This document shows, one piece after another, positions 1 to 64,000 of a stretch of 64,000 bases of DNA. Under the pieces are notes generated by a model that had not been told where the DNA came from, searched no databases, and saw only the letters and a program-made list of their open reading frames with translations. Every line of letters starts with the position of its first letter. Position 1 is the first letter of the stretch. The translations under genes and the position numbers were made by a program. Source of the stretch: an uncultured Gammaproteobacteria bacterium (GTDB taxonomy: Bacteria > Pseudomonadota > Gammaproteobacteria > Pseudomonadales > JAHEGP01). The stretch lies in assembly GCA_963808975.1 (NCBI GenBank), contig CAWEHR010000012.1, positions 23,139-87,138 on the forward strand, written 5' to 3'.

Positions 1-1
1 T

Positions 2-790
2 GATGCTCGCCTGCTCGCTGGCCCGGTAACCAATGATTATGGCTTTGCGGTCGACCCTGCCACAGTGCCCACCGGCGGCGATGCGGTCGCTGAAGGGTAC
101 TTTTCGAACGATGGCTCCGGTGCATTCCAGTACTTCGCTCTAACTGCCTTGGGTGGCGATATCCTCAATCCAGGCGTCACTGAAGTCAGCGTTACCCTTG
201 CACAGTGCAGGGCAGGGGCAACACCCGGCGACCCCATTGAACTGCGAGTGCAGGGTGGCGTGCATAATCCGTCCGGCGGCACGGTCGCCATCAGAGACTG
301 GGGACCAACCACATTCGGTACGGTAACCGCAGTCACCGATGTGGAGCCCTTTGGAGTCTACAGCTTTCGAGTGAGAGAAGGTTTCACCGTGTGCCCGTCC
401 AGCGTAACCGTTGCGTTCAATGGTGTGTCCACAGTGGCCGCCGTAGCGGGCGGTTCGCCCGACGCTGATGGCGATGGTGTTCGGGATGACGTGGATAATT
501 GCATTGATGTGCCCAATGGTTCGCTGATCCCTGATGCTGGTGGTTTTATCCAGCGCGATACCGATGCAGATGGCTTTGGCAACATGTGCGATGCCGACCT
601 AACCAATGATAATGTGGTAAATCTTTCGGACTTCAGTCGCTTCAGGGCGGCTTTCGGGAAAACGGCACCGCTGAATCCTGAAGATGAGCACACTGACTTT
701 AATGGCGACGGTGCAATTAACCTGAGTGACTTTTCAGTATTCAGGGCATCGTTTGGTGGTGTACCCGGCCCCTCGGCCCTCAATCCATAG
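2..790 (+). CDS. 5'-partial protein with C-terminal thrombospondin type-3 repeats and a dockerin-like (paired DxNxDG) Ca-binding module
   Basis: Frame is open from base 2. Contains DADGDGVRDDVDNC, RDTDADGFGNMCDADLTNDNVVNLSDF and DFNGDGAINLSDFSVFRASFG, ending GPSALNP. Confidence 0.75.
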   Translation, partial: DARLLAGPVTNDYGFAVDPATVPTGGDAVAEGYFSNDGSGAFQYFALTALGGDILNPGVTEVSVTLAQCRAGATPGDPIELRVQGGVHNPSGGTVAIRDWGPTTFGTVTAVTDVEPFGVYSFRVREGFTVCPSSVTVAFNGVSTVAAVAGGSPDADGDGVRDDVDNCIDVPNGSLIPDAGGFIQRDTDADGFGNMCDADLTNDNVVNLSDFSRFRAAFGKTAPLNPEDEHTDFNGDGAINLSDFSVFRASFGGVPGPSALNP

Positions 791-878
791 TGACGGTCGG
801 TACACCCTGTAAACTAAAACACAGCACGGAAGGGCGGTGGCGAGCAACGCCAGGGCCCAAGCTAGAAGGAGGATAGTG

Positions 879-3800
879 ATGAACGATCACAACCAGCGCG
901 ACCACCGCAGTGGTGGTGTCGCGCATGATAACAAGGGCAGCGCTACTCGCCATCACCGACGAACCGCGCTGGGCACCTTCAACATCTTTGCGGCGATTGG
1001 CGCGCTGGGTGTTGCCGGCACCAGCATGGCAGCCGTAAACGTACCCTCGGATATGCCACCGAGCCCGCTATTCGGTGCGCAGTCGTTCGCGCAGCAGATG
1101 CTGCGTTTCGAGGAGTTCGCGGTATTGCCGATGCCGGCCCCCGAGGCCGGTCAGACGCGGACCTTTGAACCCCCTCCCACCTGTGAGGGCAGGCCGAGCA
1201 TCTCTGCTATGGAGAACCTGCTTGATGCGCCATTGTGGCCGGACCCAACGCCTGCCGTCAACGACAGTCTCGACAACCCCTGGGCAGCCATGATCGAGTT
1301 CTGTATTCCGGGCGTCGTCCCCACCGGGGGGGTCGCCGAGGGGCGGCCGCCGGGCGTGAGCTTTTCCCACCAGCGCTGGGATGAGTTTCCACCCATGGTG
1401 TATGTCCAGACCGCCCAGGGCGCGGCGCGCGAGAGTAACGGCCGTCTCGATAACTTTCAGAGCCACGGCTATGCGTTGGGTGAGTTCGCCCCCGGCGGAG
1501 GGTTGTACCACGATACCACGGGAGCTGGCGCCCTGGGTGGTTCGAACGGCACCACCAACGGGATTCAAATAAAATTCCATCCGTCCATGCCGATCCAGGA
1601 GCCGAATAGCCTCTGGACCTTCGGCGACGGCACACTGCCGCCGAAGCTGTTAAGGGTACGGTACGGCCAGCCGATTCTGTTTCGCCACTACAATGCGCTG
1701 CCGATTAGCGTGGGCGCGAACAACGGCTTCGGTGAGCACACTATCACCACCCACCAGCACAACGGTCACAACCCGGGGGAGGTCGACGGCTTTGCCGGCG
1801 CCTACTTCTTCCCCGGCCAGTTCTACGATTACCGCTGGCCCATGGTGCTGGCCGGCCATGACAGCATCAATGCCGATGCGCGTGACCCCCGCGCCTCTAC
1901 CCCCTGTTCGTTGGGCGAGACGCTGATGATTCCCGACGCCATCACGGGTATACCCAAGGCCAAGACCTGCGACCCGAATACCCTGACGGTGAACATTCCC
2001 GGGGACTGGCGCGAGATCATGAGCACCCACTGGTTCCACGACCACATGATCGACCGTACCTCGGAGAACGTCTACAAGGGCAATGCGGCGATGATGAACA
2101 TGTACACCGGGCTTGACCGTGGCAAGGAAGGGTTTCGTTGCGACTACAACGATACGCCCGAGCAGGACAACGTCAACCTGTGCTTTCCCAGCGGCACCGT
2201 CCTCGATTGGGGCAACCGCGATTACGATGTGCAGTTGCTGATCGCCGCGAAGGCCTGGAATTCGAGCGGACAGTTGGCCATGGCGCTGGGCCTCAATGAG
2301 GACGGCTTCCTGGGTGACCGGATGACCGTCAACTGGCTGTACGAGCCGTATCTTGAGGTGCGTCCCCGCCGCTACCGTTTTCGGGTTCTCAACGGTGCGG
2401 TGGCGCGCTTCTTCAAATTCGCGATTGTCGAGCAGGTGAATGGAAACGGAGGTGCGCTGGCTGGGCTTCCTGGCTCTAACGTATCCTACAATCGGGTCAA
2501 TTACCATATGATCGCCAACGACGGCAATATCATGGAGCACGCCATTCCCTTTGGTCCCGGCAACCCCAATGGCGTCGACCCGGACCTGCCGATACAGGCC
2601 ATCGCCGAACGCTTCGATATTATTATCGATTTCAGTCAGTTCAGCCCGGGTACCAAGCTCTACATGGTCAATACCCTGGCGCATGATGATGGTCGGGGAC
2701 CCAAGGATGTAATCCCCCTCGCCAATATACTCAACGGCACCTTCGCTCCCGTGCCGACGCTGACTGGCTGTGCCGATAATTGCTGGTCAGATGACCCCAC
2801 CGTCAAGCGGTTTTTGGAGTTCCGGGTGACCAATCCCTTGCAGGGCGCAGGCAACGACCTGAGCATGGATCCGAACCTGTACGCGCCTGTGTCCATGGGT
2901 GGTGGTGGCAAGACCATGATTCCGCTGGTGCAGTTCACCCAGGCGGAGCTCGACGGCGCGATCCACCGCACCTTCGACTTCACCCGCGGCGCTAATCCCG
3001 GGCGAGCAGCCAGCGACAATCGACCCACCCCCTGGGGTATCGTCACCGACGATGAGCCGGCTAACCTCACATGCGAAGAAGGCCCCCTGGATCCCGGTTT
3101 GTGCTCGCGCAATGCCGACGTGAACCGGGTCTCGGCTGCACCGGAAACCATCGGTGGTGGTGTGGAGATCTGGCACATCCGCAATGGCGGCGGTGGCTGG
3201 GGGCACCCGGTGCACATTCACTTTGAAGAGGGCCAGTACCTGGACCGCGATGGCGCCATTCCGCCTCCCTGGGAGGTGGGCGCGCGCAAGGACATGTACC
3301 GGGTATCGGGGCTGGATGACCCCGGCAGCAGCTCCAATATTACGGTTGCAATCCGCTTCCGGGAGTTTGCCGGTACCTACGTGGAGCACTGCCATAACAC
3401 CACCCACGAGGACAAGGCCATGCTGCTGCGCTGGGACAACGAAGTCCCGGGCCAGACCGTGCGTATCCCGACACCGCTGCCTACCTGGGACGGGGTGGGC
3501 TATGTCAGTGCGACCAATCCTCACTTCGGTGCAACGGAGGTACTCGAGTTGGCAACTATCAAAACCGGTAATGTCGCCGTGGCGGCGCTCTCTGACCTCG
3601 ACGGCGACGGCGTACTGGACAGCGCAGACAATTGCGTTGTCGTACCCAACCCGGGACAGGAAGATTTGCTCGACAGCGACGGCGTGGGCGATGCCTGCGA
3701 TAACTGCCAGATGATTGCCAACGCCAACCAGCGCGATACCAACGCCGACGGGTTCGGTAATGTCTGCGATGCGGATTTTAATGGCGATGGCGTGGTAAAC

Positions 3801-3950
3801 CTGAGCGACTTCAGCGCCTTCCGGGCTTCCTTCGGCAAGGCCGAGCATGATGCTGACATCAACGGTGATGGCACTGTAAATCTCAGCGATTTTTCTGCCT
3901 TTAGAGCGTTGTTTGGAGGCACCCCGGGACCCTCGGCCAGCAACCCGTAA
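879..3950 (+). CDS. Multicopper oxidase (McoA/bilirubin-oxidase-like) with C-terminal TSP3 plus dockerin-like module
   Basis: All four Cu motifs present: HQH(NGH), WFHDH, HPVHIH, HCHNTTHEDKAM. RBS AGGAGG precedes ATG 879. Possible twin-arginine leader (RRTAL plus hydrophobic stretch). Confidence 0.9.
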   Translation: MNDHNQRDHRSGGVAHDNKGSATRHHRRTALGTFNIFAAIGALGVAGTSMAAVNVPSDMPPSPLFGAQSFAQQMLRFEEFAVLPMPAPEAGQTRTFEPPPTCEGRPSISAMENLLDAPLWPDPTPAVNDSLDNPWAAMIEFCIPGVVPTGGVAEGRPPGVSFSHQRWDEFPPMVYVQTAQGAARESNGRLDNFQSHGYALGEFAPGGGLYHDTTGAGALGGSNGTTNGIQIKFHPSMPIQEPNSLWTFGDGTLPPKLLRVRYGQPILFRHYNALPISVGANNGFGEHTITTHQHNGHNPGEVDGFAGAYFFPGQFYDYRWPMVLAGHDSINADARDPRASTPCSLGETLMIPDAITGIPKAKTCDPNTLTVNIPGDWREIMSTHWFHDHMIDRTSENVYKGNAAMMNMYTGLDRGKEGFRCDYNDTPEQDNVNLCFPSGTVLDWGNRDYDVQLLIAAKAWNSSGQLAMALGLNEDGFLGDRMTVNWLYEPYLEVRPRRYRFRVLNGAVARFFKFAIVEQVNGNGGALAGLPGSNVSYNRVNYHMIANDGNIMEHAIPFGPGNPNGVDPDLPIQAIAERFDIIIDFSQFSPGTKLYMVNTLAHDDGRGPKDVIPLANILNGTFAPVPTLTGCADNCWSDDPTVKRFLEFRVTNPLQGAGNDLSMDPNLYAPVSMGGGGKTMIPLVQFTQAELDGAIHRTFDFTRGANPGRAASDNRPTPWGIVTDDEPANLTCEEGPLDPGLCSRNADVNRVSAAPETIGGGVEIWHIRNGGGGWGHPVHIHFEEGQYLDRDGAIPPPWEVGARKDMYRVSGLDDPGSSSNITVAIRFREFAGTYVEHCHNTTHEDKAMLLRWDNEVPGQTVRIPTPLPTWDGVGYVSATNPHFGATEVLELATIKTGNVAVAALSDLDGDGVLDSADNCVVVPNPGQEDLLDSDGVGDACDNCQMIANANQRDTNADGFGNVCDADFNGDGVVNLSDFSAFRASFGKAEHDADINGDGTVNLSDFSAFRALFGGTPGPSASNP

Positions 3951-4179
3951 GTCCGGCCACAGGCGCAGCCTGGCAACTGCGCTGCGCCAGGGCCGGTCGA
4001 CTAGAAAGTTATCGCGGTACATTGCGGCTGTCAGTCGCAGACGTCCCAGGAGAGAGGGGGTAGCGGCCGCCGGGTGGCGGTCCAGTTTCTAAATAACGCT
4101 GGAAGGGCCAGGCACAGGGTTGCAACCGGTCGCAAGCTTTGAGCCCGCCCACTACTGGCATCAGGTTAACGAGGTAGTT

Positions 4180-5268
4180 ATGAGTTGTGCACGCACCACA
4201 GCAGGGCGCTGGCGAGCAATGGCCGCCGGAGTGCTGCTTTTCATCAGTGCCCTGCTGTTGGCGGTGAATAAGGCCAGCGCGGGGCCGGATTTCCCCAATG
4301 TTGCCCTCACCAACCAGGACGGCGAGACCCTGCGTTTCTACGATGACATGATCAAGGGCAAGGTGGTGTCTATCAACTTCATGTTTACCAGTTGCGGCGA
4401 TTCCTGCCCGCTGGAGACTGCCAAGCTGCGCACGGTGCAGAAAATGCTCGGCGAGCATTCCGGCAAAGATGTGTACATGTATTCCATTACGGTGGATCCC
4501 GACCGCGATACGCCGGAGGTACTCAAGGCCTACATGCAAAAATTCGATGTCGGGCCCGGCTGGCAATTTCTCACCGGCAAAAAGGAAGACATCGATTTGG
4601 TGCGTGATACCCTGGGCATGCTCAGCGCCGATGAGCAGGAACTCAGCGACCATGCCATCAATTTTGTGCTGGGTAACGAGGAGACCGGGCAGTGGTTCAA
4701 GCGCACCCCCTTTGATATTCCGGAGGCCCTGGTGTCCCTGCTGCTGGGTCGCCTGCAGCAGCACCGCTTGACAGCTTCTGCGGCTGCGACCTTTCCAAGC
4801 TACGCGCAGAGCAGTGCCCTGCCTCCCTCCCGCCCCGGCGAAGATTTGTACAATACCCGCTGCACGGCTTGCCACACCATTGGCGAGGGTGACAAGCTGG
4901 GGCCCGATCTGCTGGGTGTCGTGGCTAAACGGGATCGCCAGTGGCTGGTGCGCTGGCTGCAGGAGCCCGACGCGATGATTGCGGAAAAGGACCCCCTGGC
5001 CATGGCGTTGTACACCCAGTACAACAACCTGGCCATGCCCAATGTGAAGCTGACGGAACAGCAGGCGCTCGATCTGATCGAGTACATGCAGGCGGCAACC
5101 GAGAGGGTGACTGCCGCAAGGCGTGCCCAATCGCCAGCAGGCAGCCTCGATGGCATGATAACGGCGCCGCGGGAGCAGCCCGGCAGTCAGGCGACGCCCA
5201 ACTCCGGCGACGGTGCACTGCCGGACCAGGCAAGCCTGGAAACCTCACCGTATGGCGAGGCTCGATAG
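4180..5268 (+). CDS. SCO1/SenC copper chaperone fused to cytochrome c
   Basis: FMFTSCGDSCP (CxxxCP) thioredoxin-like SCO domain; CTACH heme-c motif with downstream AMP; N-terminal signal; GAGG RBS. Confidence 0.9.
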   Translation: MSCARTTAGRWRAMAAGVLLFISALLLAVNKASAGPDFPNVALTNQDGETLRFYDDMIKGKVVSINFMFTSCGDSCPLETAKLRTVQKMLGEHSGKDVYMYSITVDPDRDTPEVLKAYMQKFDVGPGWQFLTGKKEDIDLVRDTLGMLSADEQELSDHAINFVLGNEETGQWFKRTPFDIPEALVSLLLGRLQQHRLTASAAATFPSYAQSSALPPSRPGEDLYNTRCTACHTIGEGDKLGPDLLGVVAKRDRQWLVRWLQEPDAMIAEKDPLAMALYTQYNNLAMPNVKLTEQQALDLIEYMQAATERVTAARRAQSPAGSLDGMITAPREQPGSQATPNSGDGALPDQASLETSPYGEAR

Positions 5269-5284
5269 TACGGAGGACAATACC

Positions 5285-6043
5285 GTGCCATTGTACTTGA
5301 ACAACAAGAAACTCGCCGCAGGCGTTTTTGCCATGTTTTGCCTGCTGCCCCGCACGCTGGTTCTAGCGGCCAATATCGACCAGCTCGACGACTTTGAGGA
5401 CAATACCCTGCAGGGTTGGGCGATGGGAGTCCCCTCGGTCACAGAGAACTTTATGAGCATCGTCGCCGATGGAGGGCCCGGCGGTGCAGGCGACAGCTAC
5501 CTGGCGGTACGATCTGACGGCACACTTACTGTCGGCGGTGGCAGGAAGCTGACATTTTTCAACCGCGAGCAGTGGACCGGAAACTACACCGCCGCGGGGA
5601 TTACCGCGATCGCCATGGACCTGAAGAATTTCAGCACCGACCAGATCTTGAACATGCGGCTCGCCATCAACGGCGGTTTCGGACCCAGCAGCAGTATGAC
5701 AGGCGGGGTATTTATCAGTGCGTCCACCGCCACCCTGGCTGTTGGTAGCGGCTGGACCCGGGCGGTGTTCTCGTTATTGCCCAGCGACCTGATTGCCATC
5801 AGCGGCGGTATTGGCGGCAACACCGCCGGCAACGATGTGGCCGCAACATTGGCTAACGTGCTGGAATTGCGCCTCTTGAATAGCGAGGCAGATAGCTGGA
5901 GCGGACTTACCGTCACCGCCAGCGTCGGTGTCGACAACATCCAGGTGGTGCCATTGCCGCCTGCCTTTGCTATGTTCGGCTCGGCACTGATGGCGCTGGT
6001 GGCACTCCTGCTGGGGCGGCGCAAGCTAATATTTTGGAAGTAA
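5285..6043 (+). CDS. Exported protein with VPLPA/PEP-CTERM-like sorting signal
   Basis: Signal peptide; C-terminus VPLPPAFAMFGSALMALVALLLGRRK (motif, TM helix, basic tail); GGAGG RBS before GTG 5285. Confidence 0.75.
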   Translation: MPLYLNNKKLAAGVFAMFCLLPRTLVLAANIDQLDDFEDNTLQGWAMGVPSVTENFMSIVADGGPGGAGDSYLAVRSDGTLTVGGGRKLTFFNREQWTGNYTAAGITAIAMDLKNFSTDQILNMRLAINGGFGPSSSMTGGVFISASTATLAVGSGWTRAVFSLLPSDLIAISGGIGGNTAGNDVAATLANVLELRLLNSEADSWSGLTVTASVGVDNIQVVPLPPAFAMFGSALMALVALLLGRRKLIFWK

Positions 6044-6100
6044 TGGCCGGTGACTCAGCCGGCCTGTTGTAGCAATCAGTTGCAAGAGGAAACTGAAAAA

Positions 6101-6520
6101 ATGAAGTTCTGCTCCATAGTAGGTGTTGCATTGCTGGCAATGTCATCGATGCTTGTCTCGCCCCACAATGCGAATGCATCGGGGGCCGCAAGCAGTGCGC
6201 ACCCGAAGCAACAGGCGAGTGCATCCGAGGCCCAAAAAGCTGTCGCGAAAATGTCGAAACCCAGTGAAGCTGAGGCGATAGAGGCGGCAGTCGCCTACCT
6301 GACCCGCGACGGTAAATTAACCGTGGAAGAGACCGAATTCCTCACGTGGGGCATCTACAGTGAACAATACGTTTACTGGCCGATGAAATTTCGCATGCGC
6401 TACAAGCGCAAAGACTCGGATAAGCCGAGGACCAATGACTACGCGCTGAAGATTTTCAAGGGTCCCGATGGCAACTGGCAGGCCGCGCAGTATTATGCCT
6501 GGCGGACAGACTTCAAATAG
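6101..6520 (+). CDS. Hypothetical exported protein
   Basis: GAGGA RBS; signal peptide MKFCSIVGVALLAMSSMLVSPHNANA. Confidence 0.65.
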   Translation: MKFCSIVGVALLAMSSMLVSPHNANASGAASSAHPKQQASASEAQKAVAKMSKPSEAEAIEAAVAYLTRDGKLTVEETEFLTWGIYSEQYVYWPMKFRMRYKRKDSDKPRTNDYALKIFKGPDGNWQAAQYYAWRTDFK

Positions 6521-6752
6521 CAAGTCAGCGGCACATCACGATAAATCCCGGGTCTGGAAATCCCGTGTATGGCGCAGGCTTGGGTTGCAAACCATTGACG
6601 ATGCGGCCACGCGTGCAGGCGAAGCAGCGTTAAAGCCGCGGCGCGCGGGCCTCGGCTTTTCTTCAGGGTAGGGGTATAAAAAGGGGTAAGGAGGTGCTGG
6701 CGGCCGACAGCCTGGCAGTTTGATGGCCGTCGCGTCGGCAGAGACCGGTTGA

Positions 6753-7016
6753 TCAGGCCATTGCCTTGATCTGCGCATTCAGCCGGCTTTTATGCCGCGA
6801 TGCCTTGTTCTTGTGCAGGATGCCCTTGTCGGCCATGCGATCGATAACCGGTACGGCTTGGGCATAGGCCTGTTGCGCCGCTGCCTTGTCGCCATTGGCG
6901 GTAGCCGCATTCACTTTCTTGATGTAGGTACGCACCATGGAGCTCAAGCTCGCATTGTGGCGGCGACGGACTTCTGCCTGGCGCGCGCGCTTTTTTGCCT
7001 GGGGTGAGTTTGCCAC
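6753..7016 (-). CDS. rpsT: 30S ribosomal protein S20
   Basis: [15 protein letters not shown]...[12 protein letters not shown], 87 aa. Confidence 0.98.
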
Positions 7017-7132
7017 GGATATTCCTCGGTCAATAAACTGGAGCGCGGATTATTCCGATTTGGCCTCTACTTGTCAATATTTCTGGCGCTTTCGTTGATA
7101 TTGGCCGCCTGCACTGCCTGCGCCGGCCCTGC

Positions 7133-7576
7133 CTAACCCCACCAGCGCTGCCAGGCGATCATGCCCCATACCAGCAACACGGTCATATTACTGACGAACA
7201 CCAGCGCGGAGCCCAGGTCCTTGGCCTGGCCCGAGAGCGGGTGGTGTTCGGGGCCAATGCGGTCGACGATGGACTCGATGGCGGTGTTGGTCAACTCGGC
7301 GAAAATCACCAGGATACAGCTCAGCAACAGCAACAGGATTTCGACGGTGGTCTGGCCCAGCCAGAAAGCGGCGGGGAAGAGCGCCAGCGCCAGCAGCATT
7401 TCCTGGCGAAAGGCCTCCTCCTGCTGCCAGGCCGCGCGAAAGCCCTTGAAGGAAAATGCTGTGGCGGCGACCAGTCGTTTCAGCCCGCGGTTGCCGGGCT
7501 TGCTCATGTCGGCCCTGGCGGCGTTGTTGCTGTCGGCGTTTTGGTTGCGCCGGGGTTGCTTGGGGGAAGACTCCAT
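7133..7576 (-). CDS. dgkA: Diacylglycerol kinase (start may be 7507)
   Basis: EEAFRQE, ELTNTAIESIVDRIG, AKDLGSA motifs. Confidence 0.93.
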   Translation of the reverse strand: MESSPKQPRRNQNADSNNAARADMSKPGNRGLKRLVAATAFSFKGFRAAWQQEEAFRQEMLLALALFPAAFWLGQTTVEILLLLLSCILVIFAELTNTAIESIVDRIGPEHHPLSGQAKDLGSALVFVSNMTVLLVWGMIAWQRWWG

Positions 7577-7673
7577 AAAATCAGCCCTGCTGTTACCGCT
7601 TGCAATCATTGGCGCCGAGCTTAACGCAGGGCACTGCCGATAGGGCGATTGTTAGGGTTATCCCGCTATTGCG

Positions 7674-8012
7674 CTAGTCCCCTTGCTGGCACGACTGCCT
7701 CGCTGCTGCCAGTTGCCGCTGGTGGCAACCGCTGCGCGCATCGCGACTGACACACCAGATCCTGCGGTTGTCCCAGGCCGTCAGCGCACGAACCTGGCCG
7801 TTGGAACAGCGCACGGTGTAGCGCGAGTATTTTTTGCCGTCGTCGGTATTGGCATCGCCCTCGAAGCTTATGCGGGTGGGTGTCGCGGCATACACCCCCG
7901 GGGCGCAAAGCAGGCAAAGCGCGACGCCCAGCCCGATTAGGGTTGCCGTGCCGGCGATAAATGCAGTGCGCAACCGCGGTCGGCCGTCGAGTGCTGGGGA
8001 CAGCCGGCGCAT
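7674..8012 (-). CDS. Hypothetical small exported Cys-containing protein
   Basis: Hydrophobic leader and Cys-containing mature part; co-oriented and closely spaced with neighbours. Confidence 0.55.
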   Translation of the reverse strand: MRRLSPALDGRPRLRTAFIAGTATLIGLGVALCLLCAPGVYAATPTRISFEGDANTDDGKKYSRYTVRCSNGQVRALTAWDNRRIWCVSRDARSGCHQRQLAAARQSCQQGD

Positions 8013-8021
8013 TCTCCCCGC

Positions 8022-8621
8022 CTAGTCGCTGGCGACGGTCGGGGGAAAATCTTCAAACATCTTGGTCAGCGCCTTGCGCAGGTCCTGCTCTTTCTGGGCC
8101 GGGCTCGACGATGGCTCCAGTACGCTGTCCATGGTGCCCCGCCACACCAGTTTATTGCTTAAGGCGTCAACGATATCGACCACGATGTTGCCCTGGGTGT
8201 AGTAACTGACCGAGGTATGGGTGCTACCCGCTCCCCAGGGGCCGTAGCCGTAATAGCCCCAGCCGTAGTAACCCCATCCGGGCCCATAGCCACCGTAGGT
8301 GTTGTAGGTATTGATAGCTACCCGATCCTCGGTGATCACCGAATAGTTGACATAGAAATCCGGGTTGTCGTCCTGGTACAGGCCCTTGGCGGCCAGGGTT
8401 TCGTTGATGACCCGCTTGATGCGGGTGGCGAAGATGTCACCTCCCATCACATCGAGCGCCGCATTTTCCCTGACGCCGTCAGGGTGCCACTGGTAACTGC
8501 GATACTGGCTGAAATCCTGGTCCAGCGCGTAGTCGGCGCTGACATTGATGGTGCTGCAGCCAACCACAGTCACCAGCATCGACAGCAGCAGCGATGGTGC
8601 TAATAAGGAAAGGCTTCTCAT
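8022..8621 (-). CDS. DUF4136-family lipoprotein
   Basis: Lipobox VVGC; DFSQYRSYQW, PDFYVNY, YTQGNIVVDIVD...LVWRG, FPP. Confidence 0.85.
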   Translation of the reverse strand: MRSLSLLAPSLLLSMLVTVVGCSTINVSADYALDQDFSQYRSYQWHPDGVRENAALDVMGGDIFATRIKRVINETLAAKGLYQDDNPDFYVNYSVITEDRVAINTYNTYGGYGPGWGYYGWGYYGYGPWGAGSTHTSVSYYTQGNIVVDIVDALSNKLVWRGTMDSVLEPSSSPAQKEQDLRKALTKMFEDFPPTVASD

Positions 8622-8648
8622 CCTGTATCTCCCCGGTTTCCCCTGGGC

Positions 8649-9233
8649 TTACTGGGTGCCGGTGTTGGGTGGGAAATTCGCCAGGATCTTCGCGATCAGG
8701 TCCCGGGTTCCCTGCTCCCGTTGCTCGGGTTTGGCGTTTTTCGGTATGCGGCCCTCGGCGGTGCCGCGCCAGACCAGCGTGTTGTCGGGCAGCAGGATAT
8801 CGACAATCAACTGGCCCTGTTTGTAATTGACCACCTGGGTGGTCGTGGTGCCCATGCCGCCGTAACCGTAGTAGCCATGGTAGCCAAAGCCCGGCGCCAT
8901 GCCACCGTAGGTGTTGTAGGTTTGGATATCCTGGCGGTCCTCGGTGAGTACATCGTAATTGACCCTGAAGTCCACCGGGCCTTCGTTTTTCAGGATAAAT
9001 CCCTTGGCCTGGAGCTGGGCGTCGATGTTGTAGCGTACCCGCTTGTCGAAGATATCGCCGCCCAGGTAATCCAGCGAGCGGGGGTCGCGCAGGGCGGTGT
9101 TGAACCAGTTGTAGGTCTTGAATGCCTGGAAGTCGGTTTCGGGTGTGTAGTCAGAGTCTACCTTCACCGGGTTGGAGCACCCCGCCAGCAGCAGCAAGCC
9201 CAGCAGGGCAGGTAATACACGAGCAGCAATCAT
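8649..9233 (-). CDS. DUF4136-family lipoprotein (paralog)
   Basis: Lipobox LAGC; YKQGQLIVDIL...LVWRG, FPP. Confidence 0.85.
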   Translation of the reverse strand: MIAARVLPALLGLLLLAGCSNPVKVDSDYTPETDFQAFKTYNWFNTALRDPRSLDYLGGDIFDKRVRYNIDAQLQAKGFILKNEGPVDFRVNYDVLTEDRQDIQTYNTYGGMAPGFGYHGYYGYGGMGTTTTQVVNYKQGQLIVDILLPDNTLVWRGTAEGRIPKNAKPEQREQGTRDLIAKILANFPPNTGTQ

Positions 9234-9432
9234 TGAGTTCTCCATCAGGGTGTCCATTGTCGATATGACAATCATACCCGCTAAGAAGTTGCCGCGAAAA
9301 GGGTTTGCGCTGCGCTTTGCGGTTTTAAGGCAGGCCGGCTGGCGGGGTGGTGGCGCCGTAAATGGATGACGCGACGGCCACTATCGGTTAAGGTTCGCCT
9401 CCTTGACGCCACTTTCCACCCGACGCCCCAAG

Positions 9433-10593
9433 ATGGACAAATACAGCGATATTCGACCCTACAACGACACCGAGGTAAGGCCGGTTCTCGAGCGATTACT
9501 CGCCCATCCTGAATTTCCGGGGGCGGTATGCCGGCTCAAGTTTCCGCATCTCGCCGGCCCGCTGGGGTGGCTGCTGGAGCCGCTGGTGGTGAAGGCATTG
9601 CGCTGGCAACTGCGGGGGGTGGATGATGTTCGCTCCATGCAGTTGGTTATCAAGCGCTACATGGACGCGATGATCGAACGCACCACCACCGGCTTCACGG
9701 TGTCGGGTATCGAGAGCCTGCAACCGGGCCAGGCCTACCTGTTCATGAGTAACCACCGCGACATCGCCCTGGACCCGGCCTTCATCAATTATTCCCTCTA
9801 CCGCAACGGTCATGACACCGTGCGCATAGCGATTGGCGATAACCTGCTGACCAAGGATTACGTCTCGGACCTGATGCGCCTGAACAAGAGTTTTATCGTC
9901 AAGCGCTCGGCCCGGGGGGCGCGCCAGGTGCTGGCGGCGTACCGCGAGTTGTCCAGCTACGTGCGCATGTCGCTCACCGAGGAGCACAAGCCGGTGTGGA
10001 TTGCCCAGCGCGAGGGCCGCGCCAAGGACGGTTTCGATGAGACCGACCCCACCATCATCAAGATGCTGGCGATGAGCCAGGACAAGGCCGCGGAGAGTTT
10101 TGCGGATTATATTCGCAAGCTGCGCATCGTGCCGGTGTCGATATCCTACCAGTACGACCCGCTGGACGAGGCCAAGGCGCTTGAGCTGTACACCCGGGAC
10201 CAGCAGGGCAGCTATGAAAAAGGCGAACAGGAAGACGTGCACAATATCGCGCGCGGTATCACCGGCATGAAGGGCGCTGTCCACGTGGCCTATGGCACCC
10301 CGCTGCAGCACGACTGCGACGATCCCGCCGCGGTGGCCGCCGCCATCGACCGGCAGGTGATCGGCAACTACGTGTTGCACCCGAGCAACTATTTTGCCTA
10401 CCAGCGGCTTTTCGGCGACTACCCCGAGGGCCTTTGCGGCGGTGCACAGCGTCCGTTTGTGGCCGGCGACCACGAAGCGGATGAGTCCGCTTTCAGTGCG
10501 CGCCTGCAGGCCATGCCCGACTACCTGCAACCCTACGTGCTGAAAATGTATGCCAACTGTATCCTGCGCAAGCAGGAACCGGGCATGCGCTAG
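9433..10593 (+). CDS. Glycerolipid acyltransferase (PlsB/PlsC family)
   Basis: NHRDIALD (HxxxxD) motif and WIAQREGRAKDG. Confidence 0.88.
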   Translation: MDKYSDIRPYNDTEVRPVLERLLAHPEFPGAVCRLKFPHLAGPLGWLLEPLVVKALRWQLRGVDDVRSMQLVIKRYMDAMIERTTTGFTVSGIESLQPGQAYLFMSNHRDIALDPAFINYSLYRNGHDTVRIAIGDNLLTKDYVSDLMRLNKSFIVKRSARGARQVLAAYRELSSYVRMSLTEEHKPVWIAQREGRAKDGFDETDPTIIKMLAMSQDKAAESFADYIRKLRIVPVSISYQYDPLDEAKALELYTRDQQGSYEKGEQEDVHNIARGITGMKGAVHVAYGTPLQHDCDDPAAVAAAIDRQVIGNYVLHPSNYFAYQRLFGDYPEGLCGGAQRPFVAGDHEADESAFSARLQAMPDYLQPYVLKMYANCILRKQEPGMR

Positions 10594-10627
10594 GCCCGTT
10601 GCCCACTCTATTACCGCGGGACTTATC

Positions 10628-11149
10628 GTGAACGACGACGACTGGCAGCAACAGGAAATGCACCACCCCCACGGCGGGGGCGCTGGCGGCGCCGTGCAGG
10701 CGGTATGCTACTGCGACAGCACCCAGGAGCTGCGGGGCATGATCGAACAGTGCTGGGAGGAATTCGAGGCCGGCTTCGAGGATTCGGTATTACTGGATAC
10801 GGGGCAGGCCCTGCCCTTGGGCCGGGAGCACACCGGGCTTAGCATCGACATCGACAGCGGCTTCGAAATGACACTGCGGCTGTTCCCCGTGGTCGGAGGC
10901 CAGCTTGATTACCCGGCGGTTGCGCACCAGGTGCTGCTGCAGTTGCACGACGATGGCGCCGGCAGTCCCGATCCGGTGCTGGTGCAGGAATTGCTGGAAT
11001 GGTTGCTCGAGGATCTGCTGCCCCATGTGGGTCACGTCGACCTCGAGCAGGTGGCCGAACGCTTCGCCGGCGGCGAACGACCGCTGTTGCTGACCGATAC
11101 CAGCGGCCGGCTGCTGGAGATGCCGCCGGCAATGACGGACTTCAATTAG
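10628..11149 (+). CDS. Hypothetical acidic protein
   Basis: ORF fills the gap; its stop overlaps the dinG start (TAGTG). Confidence 0.6.
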   Translation: MNDDDWQQQEMHHPHGGGAGGAVQAVCYCDSTQELRGMIEQCWEEFEAGFEDSVLLDTGQALPLGREHTGLSIDIDSGFEMTLRLFPVVGGQLDYPAVAHQVLLQLHDDGAGSPDPVLVQELLEWLLEDLLPHVGHVDLEQVAERFAGGERPLLLTDTSGRLLEMPPAMTDFN

Positions 11150-13266
11150 TGCTGGCGGATACCGAAAAGCAGCAGATCCAGCAGAGCTATCGCGACTGGC
11201 TGGCCGCCAGGCAACTCAAGCCCCGCCATGGCCAGCGCCACATGATCGCCGAGGTTGCCAGGGTGCTGGCCAATGCGCGTTTCGGCAATGCCGATCGCGA
11301 CCAGTTGATTGCCGCCATCGAGGCCGGCACCGGCACCGGCAAAACCCTGGCCTACCTGCTGCCCGCGCTGGTGCTCACCCAGGCCATGGAGCGCAAGCTG
11401 GTGATCGCCACCGCGACGGTTGCGCTGCAGGAGCAACTGATCAACAAGGATCTGCCGGATTTGCTGGCGAATACCGATCTCGACTTCGACTATGTCCTGG
11501 TCAAGGGGCGGGGACGCTATGTCTGTCACGCCAAACTGGTCACTTTCGCCGAGGATTTTGCCGACCCCTCCCTGAGCCTGGGCCTGTATCCGGACGAGCA
11601 GATGCCGCTGCTCAGCGGCGATGCCCGGGGCCTGTACGATGAGATGATGGAGGCGCTCGAGACCCGCAACTGGGACGGTGACCGCGACAGTTGGGGCTCG
11701 GTTATCGAGAACCGGCTGTGGGCGCCGCTGACCTCCGATCACATGCAGTGCACCGGTCGCAAATGTGCCTACGTCAAGCAATGCGCGTATTTTTCCGCCC
11801 GCGACCGCCTGGAGGACAGTGACGTGATCGTTGCCAACCACGACCTGGTGCTGTCTGACCTGGGCCTCGGTGGCGGCGTGATCCTGCCGCCACCGGAAGA
11901 CACGGTGTACGTTTTTGATGAAGCCCACCAGTTGGCCGATAAGGCCCAGCAGCATTTCGGCCACCGCCTGCGCCTCAACGCCACCCTGCGTTGGCTGGAG
12001 CAAATCGAGAAAGGCCTGCCGGCGCTGGCCCGGGCAGTGGCCGACGACGAGCTTTGCAGCAGCACGCTGCAGCGCCTCGCGCCGTTGCTGGGGCAGTTGC
12101 AGGAACACATGCGCGATGCACAGGCGCTGGGCCAGGACCTGGTGGGGGCTATCAGGCCGGGAGAGCGCGAGGCCCTGCTGCGCTTTCCCATCGGCGATAT
12201 CCCGCTGCCACTGGCGGAGCAGGCCCAGGCAATGGGTTTTTGCGCCGAGCGCATGGGGCAGTTGATTCTCACCCTGACCGGCAGGCTGGACGATGCCATG
12301 AACGGCGAGGTGGCGGCGATTTCCCGGGATGATGCCGAACAGTGGTATGGGGCGTTGGGCCAGATGAAGGGGCGCCTGGGCCCGGTGCGCGGCGTCGCCG
12401 AGGCCTATGGCCCGGCGGGGGCCGATCCGGAATTGCCCTATGCGCGCTGGCTCGGCAGCAGGGAGTTCAACAGCGGGCTCGAGCTGGAGATGGCGGCGTT
12501 GCCGCTGTTGCCGCGACGCCTGCTGCAGGAGCTACTCTGGCAGCGCTGTGCGGCGGCCGTCCTGACCTCGGCCAGTATGACCGCGTTGGGTAGCTTCGAT
12601 CGATTGCTGCAGCAAACCGGTATCCCCGAGGACAGTCGCTGCCTGCAACTGCCGAGTCCGTTCAACCACCGCGAGGCGGCTGAACTGCGGGTGCCGGCCC
12701 AGGCACTGGACCCCGCCGACAAGGAACGTTACACCGCGATGCTGATAGAACAGATCGGCGGCAGTGCCAGTGTCGGAGAGGGCACGCTGGTGCTGTTTAC
12801 CGCGCGCCGGCAGATGCAGGCGGTCTACGACGGTATCGACCAGGCCCTGCGGGGCCTGGTCCTGAACCAGGATGCGCTGGGTAAACAGGAGATCATGCGG
12901 CGGCACCGGGCGGCGGTGGACGAGGGCAGGGCCAGCGTCATTTTTGGCCTTGCCAGTTTCGCGGAGGGGATCGACCTGCCGGGAAAATACTGTACCCATG
13001 TGGTGATTACGCGCCTGCCCTTCGCGGTGCCGGACGACCCGGTGGAGGCTACCCTCGCCGAGTGGGTCCGCTCCCGGGGCGGCCAGCCGTTTCGCGACAT
13101 CGCGCTGCCGGACGCCGCCCGCCGCCTGATGCAGGCAACCGGGCGCCTGCTGCGCACCGAGCAGGATCGCGGCAAAATTACCGTGCTCGACCGGCGCTTG
13201 CTGAGCAAGCACTATGGCCGGGCCCTACTGCAGTCGCTGCCCGATTACCGGCTGGTGACCGAATGA
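11149..13266 (+). CDS. dinG: ATP-dependent DNA helicase DinG
   Basis: EAGTGTGKT Walker A, Fe-S cysteines, DEAH box, EGIDLPG, QATGRLLR. Confidence 0.95.
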   Translation: MLADTEKQQIQQSYRDWLAARQLKPRHGQRHMIAEVARVLANARFGNADRDQLIAAIEAGTGTGKTLAYLLPALVLTQAMERKLVIATATVALQEQLINKDLPDLLANTDLDFDYVLVKGRGRYVCHAKLVTFAEDFADPSLSLGLYPDEQMPLLSGDARGLYDEMMEALETRNWDGDRDSWGSVIENRLWAPLTSDHMQCTGRKCAYVKQCAYFSARDRLEDSDVIVANHDLVLSDLGLGGGVILPPPEDTVYVFDEAHQLADKAQQHFGHRLRLNATLRWLEQIEKGLPALARAVADDELCSSTLQRLAPLLGQLQEHMRDAQALGQDLVGAIRPGEREALLRFPIGDIPLPLAEQAQAMGFCAERMGQLILTLTGRLDDAMNGEVAAISRDDAEQWYGALGQMKGRLGPVRGVAEAYGPAGADPELPYARWLGSREFNSGLELEMAALPLLPRRLLQELLWQRCAAAVLTSASMTALGSFDRLLQQTGIPEDSRCLQLPSPFNHREAAELRVPAQALDPADKERYTAMLIEQIGGSASVGEGTLVLFTARRQMQAVYDGIDQALRGLVLNQDALGKQEIMRRHRAAVDEGRASVIFGLASFAEGIDLPGKYCTHVVITRLPFAVPDDPVEATLAEWVRSRGGQPFRDIALPDAARRLMQATGRLLRTEQDRGKITVLDRRLLSKHYGRALLQSLPDYRLVTE

Positions 13267-13347
13267 TTGGGCGCCGCTGGGTGTGCATCCCGTTCGGCGG
13301 CCAGGCACACGACCACGCGACGGGATAGTCAAGTAGCGGGAGGGGAA

Positions 13348-13698
13348 ATGAGCGATTTCTATGAGCAGGTGGCAGCGAGCTTGCAGCAGTTGGAGCTTGA
13401 AATGCGGCGCCTTCGGTTGTGGAGCGATGAGCGGCCCACCGTAGAAGCGCTTGCCAGTCGCCAGCCGTTCTGTATCGACACCCTCAATTTCGCGCAATGG
13501 TTGCAGCATGTGTTGCTGCCCTCACTGCGCGACAGCATCGAGCAGCGCAATCCACTGCCGGAGAAATGCGAGATAACGCCGATGGCGGAGCTGTACTTCA
13601 TGCAACTGCGACCGCAGCGGAACATCGATGCCGCGATCATGCTGGAGGTATTGCAGGGGATTGACGCCGCGCTGAGTGCGCCCCGCCCGGCCCGGTAA
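13348..13698 (+). CDS. YqcC/DUF446 family protein
   Basis: ALASRQPFCIDTLNFAQWLQ signature. Confidence 0.85.
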   Translation: MSDFYEQVAASLQQLELEMRRLRLWSDERPTVEALASRQPFCIDTLNFAQWLQHVLLPSLRDSIEQRNPLPEKCEITPMAELYFMQLRPQRNIDAAIMLEVLQGIDAALSAPRPAR

Positions 13699-13746
13699 AA
13701 TGCAGGGCGCCATCGCTGATCGCTGGCGCGGTGCGTCCGCCGTCGC

Positions 13747-14361
13747 TCAGCTGTCCCGGGTGGCGAGTACCATGCGCACCAGGTGGGCCAGGGAGTGGGT
13801 GTTCATCTTTTCCATCACCCGGGAGCGATGGATTTCGACGGTGCGCTGGCTGATACCGAGGTCGATGGCGATCACCTTGTTGGCGTTGCCGTCTATCATC
13901 ATCTCCATCACTTCCAGCTCGCGGGGGGTGAGGGTTTCGATACGCTCGATGATCTGCTGTTTTTCCCGCAGGCTGGCGCGCTGCTGCTGGTCGAGCTTGA
14001 GTGCCTGGTTGATCTTGTCGAGCAGGTTCTGCTCGCGGTAGGGTTTCTGGATAAAGTCGACGGCGCCGTGTTGCATGGCCTCTACCGCCATCGGTACGTC
14101 GCCGTGCCCGGTGACGAATATGATGGGCAGGATGGAATTGACCTCGTTGAGCTTTTTCTGCAACTCCATGCCGTTCATGCCGGGCATGCGAATATCGAGC
14201 ACGATACAACCCGCCATATCGTCATCGTAGGCGTCGAGGAACTCGGTGCCCGATGCGAAGCCCTTCGACCCCTGGTCGACTGACTCCAGTAACAGGCCGA
14301 GCGATTCGCGCACGGCTTCATCATCGTCAACAATAAAAACAGTAGGGGCCGTGTCTGCCAT
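13747..14361 (-). CDS. FixJ/NarL-family response regulator (REC plus LuxR HTH)
   Basis: VDDD, LDIRMPGMNG, LTPRELEV, NKVIAIDLGISQRTVEIHR. Confidence 0.93.
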   Translation of the reverse strand: MADTAPTVFIVDDDEAVRESLGLLLESVDQGSKGFASGTEFLDAYDDDMAGCIVLDIRMPGMNGMELQKKLNEVNSILPIIFVTGHGDVPMAVEAMQHGAVDFIQKPYREQNLLDKINQALKLDQQQRASLREKQQIIERIETLTPRELEVMEMMIDGNANKVIAIDLGISQRTVEIHRSRVMEKMNTHSLAHLVRMVLATRDS

Positions 14362-14577
14362 GGAGAATCCCTTGCTGGTTGGCTGGAAAAATAATCCCGT
14401 ACTATACCGTAATCAGGGGTAATGTCATTAACCGCAGCGACGGTTAGCCCAAAGGACAGGGCGTTGAATGGTTGGGATAGGGCGGTTGCTCTCGGGGCCC
14501 TGAAGCTGTCCACAGCAATAGTGCTCCATGGTAGTATGGCGCCAGTTGTTTCGGGGGAGATGCGATAACGCGTCGCT

Positions 14578-17277
14578 ATGGCAGTTAAATCAGGTTACAT
14601 GCGGTTTCGGCATCAGATCCTGTTGCTGCTGTTGTCGATTATCTTGATCATGATGGTGGCGGCGGTGCTGGTGGCGGTGCCGGCCGCCTTCACCGCGCAG
14701 CAGCGCATTACCTTCGATCGCCTCAATTCGGTCAGCAACCTCAAAACCCTGTGGGTGATGCGCGAGTTCAATGAATTGCGGCGCGGCCTGGTGGCGCTTG
14801 CCGACAATGTATCCGTGGTTGATGAGGTGCGCTTTATCAACAAGATATTGCCGCAGCCGGGGGCCGACCAGCAGCTGATCAAGCGACTTCGGCAGATGGA
14901 CCAGAACGCCGATCGGGGGGCCGGCGACCGCCTGAGTCTTTACTGGCAGTCGTATCGCCGCCTGTATGCCAACTTCCGCTACATTGAAAACAGCTTCCCG
15001 GGAAGCGAAGTCCTGCTGGTGCGCCCCGACGATGGACTGGTTATTTTTAACCTGCTCGGCGGTGAGCGCTTCATGGATCGCCTCGCGCCACCCCGGCAGG
15101 ACCGGCTGCCGCTTTACAGCTGCTATCTTCGCGCCCTGGAATCCCCCCGCGAGGTGGTGTTCGAAGACTTCGACATCAGCCCTGACGCCAGCGCCCAGAG
15201 AGCCTGCGCGGCGAAGGCATTGATGGTTGACGAAGAGGTGGTCGCGGTACTGATACAGGAGTTCTCGGGCGACCTGATCAACAATATCATGGCCCTGCGA
15301 CCCGGCCTGGGTGAGACTGGCGAGACCTACCTGGTTGGCCCTGACAAACTGATGCGCACCGAGTCGCGCTTTGGTGGCGCTGCCAGCATCCTCAACCAGT
15401 TTGTCGACAGTCGCGCGGTGCGCGAGGGGCTGTCGGGTTTTGCCGGCAGCAGCATCACCACCAACTACCGCGGCTCCCAGGTGTTTTCGGTGTGGCAACC
15501 GATTGAACTGGATGCAATTCGCTGGTCCCTGATCTCCGAGATCGAGGAAGACGAGTCCTATCGCGGCATGCGCAACACCATATCGCAGCTTTTGCTGGTC
15601 TGGTGGGTGGGCTTTATGGTGCTGGTGTTCATTGCCTATGCCTTTGCCCGGCGCACGGAAAAGCCCCTGCTGGCGCTGGTGCGCAATGCCCGGCGTCTCG
15701 CCGCCGGCAATTTTTCCGGGAGTATCCGCGAGGGCGCCGGTTCCCGCGAGATTCGGGACCTGGTGCGATCGTTCAACAACATGGCGGCCCAGATCAGGGA
15801 GCGCACCGGCGCCCTGGAGTCCGCTCGCAATCGCGCCGAGCAGGCGTCGTGGCAGGCTGACCAGGCCAGTCGCGCCAAGAGTGATTTTCTCTCCAAGATG
15901 AGTCACGAATTGCGCACGCCGCTCAACGGTGTGCTGGGTTATGCGCAGATACTCAAGCGCGATCACAACATCAATGAAAACCAGCGCGACACCCTGGACG
16001 CCATCGAAAACTGCGGCCAGCACCTGCTGGAACTGATCAACGACGTGCTCGACATCGCGCGCATCGAAAGCGGCAAGCTGGACCTCAATATTCGCCCCGC
16101 CAACATGCACCAACTGGTGCAGCGTGTGGTGGACGTGGTGAAGCCCCGGGCCCTGGAGAAGGGGCTGGATTTCGAGGTCGACACCAGCGGGCTACCCTAC
16201 GCCATCTTTACCGACGCCATGCGCCTGCGCCAGATTCTCATCAACCTGCTGGGCAACGCCATCAAGTTCACCGACGAGGGTTTCGTCAGGTTGCGGGTCG
16301 AAAACGATCTCGACACCAGTGTACTGACGATCTACGTGGAGGACAGCGGCGCCGGTATTCCGGAGCACCGCCTGGATGAGATATTCGGGCCCTTTGCCCA
16401 GACGATCTCCGGCAAGCGCGCCGGCGGTGCCGGTCTCGGCCTGGCCATTTCCAAACAGTTGGCCATCGCCCTCGGCGGCGAGCTGCGGGCCCGCAGCAAA
16501 CCGGGGGAGGGCAGCGTGTTCTCCATCGACCTGCCCTACACCCTGGCGGAGGACCAGCCGTCCACCGCGCCACCGCCCTCCCGGGATGTGCCCAGCCTGC
16601 CCGAGGGAACCAGCTTTCGGGTGCTGGTTGCCGATGACAACGCCACCAACCGCGACATCATGGTGCAGCTGCTGAAGGACGCCGGCTTCGAAACCTTCCA
16701 GGCGGACGACGGCGAGGAGGTGCTGGAAATCGTCCACTGTGAGCCCCTGGACCTGATCCTGATGGATATTCGGATGCCGGTGATCGATGGCTTGACGGCG
16801 TCCAGCAAGATCCGTGAAAACCCGGCCTACGACAACGTCCGCATCATTGCGGTGTCGGCCACGGTGCTGCCGGAGATGCAGGAGGAGATCATGCGCTGCG
16901 GCTGCGACGCCTTTATCGCCAAGCCGGTGGATGCCCGGGTTTTGTTTGAAGAAATAGAAGCCCAGTTGGGTGTGGAAATGGTGGCGACCGCGGGGGGCGT
17001 AAACACGGTGGCTGCCACTGCCGTGAGCGGCGAGGATGCCGACCTGGAGCTTGAGCCGGACGAAGGGTCGGTCGAGCTGCTGCAGCAAATAGGCAAGGCG
17101 GCGGGCCTGGGCGACATCGCCGCCGTCAGGCGCTACCTGAAACAGTTGCAACAGGAGCTCGGCGCCGACCACAAACTGGTGGCTACCCTGCAACGCATGA
17201 GCGACTCGTTTGAAATGCAGGCGCTGGGTCGCGCGGTGCAGCAGACGCTGGAAAAAATTGCAGAGGATCAATCTTGA
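14578..17277 (+). CDS. Hybrid sensor histidine kinase (periplasmic Cache-like, HAMP, HisKA, HATPase, REC)
   Basis: Two TM segments; MSHELRTPLN H-box; NLLGNAIKFT; GAGLGL; receiver LMDIRMP. Confidence 0.93.
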   Translation: MAVKSGYMRFRHQILLLLLSIILIMMVAAVLVAVPAAFTAQQRITFDRLNSVSNLKTLWVMREFNELRRGLVALADNVSVVDEVRFINKILPQPGADQQLIKRLRQMDQNADRGAGDRLSLYWQSYRRLYANFRYIENSFPGSEVLLVRPDDGLVIFNLLGGERFMDRLAPPRQDRLPLYSCYLRALESPREVVFEDFDISPDASAQRACAAKALMVDEEVVAVLIQEFSGDLINNIMALRPGLGETGETYLVGPDKLMRTESRFGGAASILNQFVDSRAVREGLSGFAGSSITTNYRGSQVFSVWQPIELDAIRWSLISEIEEDESYRGMRNTISQLLLVWWVGFMVLVFIAYAFARRTEKPLLALVRNARRLAAGNFSGSIREGAGSREIRDLVRSFNNMAAQIRERTGALESARNRAEQASWQADQASRAKSDFLSKMSHELRTPLNGVLGYAQILKRDHNINENQRDTLDAIENCGQHLLELINDVLDIARIESGKLDLNIRPANMHQLVQRVVDVVKPRALEKGLDFEVDTSGLPYAIFTDAMRLRQILINLLGNAIKFTDEGFVRLRVENDLDTSVLTIYVEDSGAGIPEHRLDEIFGPFAQTISGKRAGGAGLGLAISKQLAIALGGELRARSKPGEGSVFSIDLPYTLAEDQPSTAPPPSRDVPSLPEGTSFRVLVADDNATNRDIMVQLLKDAGFETFQADDGEEVLEIVHCEPLDLILMDIRMPVIDGLTASSKIRENPAYDNVRIIAVSATVLPEMQEEIMRCGCDAFIAKPVDARVLFEEIEAQLGVEMVATAGGVNTVAATAVSGEDADLELEPDEGSVELLQQIGKAAGLGDIAAVRRYLKQLQQELGADHKLVATLQRMSDSFEMQALGRAVQQTLEKIAEDQS

Positions 17278-18842
17278 GCCAGTCTGAAGATATCGTGTTG
17301 CTGGTCGATGACAACCCGACCAATCTCGAGGTGCTGTACCAGACCCTGGACGGCCAGGGCTACCGACTGCTGGCGGCCCGGGGTGGCGAGGCCGCACTCG
17401 CCATCGTCCACGAGACCAACCCAACCCTTATCCTGCTCGACATCATGATGCCGGGAATCGACGGCTTCCAGGTGTGTGAGCGACTGAAGTCGAACCCTAA
17501 AACCGCCGATATCGCGGTGATTTTTCTCTCCGCGCTCGGCGATACCGACACCAAGGTCAGGGGTTTCGCACTGGGTGCGGTGGACTATATATCCAAGCCA
17601 TTCCAGGCTGCGGAAATCGTCGCGCGGGTCGCCACCCATGTCAAGATACGGCGCCTGGAGAGACAACTGTCCCATCGCAACGTCGAGTTGGAGCGGGAGA
17701 TTACGCGCATCCTGGCGACGATGCAGGAGGGAGTATTCGGGGTTGATGTCAATGCCACTATCACCTACGCCAATCGTGCCGCGGCGCACCTCAGCGGCTG
17801 GGCTCAGGATGAACTGGTCGGCCAGGCCGCGCTGACAACGCAGTTGCGGGCCGCTGACGGTTCACCGCGCTCGACGCGGTCGCCACCCTATAGCCAGGTA
17901 TTTGCCGAAGGCCGCAGAATCGAACTGGAGTGCGAAACCATCTGGCGCAGGGACCAAACCTGCTTTTATGCCTCGCTCAACTGTACCCCGGTGCTGGAGA
18001 ACGGCCGGGTTCTCGGCGCGGTCATCGTGTTTCGCGATATCACCCAGCGCTTGCAGGCGGAGCTGGAGTTGCAGGAAACCCGCATGGAGCTGCAGAAACA
18101 GCGCCAGCGCCTGGCGCATATCGAGCGGCTCAGCACCATGGGCGAAATGGCGGCGGGCTTTGCCCATGAAGTCAATCAACCGTTAACTGCAATTGCCAAC
18201 TATGCCAGCGTCAGTCGGCGCCTGGCGGAAAAAGAGCCCATCGACCGGGCAAAACTCGACTCGGCGCTGGAAAAGATGCAAACCCAGGCACTGCGTGCAA
18301 GCGAAGTCATCCAGCGGCTGCGCAGTTTCGTCAGGAAGCCGAAAACCGGCCGGGAAATGCGCGACCCCAATGCCCTGGTCGACGAGGTGATCGAGTTGGC
18401 GGAGGTGGACAGCCGCTTCAACAGGGTGCCGATTCATTTCTCGCCGGGGGTCGATGGCATGAAAGTGTGTATCGACGATGTGCAAATACAGCAGGTGCTG
18501 CTGAACCTGGTGCGCAACGCGATGGAGGCGATGGCAAACACGCCGCGCCGCGCCGAAGGGGTGAAAATCACCACCCATTCACCCCTGCTGGGGGTGGTTC
18601 GGTTCAGTGTGGTGGATCATGGAGAAGGACTGGCGGATGATGCCGAGAACCGGCTGTTTCATCCCTTTTATACCACCAAGGATGACGGCATGGGGATTGG
18701 CCTGTCGGTGTGTGCGACCATTATGCAGGATCATGGAGGCGAAATCGGTTTTAGCAGAAACGAAAATGGCGGCGCGACCTTCTATATCGATCTCGCCGCC
18801 AAACCCTGTCCCGACACCAGTAGTGCGGTGCCGGGGCAGTAG
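17274..18842 (+). CDS. REC-PAS-histidine kinase (FixL/NtrB-type kinase core)
   Basis: N-terminal receiver LLDIMMP, PAS, AHEVNQPL H-box, GMGIGL; overlaps upstream stop. Confidence 0.92.
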   Translation: MSQSEDIVLLVDDNPTNLEVLYQTLDGQGYRLLAARGGEAALAIVHETNPTLILLDIMMPGIDGFQVCERLKSNPKTADIAVIFLSALGDTDTKVRGFALGAVDYISKPFQAAEIVARVATHVKIRRLERQLSHRNVELEREITRILATMQEGVFGVDVNATITYANRAAAHLSGWAQDELVGQAALTTQLRAADGSPRSTRSPPYSQVFAEGRRIELECETIWRRDQTCFYASLNCTPVLENGRVLGAVIVFRDITQRLQAELELQETRMELQKQRQRLAHIERLSTMGEMAAGFAHEVNQPLTAIANYASVSRRLAEKEPIDRAKLDSALEKMQTQALRASEVIQRLRSFVRKPKTGREMRDPNALVDEVIELAEVDSRFNRVPIHFSPGVDGMKVCIDDVQIQQVLLNLVRNAMEAMANTPRRAEGVKITTHSPLLGVVRFSVVDHGEGLADDAENRLFHPFYTTKDDGMGIGLSVCATIMQDHGGEIGFSRNENGGATFYIDLAAKPCPDTSSAVPGQ

Positions 18843-18853
18843 AGAATGATGTG

Positions 18854-19036
18854 CTATGACGCCTCGCTGACCTGCTCCTGGCGTATCTTCTCGTGAATTT
18901 CCTCGCGGTGCACACTGATCTCGCGGGGGGCCTCGATGCCGATTCTTACCTGGCCGCCGCTGACGCCCAGTACCGTGAGTTTGATGTTACCGCCAATAAC
19001 GAGCGCTTCGCCCATACGTCTGGAAAGTACTAACAT
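18854..19036 (-). CDS. CsrA/RsmA-family RNA-binding protein (second paralog)
   Basis: [10 protein letters not shown]...[18 protein letters not shown]; AGGAG RBS. Confidence 0.92.
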
Positions 19037-19407
19037 GCTGATAACTCCTTTATCGTCCTCGAAAAATTCAGCGCCAAGTTTATGGATCACGGCACCCCTA
19101 GAAGTATTCGGTCTTGTGCTTAAGTTTTTTTACTTATCGTTGTTGCGGTCGGGCGGTGTCCTGCGCGGCGAAGAATAACAGGGCGTTCCCGGTCAGGCTC
19201 TAACAGGAGGGAACCGGTAACGAGCTGGAGCAGAGCGGTAAACTGCAGGCCTCCCAGAATGTCTGGATACCTGTTAAAGTTGAGGTAAACTAGTGTCGGC
19301 AGTCAGGATCTGGCAAATCCTGTGGGTCTGGGAAGGGCTGATATCTGATAGCTAATAACTGAGAATAACAGGAGCTAAGTGCGGGGGCTGGTGGCGGTGA
19401 GCGCGGC

Positions 19408-19626
19408 TCAGTGAACGGCGTCACTTTTCAGCGCCGGGGCCTGATGGCTGGTGGCCTTGGTATTGTCGGAGTGAACCTGCTCGGGTTGCTTGCCGTGCAG
19501 TGATGCGTTGATACGCAGCTTGAGGCGATCTATAACAATAGTCATAACGTCGATAGTCTGGCTCACCTGGTCCAGCGCTATCATAATGGTTTCCGCGTCA
19601 CGCTGTGAGATTTTGGTTGTCTTCAT
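19408..19626 (-). CDS. Hypothetical small protein
   Basis: 72-aa ORF with GGAG RBS and helical pattern. Confidence 0.45.
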   Translation of the reverse strand: MKTTKISQRDAETIMIALDQVSQTIDVMTIVIDRLKLRINASLHGKQPEQVHSDNTKATSHQAPALKSDAVH

Positions 19627-19767
19627 TGTGATGGCTTGCTCCGGTGCCGTTTTCGTGTTGAAAAAAGTATAGCAATGATAAAAATCGGGTATTCCGATAA
19701 ATCGATGCCGAATGCCGAAACTGTGAACTCGGCGCTGTCGCTCTACCAATTTTGCTGAGGGGAAAGC

Positions 19768-21240
19768 ATGTACTTACTCGCGATAGACCAGGGAACCACG
19801 TCATCCAGGGCAATAGTATTCAGTCACAGCGCCGAGATTCTCGGCGTGGGGCAGAAGGAGTTCCGCCAGTACTATCCGCAGGACGGCTGGGTAGAGCATG
19901 ATCCTGAAGAGATCTGGCAAACCACGCTCGATTCCATTGGCGCGGCAATTGACAATGCCGCGATCGATGCAGCCGATATCGCCTCTATCGGCATTACCAA
20001 TCAGCGGGAAACCACCCTGCTGTGGGATCGCGCCACCGGCAAGGCGGTGTATCCGGCCATTGTCTGGCAGGATCGGCGCACCGCGGATTATTGCGCGCGA
20101 CTGCGCAATGACGGCGCCGAGCCCGAGGTCCAGTCCGTTACCGGCCTGCTGCTCGACCCGTATTTTTCCGCCACCAAGATCAACTGGATTCTGGAAAACG
20201 TCAGTGGGGCCAGGAGTCGCGCCGAGCGCGGTGAGCTGGCTTTCGGTACGATCGACAGCTACCTGTTGTGGCGCTTGACCGGCGGTCGGGAGCACAGTAC
20301 CGATGCCAGCAATGCCAGCCGGACCTTACTGTTCGATCTCGAGAACCAGTGCTGGAGCGAGGATATGCTGCGGCTGTTCGACATTCCCGCTGCCATACTG
20401 CCGACGGTGAAGGACAGCAGCGATGATTTCGGTATCGCCCAAAGCGCCTTGCTGGGGGCCGATGTCGCGATCGGCGGCGTTGCCGGCGACCAGCACGCGG
20501 CGATCGTCGGTGAAGCCTGTTTTGCGCCGGGCCAGGGCAAGAGCACTTACGGCACGGGTTGCTTCATACTGCTCAATACCGGGGGCGATCTCGTTCGCTC
20601 GCAAAACCGGCTGCTCACCACCATGGCCTACCGGCTGAAGGGTGTGCCGACCTATGCGCTCGAGGGCTCGATCTTTATCGCCGGCGCCGCCATTCAATGG
20701 CTGCGCGACGGGCTGGGCATTATCTCAAGCTCTGATGCCACCGGGGACATCGCCCGCCAGCGGGCTAATTCCCGGGGGGTCTACATGGTGCCGGCTTTTA
20801 CCGGGCTGGGGGCGCCGCACTGGGATGCCGATGCACGGGGCGCGCTGCTTGGCCTCACCCGCGACAGTGACGTCACCGATATCGTGATCGCCGCGCTCGA
20901 GGCGGTCTGTTACCAGTCGCGGGATTTGCTTGAGGCAATGAAGGCGGATAACTGCCAACCGGCTGAACTGCGGGTCGATGGCGGCATGGCGAACAACGAC
21001 GTTTTCGTCCAGCGCCTCGCCGACATAACCGGTTTGACCGCGCTCCGGCCGCGGGTCACAGAAACCACTGCCCTTGGCGCTGCCTTCCTGGCCGGCCTGC
21101 AGGCCGGTGTCTACGGGGATTTGCAGCAAATCAGCGCCTTGTGGCAGGAGCATGGGCGCTTTACGCCGGCCATGCCCGAGGAGCAGCGCGAACAATACTA
21201 CCAGGGTTGGCTGCGTGCCCTTGAGAGGGTAAAAAGTTAG
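19768..21240 (+). CDS. glpK: Glycerol kinase
   Basis: [37 protein letters not shown]. Confidence 0.96.
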
Positions 21241-21257
21241 TTAACAGGCAATATAAC

Positions 21258-22169
21258 TCAGGCACTGTGACTGAGCAGGAATTCGATCAGTGCCTTTTGC
21301 GCGTGTAGCCGGTTTTCGGCCTCCTGCCATATCACGCTGCTGTCGCTATCCATCAACCCGGCGGATATCTCTTCCCCGCGATGGGCGGGCAGGCAATGCA
21401 TGTAGAGCGCGTCGGTGGCAGCGACAGCCAGCAGAGCCTCGTTGAGCTGGTAACCGCAAAGTGCCTCCAGGCGCCGCTTCGATTCGGCTTCCTGGCCCAT
21501 GGAGGCCCAGACATCGGTGACCAGCAGGTGTGCGCCCCGGGCGGCTTCGGCGGGGTCGCGCAATACGCTGACCCGATCGGCGTTATCGGCGAGCAGATCG
21601 GCGTCGGGCTCATAGCCCTGGGGACACGCGACTTTCAATTCAAAATCAAACTGCCTGGCGGCATTGATATAGGATTGGCACATATTGTTGCCATCACCGA
21701 TCCAGGCTACGGTTTTGCCCTGGATGGCGCCGCGGTGCTCGACAAAAGTCTGCACATCGGCAAGCAGTTGGCAGGGGTGGTAGCTGTCGGTCAGGGCGTT
21801 GATGACCGGCACTGACGAGTACTGTGCGAAGCGCTCGATCTGCTCATGGCCGAAAGTGCGTACCATGAGGATATCGACCATGGAAGACAACACCCTGGCG
21901 CTATCCTCTATCGGTTCGCCGCGACCGAGTTGGGTATCCCGCGATGACAGGAACAAGGCGTGACCGCCTAGTTGTGCCATACCCGTTTCGAATGAGACCC
22001 GGGTGCGGGTGGAGGATTTCTCGAATACCATTCCCATGACATAGCCGACAAAGGGCTGGTAAAGCTGGCGCCGTCGCTGCATCGACTTCAGCTCGATCCC
22101 CCGGTTGATCAGGGATCGCAGTTCCTGCGGGCTGAAATCCATTAGCGTGAGGAAATGTCGGGGGTTCAT
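21258..22169 (-). CDS. argF: Ornithine carbamoyltransferase
   Basis: [23 protein letters not shown]. Confidence 0.97.
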
Positions 22170-22241
22170 ATCGCTACTACACCTGTCCTGGAAATAATGA
22201 AGCCGCCGTGGCGGCCTGTTGCCCGGCTGTCAGCCAATGAT

Positions 22242-23435
22242 TCAGCCGGTACGGGCCTGCGAGCCTGCACCATGCTCGATGATTGCGGTTGCGACCCGCT
22301 CTATGAGGGTGTCAGCCTGAGCATCACTGAGTATTAGCGGTGGCAGCAGGCGTACGGTGTGATTACCGGTGACGTTGATAACAACCCCCCGGGCAAGGGC
22401 GGCCTCCACCAGGCCGGTGCAGTCGCTGGACAACTCGATACCGATCATCAGGCCTGCGCCGCGAATCTGCCGCAGGCACGGTGTTGACGCCAGTGCCTGT
22501 TGCAGGCCTTGCTTGATGCGCTCGCCCAACTCGGCAGCGCGTGCCGCCAGTTGCTGCTGCTCGATGGTATCGAGCACAGTGAGCGCAGTGCGGCACGCCA
22601 GCGGATTGCCGCCAAAGGTGGAGCCGTGATTGCCGGGCTGCAGCACATTGGCCGCCGCGCCCCTGGCCAGGCAGGCGCCAATGGGTACGCCGTTGCCCAG
22701 GCCCTTGGCCGTGGTAACCACATCGGGCAGTATGCCCTGCAACTGGTAGTTGAAGTAGGCGCCGGTACGGGCATTGCCGGTTTGCACCTCGTCGAGCATC
22801 AACAGCCAGCCCTGGGCGTCGCAGAGTTCGCGCACCGAGCGAATAAAGCCTGGCGGTGGCACGATGACTCCCGCCTCGCCCTGGATCGGCTCCAGCATGA
22901 GGGCAACGACCTGCTTGTTGTTGCGGGCAATGGTCTGCAGCGCGCCAAGGTCGCCATACGGGGCGCGAATGAATCCTTTAAGTAGCGGTTCGAAGCCGGC
23001 CTGGATCTTGCGACTGCCGGACGCCGACAGGGTCGCCATGGTGCGACCATGAAATGCCGATTCCATGACAATGACAGCGGGACTGTCGATGCCGGTGCGG
23101 TGTCCGTGCAAGCGGGCCAGCTTTATCGCGGCTTCATTGGCCTCGGCGCCGGAGTTGCAGAAGAAGGCCTTGTCCATTTGCGCCTGCTGGCACAGCCTGC
23201 TCGCCAGTTCGGTTTGCAGGCCGGACTGAAAGAGGTTGGAGACATGCAACAGTTTACTCGCCTGGTCTGCGATTGCGGCGGTAACCGCCGGGTGAGCGTG
23301 ACCGAGGCCGCAAACCGCGATCCCCGACAGGGCATCCAGGTAGGCGTTGCCCTGGTTGTCGAAAAGCCAGGGCCCTTCGCCGTGACTGAACTCGATATCC
23401 AGCCGGGCGTAGGTATTCATCACTGCGGTATTCAT
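22242..23435 (-). CDS. argD: Acetylornithine aminotransferase
   Basis: NSGAEANE, FHGRT, DEVQTG, TTAKGL, HGSTFGGNP; upstream of argF. Confidence 0.93.
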   Translation of the reverse strand: MNTAVMNTYARLDIEFSHGEGPWLFDNQGNAYLDALSGIAVCGLGHAHPAVTAAIADQASKLLHVSNLFQSGLQTELASRLCQQAQMDKAFFCNSGAEANEAAIKLARLHGHRTGIDSPAVIVMESAFHGRTMATLSASGSRKIQAGFEPLLKGFIRAPYGDLGALQTIARNNKQVVALMLEPIQGEAGVIVPPPGFIRSVRELCDAQGWLLMLDEVQTGNARTGAYFNYQLQGILPDVVTTAKGLGNGVPIGACLARGAAANVLQPGNHGSTFGGNPLACRTALTVLDTIEQQQLAARAAELGERIKQGLQQALASTPCLRQIRGAGLMIGIELSSDCTGLVEAALARGVVINVTGNHTVRLLPPLILSDAQADTLIERVATAIIEHGAGSQARTG

Positions 23436-23538
23436 GGTCGTGCCTGTCCTATAAACGCAAAAAGGCAGCCGCTCGCTGCCCTGGAAAAATCCGGAACTAT
23501 AAAGCGATTGACTGCGTTTGGCAAACGATTAATGTAGG

Positions 23539-25155
23539 GTGCTTGCAGACGCCGCTAAGGGTGATTCCGCGTTCAGTGCAAGCGAGGGGAGGGGACCGAT
23601 TAACGCCATAGAATTGGGTATATTTTCCAGCCGACTCGAGTCGGTCTGCGATGAAATGGGGGCGGTGCTGCGGCGGGCGGCATTCTCTCCCAACATCAAG
23701 GACAGGCTCGACTATTCTTGTGCCGTTTTCGATGCCAGCGGTCAACTGTGCGCCCAGGCGGCGCATATACCGGTGCACCTGGGCAGCATGGCCTATGCCA
23801 TGGCTGGCATTGTTGGTCGCCTGCAGTGGCGGCCCGGGGACATGGTGGTGCTCAACGATCCGTTCCTTGGCGGTACCCACCTGCCCGACGTTACCATGGT
23901 AGCCCCGGTATTCGCAGCGGGAAAGCTGCTGGGCTTTGTCGCCAACCGCGCCCACCATGCCAACATCGGTGCTGACTCACCGGGCTCGATGCCGCTGTCC
24001 ACGCGTATCGAGCAGGAGGGCGTGCTGCTTTCGCCCAGCTTTTTACTGCGGGAGGGCGCTTACCAGGCTGACGTGGTTGCCCGCCTCGGCGCCATCGAAG
24101 GCGTTACCGGCGATCAACTGGGGGGCGATTTCGAGGCGCAGATAAGCGCCAACCGAACCGGTGTCGAGCGCCTGGGACAATTGCTCGACGGCGTCGGTGC
24201 GCAGGTGTTCTGCGCTTCGCTGGAAGCCTTGAACGCCTATGCCGAGCGCCTGGCGCGGGTTGAGTATGCGCGCATACCCGATGGCCAGTGGGGCTTCAGT
24301 GAGCTGATGGATGACGATGGTGCCGGGACCCTGGATGTGATTATCGCCGTCACGATAAGCGTATCCGGCAGTGACATCGAGGTCGATTTCAGCGGTACCT
24401 CGAAGCAGGTGCCGGGCAATATCAACTGTCCCCTGGCGGTGGCCGCCGCTGCGGTGTTCTATGTGTTTCGCTGCCTGCTGCCGGACTACACCCCGGGCAG
24501 CGCCGGGGCGTTTCGTCCCATCACGCTGCGCGCCGAGCCCGGCAGCCTGGTGAACGCCGTCTACCCCGCGGCGGTGGCGGCCGGGAATGTCGAAACCTCG
24601 ACCCGTATTGTCGATGCGGTTCTGGGGGCCCTGGCGCCGGCCCTGCCGCAACGCATTCCGGCAGCCAGCCATGGCAGCATGAACAATATTGCCATGGGCG
24701 CCAGGGGCGAGGAGCGCTGGGACTATTACGAGACGGTGGGGGGTGGCATGGGTGCCTCCAGCCGTGGCGACGGGCCCAGTGCGGTGCAGACGCACATGAC
24801 CAATACCTTCAACACGCCGATCGAGAGTCTCGAGACCCACTACCCGCTGCGAGTGCGGCGCTACTGTATCCGGCGCGGGTCAGGTGGTGGCGGGAGGCAT
24901 CGTGGTGGCGATGGCCTGGAGCGTGAACTGGAGTTTCTGTCCGCGGCCGAGGTCAGCTTGCTGACCGAGCGCCGCCGGCATGCACCCTGGGGTTTAGCGG
25001 GTGGAGACGATGGTAGCGCCGGCGAAAACCGCCTCAACGGTGCTGTTTTGCCAGCCAAATGCTCGTTCAGCGTCAGCGCCGGCGATCGCCTGCTGATTGC
25101 CAGCGCCGGCGGAGGCGGCTGGGGGGCCGTTTCGGCGAAGCCTAAAACCAAGTGA
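23539..25155 (+). CDS. Hydantoinase B/5-oxoprolinase family protein
   Basis: SPNIKDRLDYSC, HIPVHLG, GGTHLPD, RAHHAN, GGGGWG. Confidence 0.92.
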   Translation: MLADAAKGDSAFSASEGRGPINAIELGIFSSRLESVCDEMGAVLRRAAFSPNIKDRLDYSCAVFDASGQLCAQAAHIPVHLGSMAYAMAGIVGRLQWRPGDMVVLNDPFLGGTHLPDVTMVAPVFAAGKLLGFVANRAHHANIGADSPGSMPLSTRIEQEGVLLSPSFLLREGAYQADVVARLGAIEGVTGDQLGGDFEAQISANRTGVERLGQLLDGVGAQVFCASLEALNAYAERLARVEYARIPDGQWGFSELMDDDGAGTLDVIIAVTISVSGSDIEVDFSGTSKQVPGNINCPLAVAAAAVFYVFRCLLPDYTPGSAGAFRPITLRAEPGSLVNAVYPAAVAAGNVETSTRIVDAVLGALAPALPQRIPAASHGSMNNIAMGARGEERWDYYETVGGGMGASSRGDGPSAVQTHMTNTFNTPIESLETHYPLRVRRYCIRRGSGGGGRHRGGDGLERELEFLSAAEVSLLTERRRHAPWGLAGGDDGSAGENRLNGAVLPAKCSFSVSAGDRLLIASAGGGGWGAVSAKPKTK

Positions 25156-25233
25156 AATAGTCGGGAATACGATTGTCATTTCTGCTACAGTACCGGATTA
25201 CGTAAATTGGAAGGGGAAGAGATAGAGCGTCCT

Positions 25234-25584
25234 ATGGAAATCGTTGAAGTCATCAAAGAGCAGATCGAAAACAACCCGGTCATTCTGTACATGAAAGGGG
25301 CCCCGAATGCACCCCAGTGCGGTTTTTCAGCGCGCACCGTGCAGGCGGTCATGGCATGCGGCGAGCGCTTCGCCTACGTCGACATCCTTTCCCACCCTGA
25401 AATCCGCGCCGCGTTACCCGGCTATGCCAACTGGCCGACGTTTCCGCAATTGTGGGTCAATGGCGAGCTGATTGGCGGCTGCGACATCGTTACCGAGATG
25501 TACGATAGTGGCGAGTTACAGCCCCTGATCAAGGAGGCTGCGGCTGCATCGCAAGCCAGCCAGGACGATACCCAGGCCGGCTAG
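25234..25584 (+). CDS. grxD: Monothiol glutaredoxin Grx4
   Basis: CGFS, WPTFPQL, GGCD. Confidence 0.97.
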   Translation: MEIVEVIKEQIENNPVILYMKGAPNAPQCGFSARTVQAVMACGERFAYVDILSHPEIRAALPGYANWPTFPQLWVNGELIGGCDIVTEMYDSGELQPLIKEAAAASQASQDDTQAG

Positions 25585-25647
25585 CTACCAGAAGCCCGGT
25601 AACCCGGGCCGAGCCCGCCAAGTCGCGGTCACAGCAGTCACCCAGGC

Positions 25648-25740
25648 GTGAATACCATTGCCAACTAGCTGGGCATTCATCACTCCACCGTCGATCGCGT
25701 CCTCGCCCGGGCCGGCATGCCCAAGGCCGAGCGCGCGCCG
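25648..25740 (+). mobile_element. IS21-family transposase (IstA) N-terminal HTH remnant
   Basis: Reads VNTIAN*LGIHHSTVDRVLARAGMPKAERA with an in-frame stop; recognised by resemblance to IstA N-termini. Confidence 0.6.
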
Positions 25741-26124
25741 GTGGATGGCTATCCTGATTACTTTGCTCTGGGTTATTGGTGTGGCCATCAACTTCCTGTT
25801 GCCCGGCAATCTGACGTTTAGCGAAGTCTTCGCCGTCAAGCGGCACGTTACGTTTTGGGGCGAGGAATACTTCTAACGAAGCGAATCGTGCTGCTCGAGT
25901 TGGCGCAAGGTGAGGGCCATCAACAACGCCCATGTCAGCAAGGGGCGCTCCGGCACCAGCCCGAACGCCAGCAATTGAACTATCGGGGTAAAAGAAAACA
26001 CGATAACTGCAATAAGGGTCTTGGCTTTGCTGCCACCTTACATACGGCAGCAAATGAGATACAACAAATAGCAGCAGAATAAATACAGCACAGCTGCCGG
26101 AAGGCGGATGGTGAACACACTGAG

Positions 26125-26220
26125 TCCCAACGGGCGTAAAGCCCGTAGTGCGCCTCATCGACGCTGAGATCCACGGTTGGGCAATAGGCAAATGTAATAA
26201 GGCGATGCCGAGGGATTATT
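26125..26220 (-). pseudogene. Fragment of ArnT/GT39-like glycosyltransferase N-terminus
   Basis: VDLSVDEAHYGLYA resembles the DEAxY motif of that family; no continuation. Confidence 0.35.
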
Positions 26221-26250
26221 GGCCGCTCTGGTCTTGGCGGTAGTGGTGGC

Positions 26251-26632
26251 CTTCATCATTGACGCCAACGGCCATGTCTGGGCAAAGAATATGAAGCGCG
26301 TCGGGGGGAGATTCTGGGCCGTAGCGCAAAGTGAGGACAAGCGACTATCCGATGGGTCTTGCCGGAATCTGCACAAGCGTTACCGGGGCATTCTGACACC
26401 CGGCGAGAAAGAGTTTCCGGCGATACCGGAGTGAGGCCAAGGTCACGGGGTAAAATAGCTAAGTCGGACTCGCACAACCTGCGGGAGCAACTCAAGGAAC
26501 ACGAGGACGCGGTATTGTTTTCGCTAAAGATGACAGCGCAGCCTTCACCAACAACCGAGCCGAGCGGGGCCTGCGCATGGCCAAGGACAAACAGAAAGTC
26601 TCAGGCTGTTTCAGAAACAGCCAATATGCCGG
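26251..26632 (+). mobile_element. IS66-family transposase remnant (frameshifted)
   Basis: Across frames: KRYRGILT.GEKE, RGKIAKSDSHNL...EHEDAVL, FTNNRAERGLRMAK.KQKVSGCFR (TNN.AER.LR motif). Confidence 0.8.
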
Positions 26633-26877
26633 CTAGGTCCTAGGGCCAATATTCATCCCTTCTTCGAAGTGTTATCAATACAGCTCGATTCGCAAGTGGG
26701 CGGGCGGGCAGGCCCTCCTGGATGCAAATTCGTCTGCGGTTCTGCCCACTTCGGCTCGTGGATGTCCCGCACAAACTTACATGGCTGGGTTGCGGTCGAT
26801 AGGAGAGGACTTTAACCATGACGCTCAAAATGGTCTCCGGTTTCTAGGTTCTGGCCCTGCTTTTTGTCAGCAAAACC

Positions 26878-27273
26878 ATGGCGCAGGATAAACCCAATAG
26901 CCTGATCATCTGGGGTGATGACATCGGCTGGTCCGACGTCAGTGCTTACAACGACGGCATGACAGGTTACAGGACGCCCAACATAGACCGCATCGGCAAA
27001 GAGGTTATGCGCTTCACCGATTCCTGTGGCCAGAACAGCTGCACGGCGGGTCGCGCCGCATTTATTGGCGGCCAGAGCCCGTTTCGCATGGGCCTGCTGA
27101 AAGTGGGGCTGCCGGGTGCAACGGAAGGGCTGAGCGAGAAAGATCCGACGCTCGGTGGCTTGCTCAAGGACCAGGGCTATGTGACGGGCCAATTCGGCAA
27201 GAATCACCACGATGACCGCGATGAGCACCTGCCCACCAACCACGGTTTCGATGAGTTCGTTGGCAATCTATAG
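26878..27273 (+). pseudogene. Arylsulfatase N-terminal fragment
   Basis: DDIGWSD, CTAGRAAF (CxxxR), GKNH, HGFDEF; stops after 131 aa. Confidence 0.85.
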
Positions 27274-27499
27274 TGAGAGCGAACAAAATATCTGAGGGCT
27301 TTCCCCCAGATTCTGGACACATTCTGTGATGGAGTAGGAAGAACCCCCTCAAATAATTTGCAGATTATCCGAGGGGGCTGTCTCCTTTGTGCCTCGCCAA
27401 AAGTACTGGGGAGACGTCGATAGTGTGTCACGCATTTCTTTCCGATCCCAGATTTTATCGCCTGCTTTTTCACATGGATCAGGATCTGGCCCGCATCGT

Positions 27500-28108
27500 C
27501 CGGCGGCTGAAACTGGTGGTCAACCGCGCCAAGAGCCGCTGCACCCAGCTGAAATTCTGTGAGTTCCTCGGCTACGCCCTGGACCGCAGGGGAGGCTGGT
27601 GTGGACGGACAAGGCGCTGCACCGCTTCAAGGAGCGGGTGCGTGAAATCACCCGACGCAACCGGGGACATCGCGTGCAGGACGTCATCGACGAACTGCGC
27701 CTGTATGTCCGCGGCTGGCTCAACTACTACAAGCTCAGTTGCACCTACACGGTCATGGTGCTGGACTTGCGGAGTGGGTCAGGCGGCGGGTGAGGTTGTA
27801 CTACTGGAAGCAATGGAAGCAGCCGCGCACGCGCCGCCGCAATCTGATCGCGCTGGGCATCAGATCCCGGCAGACGGTGCACATGGCGACGCGGAGCCGC
27901 AAAGGCTACTGGCGGATGAGCCAGAACGCGCTTGTGCGACACGCGCTGAACAACCGTTGGCTTGAAGAACAAGGAGTGCCGGACATGAGAGCCGTCTGGA
28001 TCAATCTTCACTACGGGCCAAAGGCCCGAGTCTGATCGGAACCGCCCTGTACGGAGCCGCACGCAGGGTGGTGTGGGACCGGGGAGCTAACCACTCCCCG
28101 GGACCCGA
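27500..28108 (+). mobile_element. 5'-truncated, frameshifted group II intron (class IIC-like): end of RT, maturase X domain, domains V-VI
   Basis: LKLVVNRAKS, EFLGY, RGWLNYY, RRRVRLYYWKQWK in three frames; DV GAACCGCCCTGTACGGAGCCGCACGCAGGGTGGTGT at 28039 (CGC triad); DVI GGGGAG...CTCCCC..ACCCGA. Confidence 0.9.
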
Positions 28109-28126
28109 AAAAAAAAAAAAAAAAAA
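28108..28126 (+). repeat. 19-nt poly(A) tract
   Basis: Counted directly; abuts the intron 3' end. Confidence 0.95.
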
Positions 28127-28374
28127 CTGTCTGGGTTACCTGCCGACAGGGGATCTGCCGCCTGGGCCTCCAGTATCGGCGCGATGCCGTTGAACGCCTG
28201 CCCTTCCACAGTGCAGGCGCGCACATCTTCTCTTTCGGCCGTTTGGGTTTGGAGCAGGGCTTCGGTGACGCCGCGGCCAAAACTGGTGCAGCCGCTTGCG
28301 CTCAGGAGCATCAGCGCAACACCCAGGATGCGGGCCCGCCGCGGCAAATGTATTCGATTAATGGCTTGGTCCAT
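28127..28374 (-). pseudogene. Lipoprotein gene truncated at the poly(A)/intron junction
   Basis: Lipobox ASGC after a hydrophobic signal; frame runs into poly-Phe at the tract. Confidence 0.65.
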
Positions 28375-28696
28375 TCCAGCTTGTGCGGCAGATACTACAG
28401 GTCCGGGCCTCGCGGTTCAGCGTCGGTGGAACTGCTGATCACTTTCGCAACTCCAACTGGATGTGGCAACAACCCAGTGGCCAGATTTTTGCTGGGGAGA
28501 GAGCGAGAAGAAAGTGCTGGGGGATTGCAATCTACTGTTGGAAACAACACCCAGGGGGTGGCGGGGAGATGCAGGGATTGCAGCGAGCAAGTGCCGCGGC
28601 GGGCACTGCCTGCGAATTCAACAAGGCGATCGGAGGTGGTCCCTCGCAGCCCGGTCGCCCAACGCGCTGGTCAAGGCCGGACTCCTGGGCCGGGGA

Positions 28697-29167
28697 TCAA
28701 GCCCCCATTTTGCTTTGCTGGTAGTTTTCCAGGCCAACCTTTTCGATCAGTTCCAGCTGGGTTTCCAGCCAGTCGACATGCTCTTCCTCTGAATCGAGGA
28801 TGCTGCAAAACAGGTCCCGACTGACATAATCGCGCACCGACTCACAGTACTCGATTGCATCCCTGAGGTCGGGAATCGCCACCATCTCCAGCCTGAGATC
28901 GCACTGGAGCATTTCCCGGGTATTCTCACCAACCAGCAATTTTCCCAGGTCCTGCAGGTTGGGTAACCCCTGCAGAAACAGGATGCGCTCGATCAACTGG
29001 TCGGCGTGCTTCATCTCGTCGATCGACTCGTGGTACTCGTGTTCCGCCAGTTCCTTGAGGCCCCAGTCCTTGTACATGCGTGAATGCAGAAAATACTGGT
29101 TGATGGCGACCAGCTCGTTGCCCAGGACCTTATTGAGATGTTCGATAACCTTGGTGTCGCCCTGCAT
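28697..29167 (-). CDS. bfr: Bacterioferritin
   Basis: [31 protein letters not shown]. Confidence 0.98.
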
Positions 29168-29265
29168 GATGATTCTCCGGCGCGGGAAGGGGAGTTTGGT
29201 ATGTTGGGATTGTGCCGGGATGACCCCTTGCAGTCAAGTTAACTGCTTGATTGTTAAGGCAATAT

Positions 29266-29284
29266 GAGAATGAAAGGCATTCGC
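29266..29284. promoter_or_regulatory. Putative Fur box upstream of bfr
   Basis: GAGAATGAAAGGCATTCGC, 13/19 to GATAATGATAATCATTATC. Confidence 0.5.
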
Positions 29285-29372
29285 ATCAGGCCCGGGTCGG
29301 CGTGCTGGTCGCGCCTTTCTCGGGGGCGGGTCCAGGGTCGGGCGCAAGGCCCGCCGGCGGGGGAGCGGGCGG

Positions 29373-29570
29373 CTAGCCGGCGGCGTAATACAGGTCCTGC
29401 CTGGTGTCGCCCATGGACTCGTTGATGACAGTGTCTGCCAGGCACGCACACTTGCCGCACTTGCTGGCCACGCCCAACAGGCTGCGGACTTCGTCAAGCG
29501 TGGCGGCGCCGTCGCTCACGGCGTCGCGGATCTGGGTATCGGTGACAGCATTACAAACGCATATGTACAT
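29373..29570 (-). CDS. bfd: Bacterioferritin-associated ferredoxin
   Basis: MYICVCNAVT...CGKC; adjacent to bfr. Confidence 0.95.
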   Translation of the reverse strand: MYICVCNAVTDTQIRDAVSDGAATLDEVRSLLGVASKCGKCACLADTVINESMGDTRQDLYYAAG

Positions 29571-29603
29571 AGATCAACCTCATGCTCTTTGACAGCAGTC
29601 TAC

Positions 29604-29622
29604 GCAAATGCGAATGATTGTC
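29604..29622. promoter_or_regulatory. Putative Fur box upstream of bfd
   Basis: GCAAATGCGAATGATTGTC, 13/19 to consensus; bfd is commonly Fur-repressed. Confidence 0.6.
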
Positions 29623-29695
29623 AATTAGGTTTGGGGTTGATTTGCAATAACTATTACCGGTGACGCGACGCTGCGGGTGTGCCGCCGCGCTGTGG

Positions 29696-30364
29696 TCACG
29701 GTTGCCAGCCACCGAATTCGTGCCAGCGGTTGATAATGTCGCAGAAAAGCTCGGCGGTTCTTGCCGCGTCGTAGTCGGCGGCGTGAGCCGACTGGGAGTC
29801 GAACTCGATCGATGCCGCGGCGCAGGCCTTGGCCAGCACGGTCTGGCCGAACGCCAGTGCTGCCAGCGACACGGTGTCCAGGGTGGAGAAGGGGTGAAAG
29901 GGGTTGCGCTTGATATCGCAGCGTTGGGTCGCGCGCAGCAGGAAGCTGTGGTCGAAATTGGCATTGTGGCCAACCAGGATCGCCCGGGTACAGCCCTCGG
30001 TTTTCACCGCCCGCCGCACATGCTTGAACAGGTCGTGCAGGGCGTTATCCTCGGTCACCGCGTGGCGCTCTTCCGCATACGGGTCGATGCCGTTGAACTC
30101 CAGCGCGGCGAGTTCGAGATTGGCGCCGGTAAAGGGCTTGATCTCATAGAAAAGGCTTTTATAAGGCTGCAGGTAGCCCTGGGAGTCCATGCCGATCAGT
30201 ACCGCACCAATCTGCAGTATGGCATCGGTGTCGGCGTTGAAACCGGCGGTCTCGATATCGAGCACCACCGGCAGGAAACCACGAAAGCGCAGTGCCAGGG
30301 GCGAGCGCAGGGCTTTTTCGTCCGGGTCCACATAAGCGTCCCTGTCGAATATTTTCTTGTTCAT
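29696..30364 (-). CDS. rnt: Ribonuclease T
   Basis: [37 protein letters not shown]. Confidence 0.96.
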
Positions 30365-31401
30365 GAGACTAATTCAGCGCTCCATTGAAGGGTTTCGCCG
30401 GCGCGCAGCGGAACCATTGCATCATTGCCCAGCGGCAGGCTCTGCGGGGCGGGCCAGGTCGCCCGATACAGGCGCAGCGAGCGGCTATTGGTCGGCAGGC
30501 CGTAAAACGCCGGGCCATTTCGGCTGGCGAATCCCTCCAGTTTATCCAGCGCGCCCGCTGCGGCAAAGGCCTCGGTGTAAAGCTCGATAGCGGCATAGGC
30601 GGTATAACACCCTGCGCAGCCACAGGCGGCCTGCTTGGCATCGCGGGTATGAGGGGCCGAGTCCGTTCCCAGGAAAAATTTTGCGTTGCCGCTGGTGGCG
30701 GCGCCCAGCAGTGCCTGTTGGTGACGGCTGCGCTTGAGGATCGGCAGGCAGTAGTAGTGGGGTCGAATACCGCCGGCCAGCATGTGGTTGCGGTTGTACA
30801 GCAGGTGGTGGGCAGTGATGGTGGCGGCTACGTTGTTGCCGGCTGTGGTAACGAACGCGGCGGCCTCGGCGGTGGTGATATGCTCCAGTACCACTTTCAG
30901 GGCGGGGAAGCGTTGCAGCAAAGGCCGCAGTCGGCGCTCGATGAACTCGGCTTCGCGATCGAAAATATCGATGGCGGCGTCGGTGACCTCGCCGTGAACC
31001 AGCAACGGTAATCCCAGCTCCTGCATGGCCTCGAATACCGGCGTCAGTCGCTCCAGGTCGGTGACCCCGCTGGCGGAATTGGTGGTGGCGCCGGCGGGAT
31101 AGAGTTTCACCGCATAGACATGTTCGCAGTGATGGGCATCGACAATGTCCTGGCGCGAGGTGTTGTCGGTCAGGTATAGCGTCATCAGCGGGTTCCACTC
31201 ACGCCCGGCGGGCACCTGGGCGAGAATCCGCTGGCGGTAGTCAAGCGCCTGGCGGACGGTCACCACCGGCGGCGTCAGGTTGGGCATGATGATAGCACGG
31301 GCAAAACAGCGGCTGGCGTCGGCCACGGTCTGCTTCAGTGCGTCACCGTCGCGCAGGTGAAGGTGCCAGTCGTCGGGCTGGGTGATGGTGATTTCTTGCA
31401 T
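30361..31401 (-). CDS. pyrC: Dihydroorotase
   Basis: [34 protein letters not shown]. Confidence 0.97.
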
Positions 31402-31626
31402 TGCGACCGGGGTCCGTTGAGTCAGGGGCTGCATCCTACCTGATTATACCGCTCATCGCAGCTATTGCATGGAGCTGACCGGTTGCGCTTGCTTAGGCCC
31501 GCCACCGGCCTGCGGGTGAATCGGGCCCGCAGGTGAATCAATAGTGCCAGAATGGCCCAAGGCAGTTTAGAATACGCGTTTTTTGCCCGCCCGGACCTTT
31601 GATCCGGCGTCACGCAGAGGTCGAAC

Positions 31627-32847
31627 ATGTCAGATATCAACAAAGTGGTCCTGGCCTATTCCGGTGGCCTGGATACCTCGGTCATCGTACGCTGGCTGCA
31701 GGATACCTACCAGGCCGAGGTGGTTACTTTCACCGCCGATATTGGCCAGGGCGAGGAGGTGGAGCCGGCGCGTGCCAAGGCCGAGGCACTGGGGGTCAAG
31801 GAAATCTATATCGAAGACCTGCGCGAGGAGTTCGTGCGTGATTATGTCTACCCCATGTTTCGCGCCAACACCGTCTACGAAGGCGAATACCTGCTCGGCA
31901 CCTCCATTGCGCGGCCGCTGATCGCCCGGCGGCTGGTCGAACTGGCTGAGCAGACCGGTGCCGATGCGATTTCCCACGGGGCGACCGGCAAGGGGAATGA
32001 CCAGGTGCGCTTCGAACTCGGGGCCTACGCACTGGCGCCGGGCATCAAGGTCATCGCCCCCTGGCGGGAGTGGGACCTTACCTCCCGCGAGACGCTGATG
32101 GCCTATTGCGCCGAGCGCAATATTCCGGTTGATTTCAGCAGCGCAAAGAAAAAGTCTCCGTATTCGATGGACGCCAACCTGCTGCACATATCCTATGAGG
32201 GCGATATTCTCGAGGATCCCTGGACCGAGCCGGAGGAGTCCATGTGGCGCTGGAGCGTGTCCCCGGAGCATGCGCCCGATACGCCCACGTACATCGAATT
32301 GAGCTATCGGGGTGGCGATATTGTCGCTATAGACGGTTGCACGATGAGTGCGGCCGAGGCGCTGGCCTACCTGAATAAAGTGGCCGGGGACAACGGCATC
32401 GGCCGGCTCGACCTGGTGGAGAACCGCTATGTCGGTATGAAATCCCGCGGTTGCTACGAGACCCCGGGGGGCACCATCATGCTCAAGGCGCACCGTGCCA
32501 TCGAGTCGATTACCCTGGATCGGGAGGTGGCGCACCTCAAGGATGAATTGATGCCGCGTTACGCCAGTCTGGTATATAACGGCTACTGGTGGAGCCCCGA
32601 GCGCAAAATGCTGCAAGCCGCGATTGACACGACGCAGCATGTTGTCAACGGTGTGGTGCGGTTGAAGCTGTACAAGGGCAATGTGATCGTGGTGGGTCGC
32701 CAGTCGGCGGACTCACTGTTTGATGAGAGTATCGCCACCTTTGAAGACGATGCCGGCGCCTACAACCAGCAGGACGCAGAGGGTTTTATCAAGCTCAATG
32801 CCCTGCGTATGCGCATTGCTGCCACCAAGGGTCGCAATCCGGTTTAA
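31627..32847 (+). CDS. argG: Argininosuccinate synthase
   Basis: [31 protein letters not shown]. Confidence 0.98.
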
Positions 32848-32891
32848 TCGTCCAGCCCAACCCACAGGGGGGGCCAAGGAGTCTGTAACTG

Positions 32892-33296
32892 ATGGAATTA
32901 TCGCGCAAACCCGGCACCCACTCGCTGCTGATGGGCTATCTGCTGTGGATATTCGGGTTCATCGGAGCCCATCGTTTTTATTATGGCAAGCCGGTCACCG
33001 GGACTATCTGGTTTTTTACCCTGGGGCTGCTTTTCGTCGGCTGGATTATCGATCTGTTCCTGATTCCCTCGATGGCAGAAAAAGCGGACCTGCGCTTCGA
33101 CTTTGGCCCGGTAAACTACTCGGTGGCCTGGCTGCTGCTGACGTTCCTGGGCGTATTCGGTATTCACCGTCTTTACATGGGCAAGTGGCTGACGGCTATC
33201 CTGTACCTTTGTACCGGCGGCTTCCTGATGCTGGGAGTGCTGTACGATTTTCTCACTCTCAACGAGCAAATCAGTGAACGAAACCGCTTGATGTAG
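32892..33296 (+). CDS. TM2/NINE domain membrane protein
   Basis: Two GxHRxYxGK repeats. Confidence 0.88.
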   Translation: MELSRKPGTHSLLMGYLLWIFGFIGAHRFYYGKPVTGTIWFFTLGLLFVGWIIDLFLIPSMAEKADLRFDFGPVNYSVAWLLLTFLGVFGIHRLYMGKWLTAILYLCTGGFLMLGVLYDFLTLNEQISERNRLM

Positions 33297-33469
33297 CAGC
33301 TCGCCAGCCCGCTTGGTTCGCCACTTTGGCTATGCTAGTATCCGTGCCGCGAGCAGGGTTTTGCGGTTGTCGGTGGGCGCAGCCCGATCGGGTCGGCAGG
33401 CGCTGCTCACATTGCCGCTACCGTCAAATCTTCTGTACACCTGAAAGACACCCACCTGGGGGGGCAACA

Positions 33470-33838
33470 ATGAAGTTTCTGGTACTGCTTGTCGGCATTT
33501 TCATCATTGGCATATGTATGACGTATTTCGTGTTCCCCCGGCTTATCGAGGACCTTATCCAGTGGGTGGGAGAAAAGCGCAATCTTCTGTACATGGCAGC
33601 GACACGCCTGGTTCTAGGCATTATCCTGTTGTTGGGCGCCGATACCACCAACTATCCGACGGCAATCTGGTGGCTGGGCATACTGTTTGTGGCCGCCGGG
33701 CTGCTGTTGTTGTTCTTTCCCGCCGACGCCATCAAGCGTATCACCGCAGTGTGGCTTGATCGTCCCATCGCGGTGATCAGGGCCTGGGTGATGATCCCCC
33801 TGGCTATCGGTATATTCGTGGTGGCTTCGGTGATGTAG
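33470..33838 (+). CDS. Hypothetical 4-TM membrane protein
   Basis: Four hydrophobic segments. Confidence 0.7.
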   Translation: MKFLVLLVGIFIIGICMTYFVFPRLIEDLIQWVGEKRNLLYMAATRLVLGIILLLGADTTNYPTAIWWLGILFVAAGLLLLFFPADAIKRITAVWLDRPIAVIRAWVMIPLAIGIFVVASVM

Positions 33839-33894
33839 GGGTCTACAGTGAGCCCGGCAGAACTATTCGCCGTGCATCACTTCCCCTGAGGCCT

Positions 33895-34437
33895 TCAGTG
33901 CTTCACTGGCCGCTTCTGCAATTTGCGCTGCAACGTTCTGCGGTGCATCCCCAGTGAGCGAGCAGTCGCTGAAATATTGTTGCCGTTTTCCCGCAACACC
34001 CGCTGGATGTGCTCCCATTCCATGCGCTCCACCGACGGTGGGTTGTCGGCTATCGCTATACCGGGGTTCGCCGCATTGGACTCCAGTGCAGCCACCAATT
34101 CATCGGTCCCCGCCGGTTTACAGAGGTAGTTCTGGGCTCCCAGCTTGATCGCTTCCACCGCGGTGGCAATGCTGGAATAACCGGTTAGCACCAGGATGCG
34201 CATGTGTGGGCACACCCCCAGTAACTGTGGAATCAGCTGCAGGCCACTGGTGGCGCCCAGGTTCAGGTCGAGCACCGCGCGCCCGGGCTGCAGCCCGCCG
34301 GCCTGCTGCAGCGCCGCCTCAGGGTTGGCGGCGCAGGACACACTGTATCCGCGCCGGGTCAGGGCGCGGGCGAGCACCGACGTAAACAGCTCGTCGTCAT
34401 CAACCAAAAGGATGCGGGTTGGGGTGGGTTCATTCAT
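33895..34437 (-). CDS. regA: RegA/PrrA/RoxR-family response regulator
   Basis: EWEHIQRVL...NISATARSLGMHRRTLQRKLQKRP. Confidence 0.93.
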   Translation of the reverse strand: MNEPTPTRILLVDDDELFTSVLARALTRRGYSVSCAANPEAALQQAGGLQPGRAVLDLNLGATSGLQLIPQLLGVCPHMRILVLTGYSSIATAVEAIKLGAQNYLCKPAGTDELVAALESNAANPGIAIADNPPSVERMEWEHIQRVLRENGNNISATARSLGMHRRTLQRKLQKRPVKH

Positions 34438-35674
34438 CCTGATCCGTCCTCGTCGCCGGCAGTGTCACGCGGGTGCAGGTGCCGCCGGATTCACGCGCAT
34501 AGAGTGTCACGTTACCGCCAAACCGGGTAACGGTGGCATGGGTGAGAAGCAGGCCGATACCCAGCCCGCTTTCACTGTTGATGATAATCGGCTTGCCGAT
34601 CTGGTCGACAATATCGGTGGGCAGTCCCGGGCCATTGTCGACTATCTCCATCGCAACAGATTCGTCTTCACTGCCTATGCTGACGCTGATTGCCGCCGGG
34701 CTGGCGTTGGCGGCATTGTCCAGCAGGTTGATCAGTGCCTGCTTGAGGGTGGCGTCGCCGCTCACCTGGAGTTTATCCAACTGTGGGTCGATCTCAAGCG
34801 CCAGGGCTGTGGATGGGTGCAGCAGGTGCCAGTCGCGCATCAGTTCGCGAAAATAGGCACCGGCCCGGTACTGGCTGGGGACACCCTGGCGTTTACTATC
34901 GGCCGTCGCCACCAGTTTCTTCAGCGTTGAGCGGCAGTTATCCACCTGGCTTGCGAGGATATCCAGGTCTCTGCGCAATGCCGGATTGGCCGCGCTATCC
35001 TGCTGCAGTTCCTCCAACAGAATCTTCATGGTCGACAGCGGCGTCCCCAGTTCGTGGGCGGTGCCGGCTGCCAGCGTCGCAACCGCCATGATCTGCTCGT
35101 CGCGCAGGTCTTCCTCGCGCAGTTGGTTCAGCAAGTGCTCGCGATCGCGCAGGGCCTGGGCCATGCGCACCACGAAATAGGTGATCAGCAGTGCGCTGAC
35201 GGTAAAGTTGGCCCACATGCCGATAACGTGGAGGCCGGGACCGTCGCTGGGGTGATGGTGCGGCGCCACGGCCTCCAGGGGCTGGTTGTATACCAGCAGC
35301 AGCGAATAAATTGCAATGCACAGCAGTGCCACAACCCAGGTATAGCGCCAGCTCAGGGTAGCGGCGGCAATCGACAGGGGCACCAGGAAGTAGGAGATAA
35401 ACGGATTGGTCGCGCCCCCGCTGAAGTACAGTATCAGGCTCAGCCCGAGGATATCGGCAAGGATTTGCAGCAGAAATTCGAACTCTGTAACCGGCCATGG
35501 CTGATGGCTACGCAGCCAGGAAACGATATTGAAGCCCACCAGCACCAGCAAAATGAGTCCCAGGGCGGTGTACGGAACTTCGAGCTGGTAGATGTAGGCA
35601 AAGCCCAGCGCGACCACCATGGTGCCCAGCAACACCAGCCGGACCAGGCAAAGACGCCGCAGATTATCGCTCAT
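34430..35674 (-). CDS. regB: RegB/PrrB/RoxS-family sensor kinase
   Basis: SGGATNPF quinone-binding motif; AHELGTPL; DNCRSTL redox Cys. Confidence 0.92.
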   Translation of the reverse strand: MSDNLRRLCLVRLVLLGTMVVALGFAYIYQLEVPYTALGLILLVLVGFNIVSWLRSHQPWPVTEFEFLLQILADILGLSLILYFSGGATNPFISYFLVPLSIAAATLSWRYTWVVALLCIAIYSLLLVYNQPLEAVAPHHHPSDGPGLHVIGMWANFTVSALLITYFVVRMAQALRDREHLLNQLREEDLRDEQIMAVATLAAGTAHELGTPLSTMKILLEELQQDSAANPALRRDLDILASQVDNCRSTLKKLVATADSKRQGVPSQYRAGAYFRELMRDWHLLHPSTALALEIDPQLDKLQVSGDATLKQALINLLDNAANASPAAISVSIGSEDESVAMEIVDNGPGLPTDIVDQIGKPIIINSESGLGIGLLLTHATVTRFGGNVTLYARESGGTCTRVTLPATRTDQDE

Positions 35675-35755
35675 TGCCGAGCGGTGAAAGCTGGTCAAGG
35701 GGGTACTCCGAAAACGCAACGGGCGCCGATTATAACGTACCGGGGTGTTGGTCGC

Positions 35756-36448
35756 TCAACCCAGCGGTCCTGCGGGTGCGGGCTGTGGGCTCAACACCAG
35801 TTGGATGGCGCGCAACATGGTTGCGTACACGAAGCCCGGCTTGAAGCGCTTGGCGGCCTGCAGCGTGGCGAGGTATTCCAGGTGATTGATGGCTGCCATA
35901 ATCACCGCGGCATCGGTGCTCGCGTAAGAAGACCCCGTCGCCGCCAGCCCTTTTTCGATAAGGTTATGCACCTCGATCACGTTATCGGCAATGCATTGCC
36001 TGAGCACCTCGTTGTGCATCGCATCATTTCGAAAAGCACTTTCCAACTGCCGCGTGTCGGGGCGGGTTGCGCGTGATTCAATGTGTTCGGTCAGCAGGCT
36101 GGCGAGCTCCCGGGAAAGCGCATCGCGGATTTGGGGATCAACCAGCCCACGCTGGTTGAAGTCACTAATGACGTGAAAGCAGGTTTCTCCCAGAAGCCGG
36201 TCTTCAGCACGCATGCGCTCTGCAAACAGGATAAAGGCATCGTTGATCAGTTGGTCGATATGCTCGAAGTAATAGGTTGTGGCCGCCAGCGGCACATTCG
36301 CTTCGCTGGCGACCGCCCGGTGGCGGATACCGCGGGTGCCCTCCCGGGAAATGATCCGCAGAGCGGCTTCAAGCAGTTTTATACGACGCTCGGTGCTACC
36401 TTTGCGGCTGGTTTTCCTGCCCCGGTAATTGCTCTCTTCTTTAGCCAT
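35756..36448 (-). CDS. TetR-family transcriptional regulator
   Basis: HRAVASEANVPLAATTYYF HTH. Confidence 0.9.
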   Translation of the reverse strand: MAKEESNYRGRKTSRKGSTERRIKLLEAALRIISREGTRGIRHRAVASEANVPLAATTYYFEHIDQLINDAFILFAERMRAEDRLLGETCFHVISDFNQRGLVDPQIRDALSRELASLLTEHIESRATRPDTRQLESAFRNDAMHNEVLRQCIADNVIEVHNLIEKGLAATGSSYASTDAAVIMAAINHLEYLATLQAAKRFKPGFVYATMLRAIQLVLSPQPAPAGPLG

Positions 36449-36662
36449 TGCTGCTGTTATCGACTGCTGCTTGCTATTGGGTAATTGTTATTGTTACGTT
36501 CTCTCACGCGTCGACAAGTTCCCGTATAGTAGCCCGATGGTAACCTATCCCACGGTGGGATCAAAACGGTCGTGCTGCTTGCGAACAGCTAACGCACAGG
36601 TGCGCTCCAACGCGATTGAGAGCGCTGCCATTTCCCGCTCGCCAACGAGGTACGGTGGTGTT

Positions 36663-36839
36663 ATGACGAATTTGTTGTTGGTACTGGCAGTCTTGTTTGT
36701 ATCCCTGTTCGTGCTGGTGAAAGTGCTGGATGGCAGGGCCAGTCCGCTCTCGCCCGAGCAACAGGCGCGTCTGTCGAAATGGCTGATGATCCTGGTATTC
36801 CTGTCTATTGTGCTGGCCTTGTTCCGCACCTGGATGTAG
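36663..36839 (+). CDS. Small two-TM hypothetical protein
   Basis: 58 aa with two hydrophobic helices. Confidence 0.6.
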   Translation: MTNLLLVLAVLFVSLFVLVKVLDGRASPLSPEQQARLSKWLMILVFLSIVLALFRTWM

Positions 36840-36983
36840 TGTCCGCGGCCGCTCATAGTACACAGCGCTCAACTTTGTAAAAGCCCCGGGCCCGGTGTAG
36901 AATCTGCGCCCATAATTGATAATCCGATAGCATGCTGCACAGAGCAGGGAACGTGCTGCCATTCCTCCACTAGAGACCTTGAT

Positions 36984-37601
36984 ATGACAGAGCAAAAGGC
37001 AACCAATGTGCATTGGCACGAGGGTGATATTACCCGCGAAGACCGCAACAAGTTGTTAAACCAGAAGGGCGCGACACTCTGGTTCACCGGTTTGTCTGGC
37101 AGCGGCAAGAGCACGGTTGCGGTGGCCCTTGAAGGCGCGTTGCTGGAGCGCGGCAACCTGAGCTACCGCCTGGATGGCGACAATGTGCGGCTGGGCATCA
37201 ACAAGAACCTCGGCTTCAGCGCTGAGGACCGCACCGAGAACATCCGCCGCATCGGTGAGATCGCCAAATTGTTTGTCGACACCGGCGTGATCACCCTGTC
37301 CAGTTTCATCAGCCCCTACCGGGCCGACCGGGATGTCGTCAGGGCGCTGCATGACGCCGGCGATATGGACTTTATCGAGATCTATGTTGCGTGCAGCCTC
37401 GAGGAAGCCGAGAAGCGCGATCCCAAGGGCCTTTACAAGAAGGCGCGGGCCGGGGAGATCAAGAATTTCACTGGTATCGATGATCCCTACGAGGAACCCC
37501 TGGATCCCGAAATCGTGCTCCACAGCGATACCATGAGCCTGGAAGAGGAAGTCGGTCTGCTGCTGCAATTGCTGGTCGATCGCGGCATCATCAACCCCTG
37601 A
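36984..37601 (+). CDS. cysC: Adenylyl-sulfate kinase
   Basis: WFTGLSGSGKST, LDGDNVR, RDPKGLY. Confidence 0.97.
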   Translation: MTEQKATNVHWHEGDITREDRNKLLNQKGATLWFTGLSGSGKSTVAVALEGALLERGNLSYRLDGDNVRLGINKNLGFSAEDRTENIRRIGEIAKLFVDTGVITLSSFISPYRADRDVVRALHDAGDMDFIEIYVACSLEEAEKRDPKGLYKKARAGEIKNFTGIDDPYEEPLDPEIVLHSDTMSLEEEVGLLLQLLVDRGIINP

Positions 37602-37627
37602 ACCCCGCCCAATACCGGAGATCTACC

Positions 37628-38821
37628 ATGATAAAACCCCACGGAGCAGACCAGCTCAAGCCGCTTTTCGTGTACGACGAAGCCCGTCGCGAGGCGCTGC
37701 TGGCTGAAGCCCACACCCTGCCATCCATCGTTGTCAGCTCGGCTGCCGCAGCCAATGCAGTGATGCTGGGCGGCGGCTACTTCACTCCGCTCGATGGCTA
37801 CATGAATCTGGCTGACAGCCTCAGCGTGGCGGAAAACATGCATACCACCGATGGCCTGTTCTGGCCGGTGCCGATCGTCAATATCGTGGACGATATCAGC
37901 GCCATAGAGGGCGCCAGCCGAATCGCACTGCGCGATCCCAATGTCGAAGGCAACCCGGTACTGGCGATAATGGACGTCGAGGCGATCGAGCCGGTGTCGC
38001 CGGAACAACTGAAAAGTATGTCGGAGCAGGTTTTTGCCACCACCGACCCCAAGCATCCCGGTGTTGCGACCTTCACCGCGCTTGGTCGCTACCTGTTGTC
38101 GGGCGCTATCGAGGTTCTCAACTTCAGCTACTTCCAGACTGATTTTCCCGACACCTTTCGCACCGCCGTAGAGATTCGCAACGAGATACAGGAGCGTGGC
38201 TGGGACAAGGTAGTCGCCTTCCAGACCCGCAACCCCATGCACCGCGCCCACGAGGAATTGTGTCGCATGGCGATGGAGGACCTCGGTACCGACGGCATCC
38301 TCATTCATATGCTGCTGGGCAAGCTCAAGCCCGGCGATATTCCCGCCGATGTGCGCGATGCATCGATTCGCAAGATGGTCGAAGTATACTTCGAACCAAA
38401 CACCGTGATGGTGACCGGTTATGGCTTCGACATGCTCTATGCCGGCCCCCGCGAAGCCGTATTGCACGCGATATTCCGCCAGAATTGCGGCTGCAGCCAC
38501 CTGATTGTAGGCCGCGACCATGCCGGTGTTGGCGACTACTACGGCGCCTTCGACGCGCAGACGATTTTCGAGGAGCAGGTGCCCGAGGGAGCCCTCGAAA
38601 TCGAGATCTACAATGCCGACCACACCGCCTTTTCGAAGAAGCTCAACAAGGTAGTGATGATGAAAGACGCCCCCGATCACAGCCAGGACGACTTTGTGCT
38701 GCTGTCGGGAACCAAGGTGCGGGAAATGCTGGGTAAGGGTATCGCACCGCCGGTTGAGTTTTCCCGCCCGGAGGTGGCCCAGATCCTGATGGATTACTAC
38801 CAGATCGTTGACAGTAAATAG
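37628..38821 (+). CDS. sat: Sulfate adenylyltransferase (Sat type)
   Basis: VAFQTRNPMHRAH, AGPREA, GRDHAG, LSGTKVR. Confidence 0.96.
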   Translation: MIKPHGADQLKPLFVYDEARREALLAEAHTLPSIVVSSAAAANAVMLGGGYFTPLDGYMNLADSLSVAENMHTTDGLFWPVPIVNIVDDISAIEGASRIALRDPNVEGNPVLAIMDVEAIEPVSPEQLKSMSEQVFATTDPKHPGVATFTALGRYLLSGAIEVLNFSYFQTDFPDTFRTAVEIRNEIQERGWDKVVAFQTRNPMHRAHEELCRMAMEDLGTDGILIHMLLGKLKPGDIPADVRDASIRKMVEVYFEPNTVMVTGYGFDMLYAGPREAVLHAIFRQNCGCSHLIVGRDHAGVGDYYGAFDAQTIFEEQVPEGALEIEIYNADHTAFSKKLNKVVMMKDAPDHSQDDFVLLSGTKVREMLGKGIAPPVEFSRPEVAQILMDYYQIVDSK

Positions 38822-38893
38822 CAAGGTCGACGCTTTTTTTGAACATCAAGGCCCTCCCCGAGAGGGCCTTCTCGTTTGCCAGGAGGCAATTGG

Positions 38894-39190
38894 ATGGATT
38901 TACAGCAACAGCAGCAGGTCGAAGCCCAGGTATTGCGCCGCCTATTGGCGCACCTCGATGAGCGCAAGGATGTCCAGAACATCGATCTTATGAACCTGGC
39001 GGGGTTTTGTCGCAACTGCCTGGCCAAGTGGTATGCCGGCGCCGCCGTTGAGGCTGGTGAGGACATGGATCTCGAGCAGGCCCGGGAAGTGGTTTATGGC
39101 ATGCCCTACAAGGAGTGGAAAGCTAAGTACCAGACCGAGGCGACCCCCGAGCAGCAGGCGGCATTTGATGCCGCGCGCAAAGCGGACTAG
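38894..39190 (+). CDS. DUF1244 family protein
   Basis: VQNIDLMNLAGFCRNCLAKW, YGMPYKEWK. Confidence 0.88.
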   Translation: MDLQQQQQVEAQVLRRLLAHLDERKDVQNIDLMNLAGFCRNCLAKWYAGAAVEAGEDMDLEQAREVVYGMPYKEWKAKYQTEATPEQQAAFDAARKAD

Positions 39191-39238
39191 CCGGCGCGCG
39201 GCCCGGGTATTCGCGTGCCGCCGGCAGGGGAATGGAGC

Positions 39239-39646
39239 CTAAAGCACCGGACCATTGGGAATAAAGCGGTTGTCGCTGTGTTCCTTGATCCACGCCAGGT
39301 CGTCACGGCCGAGTTTTGCCCCGCGCTGTTTGAGCATTCGATGCAGGGCGATAACGGGTGACTTGGCGCCGATGCTGCAGCCCGGAATCTGCATCTCGGC
39401 AACCGCAAGTGCCTTGATCAGGTGCACCAGTTCAGCAGCGTCGCAGTCGCCGGCGGCCTGCATCCAGGCATCGTCGCCGCTATGCATCGCGGCGCCCAGC
39501 CACTTTTGCTGGTCGGGGTCCAGTCGTTCCGCCAGCCGCTGTAATTTGTCCTGCTGGCTGAGCGCCACCAGCACGGCCAATTGTCGCGGTTCGATTGCTT
39601 GCAGGGACCGCTCGCCCCCGGGTTGCCATTCCCCTATTGCCATCAT
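39239..39646 (-). CDS. Conserved hypothetical protein
   Basis: GAKSPVI...WIKEHSDNRFIPNG C-terminus; GGAG RBS. Confidence 0.7.
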   Translation of the reverse strand: MMAIGEWQPGGERSLQAIEPRQLAVLVALSQQDKLQRLAERLDPDQQKWLGAAMHSGDDAWMQAAGDCDAAELVHLIKALAVAEMQIPGCSIGAKSPVIALHRMLKQRGAKLGRDDLAWIKEHSDNRFIPNGPVL

Positions 39647-39850
39647 CCTTACTCCCTTGAAGCCTGGTCTCGATTGTACGCCAAACGGGGTGGGTGACAA
39701 CCTCACCACGGCGCCGGGTTGCGCTTGCGCAAGCTGATTTTCCAGGGTCGGCAAGGGGAAGCCGGCAAGGGCTTGTATCGCGGGCTCTCCCGCGGCATGA
39801 TAACGGGTTAGTCAATTTTGACGGCCAAACCTGCGGAACGACGACTGGTA

Positions 39851-40816
39851 ATGTCCTGGATTAGAAAGATACTGACGGCACCCTGGCTCGCGTTCCTGGT
39901 GCTTGGGGGAATTGGCTACAGCCTGTTCCCCAACACCGTCGAAAAGCCCCTGATTCACATTAGCAACAGCGATTTCAAAACCTATCGCGATGCCTGGGTA
40001 CGACAAAACAGAATGACGACCACCCCGGAACTGGATCAGCGCCTGCTCGATCAGATGGTGGCGGAAGAGGCACTTGTGCAACGGGCGCTGGCGATGAATC
40101 TGCAGTCGCTGCCGGTGGTCCAGGACCGCCTGAAAAAGCTGGGCTCCTTCCTGGAGGAGGACAATCCGGTGCCGCCCAGCGACGATGAGTTGATCAACCG
40201 CGCATTAGAGCTGGGGCTACTGCAAACCGACCCGGTGATCCGTCGCTACCTGGTGAGCACCCTGGAGCGGGCCATGGTGGCATCGGTGCCGCTGGAGATC
40301 AGCGAGCAGGAGATTGAAGACTACTACCGGCAGAACCAGGAAGACTACGTGATAGCGTCGCGCCGGGATATCCTGCACGTGTACTTCAGTGTCGACGACG
40401 GCGCAACCGCCGCGACCGCCGCCGCCGCCCGGGAAGGGCTTGCCAGTCCGCGTCAAATCGAAAACCTGGACGCCATCTTCTCCCGCGGTAATGTGTTTTA
40501 CAGCGGTCACGTCTTTACCGGCAAAAACCAACAGCAACTCGCCAATATTTTCGGCTCTGAGTTCGCCGCCGAGGTAGAGCAACTGCAGCCCGGCGCATGG
40601 TCACGGCCGGTGCGCTCCGCCTACGGCTGGCATCTGGTATGGCCGGATAATGTAGAGCCCGCGGTAACGCCGCCACTGGAGGATGTCAGGGACAAAGTGG
40701 TGTCCCGGGTGAAGCAGGGCAAGGAAAAAGAGCTGCTGCAAGAGCAGGTGGAACTGTTGAAGAAGGAGTATGACATCGTGGTGGATAGGCGGGAACCCGC
40801 GGGGTCGGCATCATGA
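39851..40816 (+). CDS. PpiC/parvulin-type peptidyl-prolyl isomerase-like protein
   Basis: N-terminal TM; WSRPVRSAYGWHLV. Confidence 0.85.
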   Translation: MSWIRKILTAPWLAFLVLGGIGYSLFPNTVEKPLIHISNSDFKTYRDAWVRQNRMTTTPELDQRLLDQMVAEEALVQRALAMNLQSLPVVQDRLKKLGSFLEEDNPVPPSDDELINRALELGLLQTDPVIRRYLVSTLERAMVASVPLEISEQEIEDYYRQNQEDYVIASRRDILHVYFSVDDGATAATAAAAREGLASPRQIENLDAIFSRGNVFYSGHVFTGKNQQQLANIFGSEFAAEVEQLQPGAWSRPVRSAYGWHLVWPDNVEPAVTPPLEDVRDKVVSRVKQGKEKELLQEQVELLKKEYDIVVDRREPAGSAS

Positions 40817-41859
40817 CATATCCTGTTCCCGCCCGCCGCGTGGGGGAGTCTCATAACCCGGTGCTTGGCAAGATCTGCCTGCTGCTGTTGCTGGTGCTAC
40901 TGCCGCTGCTTTACACCGGCGCGGTGCAGGCGCATGCGCTGGCACCCTCCCTGCTCCAACTCGAAGCCGCCGGCGACGGCACCTACTCGGTGAAATGGAA
41001 AACCCCCTTGAAACGCGTCGAGGGCAGCCGGCTCAGCCCGGTACTGCCCGCGCATTGCCGCCAACTCGAGGGCGGTTCCAGTAAGCCGGAGGGAACCGCC
41101 CTGGTTTCCCGCTGGCAGGTAGACTGCGGCGATCGAGGGCTGGTGGGGAGTTCCGTTCAGATCAGCGGTATTGCCAGCAGCAGGGCCGACGCACTGCTGC
41201 GCATCAAGCTCGATGACGGCAGAACCTTGAACCAGGTACTGCGGCCCGACCAAGACACCTACCTGGTGCCCGCAAGGCAGCCCTGGTACCGGGTGTTCGG
41301 CAGTTACATGGTGATGGGCTTCGAACACCTGGTGGGCGGGCCGGACCATGTGCTGTTCGTCATCGCCCTGTTTATGCTGGTGGGATTGCAGCGTTCCCTG
41401 GTCTGGACAGTGACCATGTTCACCCTCGGTCACAGCGTCACCCTGAGTCTCGCCGTGTTGAATATCATCACCTTTTCCCAGGGGATGGCAGAGATCTTTA
41501 TCGCGCTGAGTATCATCGTCGCCTTTACTGAAGTGCTGCGCCACCCCGACCATGACCTCAGCCACTGGAAGGTCTATTTGATGGCGGCGGGCTTCGGGCT
41601 GCTGCACGGGCTCGGCTTTGCCGGCGCGCTGCGCGAGGTGGGGCTGCCAGCGGATGATATTCCCCTGGCGCTGCTGGGCTTCAATATCGGCATCGAGGTG
41701 GGGCAACTGGCCCTGATCGGCGTGCTGTGCCTGTTGAGCCTGGCACTGTTGCGCCTCGGCGCCAGTTGGCGTGGCCTGTGGCAGCAACTGCCGGTGTACG
41801 CTGCCGGCTCCGTTGCCGGATTCTGGTTCTGGCAACGGGTGATGCTGTATATAGTTTAG
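40813..41859 (+). CDS. HupE/UreJ-family membrane protein
   Basis: EHLVGGPDHVLF, FTLGHSVTL, FGLLHGLGFA, FNIGIEVGQ. Confidence 0.88.
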   Translation: MTYPVPARRVGESHNPVLGKICLLLLLVLLPLLYTGAVQAHALAPSLLQLEAAGDGTYSVKWKTPLKRVEGSRLSPVLPAHCRQLEGGSSKPEGTALVSRWQVDCGDRGLVGSSVQISGIASSRADALLRIKLDDGRTLNQVLRPDQDTYLVPARQPWYRVFGSYMVMGFEHLVGGPDHVLFVIALFMLVGLQRSLVWTVTMFTLGHSVTLSLAVLNIITFSQGMAEIFIALSIIVAFTEVLRHPDHDLSHWKVYLMAAGFGLLHGLGFAGALREVGLPADDIPLALLGFNIGIEVGQLALIGVLCLLSLALLRLGASWRGLWQQLPVYAAGSVAGFWFWQRVMLYIV

Positions 41860-41915
41860 ATCTGCCAGGCGCCGTAGCACCCGCTGCGGCGCGCTGCTAA
41901 CGTGATCGGCAAGTT

Positions 41916-42521
41916 ATGACTGGATCGGGCGATGGCGCACTGGACGCTACCCTGGACGAGGTTCGCGGCTGTACATTGTGTCGGCAGCACCTGCCCCTGG
42001 GGCCGCGGCCGGTGCTCGTTGCACAGGCGAGTGCACGGCTGCTCATCGTCGGCCAGGCCCCCGGAACCCGGGTGCACGCCAGCGGTATTCCCTGGGACGA
42101 CCCCAGCGGCGATCGACTGCGCAGCTGGCTAGGCCTCACCTCCGCCGAGTTCTATGACGCGCGAAAAATCGCCATCGTGCCCATCGGCCTGTGTTATCCC
42201 GGGCGCGGCAAATCCGGCGATCTGCCGCCGCGGCCGGAGTGCGCACCCCGCTGGCACCCCCGTATTCTTGCGCAGTTGCCGAATATTGAAACCACCCTGT
42301 TGATCGGCCAGTACGCCCAGCGTTTTTACCTGGGTGCGCAGCCTCCACGCTACAAAAACCTGACCGAGCGGGTGAAGGCCTGGCGGGAGTATGCACCGCG
42401 GTGGGTGCCTTTGGTCCACCCTTCACCGCGCAATCAATACTGGTTACAGAGCAATCCCTGGTTTGAAGGGCAACTCGTTCCCGAGTTGCGTCGGCAGGTG
42501 CGGCGGTTGCTGGATCGATAA
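41916..42521 (+). CDS. Uracil-DNA glycosylase superfamily protein
   Basis: CTLC, GQAPG, CYPG, HPSPRN. Confidence 0.9.
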   Translation: MTGSGDGALDATLDEVRGCTLCRQHLPLGPRPVLVAQASARLLIVGQAPGTRVHASGIPWDDPSGDRLRSWLGLTSAEFYDARKIAIVPIGLCYPGRGKSGDLPPRPECAPRWHPRILAQLPNIETTLLIGQYAQRFYLGAQPPRYKNLTERVKAWREYAPRWVPLVHPSPRNQYWLQSNPWFEGQLVPELRRQVRRLLDR

Positions 42522-42531
42522 TGTCAGGCTG

Positions 42532-43029
42532 TCAGGGATAGTCGATGGCAACGATCACCCGGTAGTGATCACCTGTCGGCGTGGTGACCATCACTTCATC
42601 ATCGATGCGCTTGCCCAGCAAGGCCCGGGCCAGTGGTGAATCCATGCTCAGCTTGCCCTGGCGCAGGTCGAATTCGTCTGGCCCCACGATGCGGTATTCG
42701 CTTGACTTGCCGTCCTCATCCTCCAGTCGGACGCGGGCGCCGAAAAAAATCTTGCCGGTGTCGGTGGGGCGATCCCTGACCACGGTGAGTTGCTCCAGGC
42801 GCCTGGAGAGAAAGCGAACCCGGCTGTCGATCTCTCGAAGTCTGCGCTTGCCGTAGATATAATCGCCGTTTTCAGAGCGGTCACCGTTTTTCGCCGCTTC
42901 ATGCACGTTCGCGGTTACCTGGGGGCGCTCGACTTTCCACAGCTGGTGCAGCTCTGCCCGCAGCGCCTGTTCGCCCTGCGGCGTGATGTATGCGGAGCCC
43001 GCCGGGCGGGGTTTGCGGTATCGGCCCAT
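42532..43029 (-). CDS. greB: Transcription elongation factor GreB
   Basis: GDRSENGDYIYGKRRLREIDSR, SPLARAL. Confidence 0.95.
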   Translation of the reverse strand: MGRYRKPRPAGSAYITPQGEQALRAELHQLWKVERPQVTANVHEAAKNGDRSENGDYIYGKRRLREIDSRVRFLSRRLEQLTVVRDRPTDTGKIFFGARVRLEDEDGKSSEYRIVGPDEFDLRQGKLSMDSPLARALLGKRIDDEVMVTTPTGDHYRVIVAIDYP

Positions 43030-43164
43030 AATAGTGTCTTTTTAGCGGTGGCTTTGCTTTATACTGACGGGTTTGCAACGTCTATTCTAGCCTGAAACCG
43101 GCCGGGGTGAATCCAGTAACTGCAAGCCAAGAGCTTTCAAACACAACAGAACCAAGGGAAACCA

Positions 43165-44049
43165 GTGAAACGTTCAGCAACAATGATTGTTCAGTTCCGG
43201 GGCGCAAGCGCAAGGGGCGCGGCGGCCTGGCTGCTCGGTATCACCATGGCTGTGACGGTCAGCGCAAATGAAGTGGCTAGCCTCATCCAGCTGGACGGGA
43301 ATTTTGTTCAGGGCGGATTGTTGTTCGGCAGGGCGCCGGTGGGCAGCAAGGTGGTCTGGGGTGGCCGTGAGGTGCGACTCACGCCAAAGGGTGACTACGT
43401 GATCGGCCTCGGCCGCGACAATCGCAGCCCGGTGCTGCTGCGGGTCGAAACCGCCGATGGCAGGTCTGCGCAGCAGGTGTTCGAGATTGAGCAGCGGGAG
43501 TATCAAAAGCAGGAAATAACCGGCATTGCGAAAAAAATCATGAGCCCCAGCGAGGACGACCTGAAGCGCATCCAGAAAGACAATGCGTTGATCGGCAAGG
43601 CGCGCCGGGTCGACTCTGATCGTACCGATTTCCTGGCGCCTTTCGAGTGGCCGCTGATGGGCCCTATTACGGGTGTTTTTGGTTCCCAGCGTGTCTATAA
43701 TGGCCGCCCGAGTCGTCCCCACTTCGGTGTCGATATCGCAGCTCCCACCGGTACCCCGGCGCGCGCGCCGATCGGGGGCGTGGTTACCCTGGCCCATGAC
43801 GATATGTTTTATTCCGGGGGCACGCTGATGATCGACCACGGCCATGGCCTCAACTCCAGTTTTCTTCACCTCAGCCGCATCCTGGTCGAGGTGGGTGACA
43901 GGGTGGAGCAGGGGCAGGTGGTTGCTGAAGTTGGCGCCACCGGGCGAGTGACCGGTGCGCACCTGGACTGGCGCATGAACTGGTACGACCAACGCATAGA
44001 CCCCCAATTGCTGGTTGGCGCCATGCCGGCAGCGGCGAGCGGCCAGTAA
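43165..44049 (+). CDS. M23-family peptidase
   Basis: HFGVD, HLS, HLDW. Confidence 0.9.
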   Translation: MKRSATMIVQFRGASARGAAAWLLGITMAVTVSANEVASLIQLDGNFVQGGLLFGRAPVGSKVVWGGREVRLTPKGDYVIGLGRDNRSPVLLRVETADGRSAQQVFEIEQREYQKQEITGIAKKIMSPSEDDLKRIQKDNALIGKARRVDSDRTDFLAPFEWPLMGPITGVFGSQRVYNGRPSRPHFGVDIAAPTGTPARAPIGGVVTLAHDDMFYSGGTLMIDHGHGLNSSFLHLSRILVEVGDRVEQGQVVAEVGATGRVTGAHLDWRMNWYDQRIDPQLLVGAMPAAASGQ

Positions 44050-44081
44050 AGCCTGGGCCGGACAACACAAGGTAGAGATCG

Positions 44082-44270
44082 ATGATTGACGAGAAGCTGT
44101 TGAGTATCCTGGTATGCCCGGTGAGCAAGGCGCCGTTGGAATACAACAAGGAAAAGCAGGAGCTGGTGTGCAAGGCCAGCGGCCTGGCATACCCGATACG
44201 GGACGGGATTCCGGTGATGCTCGAATCCGAGGCGCGGGTCCTGACCAGCGACGAAAAACTGGCCAAGTAG
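44082..44270 (+). CDS. Trm112/YcaR family protein
   Basis: [11 protein letters not shown]...[11 protein letters not shown]. Confidence 0.93.
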
Positions 44271-44416
44271 GGTCTTTTGGCTCACCATTACCGAGCCGAC
44301 GTTAACAACAGGATTTCCCGGTTCGCTGCAGCGTTGTCATGCCAGACGCGCTGCAGCTTGCGTTTCAATGCCCGGTCGACGGCGGGGCGACAGCAGACAG
44401 CTTATTGGGTTAAACG

Positions 44417-47017
44417 ATGAAAAGTGCCGAATTACGCGAAGCATTCCTGAAGTATTTTGAGCAGCAGGGGCATCAACGGGTGGCCAGCAGTTCGCTGATT
44501 CCCGGCAACGACCCGACCCTGCTGTTTACCAATGCCGGGATGGTTCAGTTCAAGGATGTATTCCTGGGTGACGACAAGCGCCCCTACACCCGGGCTGTCA
44601 GCTCCCAGCGCTGTGTCCGTGCTGGCGGCAAGCACAACGATCTCGAGAACGTTGGTTACACCGCCCGCCATCACACTTTTTTTGAGATGCTGGGCAATTT
44701 CAGCTTTGGCGATTACTTCAAACATGACGCCATTCGTTACGCTTGGGAGTTCCTCACCGAGGTCCTCGGCCTGCCCGAAGAAAAACTCTGGGTGACCGTG
44801 CATGTGTCGGACGACGAGGCGGCTGACATCTGGCTCAAGGAGGTCGGGGTCAGCGCCGAGCGCTTCTCGCGCCTCGACGAGGACAACTTCTGGCAGATGG
44901 GCGACACCGGCCCCTGTGGACCCAGTTCGGAGATATTCTACGATCATGGCGAGTCGGTATTCGGCGGTCCCCCCGGTAGCGAAAACGACGATGGCGACCG
45001 CTACATCGAAATCTGGAACCTGGTATTCATGCAGTACCAGCGCGGGGCCGATGGCACCCTGAGGCCGCTGCCAAACCCGTCGATAGACACGGGTATGGGT
45101 CTCGAACGTATCGCCGCGGTGATGCAGGGCGTGCACAGCAACTACCAGATCGACCTGTTCCAGAAACTGCTCGCAGCGGTGATCGATGTGACCGGCGCCA
45201 CCGATACCCACAGCCAGTCGTTGCGGGTGATAGCTGACCATATCCGCTCCTGCGCTTTCCTGATTGTCGACGGCGTGATACCCGGCAACGAGGGTCGCGA
45301 CTACGTGTTGCGGCGCATCCTGCGGCGGGCCATTCGCCACGGCCATCGCCTGGGGGTCGACCAGCCATTCTTTTACCGCCTGGTGGCTCCGCTGGTGGCT
45401 GAAATGGGCGCTGCCTATCCTGAACTTCGCGAGCAGCAGCAGAGGGTAGAGCGGGTGATATTGGGCGAAGAACAGCAATTTGCCGCCACCCTGGAGCACG
45501 GTATGGCGATCCTGAACGAGGCCATCGCCGGCCTCAAGGGGCAGCAAATACCGGGTGACATTGTGTTCAAGCTGTATGACACCTACGGCTTCCCGGTCGA
45601 CCTGACCAACGACATCGCGCGGGAACACCACCTCAGCCTGGACCTGGCCGGTTACGAAGCAGCCATGGCGGCCCAGCGCGAGCGCTCCAGGGAGAGGGGG
45701 CAGTTCCGGGTTGATTACAGTCACAAGCTCAAGCTCGACACCCGGACCACATTTACCGGCTATCGCGAGCGGGCAGGCGAGGCGACGGTTGTCGCGCTGC
45801 TGCGGGGCGACCAGAGTGCTGATTCCCTGGCCGAAGGCGAGGAGGGCGCGGTGGTGCTGAACTGCACGCCCTTTTATGCCGAGTCGGGTGGCCAGGCCGG
45901 CGACAGCGGCTATCTCGAGGGCGACGCAGTGCGGTTTGAGGTTGTGGACACCACCAAGGCGGGGAATGCCCATGTCCACCATGGCAAGCTGCTGAGCGGC
46001 GCGCTCACGGTGGGGGACACGGTCACCGCCAGCATCGATGGCAATGTGCGTAACGCTACGGCACTCAATCACTCCGCCACCCATTTACTGCATGCGGCCC
46101 TGCGCCAGGTGCTGGGCACCCATGTGAGCCAGAAGGGCTCGCTGGTCGACAGCCAGCGCCTGCGCTTCGATTTCTCCCACAATGAGGCCCTGACGGCGCA
46201 GGAGCTGCGCCAAATCGAGAGCCTGGTCAACCAGCAGATTCGCGACAATACACCGGTACAGGTGGAAATCACCGATATGGAGACGGCGAAGAAAAACGGC
46301 GCCATGGCGCTGTTTGGCGAAAAGTATGGCGACGAGGTGCGCGTGCTGACCATGGGCAATGGCTTTTCGGTCGAGCTCTGCGGTGGCACCCACGTCGAGC
46401 GAAGCGGTGACATCGGCCTCATGCGAATTGTCTCGGAGACCGGTATTTCATCGGGTGTACGGCGCATCGAAGCGGTGACCGGTGCCGCGGCGCTGGCGCG
46501 CTTCGATGACCTGGAGCGAGAGTTGACGAGCCTTGGCGCCCTGCTCAAGACCGGCCGCGACAGCATAACAGCGAAGGTAGAGCAACTGCTGGCGAACCAG
46601 CGCAAGCAGGAAAAAGAGCTGCAAAAGCTGCAGGCCCGGCTGGCCGGCAGCACCGGCTCCGATCTGGCGGCTTCGGCCGAGGATATCGGTGGCGTCAAGG
46701 TGCTGGCGGCGCGGCTGGACACTGCTGACGGCAAAACCCTGCGCACCACCATGGATCAACTCAAGAACAAGCTGGGGGCTGCCGCCATCGTGCTGGCCGG
46801 TGTCGACGGCGACAAGGTGGCCCTGGTTGCAGGCGTGACCAAGGCAGAATCGCAGCGGGTGAAAGCCGGCGACATGCTGTCGATGGTTGCGGGTCAAATC
46901 GGTGGCAAGGGTGGAGGTCGAGCCGACATGGCGCAGGGCGGCGGTGGTGACCCTGCCGGTGTCCCAGCAGCATTGCAATCCGTTAGCGCCTGGGTGGCCC
47001 GGCAGTTGGAAGCCTGA
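44417..47017 (+). CDS. alaS: Alanine-tRNA ligase
   Basis: [42 protein letters not shown]. Confidence 0.99.
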
Positions 47018-47164
47018 ACGTAAAGCGCAGATTCATAATTCCTTGCCCGCAGTAGTTCAATTGCATTGCAATTGGTGGTAAAGTGCCGCGCCTTCGGGCA
47101 GGCATATCTATTACCACACGTATCATGCGTTGGTTTAAGCCTCTACTCTGAACAGTAATTCGGC

Positions 47165-48394
47165 ATGGCATTGATCGTCCAAAAATTCGGTGGCACCTCG
47201 GTGGCGAACGTCGAGCGCATTGAAGCGGTCGCGGAACGCGTACTCGCCTGTCGGGAGCGGGGTGAGCAACTGGTGGTGGTGGTGTCGGCGATGAGCGGCG
47301 AAACCAACCGCCTGATTGAGCTGGCCCATAGTATCCAGCCCGCGCCGGACCCCCGGGAATTCGATGTGCTGGTTTCTACCGGCGAGCAGGTCACTATCGC
47401 GCTGTTGTGCATGGCCCTGATCAAACGCGGTTGCCCCGCGCGCTCCTATACCGGGGCGCAGGTTAGGATATTGACCGACAACGCTTACAACAAGGCTCGC
47501 ATCAAGGAAATCGACGGTGGCGCCCTGCGCAGCGACCTCGACGCGGGCCACGTTGTGGTGGTGGCCGGTTTCCAGGGGATGGACGCCAAAGGCAATATCA
47601 CCACCCTGGGGCGGGGGGGCTCCGACACCACCGCCGTGGCGCTGGCGGCGGCGCTGGAGGCCGATGAATGCCAGATCTTTACTGACGTCGATGGCGTTTA
47701 CACCACCGACCCGCGGGTAGTGAATGGCGCCAGGCGTCTGGACCGCATTACCTTCGAAGAAATGCTGGAGATGGCGAGCCTGGGCTCCAAGGTATTGCAA
47801 ATCCGGGCCGTGGAGTTTGCCGGCAAGTACAATGTGCCGCTGCGGGTGTTGTCCAGCTTCGAGGACGGCCCCGGCACCCTGATAACCCGGGAGGAACCGG
47901 ACCAGATGGAAGCACCCACTATTGCGGGCATCGCTTTTAATCGTGATGAAGCCAAACTCACCGTTGTCGGTGTGCCCGATACCCCCGGCGTGGCCTATAA
48001 AATCCTCGGACCTATTGGGGAGGCCAATGTCGAAGTCGACGTCATCGTACAAAACGTTGGTGCCGACGGCACTACCGACTTCACTTTCACCGTGCACCGT
48101 AACGAAATGGCCAAGGCCGAGGCAATTCTGAATCGTACCGCCGTTGAACTCGGCGCCAGGCAGGTGATCAGCGACGACAAGATATGCAAGGTATCGTTGG
48201 TGGGGGTCGGCATGCGGTCCCATGCGGGTGTCGCCGCCAAAATGTTCAAGGCGCTGGCCGAGAGCAACATCAATATCCAAATGATCACCACCTCCGAAAT
48301 CAAGATTTCAGTGGTGATTGCCGAGAAATTCATCGAACTCGCGGTGCGTACGCTGCATTCTGCTTTTGATCTCGAGGAGCCGGCAGCAAAATAG
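47165..48394 (+). CDS. lysC: Aspartate kinase
   Basis: QKFGGTSV, LGRGGSD, two ACT domains. Confidence 0.96.
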   Translation: MALIVQKFGGTSVANVERIEAVAERVLACRERGEQLVVVVSAMSGETNRLIELAHSIQPAPDPREFDVLVSTGEQVTIALLCMALIKRGCPARSYTGAQVRILTDNAYNKARIKEIDGGALRSDLDAGHVVVVAGFQGMDAKGNITTLGRGGSDTTAVALAAALEADECQIFTDVDGVYTTDPRVVNGARRLDRITFEEMLEMASLGSKVLQIRAVEFAGKYNVPLRVLSSFEDGPGTLITREEPDQMEAPTIAGIAFNRDEAKLTVVGVPDTPGVAYKILGPIGEANVEVDVIVQNVGADGTTDFTFTVHRNEMAKAEAILNRTAVELGARQVISDDKICKVSLVGVGMRSHAGVAAKMFKALAESNINIQMITTSEIKISVVIAEKFIELAVRTLHSAFDLEEPAAK

Positions 48395-48593
48395 ACGGCA
48401 ATAGATGATTCAGATTCACCTATAATTGCCGCTTTGCTTTTTCGAGGAGAGCCTGGATGTCCCTCGAATCATATCGGCCCGCAGGAGCGGCCGGTTAAAA
48501 CAGAACTTCCACAGCAGATGGAAGTCATCATGATAAGTTCTTCCCCTGAGGAACAGTGGGGCAGGAGGGATAGCCAGTAACAGGAGAATTTGG

Positions 48594-48785
48594 ATGCTAA
48601 TTCTGACGCGTCGCATTGGTGAGACGTTGATGGTGGGTGATGATGTGTCGATCACCGTTTTGGGGGTCAAGGGCAACCAGGTGCGCCTGGGGGTTAACGC
48701 ACCCCGCGATGTCGCGGTTCATCGGGAGGAGATTTACCAGCGCATACAGGACGAAAAGACCGTTGGTCCGGATGAAGAAAGTTAG
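48594..48785 (+). CDS. csrA: Carbon storage regulator CsrA
   Basis: [12 protein letters not shown]...[10 protein letters not shown]; canonical alaS-lysC-csrA-tRNA-Ser context. Confidence 0.98.
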
Positions 48786-48828
48786 CCAGTTCAAAATTGG
48801 CAACTGCGCTTCAGTTAGCGTCCTGTTG

Positions 48829-48846
48829 TGGTATCATCTCGCCCGC
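48829..48846 (+). promoter_or_regulatory. Putative stable-RNA promoter (extended -10 plus GC-rich discriminator)
   Basis: TGgTATCAT followed by CTCGCCCGC just upstream of the array; -35 is weak. Confidence 0.55.
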
Positions 48847-48853
48847 TAAAAAC

Positions 48854-49679
48854 GGCGGCCCCGAAGGGGTGAGGAGCGTGCGACGAATCAGGCGCTCCCC
48901 GGTTGATCAGGAAGGCTCGATGCCTGAGTGATCAACGAACGATGAATACAAAGTAAAGTTGTAAAGAGTTTGGTGAGGTGGCCGAGTGGCTGAGCCGGAG
49001 CTTGCGCAGCAAGCGTAGACAACGCCCGCAGGGCGGCCCCGAAGGGGTGAGGAGCGTGCGACGAATCAGGCGCTCCCCGGTTGATCAGGAAGGCTGGATG
49101 CCTGAGTGATCAACGAGCAGTAAGACAAAGTAAAGTTGTAAAGAGTTTGGTGAGGTGGCCGAGTGGCTGAGCCGGAGCTTGCGCAGCAAGCGTAGACAAC
49201 GCCCGCAGGGCGGCCCCGAAGGGGTGAGGAGCGTGCGACGAATCAGGCGCTCCCCGGTTGATCAGGAAGGCTGGATGCCTGAGTGATCAACGAGCAGTAA
49301 GACAAAGTAAAGTTGTAAAGAGTTTGGTGAGGTGGCCGAGTGGCTGAGCCGGAGCTTGCGCAGCAAGCGTAGACAACGCCCGTAGGGCGGCCCCGAAGGG
49401 GTGAGGAGCGTGCGACGAATCAGGCGCTCCCCGGTTGATCAGGAAGGCTGGATGCCTGAGTGATCAACGAGCAGTAAGACAAAGTAAAGTTGTAAAGAGT
49501 TTGGTGAGGTGGCCGAGTGGCTGAGCCGGAGCTTGCGCAGCAAGCGTAGACAACGCCCGTAGGGCGGCCCCGAAGGGGTGAGGAGCGTGCGACGAATCAG
49601 GCGCTCCCCGGTTGATCAGGAAGGCTGGATGCCTGAGTGATCAACGAGCAGTAAGACAAAGTAAAGTTGTAAAGAGTTT
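48854..49679 (+). repeat. 177-bp tandem array of interrupted tRNA-Ser 5' fragments (partial unit plus 4 full units)
   Basis: GGTGAGGTGGCCGAGTGGCTGA recurs at 48972, 49149, 49326, 49503 and 49680 (the true tRNA), period exactly 177. Confidence 0.97.
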
Positions 49680-49770
49680 GGTGAGGTGGCCGAGTGGCTG
49701 AAGGCGCTCCCCTGCTAAGGGAGTATAGGCTAATCCCCTATCGAGGGTTCGAATCCCTCCCTCACCGCCA
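49680..49770 (+). tRNA. tRNA-Ser (anticodon GCT)
   Basis: Acceptor GGTGAGG/CCTCACC plus GCCA; anticodon arm CTCCC-CTGCTAA-GGGAG; long variable arm; GGTTCGAATCC. Confidence 0.98.
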
Positions 49771-49810
49771 TCATCAAAAAGCCCGGCCCTGTGTCGGGTT
49801 TTTTGATGAT
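49770..49810. terminator. Bidirectional intrinsic terminator after tRNA-Ser
   Basis: ATCATCAAAAAGCCCGGC...GTCGGGTTTTTTGATGAT. Confidence 0.85.
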
Positions 49811-50011
49811 CGGTTACGGGATAGGGTGAGAAGCCTCGCGGTTCGACAAAATGCGGGAGCATTTTGCAACGGGCCCGCAGCGCTTCCCGGCCCTGCTCAC
49901 CCAGGACGGACCGGTCGATTGAGATGTCCGAGCGACAAGGCGATCGGTACGCGGCTATGAGCAGCCTTCCGTTGTATACTCTCATTGCTATTTAACAATA
50001 AGGGGGTCGTT

Positions 50012-50260
50012 ATGGATTTTTTCATCGGTCAAATATGCACGTTCCCATGGAGCTGGGCTCCAAGGGGTTGGGCGAAGTGTGACGGACAGCTGCTGCAAAT
50101 CGCCGAGAACCAAGCACTATTCGCGCTCATCGGAATCGAATTCGGAGGCGACGGCCGCACGACCTTCGCCCTTCCCAAGATGCCACCTGTGAAGACGGAT
50201 AATGGCGGCGATCTGGACTACTTCGTCAACCTAGAAGGTATTTTTCCCTCGCGCTCCTGA
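50012..50260 (+). CDS. Stand-alone phage tail collar domain protein
   Basis: FIGQI..F...APRGWAKCDGQLL.I..NQALFALIG..FGGDGRTTFALP...GIFPSR. Confidence 0.88.
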   Translation: MDFFIGQICTFPWSWAPRGWAKCDGQLLQIAENQALFALIGIEFGGDGRTTFALPKMPPVKTDNGGDLDYFVNLEGIFPSRS

Positions 50261-50761
50261 TGGGCCTGGCCGGAGCGAACCTCCGGCGTTGCTTCGTTCC
50301 CGGCGGAGCCTTCCCACAGCCGGCCAGTAACCATCGAAGGCATGGCTGATGGTCGGCACCATCGAACCACCCAGCAAAACCTCCATACCACGAAAGTTTA
50401 CTTCGGTGTGTAAACCGAAATATTCATCCGCCAAGTTTCTTCCACCCACGATAGCAACACGGTTGTCGATCACCAGTGATCCAACCGTGTCCATTCCCCA
50501 GAGGAATGTCTGGATTTCGATGCTCTGGGTAGCGCTATCAATGGTCTTCAAGCGCCAGTCCAAGGCATTGGTACCGCGATTTAGCAGCACAAACCAGTCC
50601 TCATCCAGCTCGGGTTCCAACGACTGCCAGAAGGTATCATCGAATGCCGCGGGCGTATTTTCATCGGGCAGTAGCACAGGTTCGAGAGCCGTGCAGCCTG
50701 ATATGAGTAAAGCCAGAATGAGCGTCGGTGTCGACTTGGCAAAAGGTCTAATGGTTAGCAT
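50231..50761 (-). pseudogene. Phospholipase D (ClsC/YmdC-like) lipoprotein remnant with internal deletion
   Basis: Lipobox ISGC; SIEIQTFLW..D..G joined directly to IDNRVAIVGGRNLADEYFG, so the HxK of the first HKD motif is missing; truncated. Confidence 0.75.
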
Positions 50762-50814
50762 CAAATGGCTACCTGCGATGGTCATCATGAAATGTTGTGG
50801 TCGGGTGATTCTAG

Positions 50815-50974
50815 GAGCCTGTCGGGCTTAGGATTATTCTACTGCGCCGATGGGATGGCGGTCCAAATGTCCGCGATATTTCGTTGCTTAGCCCCACTAT
50901 GCGCCTCAATCTCGCAAAAATTTGACATCGCCCTCCCACTCGGCTCGCTACCAACACCTAAGTCCGACAGGCTC
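50815..50974. mobile_element. 160-bp MITE with 18-bp terminal inverted repeats, flanked by CTAG
   Basis: GAGCCTGTCGGGCTTAGG ... CCTAAGTCCGACAGGCTC (17/18); CTAG at 50811-50814 and 50975-50978. Confidence 0.85.
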
Positions 50975-51146
50975 CTAGCAAAGAGTATGATGAACTAGCC
51001 GTCCTCCATAGCGAACGAACGCTTTGGAGAATTGCCGGCATAAAAAAGCCCGGCGCGTTGCCCAGGCTCCTATTTCGGCTTGGCGCCAGTTGCAGCTCCT
51101 GGATATTCTTGGGTCCTGCATCAAGCTGTCAACTTCATTCTCCCGA

Positions 51147-51840
51147 TCAGGGGCGCGGATGCTCAGAGAAAAACCTCCAGATTTCGGCCGAGCCGTCGAT
51201 ATCCTGGGTGGTTTTCCCCGCCCAGAAATATTGCACCGGGTCCAATTCAAACAAGTCAATTGCCCCCGGCCAGCTGTGCCCGCCACCATCCACAGTACAG
51301 AACTCCGTGGTGGCTCCCTGCGCACACTCGTTGTAGGAGACACAGGTTACATCGCCCTGCAGGTAAACGACCGTGGACTCGGGGGAGCACTGGTTAGCGG
51401 CAGCCCAGGCCCTTGCATCCGAAGCGGCCAGCGAGTACTCAACGACTATATCCAATGTGCCATTCATTGCGAGCATCGGGACGGGGCGGGATGGAGTGCA
51501 AGAGATTGTCCTGTCTCTGGCCGCCACCGGCCCGATCGCGGCGAAGCGATCAGCCATTTCGCAGGCAAGCCGATAGCTCATATAGCCGCCGTTTGACATT
51601 CCCGTGGCGTAGATTCGATCAGGATCGACACAATACTCACTACTTACTTGCTCAATTAAGTCGGCAGTGAAACCTACGTCGTCGACTGCGGCCTCTAGCG
51701 CGACATCGCAGCACTCCCCTGCATTCCAGCTGTTGCCTATACCTTGGGGAGAGATAATAATGAACTTGTTTATATCGGCCAGTGCGGCGAACTCGGAATA
51801 CGCAAACTGGCCTTCGCTGGTGGAACCACGACCATGGAAC
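51147..51840 (-). pseudogene. 5'-truncated PHB depolymerase/LpqC-family esterase
   Basis: FHG...WNAGECC...DDVGF...RIYATGMSNGG...GGGHSWPG in one frame; N-terminus absent. Confidence 0.8.
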
Positions 51841-52087
51841 TGAGAGGTTGAAGCCCAGCCGCCTCGAATGACCGTTGACGAGGTGGCGCAGCCAGTGAGA
51901 TCAGCTCGGAAATCGCAGCGGCTAATTGGGGCGATGTGTCACAGCGGACGTGAGATAATGAGGACCGCGCGCCACCGTAGGCACGCCTCTTGGATTGACT
52001 TCATGGAACACCGATCATCTGCTTTGTTGCGCCCTTTGAGGAGGCGGCAGGCTGACGATCGGCCAGCAGGCAGGAAATGGTCTGAAA

Positions 52088-52375
52088 TCAAGGAAAAGCT
52101 GGGTTTCGGGGAGTGTAGTGGGGGCGAAATGGGCTGGAATCGGTGGGGGTAGGTAGCCAGTGACAGCGGTTTAGTAGATCTCGACTTCGGGCGTGATGTG
52201 CTTTATGGATCTTGTCTTTTTTCCTGGAACCAAATTGACTGCTGGCTTCGGAGAAATAGATGTAACCGCTGTCGGTTGGCGCCTGCCAGGCAACCGGATC
52301 GATCGCCACCGGCCAGAGCAGGAAGTAGGCAAGCACCGCCAGCAGAACCACCATTACACTACGCATCGATACCAT
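52088..52375 (-). pseudogene. Strictosidine synthase/SMP-30-like remnant
   Basis: YFLLWPVAIDPVAWQAP fused directly to GYIYFSEASSQFG, then degenerates. Confidence 0.55.
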
Positions 52376-52395
52376 CCGGGTTGCAGTATGGGCGA

Positions 52396-52875
52396 CTAGC
52401 CGGCAAAGCGGGCACAGGTGTGCTGGTCAGCCCCCGGGCCCGCCTTCATTCTCAGGTCGTTCGGGTCCACCGTTGTTCCCTGGGTGTCCTGTAACTTCAG
52501 CTTTGCGAGCGCCGCGCCGTTTTTTGCATTGTACAAAACCACGGGCGCACCGGTCGCAGCATTCATCCAATCGTCCCCCCATTGCATCAGCGCGATCAAT
52601 ACCGTGTGCAGGGCACTGCCCTTGGGCGTCAGCCGATACTCGACCCGGCGAACCTTTTTCTCCGATTCAACCCTGAGCAACACACCGTGCTCCTGCAGCG
52701 ACTTCAAGCGCTTGGAAAGAATGCCCTTGGAGATATCAAGATTGGTCTGGAACTGATCGAAATGACAGGAGCCCCGCATCGCCTCCAGCACGATCAGAAT
52801 GCTCCACCAATCGCCGATCACATCCATCGCCCGGGCAACCGAGCAATTCTTCGACTCGAAACACACTCGCTCCAT
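52396..52875 (-). CDS. HxlR-family winged-helix regulator
   Basis: CSVARAMDVIGDWWS, LSKRLK, EYRLTPKG, LMQWG. Confidence 0.92.
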   Translation of the reverse strand: MERVCFESKNCSVARAMDVIGDWWSILIVLEAMRGSCHFDQFQTNLDISKGILSKRLKSLQEHGVLLRVESEKKVRRVEYRLTPKGSALHTVLIALMQWGDDWMNAATGAPVVLYNAKNGAALAKLKLQDTQGTTVDPNDLRMKAGPGADQHTCARFAG

Positions 52876-52912
52876 TTTTTTCCTCCCTCCTGTGACTTTT
52901 TTCAAAAAAGGC

Positions 52913-52968
52913 TTGACAGGTACTATAATCGAACCTTAGTATCAACGCAACGGTTCTAATATAGAACC
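52913..52968. promoter_or_regulatory. Sigma70-like promoter with two 17-bp palindromic operators
   Basis: TTGACA(52913)-18-TAGTAT; GGTACTATAATCGAACC (52919) and perfect GGTTCTA-ATA-TAGAACC (52952). Confidence 0.7.
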
Positions 52969-53018
52969 ATAAGCGAGCGGAAGTGAAAGCTTCCGATCTG
53001 GACAATCAGGAGTCTGTC

Positions 53019-53216
53019 ATGGATCTTTCTATCGTACTTATCGCAGTGGTGTTTCTGGTACCGTTCGCCCTGGCGTTTTCACTGCTCGGTGCAATGGCGG
53101 TCGATTCAAGCTGGGCATCGCGACCGGCCCCGCGCCTGCCCAAGCCAACGCGCACCAAGGGCGACGCCAGGAAAAACAGCGGCAACGACGACATGGGGCA
53201 CTGTGTACCGGCTTGA
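53019..53216 (+). CDS. Small single-TM hypothetical protein
   Basis: AGGAG RBS; hydrophobic N-terminal half; downstream of the promoter above. Confidence 0.55.
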   Translation: MDLSIVLIAVVFLVPFALAFSLLGAMAVDSSWASRPAPRLPKPTRTKGDARKNSGNDDMGHCVPA

Positions 53217-53684
53217 TGCAATGATGGCGCTTCTGCTTTCACAGCGCTAATAATCGACTACGGCCTGGCCGGCTGCGCTTCGCGGTGCCCTGGCAGGCTG
53301 CTGAAAACGCTTTCGAGGCGACAGATGCCGCGCAGGTGGTGATTCAGCAACCCGTCCAAGGGCCGCGACGCGCAAGCCCGGCCCGCTTTCCATCAACGCA
53401 TCTTGTTGAATGCGAGGCATTGGCCAATTCAGGGCGACCTTCCGCATCGCTACGCCAGCGATGCAATCAACACCGGTCGCGAACCATGATGCTGGTGACT
53501 GCGGCTTTGTGGTGAAAGCGGGAATTTCAAAAGCTTGGGCTTGAGCTGATTACTCCGGGGAGCTAACGCCTGCTCTGGATCGATAGCGCCAGTCAGACTG
53601 CCAGCAGAAAATGGCAATCCGGCCGTCTGCTGTAGTCTGGGTTAGCGACCATCGTATTTGATGACCACCAACAGACCGAGCTAA

Positions 53685-53798
53685 ATGTGTATCGCTTCGG
53701 GTTCGTTTACGGTAAACGAAGTGCCACTTCCCGCCGCCGCCTGGTTATTTATCTCGGCGATCGGCGGCCTCGGAGTGGTGAAGCGCTTTAGGAAATAG
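53685..53798 (+). pseudogene. Orphan VPLPA-CTERM sorting-signal fragment
   Basis: MCIASGSFTVNEVPLPAAAWLFISAIGGLGVVKRFRK*, with an in-frame TAA immediately upstream. Confidence 0.75.
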
Positions 53799-54446
53799 CT
53801 GGCAGTAAAGCAGGCGCTTGCCGGCTTGGCAGGATGTATGCTCTTCTGGTAATCAGGCCGGCGGCGTGCTGCGCAGCAGTTCTTCACCGCCACTGCGGGC
53901 CAGGTGACGAGGCTCGCACCGCGTGCGACATTTTTATGTTGCGGCCAAAGCCCGGTTAGGCTGGCCGTTTTCGAGGACTGTGGTCATTCAACCGCGGGGG
54001 AATTTCCCAGGTGAAATAGACGGCTGGGTGCCATTTTCGACCGTAAGATGATGAAGACCGTGCACCACCGCAGACACGGCTTTTCGACTGCCCCCCCCAA
54101 ACCTTGATCATCTCTGTAGTTGCGCCTTCCCAGTGGCGGCGAGTTTTCTATTGGCTTGGGGCCGAGAATCGGGTTGAAGGCCGGTGCGTCGGCGTTAAGT
54201 TGACGCCGACATGGGATGGAATTGGTGGGAAAGGGGCTCATCGACGGCGCTTCAGTAGGTGTAGACTGCAGCGATTGTGCGTTTTATCCTTCTTCTATCG
54301 TCAAAGACAACGGGCAGGTGAAGGCGCAAATTTGGGCATGCGCAAGCTGCGACCAGGAAGTAAGCCAAAGCGAGCGCCTGTAACGGTGTCTTTCCGTCGT
54401 GCCGCCGCTCCCGCTCGGGCAAGCTAACCCAGAGTGGAGAAATGTC

Positions 54447-55223
54447 ATGAAGCATAAACTGGCGGCCAGCCTGGCGTTGGCCGGGATGATTGCCACGCCG
54501 GTGGTCGCGGAGTGGGGTTTCAGCGGTGACCCGACGCCGATGGCCTTCGTGCAGTCCGGGAACATGACGCTGGAGTTGCAATGCGACCGCATCCGCTTCG
54601 CGCCGGCCGGGTATGAGGTCAGCGAAGACATCGTCAACAAGCGGGGCCTGGCCATCCGGTTCATGAAAGACGGCGCGACCGAGGTCGGGTCGTTTCAGGC
54701 CGGGGGCGAGAATGCAATGCTGCAGATTGTCGACAATTATCCGGTCGAGATCCTGTTCAATGACACGGCGGACTACGGTTTCGTTCTGGATCAGATCGCG
54801 GCCAATGGTGTTCTTAACCTTGCCATGGTCGATCAGGATGTGAGCTACGGGATTTTCGACCTTTCCGGCTCAGGAGCGGCCGTGAAGTTGCTCCGGGACG
54901 CCTGTTCAGGTGCAGGTACCGCCGAGGATGCCACTGTGGCGGAAGCCCCCGAGGGCCTCGTCTATTGCGGAGGCGGTGATATCAAGCGCCAGATCGAGTA
55001 CGCAATTCTGGAAAATGCTGACGATCAATGGGATGCCCGGGTCACGGTCAACGGCGAGACGCTTCGTGCCATGACATCGTATTCGTTCTTCGGTTCAGCC
55101 AAGTCCCCTGCGGGATTTGTCGTCGCCCTTCTCGGCGAGGATCGATCGGAATTTCTGGTCTTTCGCGATGGCGGGCAGGACTGGTTGGAATTCGGCGACT
55201 ATCGGTACGACAAGTGCAACTAA
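54447..55223 (+). CDS. Hypothetical exported two-domain protein
   Basis: GGAG RBS, signal peptide, Cys pairs. Confidence 0.7.
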   Translation: MKHKLAASLALAGMIATPVVAEWGFSGDPTPMAFVQSGNMTLELQCDRIRFAPAGYEVSEDIVNKRGLAIRFMKDGATEVGSFQAGGENAMLQIVDNYPVEILFNDTADYGFVLDQIAANGVLNLAMVDQDVSYGIFDLSGSGAAVKLLRDACSGAGTAEDATVAEAPEGLVYCGGGDIKRQIEYAILENADDQWDARVTVNGETLRAMTSYSFFGSAKSPAGFVVALLGEDRSEFLVFRDGGQDWLEFGDYRYDKCN

Positions 55224-55741
55224 TGTTCCGGCGTAACCCGCAAAAGCACGGCCTGTCGACCGACGTCGTGAGGATGTTCGGGGCGATAGCCCTGTCCTGT
55301 TTTGGGGTCACGCCCGCTTTATCGGCCGATGTGTCAGAGCTCCCGCTCCAGTTGCGGGAGAAAGTCGAAGCTGCCGCGAAGGCCTGCGCCACTTTTGAAA
55401 ACGGCGAGTTCGATCTGGAATGGGGCGCTGTTGATCGGGTGGACCTGGACGGAGACCTGTATCACGATTGGGTCTTGAACGAGCGCGGTTTCGCCTGCTC
55501 AACGGCCGCATCGCTATTCTGCGGAACGGGCGGATGCATGTCTCATTTTCTCGTGGGGGAAGAGCTTCACTCCCTTCTGAACCAGGGGTGGAATGTCGTC
55601 GAACTCGGGCCAAACAAGGTCCTGCTTGCAAATGTCCACGGGTCGCAGTGCGATAGCATCAATCCGACGCCGTGTGTGACTGCGAGTACCTGGGACAAAC
55701 AACAGAAAAGATGGCAGACCACTGGCGCGGAGTGGGAGTAA
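55223..55741 (+). CDS. Hypothetical exported Cys-rich protein
   Basis: TAATG coupling; VDLDGD..DW and FCGTGGC motifs. Confidence 0.7.
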   Translation: MFRRNPQKHGLSTDVVRMFGAIALSCFGVTPALSADVSELPLQLREKVEAAAKACATFENGEFDLEWGAVDRVDLDGDLYHDWVLNERGFACSTAASLFCGTGGCMSHFLVGEELHSLLNQGWNVVELGPNKVLLANVHGSQCDSINPTPCVTASTWDKQQKRWQTTGAEWE

Positions 55742-56008
55742 CCGGCGCGACCTGTCTGTTCAGTATGCCAGCGAGACCTCAGCGGGTCCGAAAGGCAGCG
55801 CGCCCATGACGAAACTCACACTGTTTTATCTGGTCCTGCTGGCGATCGGATTGGTGGTGTGGGCTGGGTATTGTGCCGGTGTTTTTGGTGATCATCACGC
55901 TTAAGTCGGTCACCCTTCTGACTTTTACTTTGAATCACAGCGCCGAAGTTGGTTACACTAGGCCTGTCTGGAGAGCCGTTGTCTGCGCACCCCAACCAGG
56001 GTAGCCCC

Positions 56009-56296
56009 ATGCCTGTCAAAGTGATCATTCTCCGCCATGTCCCGGTTGAAATCATCGAGCAACTGACGCCGCTCCTGATCGAGCTGCGCAGCTGCGCCTT
56101 GACACAGCCCGGCTACTTATCGGGCGAAACCCTGATCCGGGTCGACGATCCAAGGGAGCATCTCGTCATCAGCACCTGGGATTCGCTGGAGCATTGGAAC
56201 CAATGGCTGCAGAGCCCTGCGCGAGCCGAAATACAGGCACGGGTGGATGCCTGCCTCGGACAAGAAACCCTTTATCAAGTCTACTATCAAGGCTAG
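56009..56296 (+). CDS. Antibiotic biosynthesis monooxygenase (ABM) domain protein
   Basis: [10 protein letters not shown]...[12 protein letters not shown]. Confidence 0.85.
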
Positions 56297-56304
56297 GTGC
56301 ACCC

Positions 56305-57897
<1,593 letters not shown>

Positions 57898-57911
57898 AAG
57901 CCCCTGGCCTT

Positions 57912-58304
57912 ATGCAATTCCAATTCGACATGCAGAACATTCTGGACAACGAGGGACTGGCGATCTCGATCACCGGGATGGCCATCGTCTTTCTTGGGCT
58001 GGTGCTCGTCAGCCTGCTGATCTCCGCGCTCCCGAAGGTGCTGGACTGGCTGGATACGACTCGACACCGCGACCGGGGCCCGGTCGAAGCATTGGACACG
58101 GCCGGCGGCTCGGACGAGGACACGCGCGAGAAGGCAATGGTTGCTGCGATCGCCATGGTGCTGGAACACGCGATGCGGCCTGAAGATGGCAGCACGGTGC
58201 AACGCATCACCATACGCCGTAGCGGGTCGGAATCCATCTGGCGGCAGGCCGGGCAGATGCGCTCGCTATCGAGCCACCAGCCGATACGAAAGGGCTCCCG
58301 ATGA
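57912..58304 (+). CDS. OadG/MmdD-family membrane anchor subunit
   Basis: ITGMAIVFLGL TM segment; VAAIAMVL; S.WRQAG. Confidence 0.85.
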   Translation: MQFQFDMQNILDNEGLAISITGMAIVFLGLVLVSLLISALPKVLDWLDTTRHRDRGPVEALDTAGGSDEDTREKAMVAAIAMVLEHAMRPEDGSTVQRITIRRSGSESIWRQAGQMRSLSSHQPIRKGSR

Positions 58305-58744
58305 AAGAATACCATCTCAACGTGGACGGCCATGATTTCGTGCTGACCCTCAAATCCCTGTCCGGCGAGCGCGCCGAGGTGGAAATCGACGGCAAGGCCT
58401 ACTCGGTCGAGATCCACAGTATTCGACAGAAGGGGAGCCCGCAGCGCCGGCCGTCCACCAGTGTACAACGCGGCACCACGGAGCCTGTCGCGCACGAGCC
58501 AGTGCCACCGACCATGGCGGGTAGCGCTTCCACCGGTTCCGTGACGGCACCGATCCCCGGCGCGGTGCTGGAAGTCTATGTCAAAGAAGGTGACGCCGTG
58601 ACGGCGGGGCAGGATCTGTTGAAAATGGAAGCGATGAAAATGGAGAACCGAATCACCGCACCGCGCGCGGGAAAAGTGGCCAGGCTCCACGCCAAACCCG
58701 GTGATCCCGTGCGGCAGGGGCAAGTGCTCGTCGAGTTGGAATGA
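58301..58744 (+). CDS. Biotin carboxyl carrier subunit
   Basis: EAMKMEN biotinylation motif. Confidence 0.93.
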   Translation: MKEYHLNVDGHDFVLTLKSLSGERAEVEIDGKAYSVEIHSIRQKGSPQRRPSTSVQRGTTEPVAHEPVPPTMAGSASTGSVTAPIPGAVLEVYVKEGDAVTAGQDLLKMEAMKMENRITAPRAGKVARLHAKPGDPVRQGQVLVELE

Positions 58745-59904
58745 TGAGCCAGTTCCTCCAGTTTCTTCAATCGACCGGGCTCGCAGGATTATCCTGGAGC
58801 CATGCGGTCATGATCCTGATCGGACTGGTGTTCGTGGCCCTTGCCATCATCAAGGAGTACGAGCCCCTGCTGCTGCTGCCGATCGGGTTCGGCATAATCG
58901 TCGGTAACATCCCCTACGTGAGCGGCATGCCCCTCGGCGTCTACGATGAGGGCAGTGTCCTGAGCTACCTCTATTTCGGGGTGAGGGAAGGCATCTTTCC
59001 GCCGCTCATCTTCCTCGGGATCGGGGCGATGACCGACTTTTCCACCATGCTGTCCAATCCGAAGCTGGTGTTGCTGGGTGCGGCCGCCCAGGTGGGTATC
59101 TTCCTGACTTTCCTCGGGGCACTGGCCCTCGGCTTCAGTGCCCAGGAGGCCGGGGCGATCGGTATTATCGGTGGCGCCGACGGGCCCACCGCCATTTTTC
59201 TCTCCGCCAAGCTCGCGCCGCATTTGCTCGGTTCGATCGCTATCGCCGCCTATTCCTATATGGCCCTGGTTCCCGTCATCCAGCCGCCGATCATGAAACT
59301 GCTCACCACCGAGTCCGAGCGCAAGATTCACATGAAGGCGCCCAAGCAGGTGCCGCAGCGGGTGCGCATCATTTTCCCGATCGCCGCCTTTCTCATTTGC
59401 GCCATGATCGCCCCGGGATCCATGGTGCTGCTGGGCATGCTTTTCTTTGGCAACCTGCTCAAGGAGTCCGGGGTCACTGACCGCCTCGCCAACTCGGCGC
59501 GCAATGCCATGATCGATATCGTTACCATCCTGCTCGGCTTCTCGGTCGGTGCCAGCACCCAGGCCGTGCGCATGGTTGAGGTGAACGGTGAAATGGTCAA
59601 CCAGGGCTTTTTGTCCGCAGACTCATTGCTCATCTTCGGCCTTGGCGCCCTGTCGTTCTGTATGGCGACCATGGGGGGCGTGCTCTTTGCCAAGTTTATG
59701 AATCTCTTCCTGAAGGAGAAAATCAACCCCCTGGTCGGTGCGGCCGGGGTCTCGGCGGTGCCGGACTCCGCGCGCGTGGTGCAGATAATCGGCCGGGAGT
59801 CGGACCCGAATAACTTCCTCCTCATGCATGCCATGGCCCCCAATGTCTCGGGCGTGATCGGCTCCGCCATCGCCGCCGGCATCCTCTGGTCGGTGTTGGC
59901 CTAG
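58741..59904 (+). CDS. Na+-translocating decarboxylase beta subunit (OadB/MmdB family)
   Basis: YEPLLLLPIGFG, IGIIGGADGPT, AGVSAVP, HAMAPNVSGVIGSA. Confidence 0.95.
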   Translation: MMSQFLQFLQSTGLAGLSWSHAVMILIGLVFVALAIIKEYEPLLLLPIGFGIIVGNIPYVSGMPLGVYDEGSVLSYLYFGVREGIFPPLIFLGIGAMTDFSTMLSNPKLVLLGAAAQVGIFLTFLGALALGFSAQEAGAIGIIGGADGPTAIFLSAKLAPHLLGSIAIAAYSYMALVPVIQPPIMKLLTTESERKIHMKAPKQVPQRVRIIFPIAAFLICAMIAPGSMVLLGMLFFGNLLKESGVTDRLANSARNAMIDIVTILLGFSVGASTQAVRMVEVNGEMVNQGFLSADSLLIFGLGALSFCMATMGGVLFAKFMNLFLKEKINPLVGAAGVSAVPDSARVVQIIGRESDPNNFLLMHAMAPNVSGVIGSAIAAGILWSVLA

Positions 59905-60252
59905 CAGGATTCAGTCCAGTTTCCCAGCTGTCCGCGGGCGAGCCCAATGGTCCGCCGAGGTTTACATCATGGGTCCTGCCGTCGTTGACAGTGCCCAACC
60001 TGGGCGGCAGGGCACCGTGATCGAGCCCGACGTGGCGTTTTGCGGCGCCTCACCGTCACCATCGAAAAGCCCGACACAAGCAGCGGCATTTCTGATTCCC
60101 GGTCAGTCGAGGAAAGCACTGGGACGCCGGTCACAGTCTGAAAAGCCGTTACTCGCACTAGTGCCTTTCACGATCAATACTTGATCACACTAATCTTTCC
60201 GCTGTGCTGGCAGCGCCTTCTGCTTGAGGGGATATGCACGGCTCGGTACATA

Positions 60253-60308
60253 ACCAGCGGCACTGCACCAGCGGTACGACACCAGCGGTACGACACCAGC
60301 GGTACTAC
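60253..60308 (+). repeat. Four copies of a 14-bp tandem repeat (ACCAGCGGTACGAC consensus)
   Basis: Units at 60253, 60267, 60281 and 60295. Confidence 0.9.
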
Positions 60309-60341
60309 ACCATCTGCAATACACCATCGAGGATCAGGACA

Positions 60342-62258
60342 ATGCCACTTCGGCTCGTATTCACCATTATTGCAACCTTGCTGTGCCTGGGTATGACCGC
60401 AGCGCGCGCAGCAGACAGTGACGCCCTGCTGCGTTTGTCGTTCGATGAGGGTAGCGGCACAACCGCCAGCGACAGCAGCGGGGCGGGTAACAATGGCAAG
60501 CTGGTCGGCGGGCCGGTTTTTCGCTCGCAAACGGCTGACGGCAGCGCCCATGCCCTGAACTTTGACGGCACGGACGACTACGTAGACCTGGGTTCCTTCG
60601 ACGTGGCGGGGTCGGGCCTGACCATGGCGGCCTGGTTCAAGGCAGACAGTTTTCCCGGCCAATACCAGGACCCGCGCATTATCTCCAAGGCCTCGGGTAC
60701 GGCGGCCAACGATCATGTTTTCATGCTTGGCACGATCAAGTCAGGCAGCGACACGGTGCTGCGCGCCCGGGTACGCGTCAACGGTGCTACCACCACCCTG
60801 GTCGCAAGCAGCGGCAAGCTGAAAACCGGTGTATGGCAGCACGCTGCGGCGACCTACGACGGCAGTACCCTGCGCCTGTACCTGAATGGCGTTGAAGTCG
60901 GCCGGCAGCGGTTGTCCGGCAAGATCGATGTCGACCCGAACCTGAAGGTGGCCGTGGGTAGCCAGCCCGGGGGCCGCACCCGGTTCTTCGACGGTATGCT
61001 GGATGATGTGCAGGTATTGAAGCGGGCAAAAAGCCCCGCCGAGATTTTGGCCATGACCGTTCCGCCCGCTCCGGAGGCGGTTGCTTTCGCGCCAATGTCA
61101 GATAGCGTTATGCACCTGGCATTTGATGAGGGTAGCGGCGCAAGCGCCAGCGACAGCAGCGGGGCGGGTAACAATGGCAAGCTGGTCGGCGGGCCGGTTT
61201 TCCGCTCGCAAACGGCTGACGGCAGCGCCTATGCCCTGAGCTTTGACGGCACGGACGACTACGTAGACCTGGGTTCCTTCGACGTGGCGGGTTCGGGCCT
61301 GACCATGGCGGCCTGGTTCAAGGCAGACAGTTTTCCAGGCAAATACCAGGATCCGCGCATTATCTCCAAGGCCGCGGGTACGGCGGCCAACGATCATGTT
61401 TTCATGCTCGGCACGATCAAGTCAGGCAGCGACACCGTGCTGCGCGCCCGGGTACGCGTCAACGGTGCTACCACCACCCTGGTTGCAAGCAGCGGCAAGT
61501 TGAGAACCGGTGTATGGCAGCACGCTGCGGCGACCTACGACGGCAGTAGCCTGCGCCTGTACCTGAATGGCGTTGAAGTCGGCAGGCAGCGGTTGTCGGG
61601 CAAGATTGATGTCGACCCGAACCTGAAGGTGGCCGTGGGTAGCCAGCCCGGGGGCCGCACCCGGTTCTTCGACGGTATGCTGGATGATGTGCAGGTATTG
61701 AAGCGGGCAATCAGCCCGTCTGAACTGCAAGCGCTGAGCACCATCAACAATAAACAGGAATTGGTCGCGGATACGTCAGTGAATAGCCAGACGGCAGTGC
61801 CGGCTCCTGCGCCGGCTACTACCCAGCCTGTTGATACTAATGAGTCGGTAAGCGTCACTGAGCCGGTAGTCGCCAAAGAGACAACAACAACGACTGAGCA
61901 AAAGGCGACTGAGACAGGAACAGCCACCGAGACCGCACCTGTTACTGAAACAGTAACCGTTACTGCACCGGCACAGGTGACAGCCCCGGCGTTAAAGAGC
62001 GTCAAGCTCAGATGGCAGTTGCCCCTTGACCGTGCAGACGGCAGCTTTCTGGCGCTGAGCGAAATCAGCGGATTCGAAATCTATTATTCAGGCGAGAATA
62101 GCGCAAAGTCTGAGGCAATTCGTATCGATGGCAACCAGACTGACAACTATGTGATTCAAGACCTGCCAGCGGATGTTTATCACATATCCATGGTTACGAT
62201 TGACAACAAGGATGTTCCCAGCGAGCTGTCAGAGATTGTCAGCGTTGATCTCAGGTAA
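60342..62258 (+). CDS. Secreted protein: two LamG-like domains, Thr/Glu-rich linker, FN3-like C-terminus
   Basis: Signal peptide; WQHAAATYDG..LRLYLNG...FDGMLDDV twice; LRWQLP...EISGFEIYY. Confidence 0.88.
   Translation: MPLRLVFTIIATLLCLGMTAARAADSDALLRLSFDEGSGTTASDSSGAGNNGKLVGGPVFRSQTADGSAHALNFDGTDDYVDLGSFDVAGSGLTMAAWFKADSFPGQYQDPRIISKASGTAANDHVFMLGTIKSGSDTVLRARVRVNGATTTLVASSGKLKTGVWQHAAATYDGSTLRLYLNGVEVGRQRLSGKIDVDPNLKVAVGSQPGGRTRFFDGMLDDVQVLKRAKSPAEILAMTVPPAPEAVAFAPMSDSVMHLAFDEGSGASASDSSGAGNNGKLVGGPVFRSQTADGSAYALSFDGTDDYVDLGSFDVAGSGLTMAAWFKADSFPGKYQDPRIISKAAGTAANDHVFMLGTIKSGSDTVLRARVRVNGATTTLVASSGKLRTGVWQHAAATYDGSSLRLYLNGVEVGRQRLSGKIDVDPNLKVAVGSQPGGRTRFFDGMLDDVQVLKRAISPSELQALSTINNKQELVADTSVNSQTAVPAPAPATTQPVDTNESVSVTEPVVAKETTTTTEQKATETGTATETAPVTETVTVTAPAQVTAPALKSVKLRWQLPLDRADGSFLALSEISGFEIYYSGENSAKSEAIRIDGNQTDNYVIQDLPADVYHISMVTIDNKDVPSELSEIVSVDLR
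60444..61710 (+). repeat. Near-identical ~586-bp intragenic direct repeat (60444-61029 and 61125-61710)
   Basis: Offset 681 bp (227 codons); only scattered substitutions. Confidence 0.93.
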
Positions 62259-62638
62259 GCTGATGGGAATCCTGGCCCTGTAGCGAGCCGATTTCCAGCA
62301 AAAATAAGGGTGCTTTGCGGCTTTACGAAGCCAGCGCTCACAGCATCGTAGCATCGAGCCGCCTGGTGCCTCTGCACCGGCGGCAGGTACGAACGAATAG
62401 GGCGTCGATTTGGTGGCATATGGCCGCTAGCGCCGCCATATATCACCGATTCGGCGGTCTGTATCAATCGATACCTTCTACTGCAAACTCAAAAGCCTAT
62501 TTGGTTTCTCGCCGGATCTTGCACCCTGTGCGAAATTTTGCTTCCGCGGCCATAGCTGCGGCTATGCCCTTGGTCGTAAAATCCCGCCCAGTGCACAATC
62601 TCTCACCGAGAATTCCAAATATCGGTGACATATGGCGG

Positions 62639-63751
62639 CTAGAAAGCGTAGCCGATGTTGCCGATCACACGCCAGTCCGGTTCGCTCTGAACACCATTCA
62701 GGTTATTGCTTATCGGCACGCCAAAAGACAATGCAGCAGCCCAACCCTGTGCTGCCGCGTAGCGTACGCCCGGCGCCATGAATAGCACATGCCCCCCCGT
62801 ATTGTCGTCCCGCTCGCCATCGATATCGACTTTCTCGCGCCATTCGCCATTCAATTCAAGGATCAAATCCCATTCGCCGTGGGGACCATGGTTATGCTGC
62901 TTGTGTGAGCCGCCAAAGGCCAAGCGGTGAGCCAGTGCGAGACTGTAGAAGACCGCGTCGCCAATGACCGTATCCTGGGTACCTTCCGTCGATAGCTGGT
63001 AAAGCAGGCTGGCCCCAAGCGAGGTACTGTTCCAGGGCATGGATGCGCCGATTCCCAGCAGGGGATCCCACGACCCGGAACCCGGTTGATGGTCGGCCTC
63101 AAAGCGATCGCCCTCTTGTGTTTTCTCATTGGTGGCACCGGTTGGCATCTTCACACCGCCCAGCACGCTTAGCTGCAGGCCGGTCTGCGCATCGTTGACG
63201 AAGCGGTAAAGGCCGTAAACAGAGGCATCCCCGATACCGGCTGAATCCCCAAGCTCGACTACACTGGCGTCCTCCTCGTCTTCGTGATGAACCTCGTCGT
63301 CCTCGTGATGAACCGCTTCGTCCTCGTGATGAACCGCTTCGTCATCGTGATGACCGCCAGACTCACGAATATTGCGGCGACTGACGTAAGGCAGGTTCCC
63401 GATCAGCATAAAATCGTTGCTGACCCCGTAGGCCACGCTGAGTGACGGGCTGGACATCGAGTCAGTACTGTGTAGTGCCTCGCCTGCAGCCGCCGCTTGG
63501 GAAAGCCTGTTGTCGGACAGGGCATCTAACTTCAGGTACTCGTAGCGCAGCCCAACTGTCCATTGTCCCTTGGGCAGGGTTTCAGCCGGCAGTGTATTGA
63601 TCGGCCCCGCCATGCCAGAGCCCACGCTCATCGTCGGGTGATCAGGCCAGGCATGACCTGCCAGCAAAATCAGCAGCAGGAATTGGGTAGTCGCACGCAA
63701 TCGCTGTGCCCTGCGGGTGGGCGAAATTACTGCAAGGGGGAAAGTAGGCAC
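62639..63751 (-). CDS. Outer-membrane beta-barrel 'transporter' (MetA-pathway-of-phenol-degradation-like) with His/acidic loop
   Basis: GIGDA, VKMPTG, QPGSGSWD; C-terminal GYAF; HHDDEAVHHEDEAVHHEDDEVHHEDEED insert. Confidence 0.8.
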   Translation of the reverse strand: MPTFPLAVISPTRRAQRLRATTQFLLLILLAGHAWPDHPTMSVGSGMAGPINTLPAETLPKGQWTVGLRYEYLKLDALSDNRLSQAAAAGEALHSTDSMSSPSLSVAYGVSNDFMLIGNLPYVSRRNIRESGGHHDDEAVHHEDEAVHHEDDEVHHEDEEDASVVELGDSAGIGDASVYGLYRFVNDAQTGLQLSVLGGVKMPTGATNEKTQEGDRFEADHQPGSGSWDPLLGIGASMPWNSTSLGASLLYQLSTEGTQDTVIGDAVFYSLALAHRLAFGGSHKQHNHGPHGEWDLILELNGEWREKVDIDGERDDNTGGHVLFMAPGVRYAAAQGWAAALSFGVPISNNLNGVQSEPDWRVIGNIGYAF

Positions 63752-64000
63752 GGGCGGACTCCAGGGGATCTATTATTAGTAGTCAGTCAGCAGCAAGATA
63801 ACCAATACATGTCACCTCGGCTATGCGACAAATTGTCGCTACTGGAATTCTGCAGCAGGAGAATAGCAGTCGCCCTGATGCCGGACTCCTACCGTGTGAT
63901 AGCGGATGTGCGCCCCGGGTGTGTGGATGCGGGAAACAGCGCATGACCGCGCTGGCATCCAATGGGTGAATTTGCAGTAGCAGCTTCTTGTAGAGCGAGC

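Follow-up and report, generated by a model that had tools for sequence, protein, structure and literature searches.

The tRNA-linked repeats (TLRs), to which the RtT RNA of E. coli belongs, have been on record since 1978 and have, by the account in the accessible part of PMC8144298, no known function and no accepted origin. According to the same part of that paper and the available text of PMC3318445, the TLR RNAs of E. coli are transcribed and processed. The locus compared here with this family is a 177-nt tandem array in the window, a 64,000-nt stretch of DNA from an uncultured gammaproteobacterium (genome G000). The array (48854-49701; TRF) holds 4.8 copies, a copy number that is that of this assembly, with 98% matches; it lies between csrA and tRNA-Ser(GCT), on the same strand as the tRNA gene and abutting it. 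A first-pass annotation of this DNA had described a 74-nt insert in the D loop of a tRNA; that the insert is part of a tandem repeat was absent from it, as was a fifth, partial unit that starts inside the insert. The features of the locus are as follows.

48594-48785, plus strand: csrA, immediately 5' of the array (Pfam CsrA, PF02599, E 5e-26).
48829-48837, plus strand: candidate extended -10 element, TGnTATCAT, read by eye, for a putative transcript of leader and tRNA-Ser.
48854-48971, plus strand: partial first unit (last 36 nt of the insert, copy of tRNA nt 23-33, spacer); start of the TRF array.
48972-49148, plus strand: full unit 1, in the order 5' tRNA piece, core, tRNA piece, spacer hairpin, AU-rich spacer (copy of tRNA nt 1-22 at 48972-48993, core at 48994-49067, copy of tRNA nt 23-33 at 49068-49078).
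48994-49067, plus strand: 74-nt insert, probable TLR/RtT-type core, with three C-GNA-G hairpins and a fourth stem predicted to pair with the tRNA-derived flank.
49149-49325, plus strand: full unit 2, core at 49171-49244.
49326-49502, plus strand: full unit 3, core at 49348-49421, loop variant GTA.
49503-49679, plus strand: full unit 4, core at 49525-49598, loop variant GTA.
49680-49770, plus strand: intact tRNA-Ser(GCT) (ARAGORN; Rfam tRNA, 60.9 bits).
49785-49810, plus strand: intrinsic terminator of the tRNA gene (terminator scan; inverted repeat I1).
49824-49893, plus strand: truncated 3'-type TLR remnant, 3' of the tRNA gene (regex match C12:72963, window position 49825).

In all four full units, unit nt 1-22 are those of tRNA-Ser(GCT), the sole tRNA that ARAGORN found in the window, and the 11 nt 3' of the insert equal tRNA nt 23-33. 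Excision of the insert in silico leaves exact tRNA nt 1-33 in each of the four; the junction is unambiguous and carries no target duplication. The D-loop position was borne out, the core lying between tRNA nt 22 and 23 (TGA^A, with the junction at the caret). Units are 99-100% identical, and the variation among full units is, as had been claimed, confined to one of 177 positions, the middle base of one loop: C, C, T and T at 49029, 49206, 49383 and 49560, in the hairpin GCCC-G(C/T)A-GGGC. When aligned with a full unit, the partial first unit shows five differences, in the spacer. The unit sequence departs from the tRNA after nt 33, so each copy is a truncated tRNA fragment and not an interrupted whole gene. 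Genome-wide, the 22-mer of tRNA nt 1-22 occurs five times, in the four units and in the gene, and all six matches of a unit BLAST search against its own genome fell within this single array, with no dispersed copies.

We consider it probable that the insert represents a conserved TLR core of four hairpins, that its unit was amplified in tandem and that the array is transcribed as a tRNA leader, this judgement applying to the three parts jointly. Identity, architecture, homology and conservation pattern were observed directly. In local alignment with the RtT copy of the tyrT-tyrV interval in E. coli K-12, the insert scored 47 (z 11.2; none of 1000 shuffles scored equally); with the other three E. 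coli RtT copies, z was 2.0-2.2. A BLAST search with the insert reached genome G266 at E 4e-8 (query nt 1-74) and G010 at E 1.7e-7, and the elements so linked score 57.1 bits and 49.4-52.1 bits, respectively, with Rfam model RF00391, above its threshold of 45 bits; BLAST matches L042 and L045 pass this threshold. The four RtT copies of E. coli around tyrT-tyrV, run as a control, scored 133-138 bits. Searched directly with RF00391 at E up to 10, neither positions 47500-50500 nor a single unit gave a match. The best Rfam match of the window unit was RF02902, a core-only model, in the right register and weak (16.2 bits, E 0.54); apart from this and tRNA, Rfam matched nothing in the window, and no ribozyme or intron family. 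The insert is not a new element: it is probably the core of the known TLR/RtT family.

The core family was found in 30 of the 157 genera in a sample of one order; it also appears in named records of further gammaproteobacterial groups and of a few other phyla. The copy of the tRNA 3' end (18-19 bp) that defines TLRs is absent from the window units; such a copy of 18-19 nt accompanies relatives of the core elsewhere, among them L072, L075, L078, L081, L097, L122 and L124. A 3'-type element is also present at this locus, as the remnant at 49824-49893, which retains the motif GGGTGAGAAGCC..GGTTCGA and the first hairpin and then decays; its sequence recurs in genome G006, in a 173-nt array of 2.4 copies behind tRNA-Ser(GGA). 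Tandem arrays stand beside 8 of the 38 tRNA genes of G000, at six loci, and by motif scans TLR-related modules occur at only three tRNA loci of this genome. Six other G000 loci (five arrays beside tRNA genes and a tRNA-3'-like array at C4:7739) had no RtT match in Rfam searches at E up to 1, nor did two further tRNA-Ser loci of G000 or three 5' arrays of relatives (L028, L033 and L030). These other arrays may belong to the TLR family, judged by motif resemblance only.

The window array represents a variant of the known TLR family, here called the 5' form, in which a truncated copy of tRNA-Ser precedes the gene and holds the core in its D loop. It recurs in at least seven genomes, in one of which, from another family (G030), the whole unit is homologous, with csrA followed by tRNA nt 1-22, the core, a 13-nt tRNA piece, the spacer hairpin and tRNA-Ser(GCT). 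Genome G215 likewise has the 5' form between csrA and tRNA-Ser(GCT), and at L099 it precedes tRNA-Ser(GCT), with csrA outside the view. A 5' unit common to another family is therefore old and not the product of a recent hop. The core is 96% identical (354/370) between G000 and its sister species G003, and the copy of tRNA nt 23-33 is 98% identical (54/55), compared with 74% for the spacer hairpin and 51% for the AU-rich spacer; in two of the five G003 units, 8 nt have been lost from the 5' tRNA piece. By this comparison, selection appears to keep the core together with its flanking pairing partner, and not the spacer or the 5' tRNA piece.

The pairing partner belongs to a fourth hairpin, predicted in both DNA and RNA folds, in which GGAGCG of the insert pairs with CGCTCC of the tRNA-derived flank. 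Hairpins named in the first-pass annotation were likewise predicted with both parameter sets, but the small CGT-GCG-ACG hairpin was replaced in the folds. The fold energy of this single sequence is unexceptional (z -1.4 as DNA, -1.0 as RNA and -1.7 for the opposite strand as RNA). Support for more than a chance pattern comes instead from the repeated 22-mer and from the same architecture in other genera with different stems. Of 66 distinct homologs, retrieved with a pattern that left the central loop free, 60 carry a GNA loop on the central hairpin, in line with the loop constraint that had been proposed. Triloops 5' of the central hairpin are GNA in 26 of 43 cases, 25 of these 26 being closed by C-G. 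At least four nested pairs of the fourth hairpin can form in 67 of 86 distinct homologs versus 5.6% of shuffles, and each of its stem positions shows all four Watson-Crick pair types. Minimum free energy folds of 40 cores from other genera contained the central hairpin in 36 and the last hairpin in 34. In MAFFT alignments (A1 and A2) the variable stems fell out of register, and stem pairs were therefore counted by script from fixed anchors. In the fourth hairpin, G-T wobbles occupy 7 of 340 paired cells, and A-C mismatches number 12 at the same five stem positions. RNA under selection usually has an excess of G-U pairs on its own strand; the minimum free energy folds contain 42 on the tRNA strand versus 53 on the opposite strand. 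The scarcity of wobbles and the lack of a G-U excess on the tRNA strand count against the core acting as RNA. By fold energy, in contrast, the tRNA strand has a slight advantage in 29 of 41 cores (Wilcoxon p 0.003), so that the comparison of strands is ambiguous overall.

The composite unit, from its 5' tRNA piece to its AU-rich spacer, is old, and here it has been amplified to 4.8 head-to-tail copies, presumably by unequal homologous recombination or slippage between repeats. Gene conversion, as part of the same process, would keep the copies and the tRNA-derived flanks identical to the neighbouring gene. We infer the amplification mechanism, and likewise transcription and processing: the array may be transcribed as a long tRNA-Ser leader from a promoter just 3' of csrA, and the leader would then be cut into hairpin-rich RNAs of ~177 nt, like RtT RNA from the E. 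coli tyrT transcript. G003 and G001 have a similar extended -10 element in the corresponding position 3' of csrA, and a consensus promoter scan of 48500-50100, which requires a -35 element, returned 0 sites. Public RNA contigs (runs X15 and X19) over 49503-49900 cover only the tRNA; the last unit is present in DNA contigs of X1 and X2. One low-support joint from 49583 to 49678 (one contig, side 21) was disregarded.

Amplification leaves the placement of the core at an exact YGA^A in three tRNA loops unexplained. An association of homologs with tRNA sequence had been anticipated, and a tRNA gene lies within 1.5 kb at 17 of the 27 loci found by BLAST; tRNAs within 260 nt of a core are co-oriented with it at 12 of 12 loci. 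Tabulation of the flanks placed the core between the two halves of a tRNA loop, split at YGA^A: T-loop junctions read TTCGA^A in tRNAs for Ser, Arg and Glu (17 rows, 14 loci), D-loop junctions of tRNA-Ser read CTGA^A or TTGA^A (seven genomes), anticodon-loop junctions of tRNA-Ser(CGA) read TCGA^A (two loci), and one species has a D-arm junction, CCGA^G. The core accompanies tRNAs of many identities. Only two YGAA sites exist in the tRNA-Ser(GCT) of the window, both of which host TLR junctions in this clade, and in G006 a core of 92% identity occupies the same D-loop position of isoacceptor GGA, with flanks from that gene.

It is possible, if doubtful, that the core is a present or former non-autonomous mobile element, site-specific at YGA^A in exposed tRNA loops. 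Such an element may be handled as folded ssDNA by an HUH/Y1 enzyme or moved by a loop-directed site-specific recombinase, and the truncated tRNA copies would be wrecked duplicates that tolerated its insertion. This explanation concerns the origin of the placement and is therefore compatible with later tandem amplification. It would accommodate a single site motif shared by different loops and tRNAs with both flanks matching the neighbouring tRNA, movement within the genus to isoacceptor GGA in G006, the lack of target duplication with fixed orientation (12/12 loci), and the prevalence of C-GNA-G triloops on almost purely Watson-Crick stems. In the accessible part of bioRxiv 10.1101/2024.07.17.603846, the tyrT/rttR region of E. 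coli is over-represented in exonuclease-resistant DNA, the 'mobilome' fraction left by exonuclease treatment, under stress. Y1 transposase genes are commoner in genomes with the insert (43/50) than in others (200/351; odds ratio 4.6, p 4.5e-5, a statistic that ignores relatedness), but G006 and G010 carry clear copies and have no Y1 match, and in family f11 the insert is present in two of four genomes and Y1 in none of the four.

Other observations also weigh against mobility. This genome has the core at one locus only, with related modules only beside tRNA genes, and the copies arose by tandem amplification. Cores are confined to partial tRNA copies with the intact gene alongside, a pattern that would require a prior duplication each time, and a 5' unit common to separate families speaks against recent movement. 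None of the five places in G000 with a Y1 domain (PF01797) has a core-like hairpin nearby. Stand-alone cores are mostly also preceded by '..GA'; YGA may thus be the terminus of the element itself, and the pattern of junctions may stem from microhomology and not from targeting. The earlier proposal of an ssDNA or cDNA element moved in trans to tRNA loops is supported in part, in its link to the loops and in the GNA constraint.

A broader version, which we regard as unlikely, would make TLRs as a whole the footprint of an undescribed mobile hairpin cassette that enters tRNA-gene loops at YGA^A as folded ssDNA and is moved in trans, possibly by a Y1/HUH enzyme. Action as folded ssDNA would account for the C-GNA-G triloops, for stems that are purely Watson-Crick and for the fixed strand. 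Its by-products would be the tandem arrays next to tRNA genes and the partial copies of tRNAs. If so, the 5' D-loop array described here would be one of the clearest cases.

The position of the array directly 3' of csrA, seen also in G030 and G215, raises the question of a CsrA/Hfq-binding sRNA sponge like CsrB/RsmZ or RrA, RrB and RrF. The latter three are TLRs that, as reported in the accessible part of PMC8144298, bind Hfq and CsrA in vitro through GGA loops. Each window unit contains four GGA, of which one lies in the spacer hairpin, in its 5-nt loop, and in homologs from other genera GGA occupies 12 of 72 loops 5' of the central hairpin and 5 of 34 loops 3' of it. By our own arithmetic, however, base composition predicts about three GGA in 177 nt, so four are no enrichment; in the spacer hairpin, the GGA loop is lost in G003 and mutated in the first unit of the window, and the core loops here are GCA, GCA/GTA and GAA, none of them GGA. 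For the 19 tRNA-operon TLRs of E. coli, the same accessible text gives values below 0.01 in a predictor of CsrA binding. Adjacency of csrA and tRNA-Ser is, moreover, general synteny, present in E. coli without the element. We hold a sponge at this locus to be highly improbable and reject it, GGA being near chance and the loop GGA absent in G003.

Tyrosine integrases cross over in tRNA loops flanked by stem inverted repeats. On one reading, the units would be attachment-site leftovers of integrase-driven elements that repeatedly integrated into and were excised from tRNA-Ser, an idea suggested by junctions in just such loops and by partial tRNA copies, which are typical of att sites. It is scarcely credible here: the units are 177 nt long and 99-100% identical, no integrase domain was detected in the 11 ORFs scanned beside the locus (44417-52956), the same core occurs with tRNAs of many identities, and integrative elements duplicate the 3' part of a tRNA and not nt 1-33. 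An intron or intervening sequence removed from tRNA-gene RNA, suggested by the exact restoration of nt 1-33, can be dismissed, since every interrupted copy ends at nt 33 and lacks nt 34-91, so no tRNA could result, the intact gene lies 3' of the array and no ribozyme or intron family matched.

Our search of the literature, which did not extend to Egan and Landy 1978, Rudd 1999 or Bosl and Kersten 1991, did not find three points in print; earlier priority is possible for each. One is the range of the TLR family far beyond enterobacteria; another is the 5' form; the third is the placement at YGA^A in loops together with C-GNA-G hairpins with hardly any wobbles. Together these additions yield testable alternatives for TLRs: a processed RNA, a hairpin cassette acting at the DNA level, or a mobile element.

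Among known systems, REP/RAYT elements and the palindromic miniature elements derived from IS200/IS605 are short and hairpin-rich, insert without target duplication and have an orientation fixed by a short flanking motif. The window core resembles such miniature elements in its YGA left flank, its lack of duplication and the greater frequency, uncorrected for relatedness, of Y1 genes in the genomes that hold it; it differs in having no dispersed copies, in occurring only beside tRNA genes and in the absence of core-like flanks around Y1 genes. C-GNA-G mini-hairpins are exceptionally stable in DNA, and the same loop and closing pair are the rule across homologs of the core, but GNA triloops are known in RNAs also, and members of the TLR family exist as RNA in E. 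coli. The model of AaHKsRNA22 (RF02902, Aggregatibacter sRNA 22) spans the same four-hairpin core and passes its threshold of 39.8 bits on an enterobacterial homolog (L090, 43.6 bits), whereas the window reaches only 16.2 bits. RrA, RrB and RrF, behind 5S rRNA in E. coli, belong by the authors' account to this same repeat family and are processed from a stable-RNA operon transcript; they have GGA loops, unlike the window core, and the GGA loop in the window spacer is not conserved.

The closest relatives remain the TLR/RtT elements of E. coli. With them the window array shares a homologous core, a tRNA-operon setting, co-orientation with the tRNA, and head-to-tail units of ~170-180 nt with partial copies of the neighbouring tRNA; the classic tyrT case of Egan and Landy in 1978 reportedly has a 178-bp unit. 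TLR loci hold one to five head-to-tail copies, compared with 4.8 in the window and 5.6 in G003. The csrA-serV interval of E. coli K-12 contains no core, and only 3'-type TLRs occur there, after argV and argZ. The E. coli units stand 3' of the gene and carry the last 18-19 nt of the tRNA, whereas those of the window stand 5' of the tRNA, enclose the core between tRNA nt 1-22 and 23-33, and are without the 5' module (G-ATGAGAACC..GGTTCGA).

A tandem repeat occupies the interval between csrA and the only tRNA gene of the window:

44417-47017, alaS
47165-48394, aspartate kinase gene
48594-48785, csrA
48854-49701, tandem repeat of a 177-nt unit between csrA and tRNA-Ser(GCT), 4.8 copies, 98% matches
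48854-48971, fifth unit of the repeat, partial, starting within the insert
49680-49770, tRNA-Ser(GCT)

Each of the four full units consists, in order, of tRNA nt 1-22, the 74-nt insert or core (e.g. 48994-49067), 11 nt equal to tRNA nt 23-33, a 36-nt hairpin, and an AU-rich spacer that stops where the following tRNA-like start begins. Removal of the insert restored tRNA nt 1-33 in all four. Beyond nt 33 the unit sequence departs from the tRNA, and each copy is therefore a truncated tRNA fragment. One position, in a single loop, varies among the full units (GCA versus GTA). The first-pass annotation had described a 74-nt insert in a tRNA D loop; the sequence observation was correct, but the object is one period of a tandem array. 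A 207-nt metagenome contig (public sequencing run X1) spanning one unit carries C at 49560, where unit 4 has T, which is the GCA variant of units 1-2; since contigs collapse repeats, it demonstrates only that the sample contains both loop variants. Directly behind the tRNA locus is a 91-aa ORF (49985-50257) with a phage tail collar domain (PF07484, E 6e-24).

The insert is identified, with good support for both identity and architecture, as a tRNA-linked repeat core that lies in a 5' D-loop arrangement and has been amplified in tandem within the tRNA-Ser(GCT) leader; transcription, processing and function of the array are presumptive. When 401 genomes of the order were searched by BLAST with the insert and its flank, 50 of them, spread over 30 of 157 genera, gave matches. 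A tRNA gene lay within 1.5 kb at 17 of the 27 matched loci, and wherever it was no more than 260 nt away it was co-oriented with the match (12/12 loci). Scanning the species collection for the pattern yielded at least 122 stretches; among the matches listed, most were from Gammaproteobacteria, including enterobacteria, some came from Desulfovibrionaceae or Verrucomicrobiota, and a few fell in coding DNA by chance. RF00391 (RtT RNA, the Rfam model of the E. coli family) matched several homologous loci over its full length, exceeding its 45-bit threshold at L054 (59.6 bits), L042 (57.1 bits) and three units of L045 (49.4-52.1 bits); four E. coli tyrT-tyrV copies, used as a control, scored 133-138 bits. 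Both L042 and L045 are direct BLAST matches of the window's insert. The window's array itself did not reach RF00391, and its best Rfam core match was a weak one to the core-only model RF02902 (16.2 bits, E 0.54). Alignment of the insert with the RtT copy located in the tyrT-tyrV interval of E. coli gave a z of 11.2, equalled by none of 1000 shuffles; the three remaining E. coli RtT copies gave only 2.0-2.2. The enterobacterial records L090, L101 and L107 (Intestinirhabdus and a Klebsiella MAG) have cores that lack tRNA flanks and stand between longer terminal inverted repeats, an arrangement that may be akin to ERIC/IRU elements.

A left flank ending at tRNA-Ser nt 22, with a right flank from nt 23-25, recurs in at least seven genomes (G000, the window's own; G003, G006, G215, G030, L099 and L119), and one further species has a variant junction after nt 14. 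In G006, of the window's genus, a 92% identical core occupies the same position in a tRNA-Ser(GGA) copy that continues to about nt 50, GGA anticodon included; G001, also of this genus, lacks the 5' unit. In G030, which belongs to another family, homology extends over the entire unit that separates csrA from tRNA-Ser(GCT), its spacer hairpin as well, and the composite is therefore older than the split of these families. A recent event at the window's locus is thus disfavoured.

The orthologous array of G003 (182-nt unit, 5.6 copies) matches that of G000 closely in the core (96% identity) and in the core's pairing partner, the 11-nt tRNA piece (98%), and less so in the spacer hairpin (74%) and the AU spacer (51%); two of the five G003 units have an 8-nt deletion in the 5' tRNA piece. 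Units are 98-100% alike inside one genome while arrays are 83% alike between genomes, and this combination is the pattern of concerted evolution through unequal exchange.

The unit was found at a single locus in G000. Of its 38 tRNA genes, 8, at six loci, adjoin tandem arrays whose periods range from 99 to 177 nt, and a seventh array has a tRNA 3' end where no gene was called. The six arrays outside the window (contigs C4:359793-360458, C11:176333-176903, C5:86399-86765, C8:105033-105451, C9:415694-416198 and C4:7739-8082; units of 99-174 nt, 2.1-5.1 copies) begin in or just past tRNA genes (Arg-tct, Arg-ccg, Ile, Ala-ggc, Gly-gcc) or bear the uncalled 3' end. Both tRNA-Arg arrays share a 174-nt unit, and none of these other arrays had an Rfam RtT match at E up to 1. 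Among related genomes, arrays stand before tRNA-Ser in G034 and G008, and behind it in G003, G006, G010 and G030. A truncated 3'-type repeat, GGGTGAGAAGCC..GGTTCGA plus the first hairpin, lies behind the tRNA gene at 49824-49893, and its sequence is that of a 173-nt, 2.4-copy array behind tRNA-Ser(GGA) in G006. tRNA-Ser(GCT) is therefore bracketed by both repeat forms.

Cores of other genera fold into a matching series of hairpins whose stems are unrelated. With pairs counted from fixed anchors, 67 of 86 distinct homologs had four or more nested pairs in the last hairpin, compared with 5.6% of shuffles, and G-C, C-G, A-T and T-A all occur at each position of this hairpin. The loop constraint proposed in the first-pass annotation proved real: with the loop left unconstrained in the search, the central hairpin had GNA in 60 of 66 homologs, and upstream of it 26 of 43 triloops were GNA (8% expected from composition), 25 of these 26 closed by C-G. 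On the tRNA-sense strand of the compared cores there were four GNRA and no UNCG tetraloops. Over all of them, this strand is purine-rich and very low in T (G 37%, A 23%, C 29%, T 12%). Wobble pairs are nearly absent and there is no strand bias: the last hairpin had 7 G-T and 12 A-C beside 340 paired cells, and minimum free energy folds of the two strands had 42 versus 53 G-U pairs. Such a scarcity without strand bias is unusual for a selected RNA and allows a reading at the DNA level. The fold energy of the window's sequence was not exceptional in a single-sequence test. In the cores of L073, L075, L078, L130, L137, L141 and the Desulfovibrionaceae loci L076-L080, a subgroup, the first and last hairpin loops are A/C-N-GGA or AUGGAU. 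These loops look like CsrA binding sites, in keeping with the binding of CsrA that is reported for E. coli RrB; they are absent from the window's core.

The junction survey comprised 58 rows, some places being fetched twice and many rows matched on the right flank only or on neither; the following rule covers only rows with both flanks matched to the neighbouring tRNA. T-loop junctions are TTCGA^A (17 rows, 14 loci), D-loop junctions of tRNA-Ser are CTGA^A or TTGA^A, and the anticodon-loop junction of tRNA-Ser(CGA) is TCGA^A (L069, L124). At the last two loci (L069:300-480, L124:60-200) a truncated tRNA-Ser(CGA) copy has the core right behind the anticodon, with the intact gene downstream. Upstream copies at L134 (reverse strand, 284-480), L063 and L123 are near full length, missing no more than the last acceptor strand, and have the core within the T loop; these are intermediate forms between the whole gene and the short canonical repeat. 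YGAA occurs only twice in the window's tRNA, once in the D loop and once in the T loop, and each site hosts repeat junctions in the clade. The pattern is non-random and fits site-specific insertion; recombination via the short T-loop-like ends of the core fits it equally well. Among the matches listed, cores standing alone are also mostly preceded by ..GA and end in CGAAT, so the YGA motif may be part of the element itself. The first suggestion, an ssDNA element mobilised in trans into tRNA loops, finds support in the pattern (loops, YGA^A, GNA) but none for its mechanism.

The Y1 transposase family (HUH type, PF01797) is present in 243 of the 401 genomes, and is commoner in genomes with the insert (43/50 versus 200/351; odds ratio 4.6, p 4.5e-5, in a count that ignores relatedness and genome size), but it is absent from G006, G010 and all four genomes of one family (f11). 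G000 has five Y1 places, none with core-like hairpins nearby. One lies just past the window (C12:89839-92066, ~2.7-4.9 kb past its end) and is apparently split, profile positions 1-55 and 55-120 being ~1.9 kb apart. Among the 11 ORFs near the locus that were scanned, none showed an integrase domain.

Repeats of this sort are described in PMC8144298 as 'tRNA-linked repeats', first reported in 1978 and of no known function. That account gives 22 for E. coli K-12, at ten loci with one to five each; members of the E. coli family occur as processed RNAs, which speaks for an RNA reading, and three of them, located behind 5S rRNA, bind CsrA and Hfq in vitro (PMC8144298). The csrA-serV interval of E. 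coli K-12 contains no core, and this region has only 3'-type repeats, after argV and argZ. Unlike the E. coli repeats, the window's units lack the defining 3' identity with the tRNA, and their core instead stands between the two halves of a D loop that matches the downstream tRNA.

Follow-up and report, generated by a model that had tools for sequence, protein, structure and literature searches.

The leader of a tRNA-Ser(GCU) gene in an uncultured gammaproteobacterium is filled by a tandem array in which each unit appears to be a truncated pseudo-copy of that same tRNA (nt 1-33), with an insert of about 74 nt in the D-loop; a hairpin comes next, and then a duplicate of the native leader. By sequence comparison, the 74-nt insert is a homologue of the core of RtT RNA (RF00391), the tRNA-linked repeat (TLR) of E. 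coli tyrT. Homology of the core, covariation of its hairpins, its position in a tRNA loop and its repeated occurrence, at three tRNA-Ser isoacceptors and in several families, are documented below. Taken as a whole, the array is in our judgment likely to be an amplified 5′/D-loop TLR of the RtT family that is transcribed, processed and recombining, and whose core RNA, if active, would be a by-product. The analysis concerns a stretch of 64,000 nucleotides (the window), whose features are collected in Table 1.

Table 1. Features of the tRNA-Ser(GCU) locus (positions are those of the window)
Feature	Position	Strand	Basis
csrA (upstream neighbour)	48594..48785	+	ORF list; Pfam CsrA, E 5e-26
Putative promoter: extended -10 TG-n-TATCAT (48829-48837) and GC-rich discriminator	48829..48846	+	read from sequence; conservation
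Partial first unit (3′ half of RtT-like core, tRNA nt 23-33, hairpin, A-rich leader)	48854..48971	+	95% identity to unit positions 61-177
Four full 177-bp units	48972..49679; starts 48972, 49149, 49326, 49503	+	repeat analysis, alignment to tRNA
RtT-like four-hairpin core, unit 1	48994..49067	+	model R1, 99.5 bits; HMM of canonical cores; covariation
Cores of units 2-4	49171-49244, 49348-49421, 49525-49598	+	HMM of canonical cores, E 2e-10 to 7e-10 over the four full units
Lineage-specific hairpin, unit 1 (recurs in each unit)	49079..49113	+	MFE fold
Intact tRNA-Ser(GCU)	49680..49770	+	ARAGORN and Rfam
Intrinsic-terminator-like hairpin and T run	49785..49806	+	terminator scan
Remnant of a canonical downstream (T-loop-type) tRNA-linked repeat: GAGAAGCC..GGTTCGA piece and first hairpins, then truncated	49807..49883	+	local alignment

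Tandem Repeats Finder places the array at 48854-49701, with a period of 177, 4.8 copies, 98% matches and no indels. It comprises four full 177-bp units and one partial unit between a putative promoter near csrA and the single tRNA-Ser(GCU) gene, and starts about 70 bp past the csrA stop codon. Each unit runs from tRNA nt 1-22 through the 74-nt core to tRNA nt 23-33, and then through 70 nt made up of a 35-nt hairpin and an A-rich leader. The tRNA-derived pieces are identical to the intact gene (22/22 for nt 1-22 and 11/11 for nt 23-33). The anatomy, the unit starts, the position upstream of the tRNA and the copying of its 5′-end, all proposed in the initial annotation, were borne out by repeat analysis and alignment to the tRNA; the promoter-proximal partial unit, at 95% identity, is also the most diverged, as had been noted there. 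Unit 1 is the same as unit 2, and unit 3 the same as unit 4, a single C/T separating the two pairs. Units 1 and 2 contain an arginine-rich ORF of 43 aa that begins at a GTG inside the tRNA piece, but coding is unlikely, since units 3 and 4, with T in place of C, have a stop codon in that frame.

The copy number in the window is that of a single assembly. Arrays are also present in two relatives of the same genus, G003 (five units) and G004 (whose contig ends inside the array), and the repeat is therefore not an assembly artefact. No further copies of the unit are found elsewhere in the 4.25-Mb genome, which has three tRNA-Ser genes (TGA, GGA and GCT), the one next to the array being the only GCU-isoacceptor gene found. 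The gene order alaS-lysC-csrA-tRNA-Ser is kept in G001, G003, G004 and G030. On the other side of the tRNA, 49773-49883 could be aligned locally to a complete downstream repeat of G006, an element also present in G030. Within the units, the stem of the lineage-specific hairpin is retained with altered sequence in G003, where the loop is TCAAT or CCAAT.

The homology of the core was approached from both ends. Unit nt 41-95 match repeats of G010 (BLAST, E 2.9e-8), which in turn score 49-52 bits against RF00391 (gathering score 45); a second positive control (locus L052 of G100) scored 54.6 bits. A separate HMM made from 24 canonical downstream cores, with window-genus and 5′-type sequences excluded, matches the four full units and the partial one at E 2.4e-10 to 5.3e-8 (5e-8 for the partial unit), with no other match in the 64 kb better than E 5.9; this test is not fully independent, since window sequences were part of the model by which the canonical cores had been collected. 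In the other direction, model R1, which has no E. coli sequence inside, matches each of the five copies annotated as RtT sRNA in E. coli (E 1.6e-5 to 4.6e-5); on the partial first unit it matches 48840-48888 with 44 bits. When a 5′-type unit from G030 served as BLAST query, 4131 E. coli records matched, and the six matches listed were all on 'RtT sRNA' features. The window unit had no BLAST match in E. coli genomes. The RF00391 covariance model gave no match at E<=10 in 47500-51000, in the whole genome of the organism or in the unit alone, and the Rfam searches returned no named family on the unit, only chance-level matches. The array had been called undescribed in the initial annotation, a match to a described Rfam family being named as grounds for rejecting this: the claim fails in that the core is homologous to the RtT/TLR family, and holds in that no unit reaches the Rfam RtT model.

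Beyond the enterics, most relatives escape the Rfam RtT model. Among 20 loci searched with it, one match reached the gathering score (L052, a downstream repeat that is not an R1 match), and just three of the R1 core matches in those loci were matched by it below threshold at E<=0.01. When the unit was searched alone, AaHKsRNA22 (RF02902, Aggregatibacter) was the one Rfam family that aligned to it, over CCCC-GAA-GGGG; its 16.6 bits fall short of the gathering score of 39.8, so the unit is not a member, and AaHKsRNA22 may be another TLR relative.

The four hairpins of the core covary. Both sides have changed in 10 of the 18 proposed pairs, and 87% of cells are paired; slid controls have 31-51% paired, and the observed score was reached by none of 500 shuffles. 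Such covariation is compatible with RNA structure and single-stranded DNA structure alike. The sense fold is better in 31 of 41 cores (the sequences being related) and the G-U counts have no sense preference, a weak lean only. Three other structures were considered and set aside. Pairing of the core with tRNA nt 23-33, present in the MFE fold of the window unit, is by eye not kept in relatives; a D-loop-to-core helix given by RNAalifold on the 5′-type alignment was judged spurious; and a hammerhead-like ribozyme, suggested by eye from the UGA..GAA flanks of the last hairpin, lacks the required A9 in most relatives. Ribozyme families had no match in the Rfam search of the locus and the unit.

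tRNA-linked repeats have been known since 1978. In E. coli K-12 they number 22, spread over 10 loci, the rrn-operon sRNAs RrA/RrB/RrF among them, and the family is described as still without known function (PMC8144298). The array shares with RtT RNA, the 178-bp repeats after tyrT-tyrV, a homologous core of about 70 nt, tandem arrangement with a period near 180 bp, location within a tRNA transcription unit, and a core placed inside one of the loops of an incomplete tRNA copy. Common to the two cores are the hairpins, among them the CCCGAAGGG hairpin and the tandem-GA-flanked one, and the ..CGA(A/G)TA end; the units have the RtT features of model positions ~47-113 (two variable hairpins, CCC-GAA-GGG hairpin, GA-flanked hairpin, CGA(A/G)UA end). 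The differences lie in the surroundings. The window array is upstream of the tRNA and RtT downstream; the flanks here are tRNA nt 1-22 and 23-33 (D-loop), those of RtT the T-arm and 3′-end. The contrast drawn in the initial annotation with the tyrT/rtT repeats, which copy the tRNA 3′-end, was correct. The RtT 5′ segment (GGAUGAGAA..GGUUCGA), which pairs with the tRNA-derived 3′ tail, is absent from the units, and tRNA nt 1-22 stand in its place; what is left of one such segment lies beyond the tRNA, at 49807-49883.

The TLR hallmark, as given in PMC8144298, is a stretch of 18-19 bp, at the 3′-end of the repeat, that exactly reproduces the 3′-end of the stable-RNA gene lying just upstream. It is absent from the units, which contain no tRNA 3′-end: in contrast to the E. 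coli TLRs described there, they carry 22 + 11 nt of the 5′ part of the gene downstream. They do resemble those TLRs in lying in a stable-RNA operon, in copying a piece of the neighbouring stable-RNA gene and in number, 1-5 copies per locus in E. coli (PMC8144298) and 4.8 here, from the putative promoter to tRNA-Ser with no internal terminator. The E. coli TLRs are co-transcribed and processed (PMC8144298), and by analogy the window units may be so too. In sum, canonical RtT/TLRs would be the mirror case of the present units: a tRNA 3′ portion, with a like core in the T-loop, after the tRNA.

Here the core follows the D-loop sequence ..GGCTGA and precedes tRNA nt 23-33, whereas in E. coli and relatives it follows ..GGTTCGA and precedes the T-loop 3′ half and the tRNA 3′-end. 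The 5′-type layout is found upstream of tRNA-Ser(GCU), (GGA) or (CGA) in 15 genomes from several gammaproteobacterial families. The architecture, a core in the D-loop of a copy of tRNA nt 1-33 within an upstream leader, appears to be new: no account of upstream or D-loop tRNA-linked repeats was found in the literature searched, which took in few of the subscription journals. In three of the 15 genomes there is a near-complete pseudo-tRNA-Ser whose D-loop and T-loop each carry an insert. Identity in these is 19/21, 21/21 and 22/22 over nt 1-21/22, and 50/51, 51/52 and 51/51 over nt 22/23-72/73; the second (T-loop) insert is weakly recognised, R1 matching one of the three at E 0.06. The portion of tRNA retained after the core differs by lineage (nt 23-33, 23-50 or 23-73). 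Comparison of units points to concerted evolution: they are 99-100% identical within the window and 84-89% identical to those of G003. Unit nt 1-22 match the cognate tRNA at 22/22 positions in 14 of the 15 genomes, though the tRNA itself varies between genomes. Two of the five G003 units are without 8 nt of the D-loop piece.

The distribution could suggest that the core of ~70-80 nt is, or once was, a mobile element inserting after ..GA in tRNA D- or T-loops. Within one genus, one core subtype occupies two loci, tRNA-Ser(GGA) in G006 and tRNA-Ser(GCU) in the other three carriers (the window, G003 and G004), each time followed by the cognate tRNA piece. The insertions are at equivalent positions of D- and T-loops. 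Cores follow many stable-RNA genes (Ser, Ala, Arg, Asp, Glu and Pro tRNAs, and tmRNA), and occurrence is patchy among close relatives: 4 of 7 genus genomes carry the element, the window's own included, and the orthologous site of G001 is empty. However, neither a transposase nor an integrase is encoded in the 16 ORFs scanned (43165-63751); there is no target-site duplication and no terminal inverted repeat, and the organism's own genome has only six core matches, few for an active element. The core motifs, too, show strong conservation between E. coli and this lineage; together with the covariation of the hairpins, this suggests selection beyond mobility. On this mobile-element view, which we consider improbable, the core would be a selfish module that persists only in duplicated tRNA copies, and the arrays would be neutral debris of amplification by recombination, their RNA without role. 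An array of att sites made by an integrase, or a genomic island, is not what the locus looks like: the 16 ORFs hold no integrase family, the unit had no BLAST match in phage and plasmid collections, and an exact 18-mer of the core had none in viral contigs. In its broadest form the idea makes the RtT/TLR core a discrete loop-targeting module, mobile at the DNA or RNA level, that colonises the D-/T-loops of duplicated tRNA/tmRNA genes in Gammaproteobacteria. We find this doubtful. If it held, all tRNA-linked repeats would be decayed units of tRNA copy plus insert, and upstream arrays would turn an essential tRNA's leader into an obligatory and high-output source of a structured RNA that has a cellular partner of its own.

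That the 5′ piece equals the live tRNA sequence in 14 of 15 genomes could also mean that the piece itself is functional, diverting tRNA-targeting nucleases or integrases, or tuning maturation by pairing with the tRNA 3′ CCUCACC, against one copy of which each precursor would present several of GGUGAGG. From the sequences, pairing of GGUGAGG with the tRNA 3′ strand is possible. Gene conversion, though, accounts equally well for the identity, and the 8-nt loss in G003 argues against any role that requires the entire 22-nt piece. The second GGUGAGG of the window is a coincidence, as the core keeps its own GCGAGG where the tRNA starts GGAGAG. Of the decoys proposed in the initial annotation, one for anticodon nucleases is made unlikely by the absence of the anticodon here and the lineage-variable extent of the retained tRNA portion; one for integrases finds no support, with no integrase in the 16 ORFs around the locus, no island boundary and no phage or plasmid match. 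We regard a decoy or maturation role of the 5′ pieces as scarcely credible.

The reading we prefer, an amplified TLR transcribed with its tRNA, calls for a promoter. Because the 177 bp directly before the single-copy tRNA are themselves a repeat unit, the promoter should be either upstream of the array or within every unit. A strict sigma-70 consensus scan of the locus found none. The extended -10 upstream of the array is our candidate, given its conservation in relatives with and without the array: it is kept at the equivalent place in G003, G004, the array-less G001, Haliea and Kineobactrum, and in the last two it directly precedes the start of the pseudo-tRNA. The terminator scan found no terminator-like site in 48356-49785, in agreement with the initial annotation, which saw none inside the array; past the tRNA it found one, at 49785-49800. 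With no terminator between the putative promoter and the repeats, their transcription would be independent of read-through, unlike that of RtT. A search of expression runs returned three estuary metatranscriptome/metagenome runs, each with <=5% of the sampled words. Their contigs contained the tRNA (mostly of other organisms) and a 5′ piece of csrA but nothing of the array, and are uninformative about silence.

The proximity to csrA, with no terminator in between, raises the question of whether the units, made from a growth-rate-controlled promoter, sequester CsrA in the manner of CsrB-type RNAs or of the E. coli rrn TLRs RrA/B/F, which bind CsrA and Hfq in vitro (PMC8144298). Each window unit except the first partial one has GGA in the loop of the lineage-specific hairpin, and in many relatives the second core hairpin has GGAG in its loop. 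The loop GGA, however, is confined to the window genome, being missing in G003, and the second-hairpin loop of the window's genus is without GGA. Neither is GGA enriched: a unit has 4, against 6.25 +/- 1.95 in shuffles. G001 has the csrA-tRNA-Ser order and no array, and 5′-type units also occur at tRNA-Ser(GGA), where at the one checked (G006) the upstream gene is not csrA. No CsrB or Rsm family matched in the Rfam search, and with GGA neither enriched nor conserved in the G003 loop the units do not belong to the CsrB/Rsm type. In E. coli, the 19 tRNA-operon TLRs score <0.01 as CsrA binders, according to PMC8144298. Titration of CsrA or Hfq is thus very unlikely as the role of the array.

The sequence of events that we favor is as follows. 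The units would be co-transcribed with the tRNA into a precursor of ~950 nt. RNase E-type cleavage would sever it within the A/U-rich leaders, and RNase P would act at the true tRNA. Processing would release structured RNAs of ~177 nt, about four to five per tRNA. The copy number would shift through unequal recombination between units, and gene conversion would hold the tRNA-derived pieces identical to the live gene. The released core RNA, if active at all, could be a protein-binding by-product that reports the activity of the stable-RNA promoter. Such a role is modelled on the proposal for the TLRs of E. coli rrn operons; in E. coli, TLR transcripts are made and processed, and binding to Hfq and CsrA is known for some of them (PMC8144298).

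Two other systems invite comparison. Archaeal non-canonical tRNA introns are found in D-/T-loops of functional genes and are spliced at bulge-helix-bulge motifs. By that description, the insertions near loop positions 21/22 and 58/59 are similar; the host copies here, however, cannot give rise to a tRNA, being either truncated or degenerate in the 3′ strand of the acceptor. 3′ETS-leuZ, a short RNA without structure, serves as a sponge for sRNAs that act by base pairing. It is named among the functional by-products of pre-tRNA processing (PMC8144298). Like it, the window units would be spacer RNA in a fixed ratio to a tRNA and could act in trans, but there is no homology between the two and no sign of sRNA pairing in the units.

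The 5′-type form, in the leader of a single-copy tRNA gene, means that transcription of a tRNA-linked repeat need not depend on terminator read-through. The pseudo-tRNAs with D-loop and T-loop inserts suggest that a TLR is a tRNA copy bearing a conserved four-hairpin insert. Carriers are available in culture, by record title Haliea sp. E1-2-M8, Kineobactrum sediminis F02, Pseudohalioglobus sediminis NY5, Litoribrevibacter euphylliae KCTC 52438 and Corallincola platygyrae JCM 18796. All three points make the function of TLRs more approachable.

The array in the leader of the tRNA-Ser(GCU) gene is built as the initial annotation had described it. According to Tandem Repeats Finder there is one array, at 48854-49701 (period 177, 4.8 copies, 98% matches, no indels). 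A unit consists of tRNA nt 1-22 (22/22 the same as the gene), a 74-nt insert, tRNA nt 23-33 (11/11) and a final 70 nt comprising a 35-nt hairpin and the same A-rich leader that precedes the real tRNA. Units 1 and 2 are identical, as are units 3 and 4, and one C/T separates the pairs; the promoter-proximal partial unit shows 95% identity. No further copies of the unit were found elsewhere in the 4.25-Mb genome. In units 1 and 2 a GTG within the tRNA-derived part opens a 43-aa arginine-rich ORF (48978-49109 and 49155-49286), which is probably not coding; units 3 and 4 carry an in-frame TAG. The ORF recalls tpr, the "protamine-like" ORF reported inside the E. coli tyrT repeats. The name tpr occurs in bioRxiv 10.1101/2024.07.17.603846.

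Features of the tRNA-Ser(GCU) locus (window coordinates)
Feature	Position	Remark
Terminator-like site	48341-48356	within the aspartokinase ORF, right at its 3' end
TG-n-TATCAT element and GC-rich discriminator	48829-48846	kept in relatives with and without the array
Four full units	starts 48972, 49149, 49326, 49503	
tRNA-Ser(GCU)	49680-49770	ARAGORN and Rfam
Terminator after the tRNA	49785	
Canonical (T-loop-type) tRNA-linked repeat, truncated	49807-49883	just past the tRNA terminator

The insert is, on sequence comparison, the core of the RtT RNA (RF00391), the repeat of E. coli tyrT. A related genome, G010, has a 187-bp array downstream of its tRNA-Ser(GGA). This array has the middle 55 nt of the window unit in common (BLAST, E 2.9e-8), and its repeats score 52.1, 50.0 and 49.4 bits against RF00391 (gathering score 45). 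The 74-nt insert aligns with the core of these three repeats, which corresponds to RtT model positions ~47-113. An HMM built from 24 downstream-type cores of other families only matched the four full units and the partial one (E 2.4e-10 to 5.3e-8), with nothing else better than E 5.9 in the 64-kb window. A covariance model of the core (R1), which included no E. coli sequence, matched all five "RtT sRNA" copies after tyrT-tyrV in one E. coli chromosome (E 1.6e-5 to 4.6e-5). BLAST of the unit from G030, a genome outside the genus, matched 4131 E. coli records, each weakly (E 0.3), and in all six of the records listed the match falls on an "RtT sRNA" feature. RF00391 itself gave no match to the window units at E<=10 in three search sizes, so that they fall short of the Rfam threshold for RtT. 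The earlier description of the array as undescribed is not upheld for its core, though no unit reaches the Rfam model. One more RtT-like core lies outside the window, on contig C1 of the same genome (~1197400-1197699; HMM E 4e-4). It has the canonical layout with a tail ending in GCCGCCTCCACCA on both sides, and is cut by the contig end; the tail resembles the 3' end of a tmRNA, a gene that ARAGORN did not call in the region.

The core of the window occupies a different loop from that of E. coli. The T-arm of E. coli tRNA-Tyr runs ..AAGGTTCGA and then ATCCTTCC.., whereas each RtT runs ..AAGGTTCGA, the core and then ATCCTTCCCCCACCACCA. A canonical repeat thus resembles the last third of a tRNA, its T-loop interrupted by the core. 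In the window, D-loop sequence (..GGCTGA) comes before the core, and the 3' strand of the D-stem and the 5' strand of the anticodon stem come after it, which places the core in the D-loop. Three loci from the pattern scan described below (L069, L072 and L075) hold both kinds of insert in an almost complete tRNA-Ser copy. There, nt 1-21/22 are 19/21, 21/21 and 22/22 identical to the tRNA, the first insert follows, and nt 22/23-72/73 are 50/51, 51/52 and 51/51 identical. The second insert comes directly after GGTTCGA and is followed by the T-stem 3' strand and a degenerate acceptor strand. R1 recognised all the D-loop cores (E 4e-15 to 2e-4) and one of the three T-loop inserts, weakly (E 0.06); the T-loop inserts are a diverged subtype. 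The truncated repeat past the tRNA terminator is a remnant of that subtype, and complete copies, including the repeated tRNA 3' end and terminator, occupy the matching site in G030 and in G006, a member of the genus. The tRNA-Ser(GCU) of the window therefore has repeat relatives on both sides.

R1 matched at E<=0.01 in 37 genomes of a 151-genome sample of the order. The canonical T-loop layout recurs among 28 fetched R1 loci outside the genus: 17 follow a tRNA or tmRNA on the same strand (Ser, Ala, Arg, Asp, Glu, Pro, tmRNA), two are of the upstream type and nine have no same-strand tRNA in the fetched stretch. In two other genomes of the order RtT-like cores stand directly 3' of tmRNA genes (L038 1048-1574; L050 1501-2020); the family thus extends beyond operons of tRNA and rRNA. 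In a BLAST search of 60 related genomes, the unit turned up in three of the six further members of the genus. G003 has five units (174-184 bp, 84-89% identity) and a different partial first unit, and the G004 contig ends inside its array. G006 has one unit before a different gene, tRNA-Ser(GGA); its insert is the same, and nt 24-50 of that tRNA come next. G001 keeps the csrA-promoter-tRNA order with an unrelated leader of ~145 nt and no unit. In G030, csrA and tRNA-Ser(GCU) are present with one or more clear units. A pattern scan for tRNA-Ser D-loops only (D-loop, core start and CCCGAAGGG; one genome per species) returned 18 stretches. Four were rejected as chance matches with no tRNA nearby, three of them plainly within long ORFs. 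The 14 real loci, three of which duplicate those of G003, G004 and G006, precede tRNA-Ser GCU, GGA or CGA. The remaining loci are from Porticoccus, two Porticoccaceae, Pseudohalioglobus sediminis, Haliea sp., a Halieaceae bacterium, Kineobactrum sediminis, Litoribrevibacter euphylliae, Corallincola platygyrae, a Pseudomonadales MAG and an Enterobacteriaceae MAG. At L052 1196-1573 (genome G100) a single tRNA-Ser(GGA) has a 5'-type unit upstream and a canonical RtT downstream, the latter at 54.6 bits, over the gathering score.

The tRNA pieces of the units track the live gene. In all but one of 15 genomes, nucleotides 1-22 are those of the cognate tRNA (22/22), though acceptor and D-loop vary between genomes; the exception is one Porticoccaceae unit (20/22). 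A G-to-C difference common to 9/15 units suggests that the second base after the core belongs to the insert. Of the five G003 units, two (4 and 5; L007 2048-2395) have an 8-nt deletion in the D-loop piece, between near-repeats (GCCGAG and GCTGAG), and the full piece is therefore not indispensable. Units resemble one another far more within each genome than across species, a sign of concerted evolution or of recent amplification. A selfish element that inserts in tRNA loops would explain why one core subtype occurs at two tRNA-Ser loci within a genus, why the loop sites are equivalent and why the distribution is patchy. However, none of 16 ORFs scanned near the locus is a transposase or integrase, phages, plasmids and viral contigs gave no match, and core copies per genome are few; we consider such an element unlikely. 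Immediately past the tRNA locus, a short ORF of 91 aa (49985-50260) has a phage tail collar domain (E 6e-24), and further on a Laminin_G_3 protein of 674 aa (60234-62258) matches a tail fibre weakly.

The four hairpins of the core were examined in 18 5'-type cores, 17 of them distinct. Hairpin cells were paired in 87.3% (75.0 +/- 1.3 in shuffles; 31-51% in slid controls), 10/18 pairs changed on both sides and none of 500 shuffles reached the covariation score, figures that overstate independence because the core sequences are related. In the last hairpin, a tandem G.A/A.G of GCU-type cores is replaced by Watson-Crick pairs in GGA-type cores; the former fits the tandem-GA motif noted for RtT (bioRxiv 10.1101/2020.02.04.933952). 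The sense strand folds better by 2.3 kcal/mol on average and in 31/41 cores, and G-U pairs are not commoner on it. The covariation is compatible with structure in RNA or in DNA. An Rfam match to RF04351, a plastid 3'UTR element, on the antisense of the tRNA T-arm (49730-49767, minus strand) is sub-threshold, occurs in every relative and is likely an artefact of a tRNA-derived model.

Upstream of the array are alaS, the aspartokinase gene and csrA. A CsrA sponge beside csrA would be one reading of this order, and three rrn TLRs (tRNA-linked repeats) bind Hfq and CsrA in vitro, the 19 TLRs of tRNA operons scoring <0.01 as CsrA binders (PMC8144298). In the units, however, GGA is neither enriched (4 per unit vs. 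6.25 expected) nor conserved, and the csrA-tRNA-Ser order exists without the array in G001; we find a sponge highly improbable. The earlier idea that the units act as decoys lacks support and is barely credible to us.

A strict promoter scan found no promoter, and no terminator-like sites lie between the two of the table, array included. In Haliea and Kineobactrum, the conserved -10 stands directly 5' of the pseudo-tRNA start. As the genome has one tRNA-Ser(GCU) gene, with a repeat unit in the 177 bp before it, the promoter would lie either before the array or within each of the units, and in both cases the units would be transcribed with the tRNA. For units whose anatomy, homology, covariation and recurrence are observed, we propose a precursor from ~48845 to ~49806 (~960 nt). 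Cuts within the A/U-rich leaders, together with RNase P processing at the true tRNA, as expected from tRNA maturation in general, would yield ~177-nt RNAs, four to five per tRNA. Copy number would shift by unequal recombination.

According to PMC8144298, E. coli has 22 TLRs at ten loci, whose hallmark is a stretch of 18-19 bp copied from the 3' end of the upstream gene; they have no known function, and an earlier rtT phenotype was retracted. The window array shares their core, and we liken it to them in its working, but it lacks the copied 3' end. Our literature search, which covered neither older primary papers nor supplements, found no paper on upstream or D-loop-type repeats. We therefore rate the array as a new architecture within a type of repeat already known. 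In our reading of the sequences, TLRs may be decayed units of a tRNA copy plus a loop insert, and the window unit would be such a copy cut after nt 33, with its D-loop insert kept.
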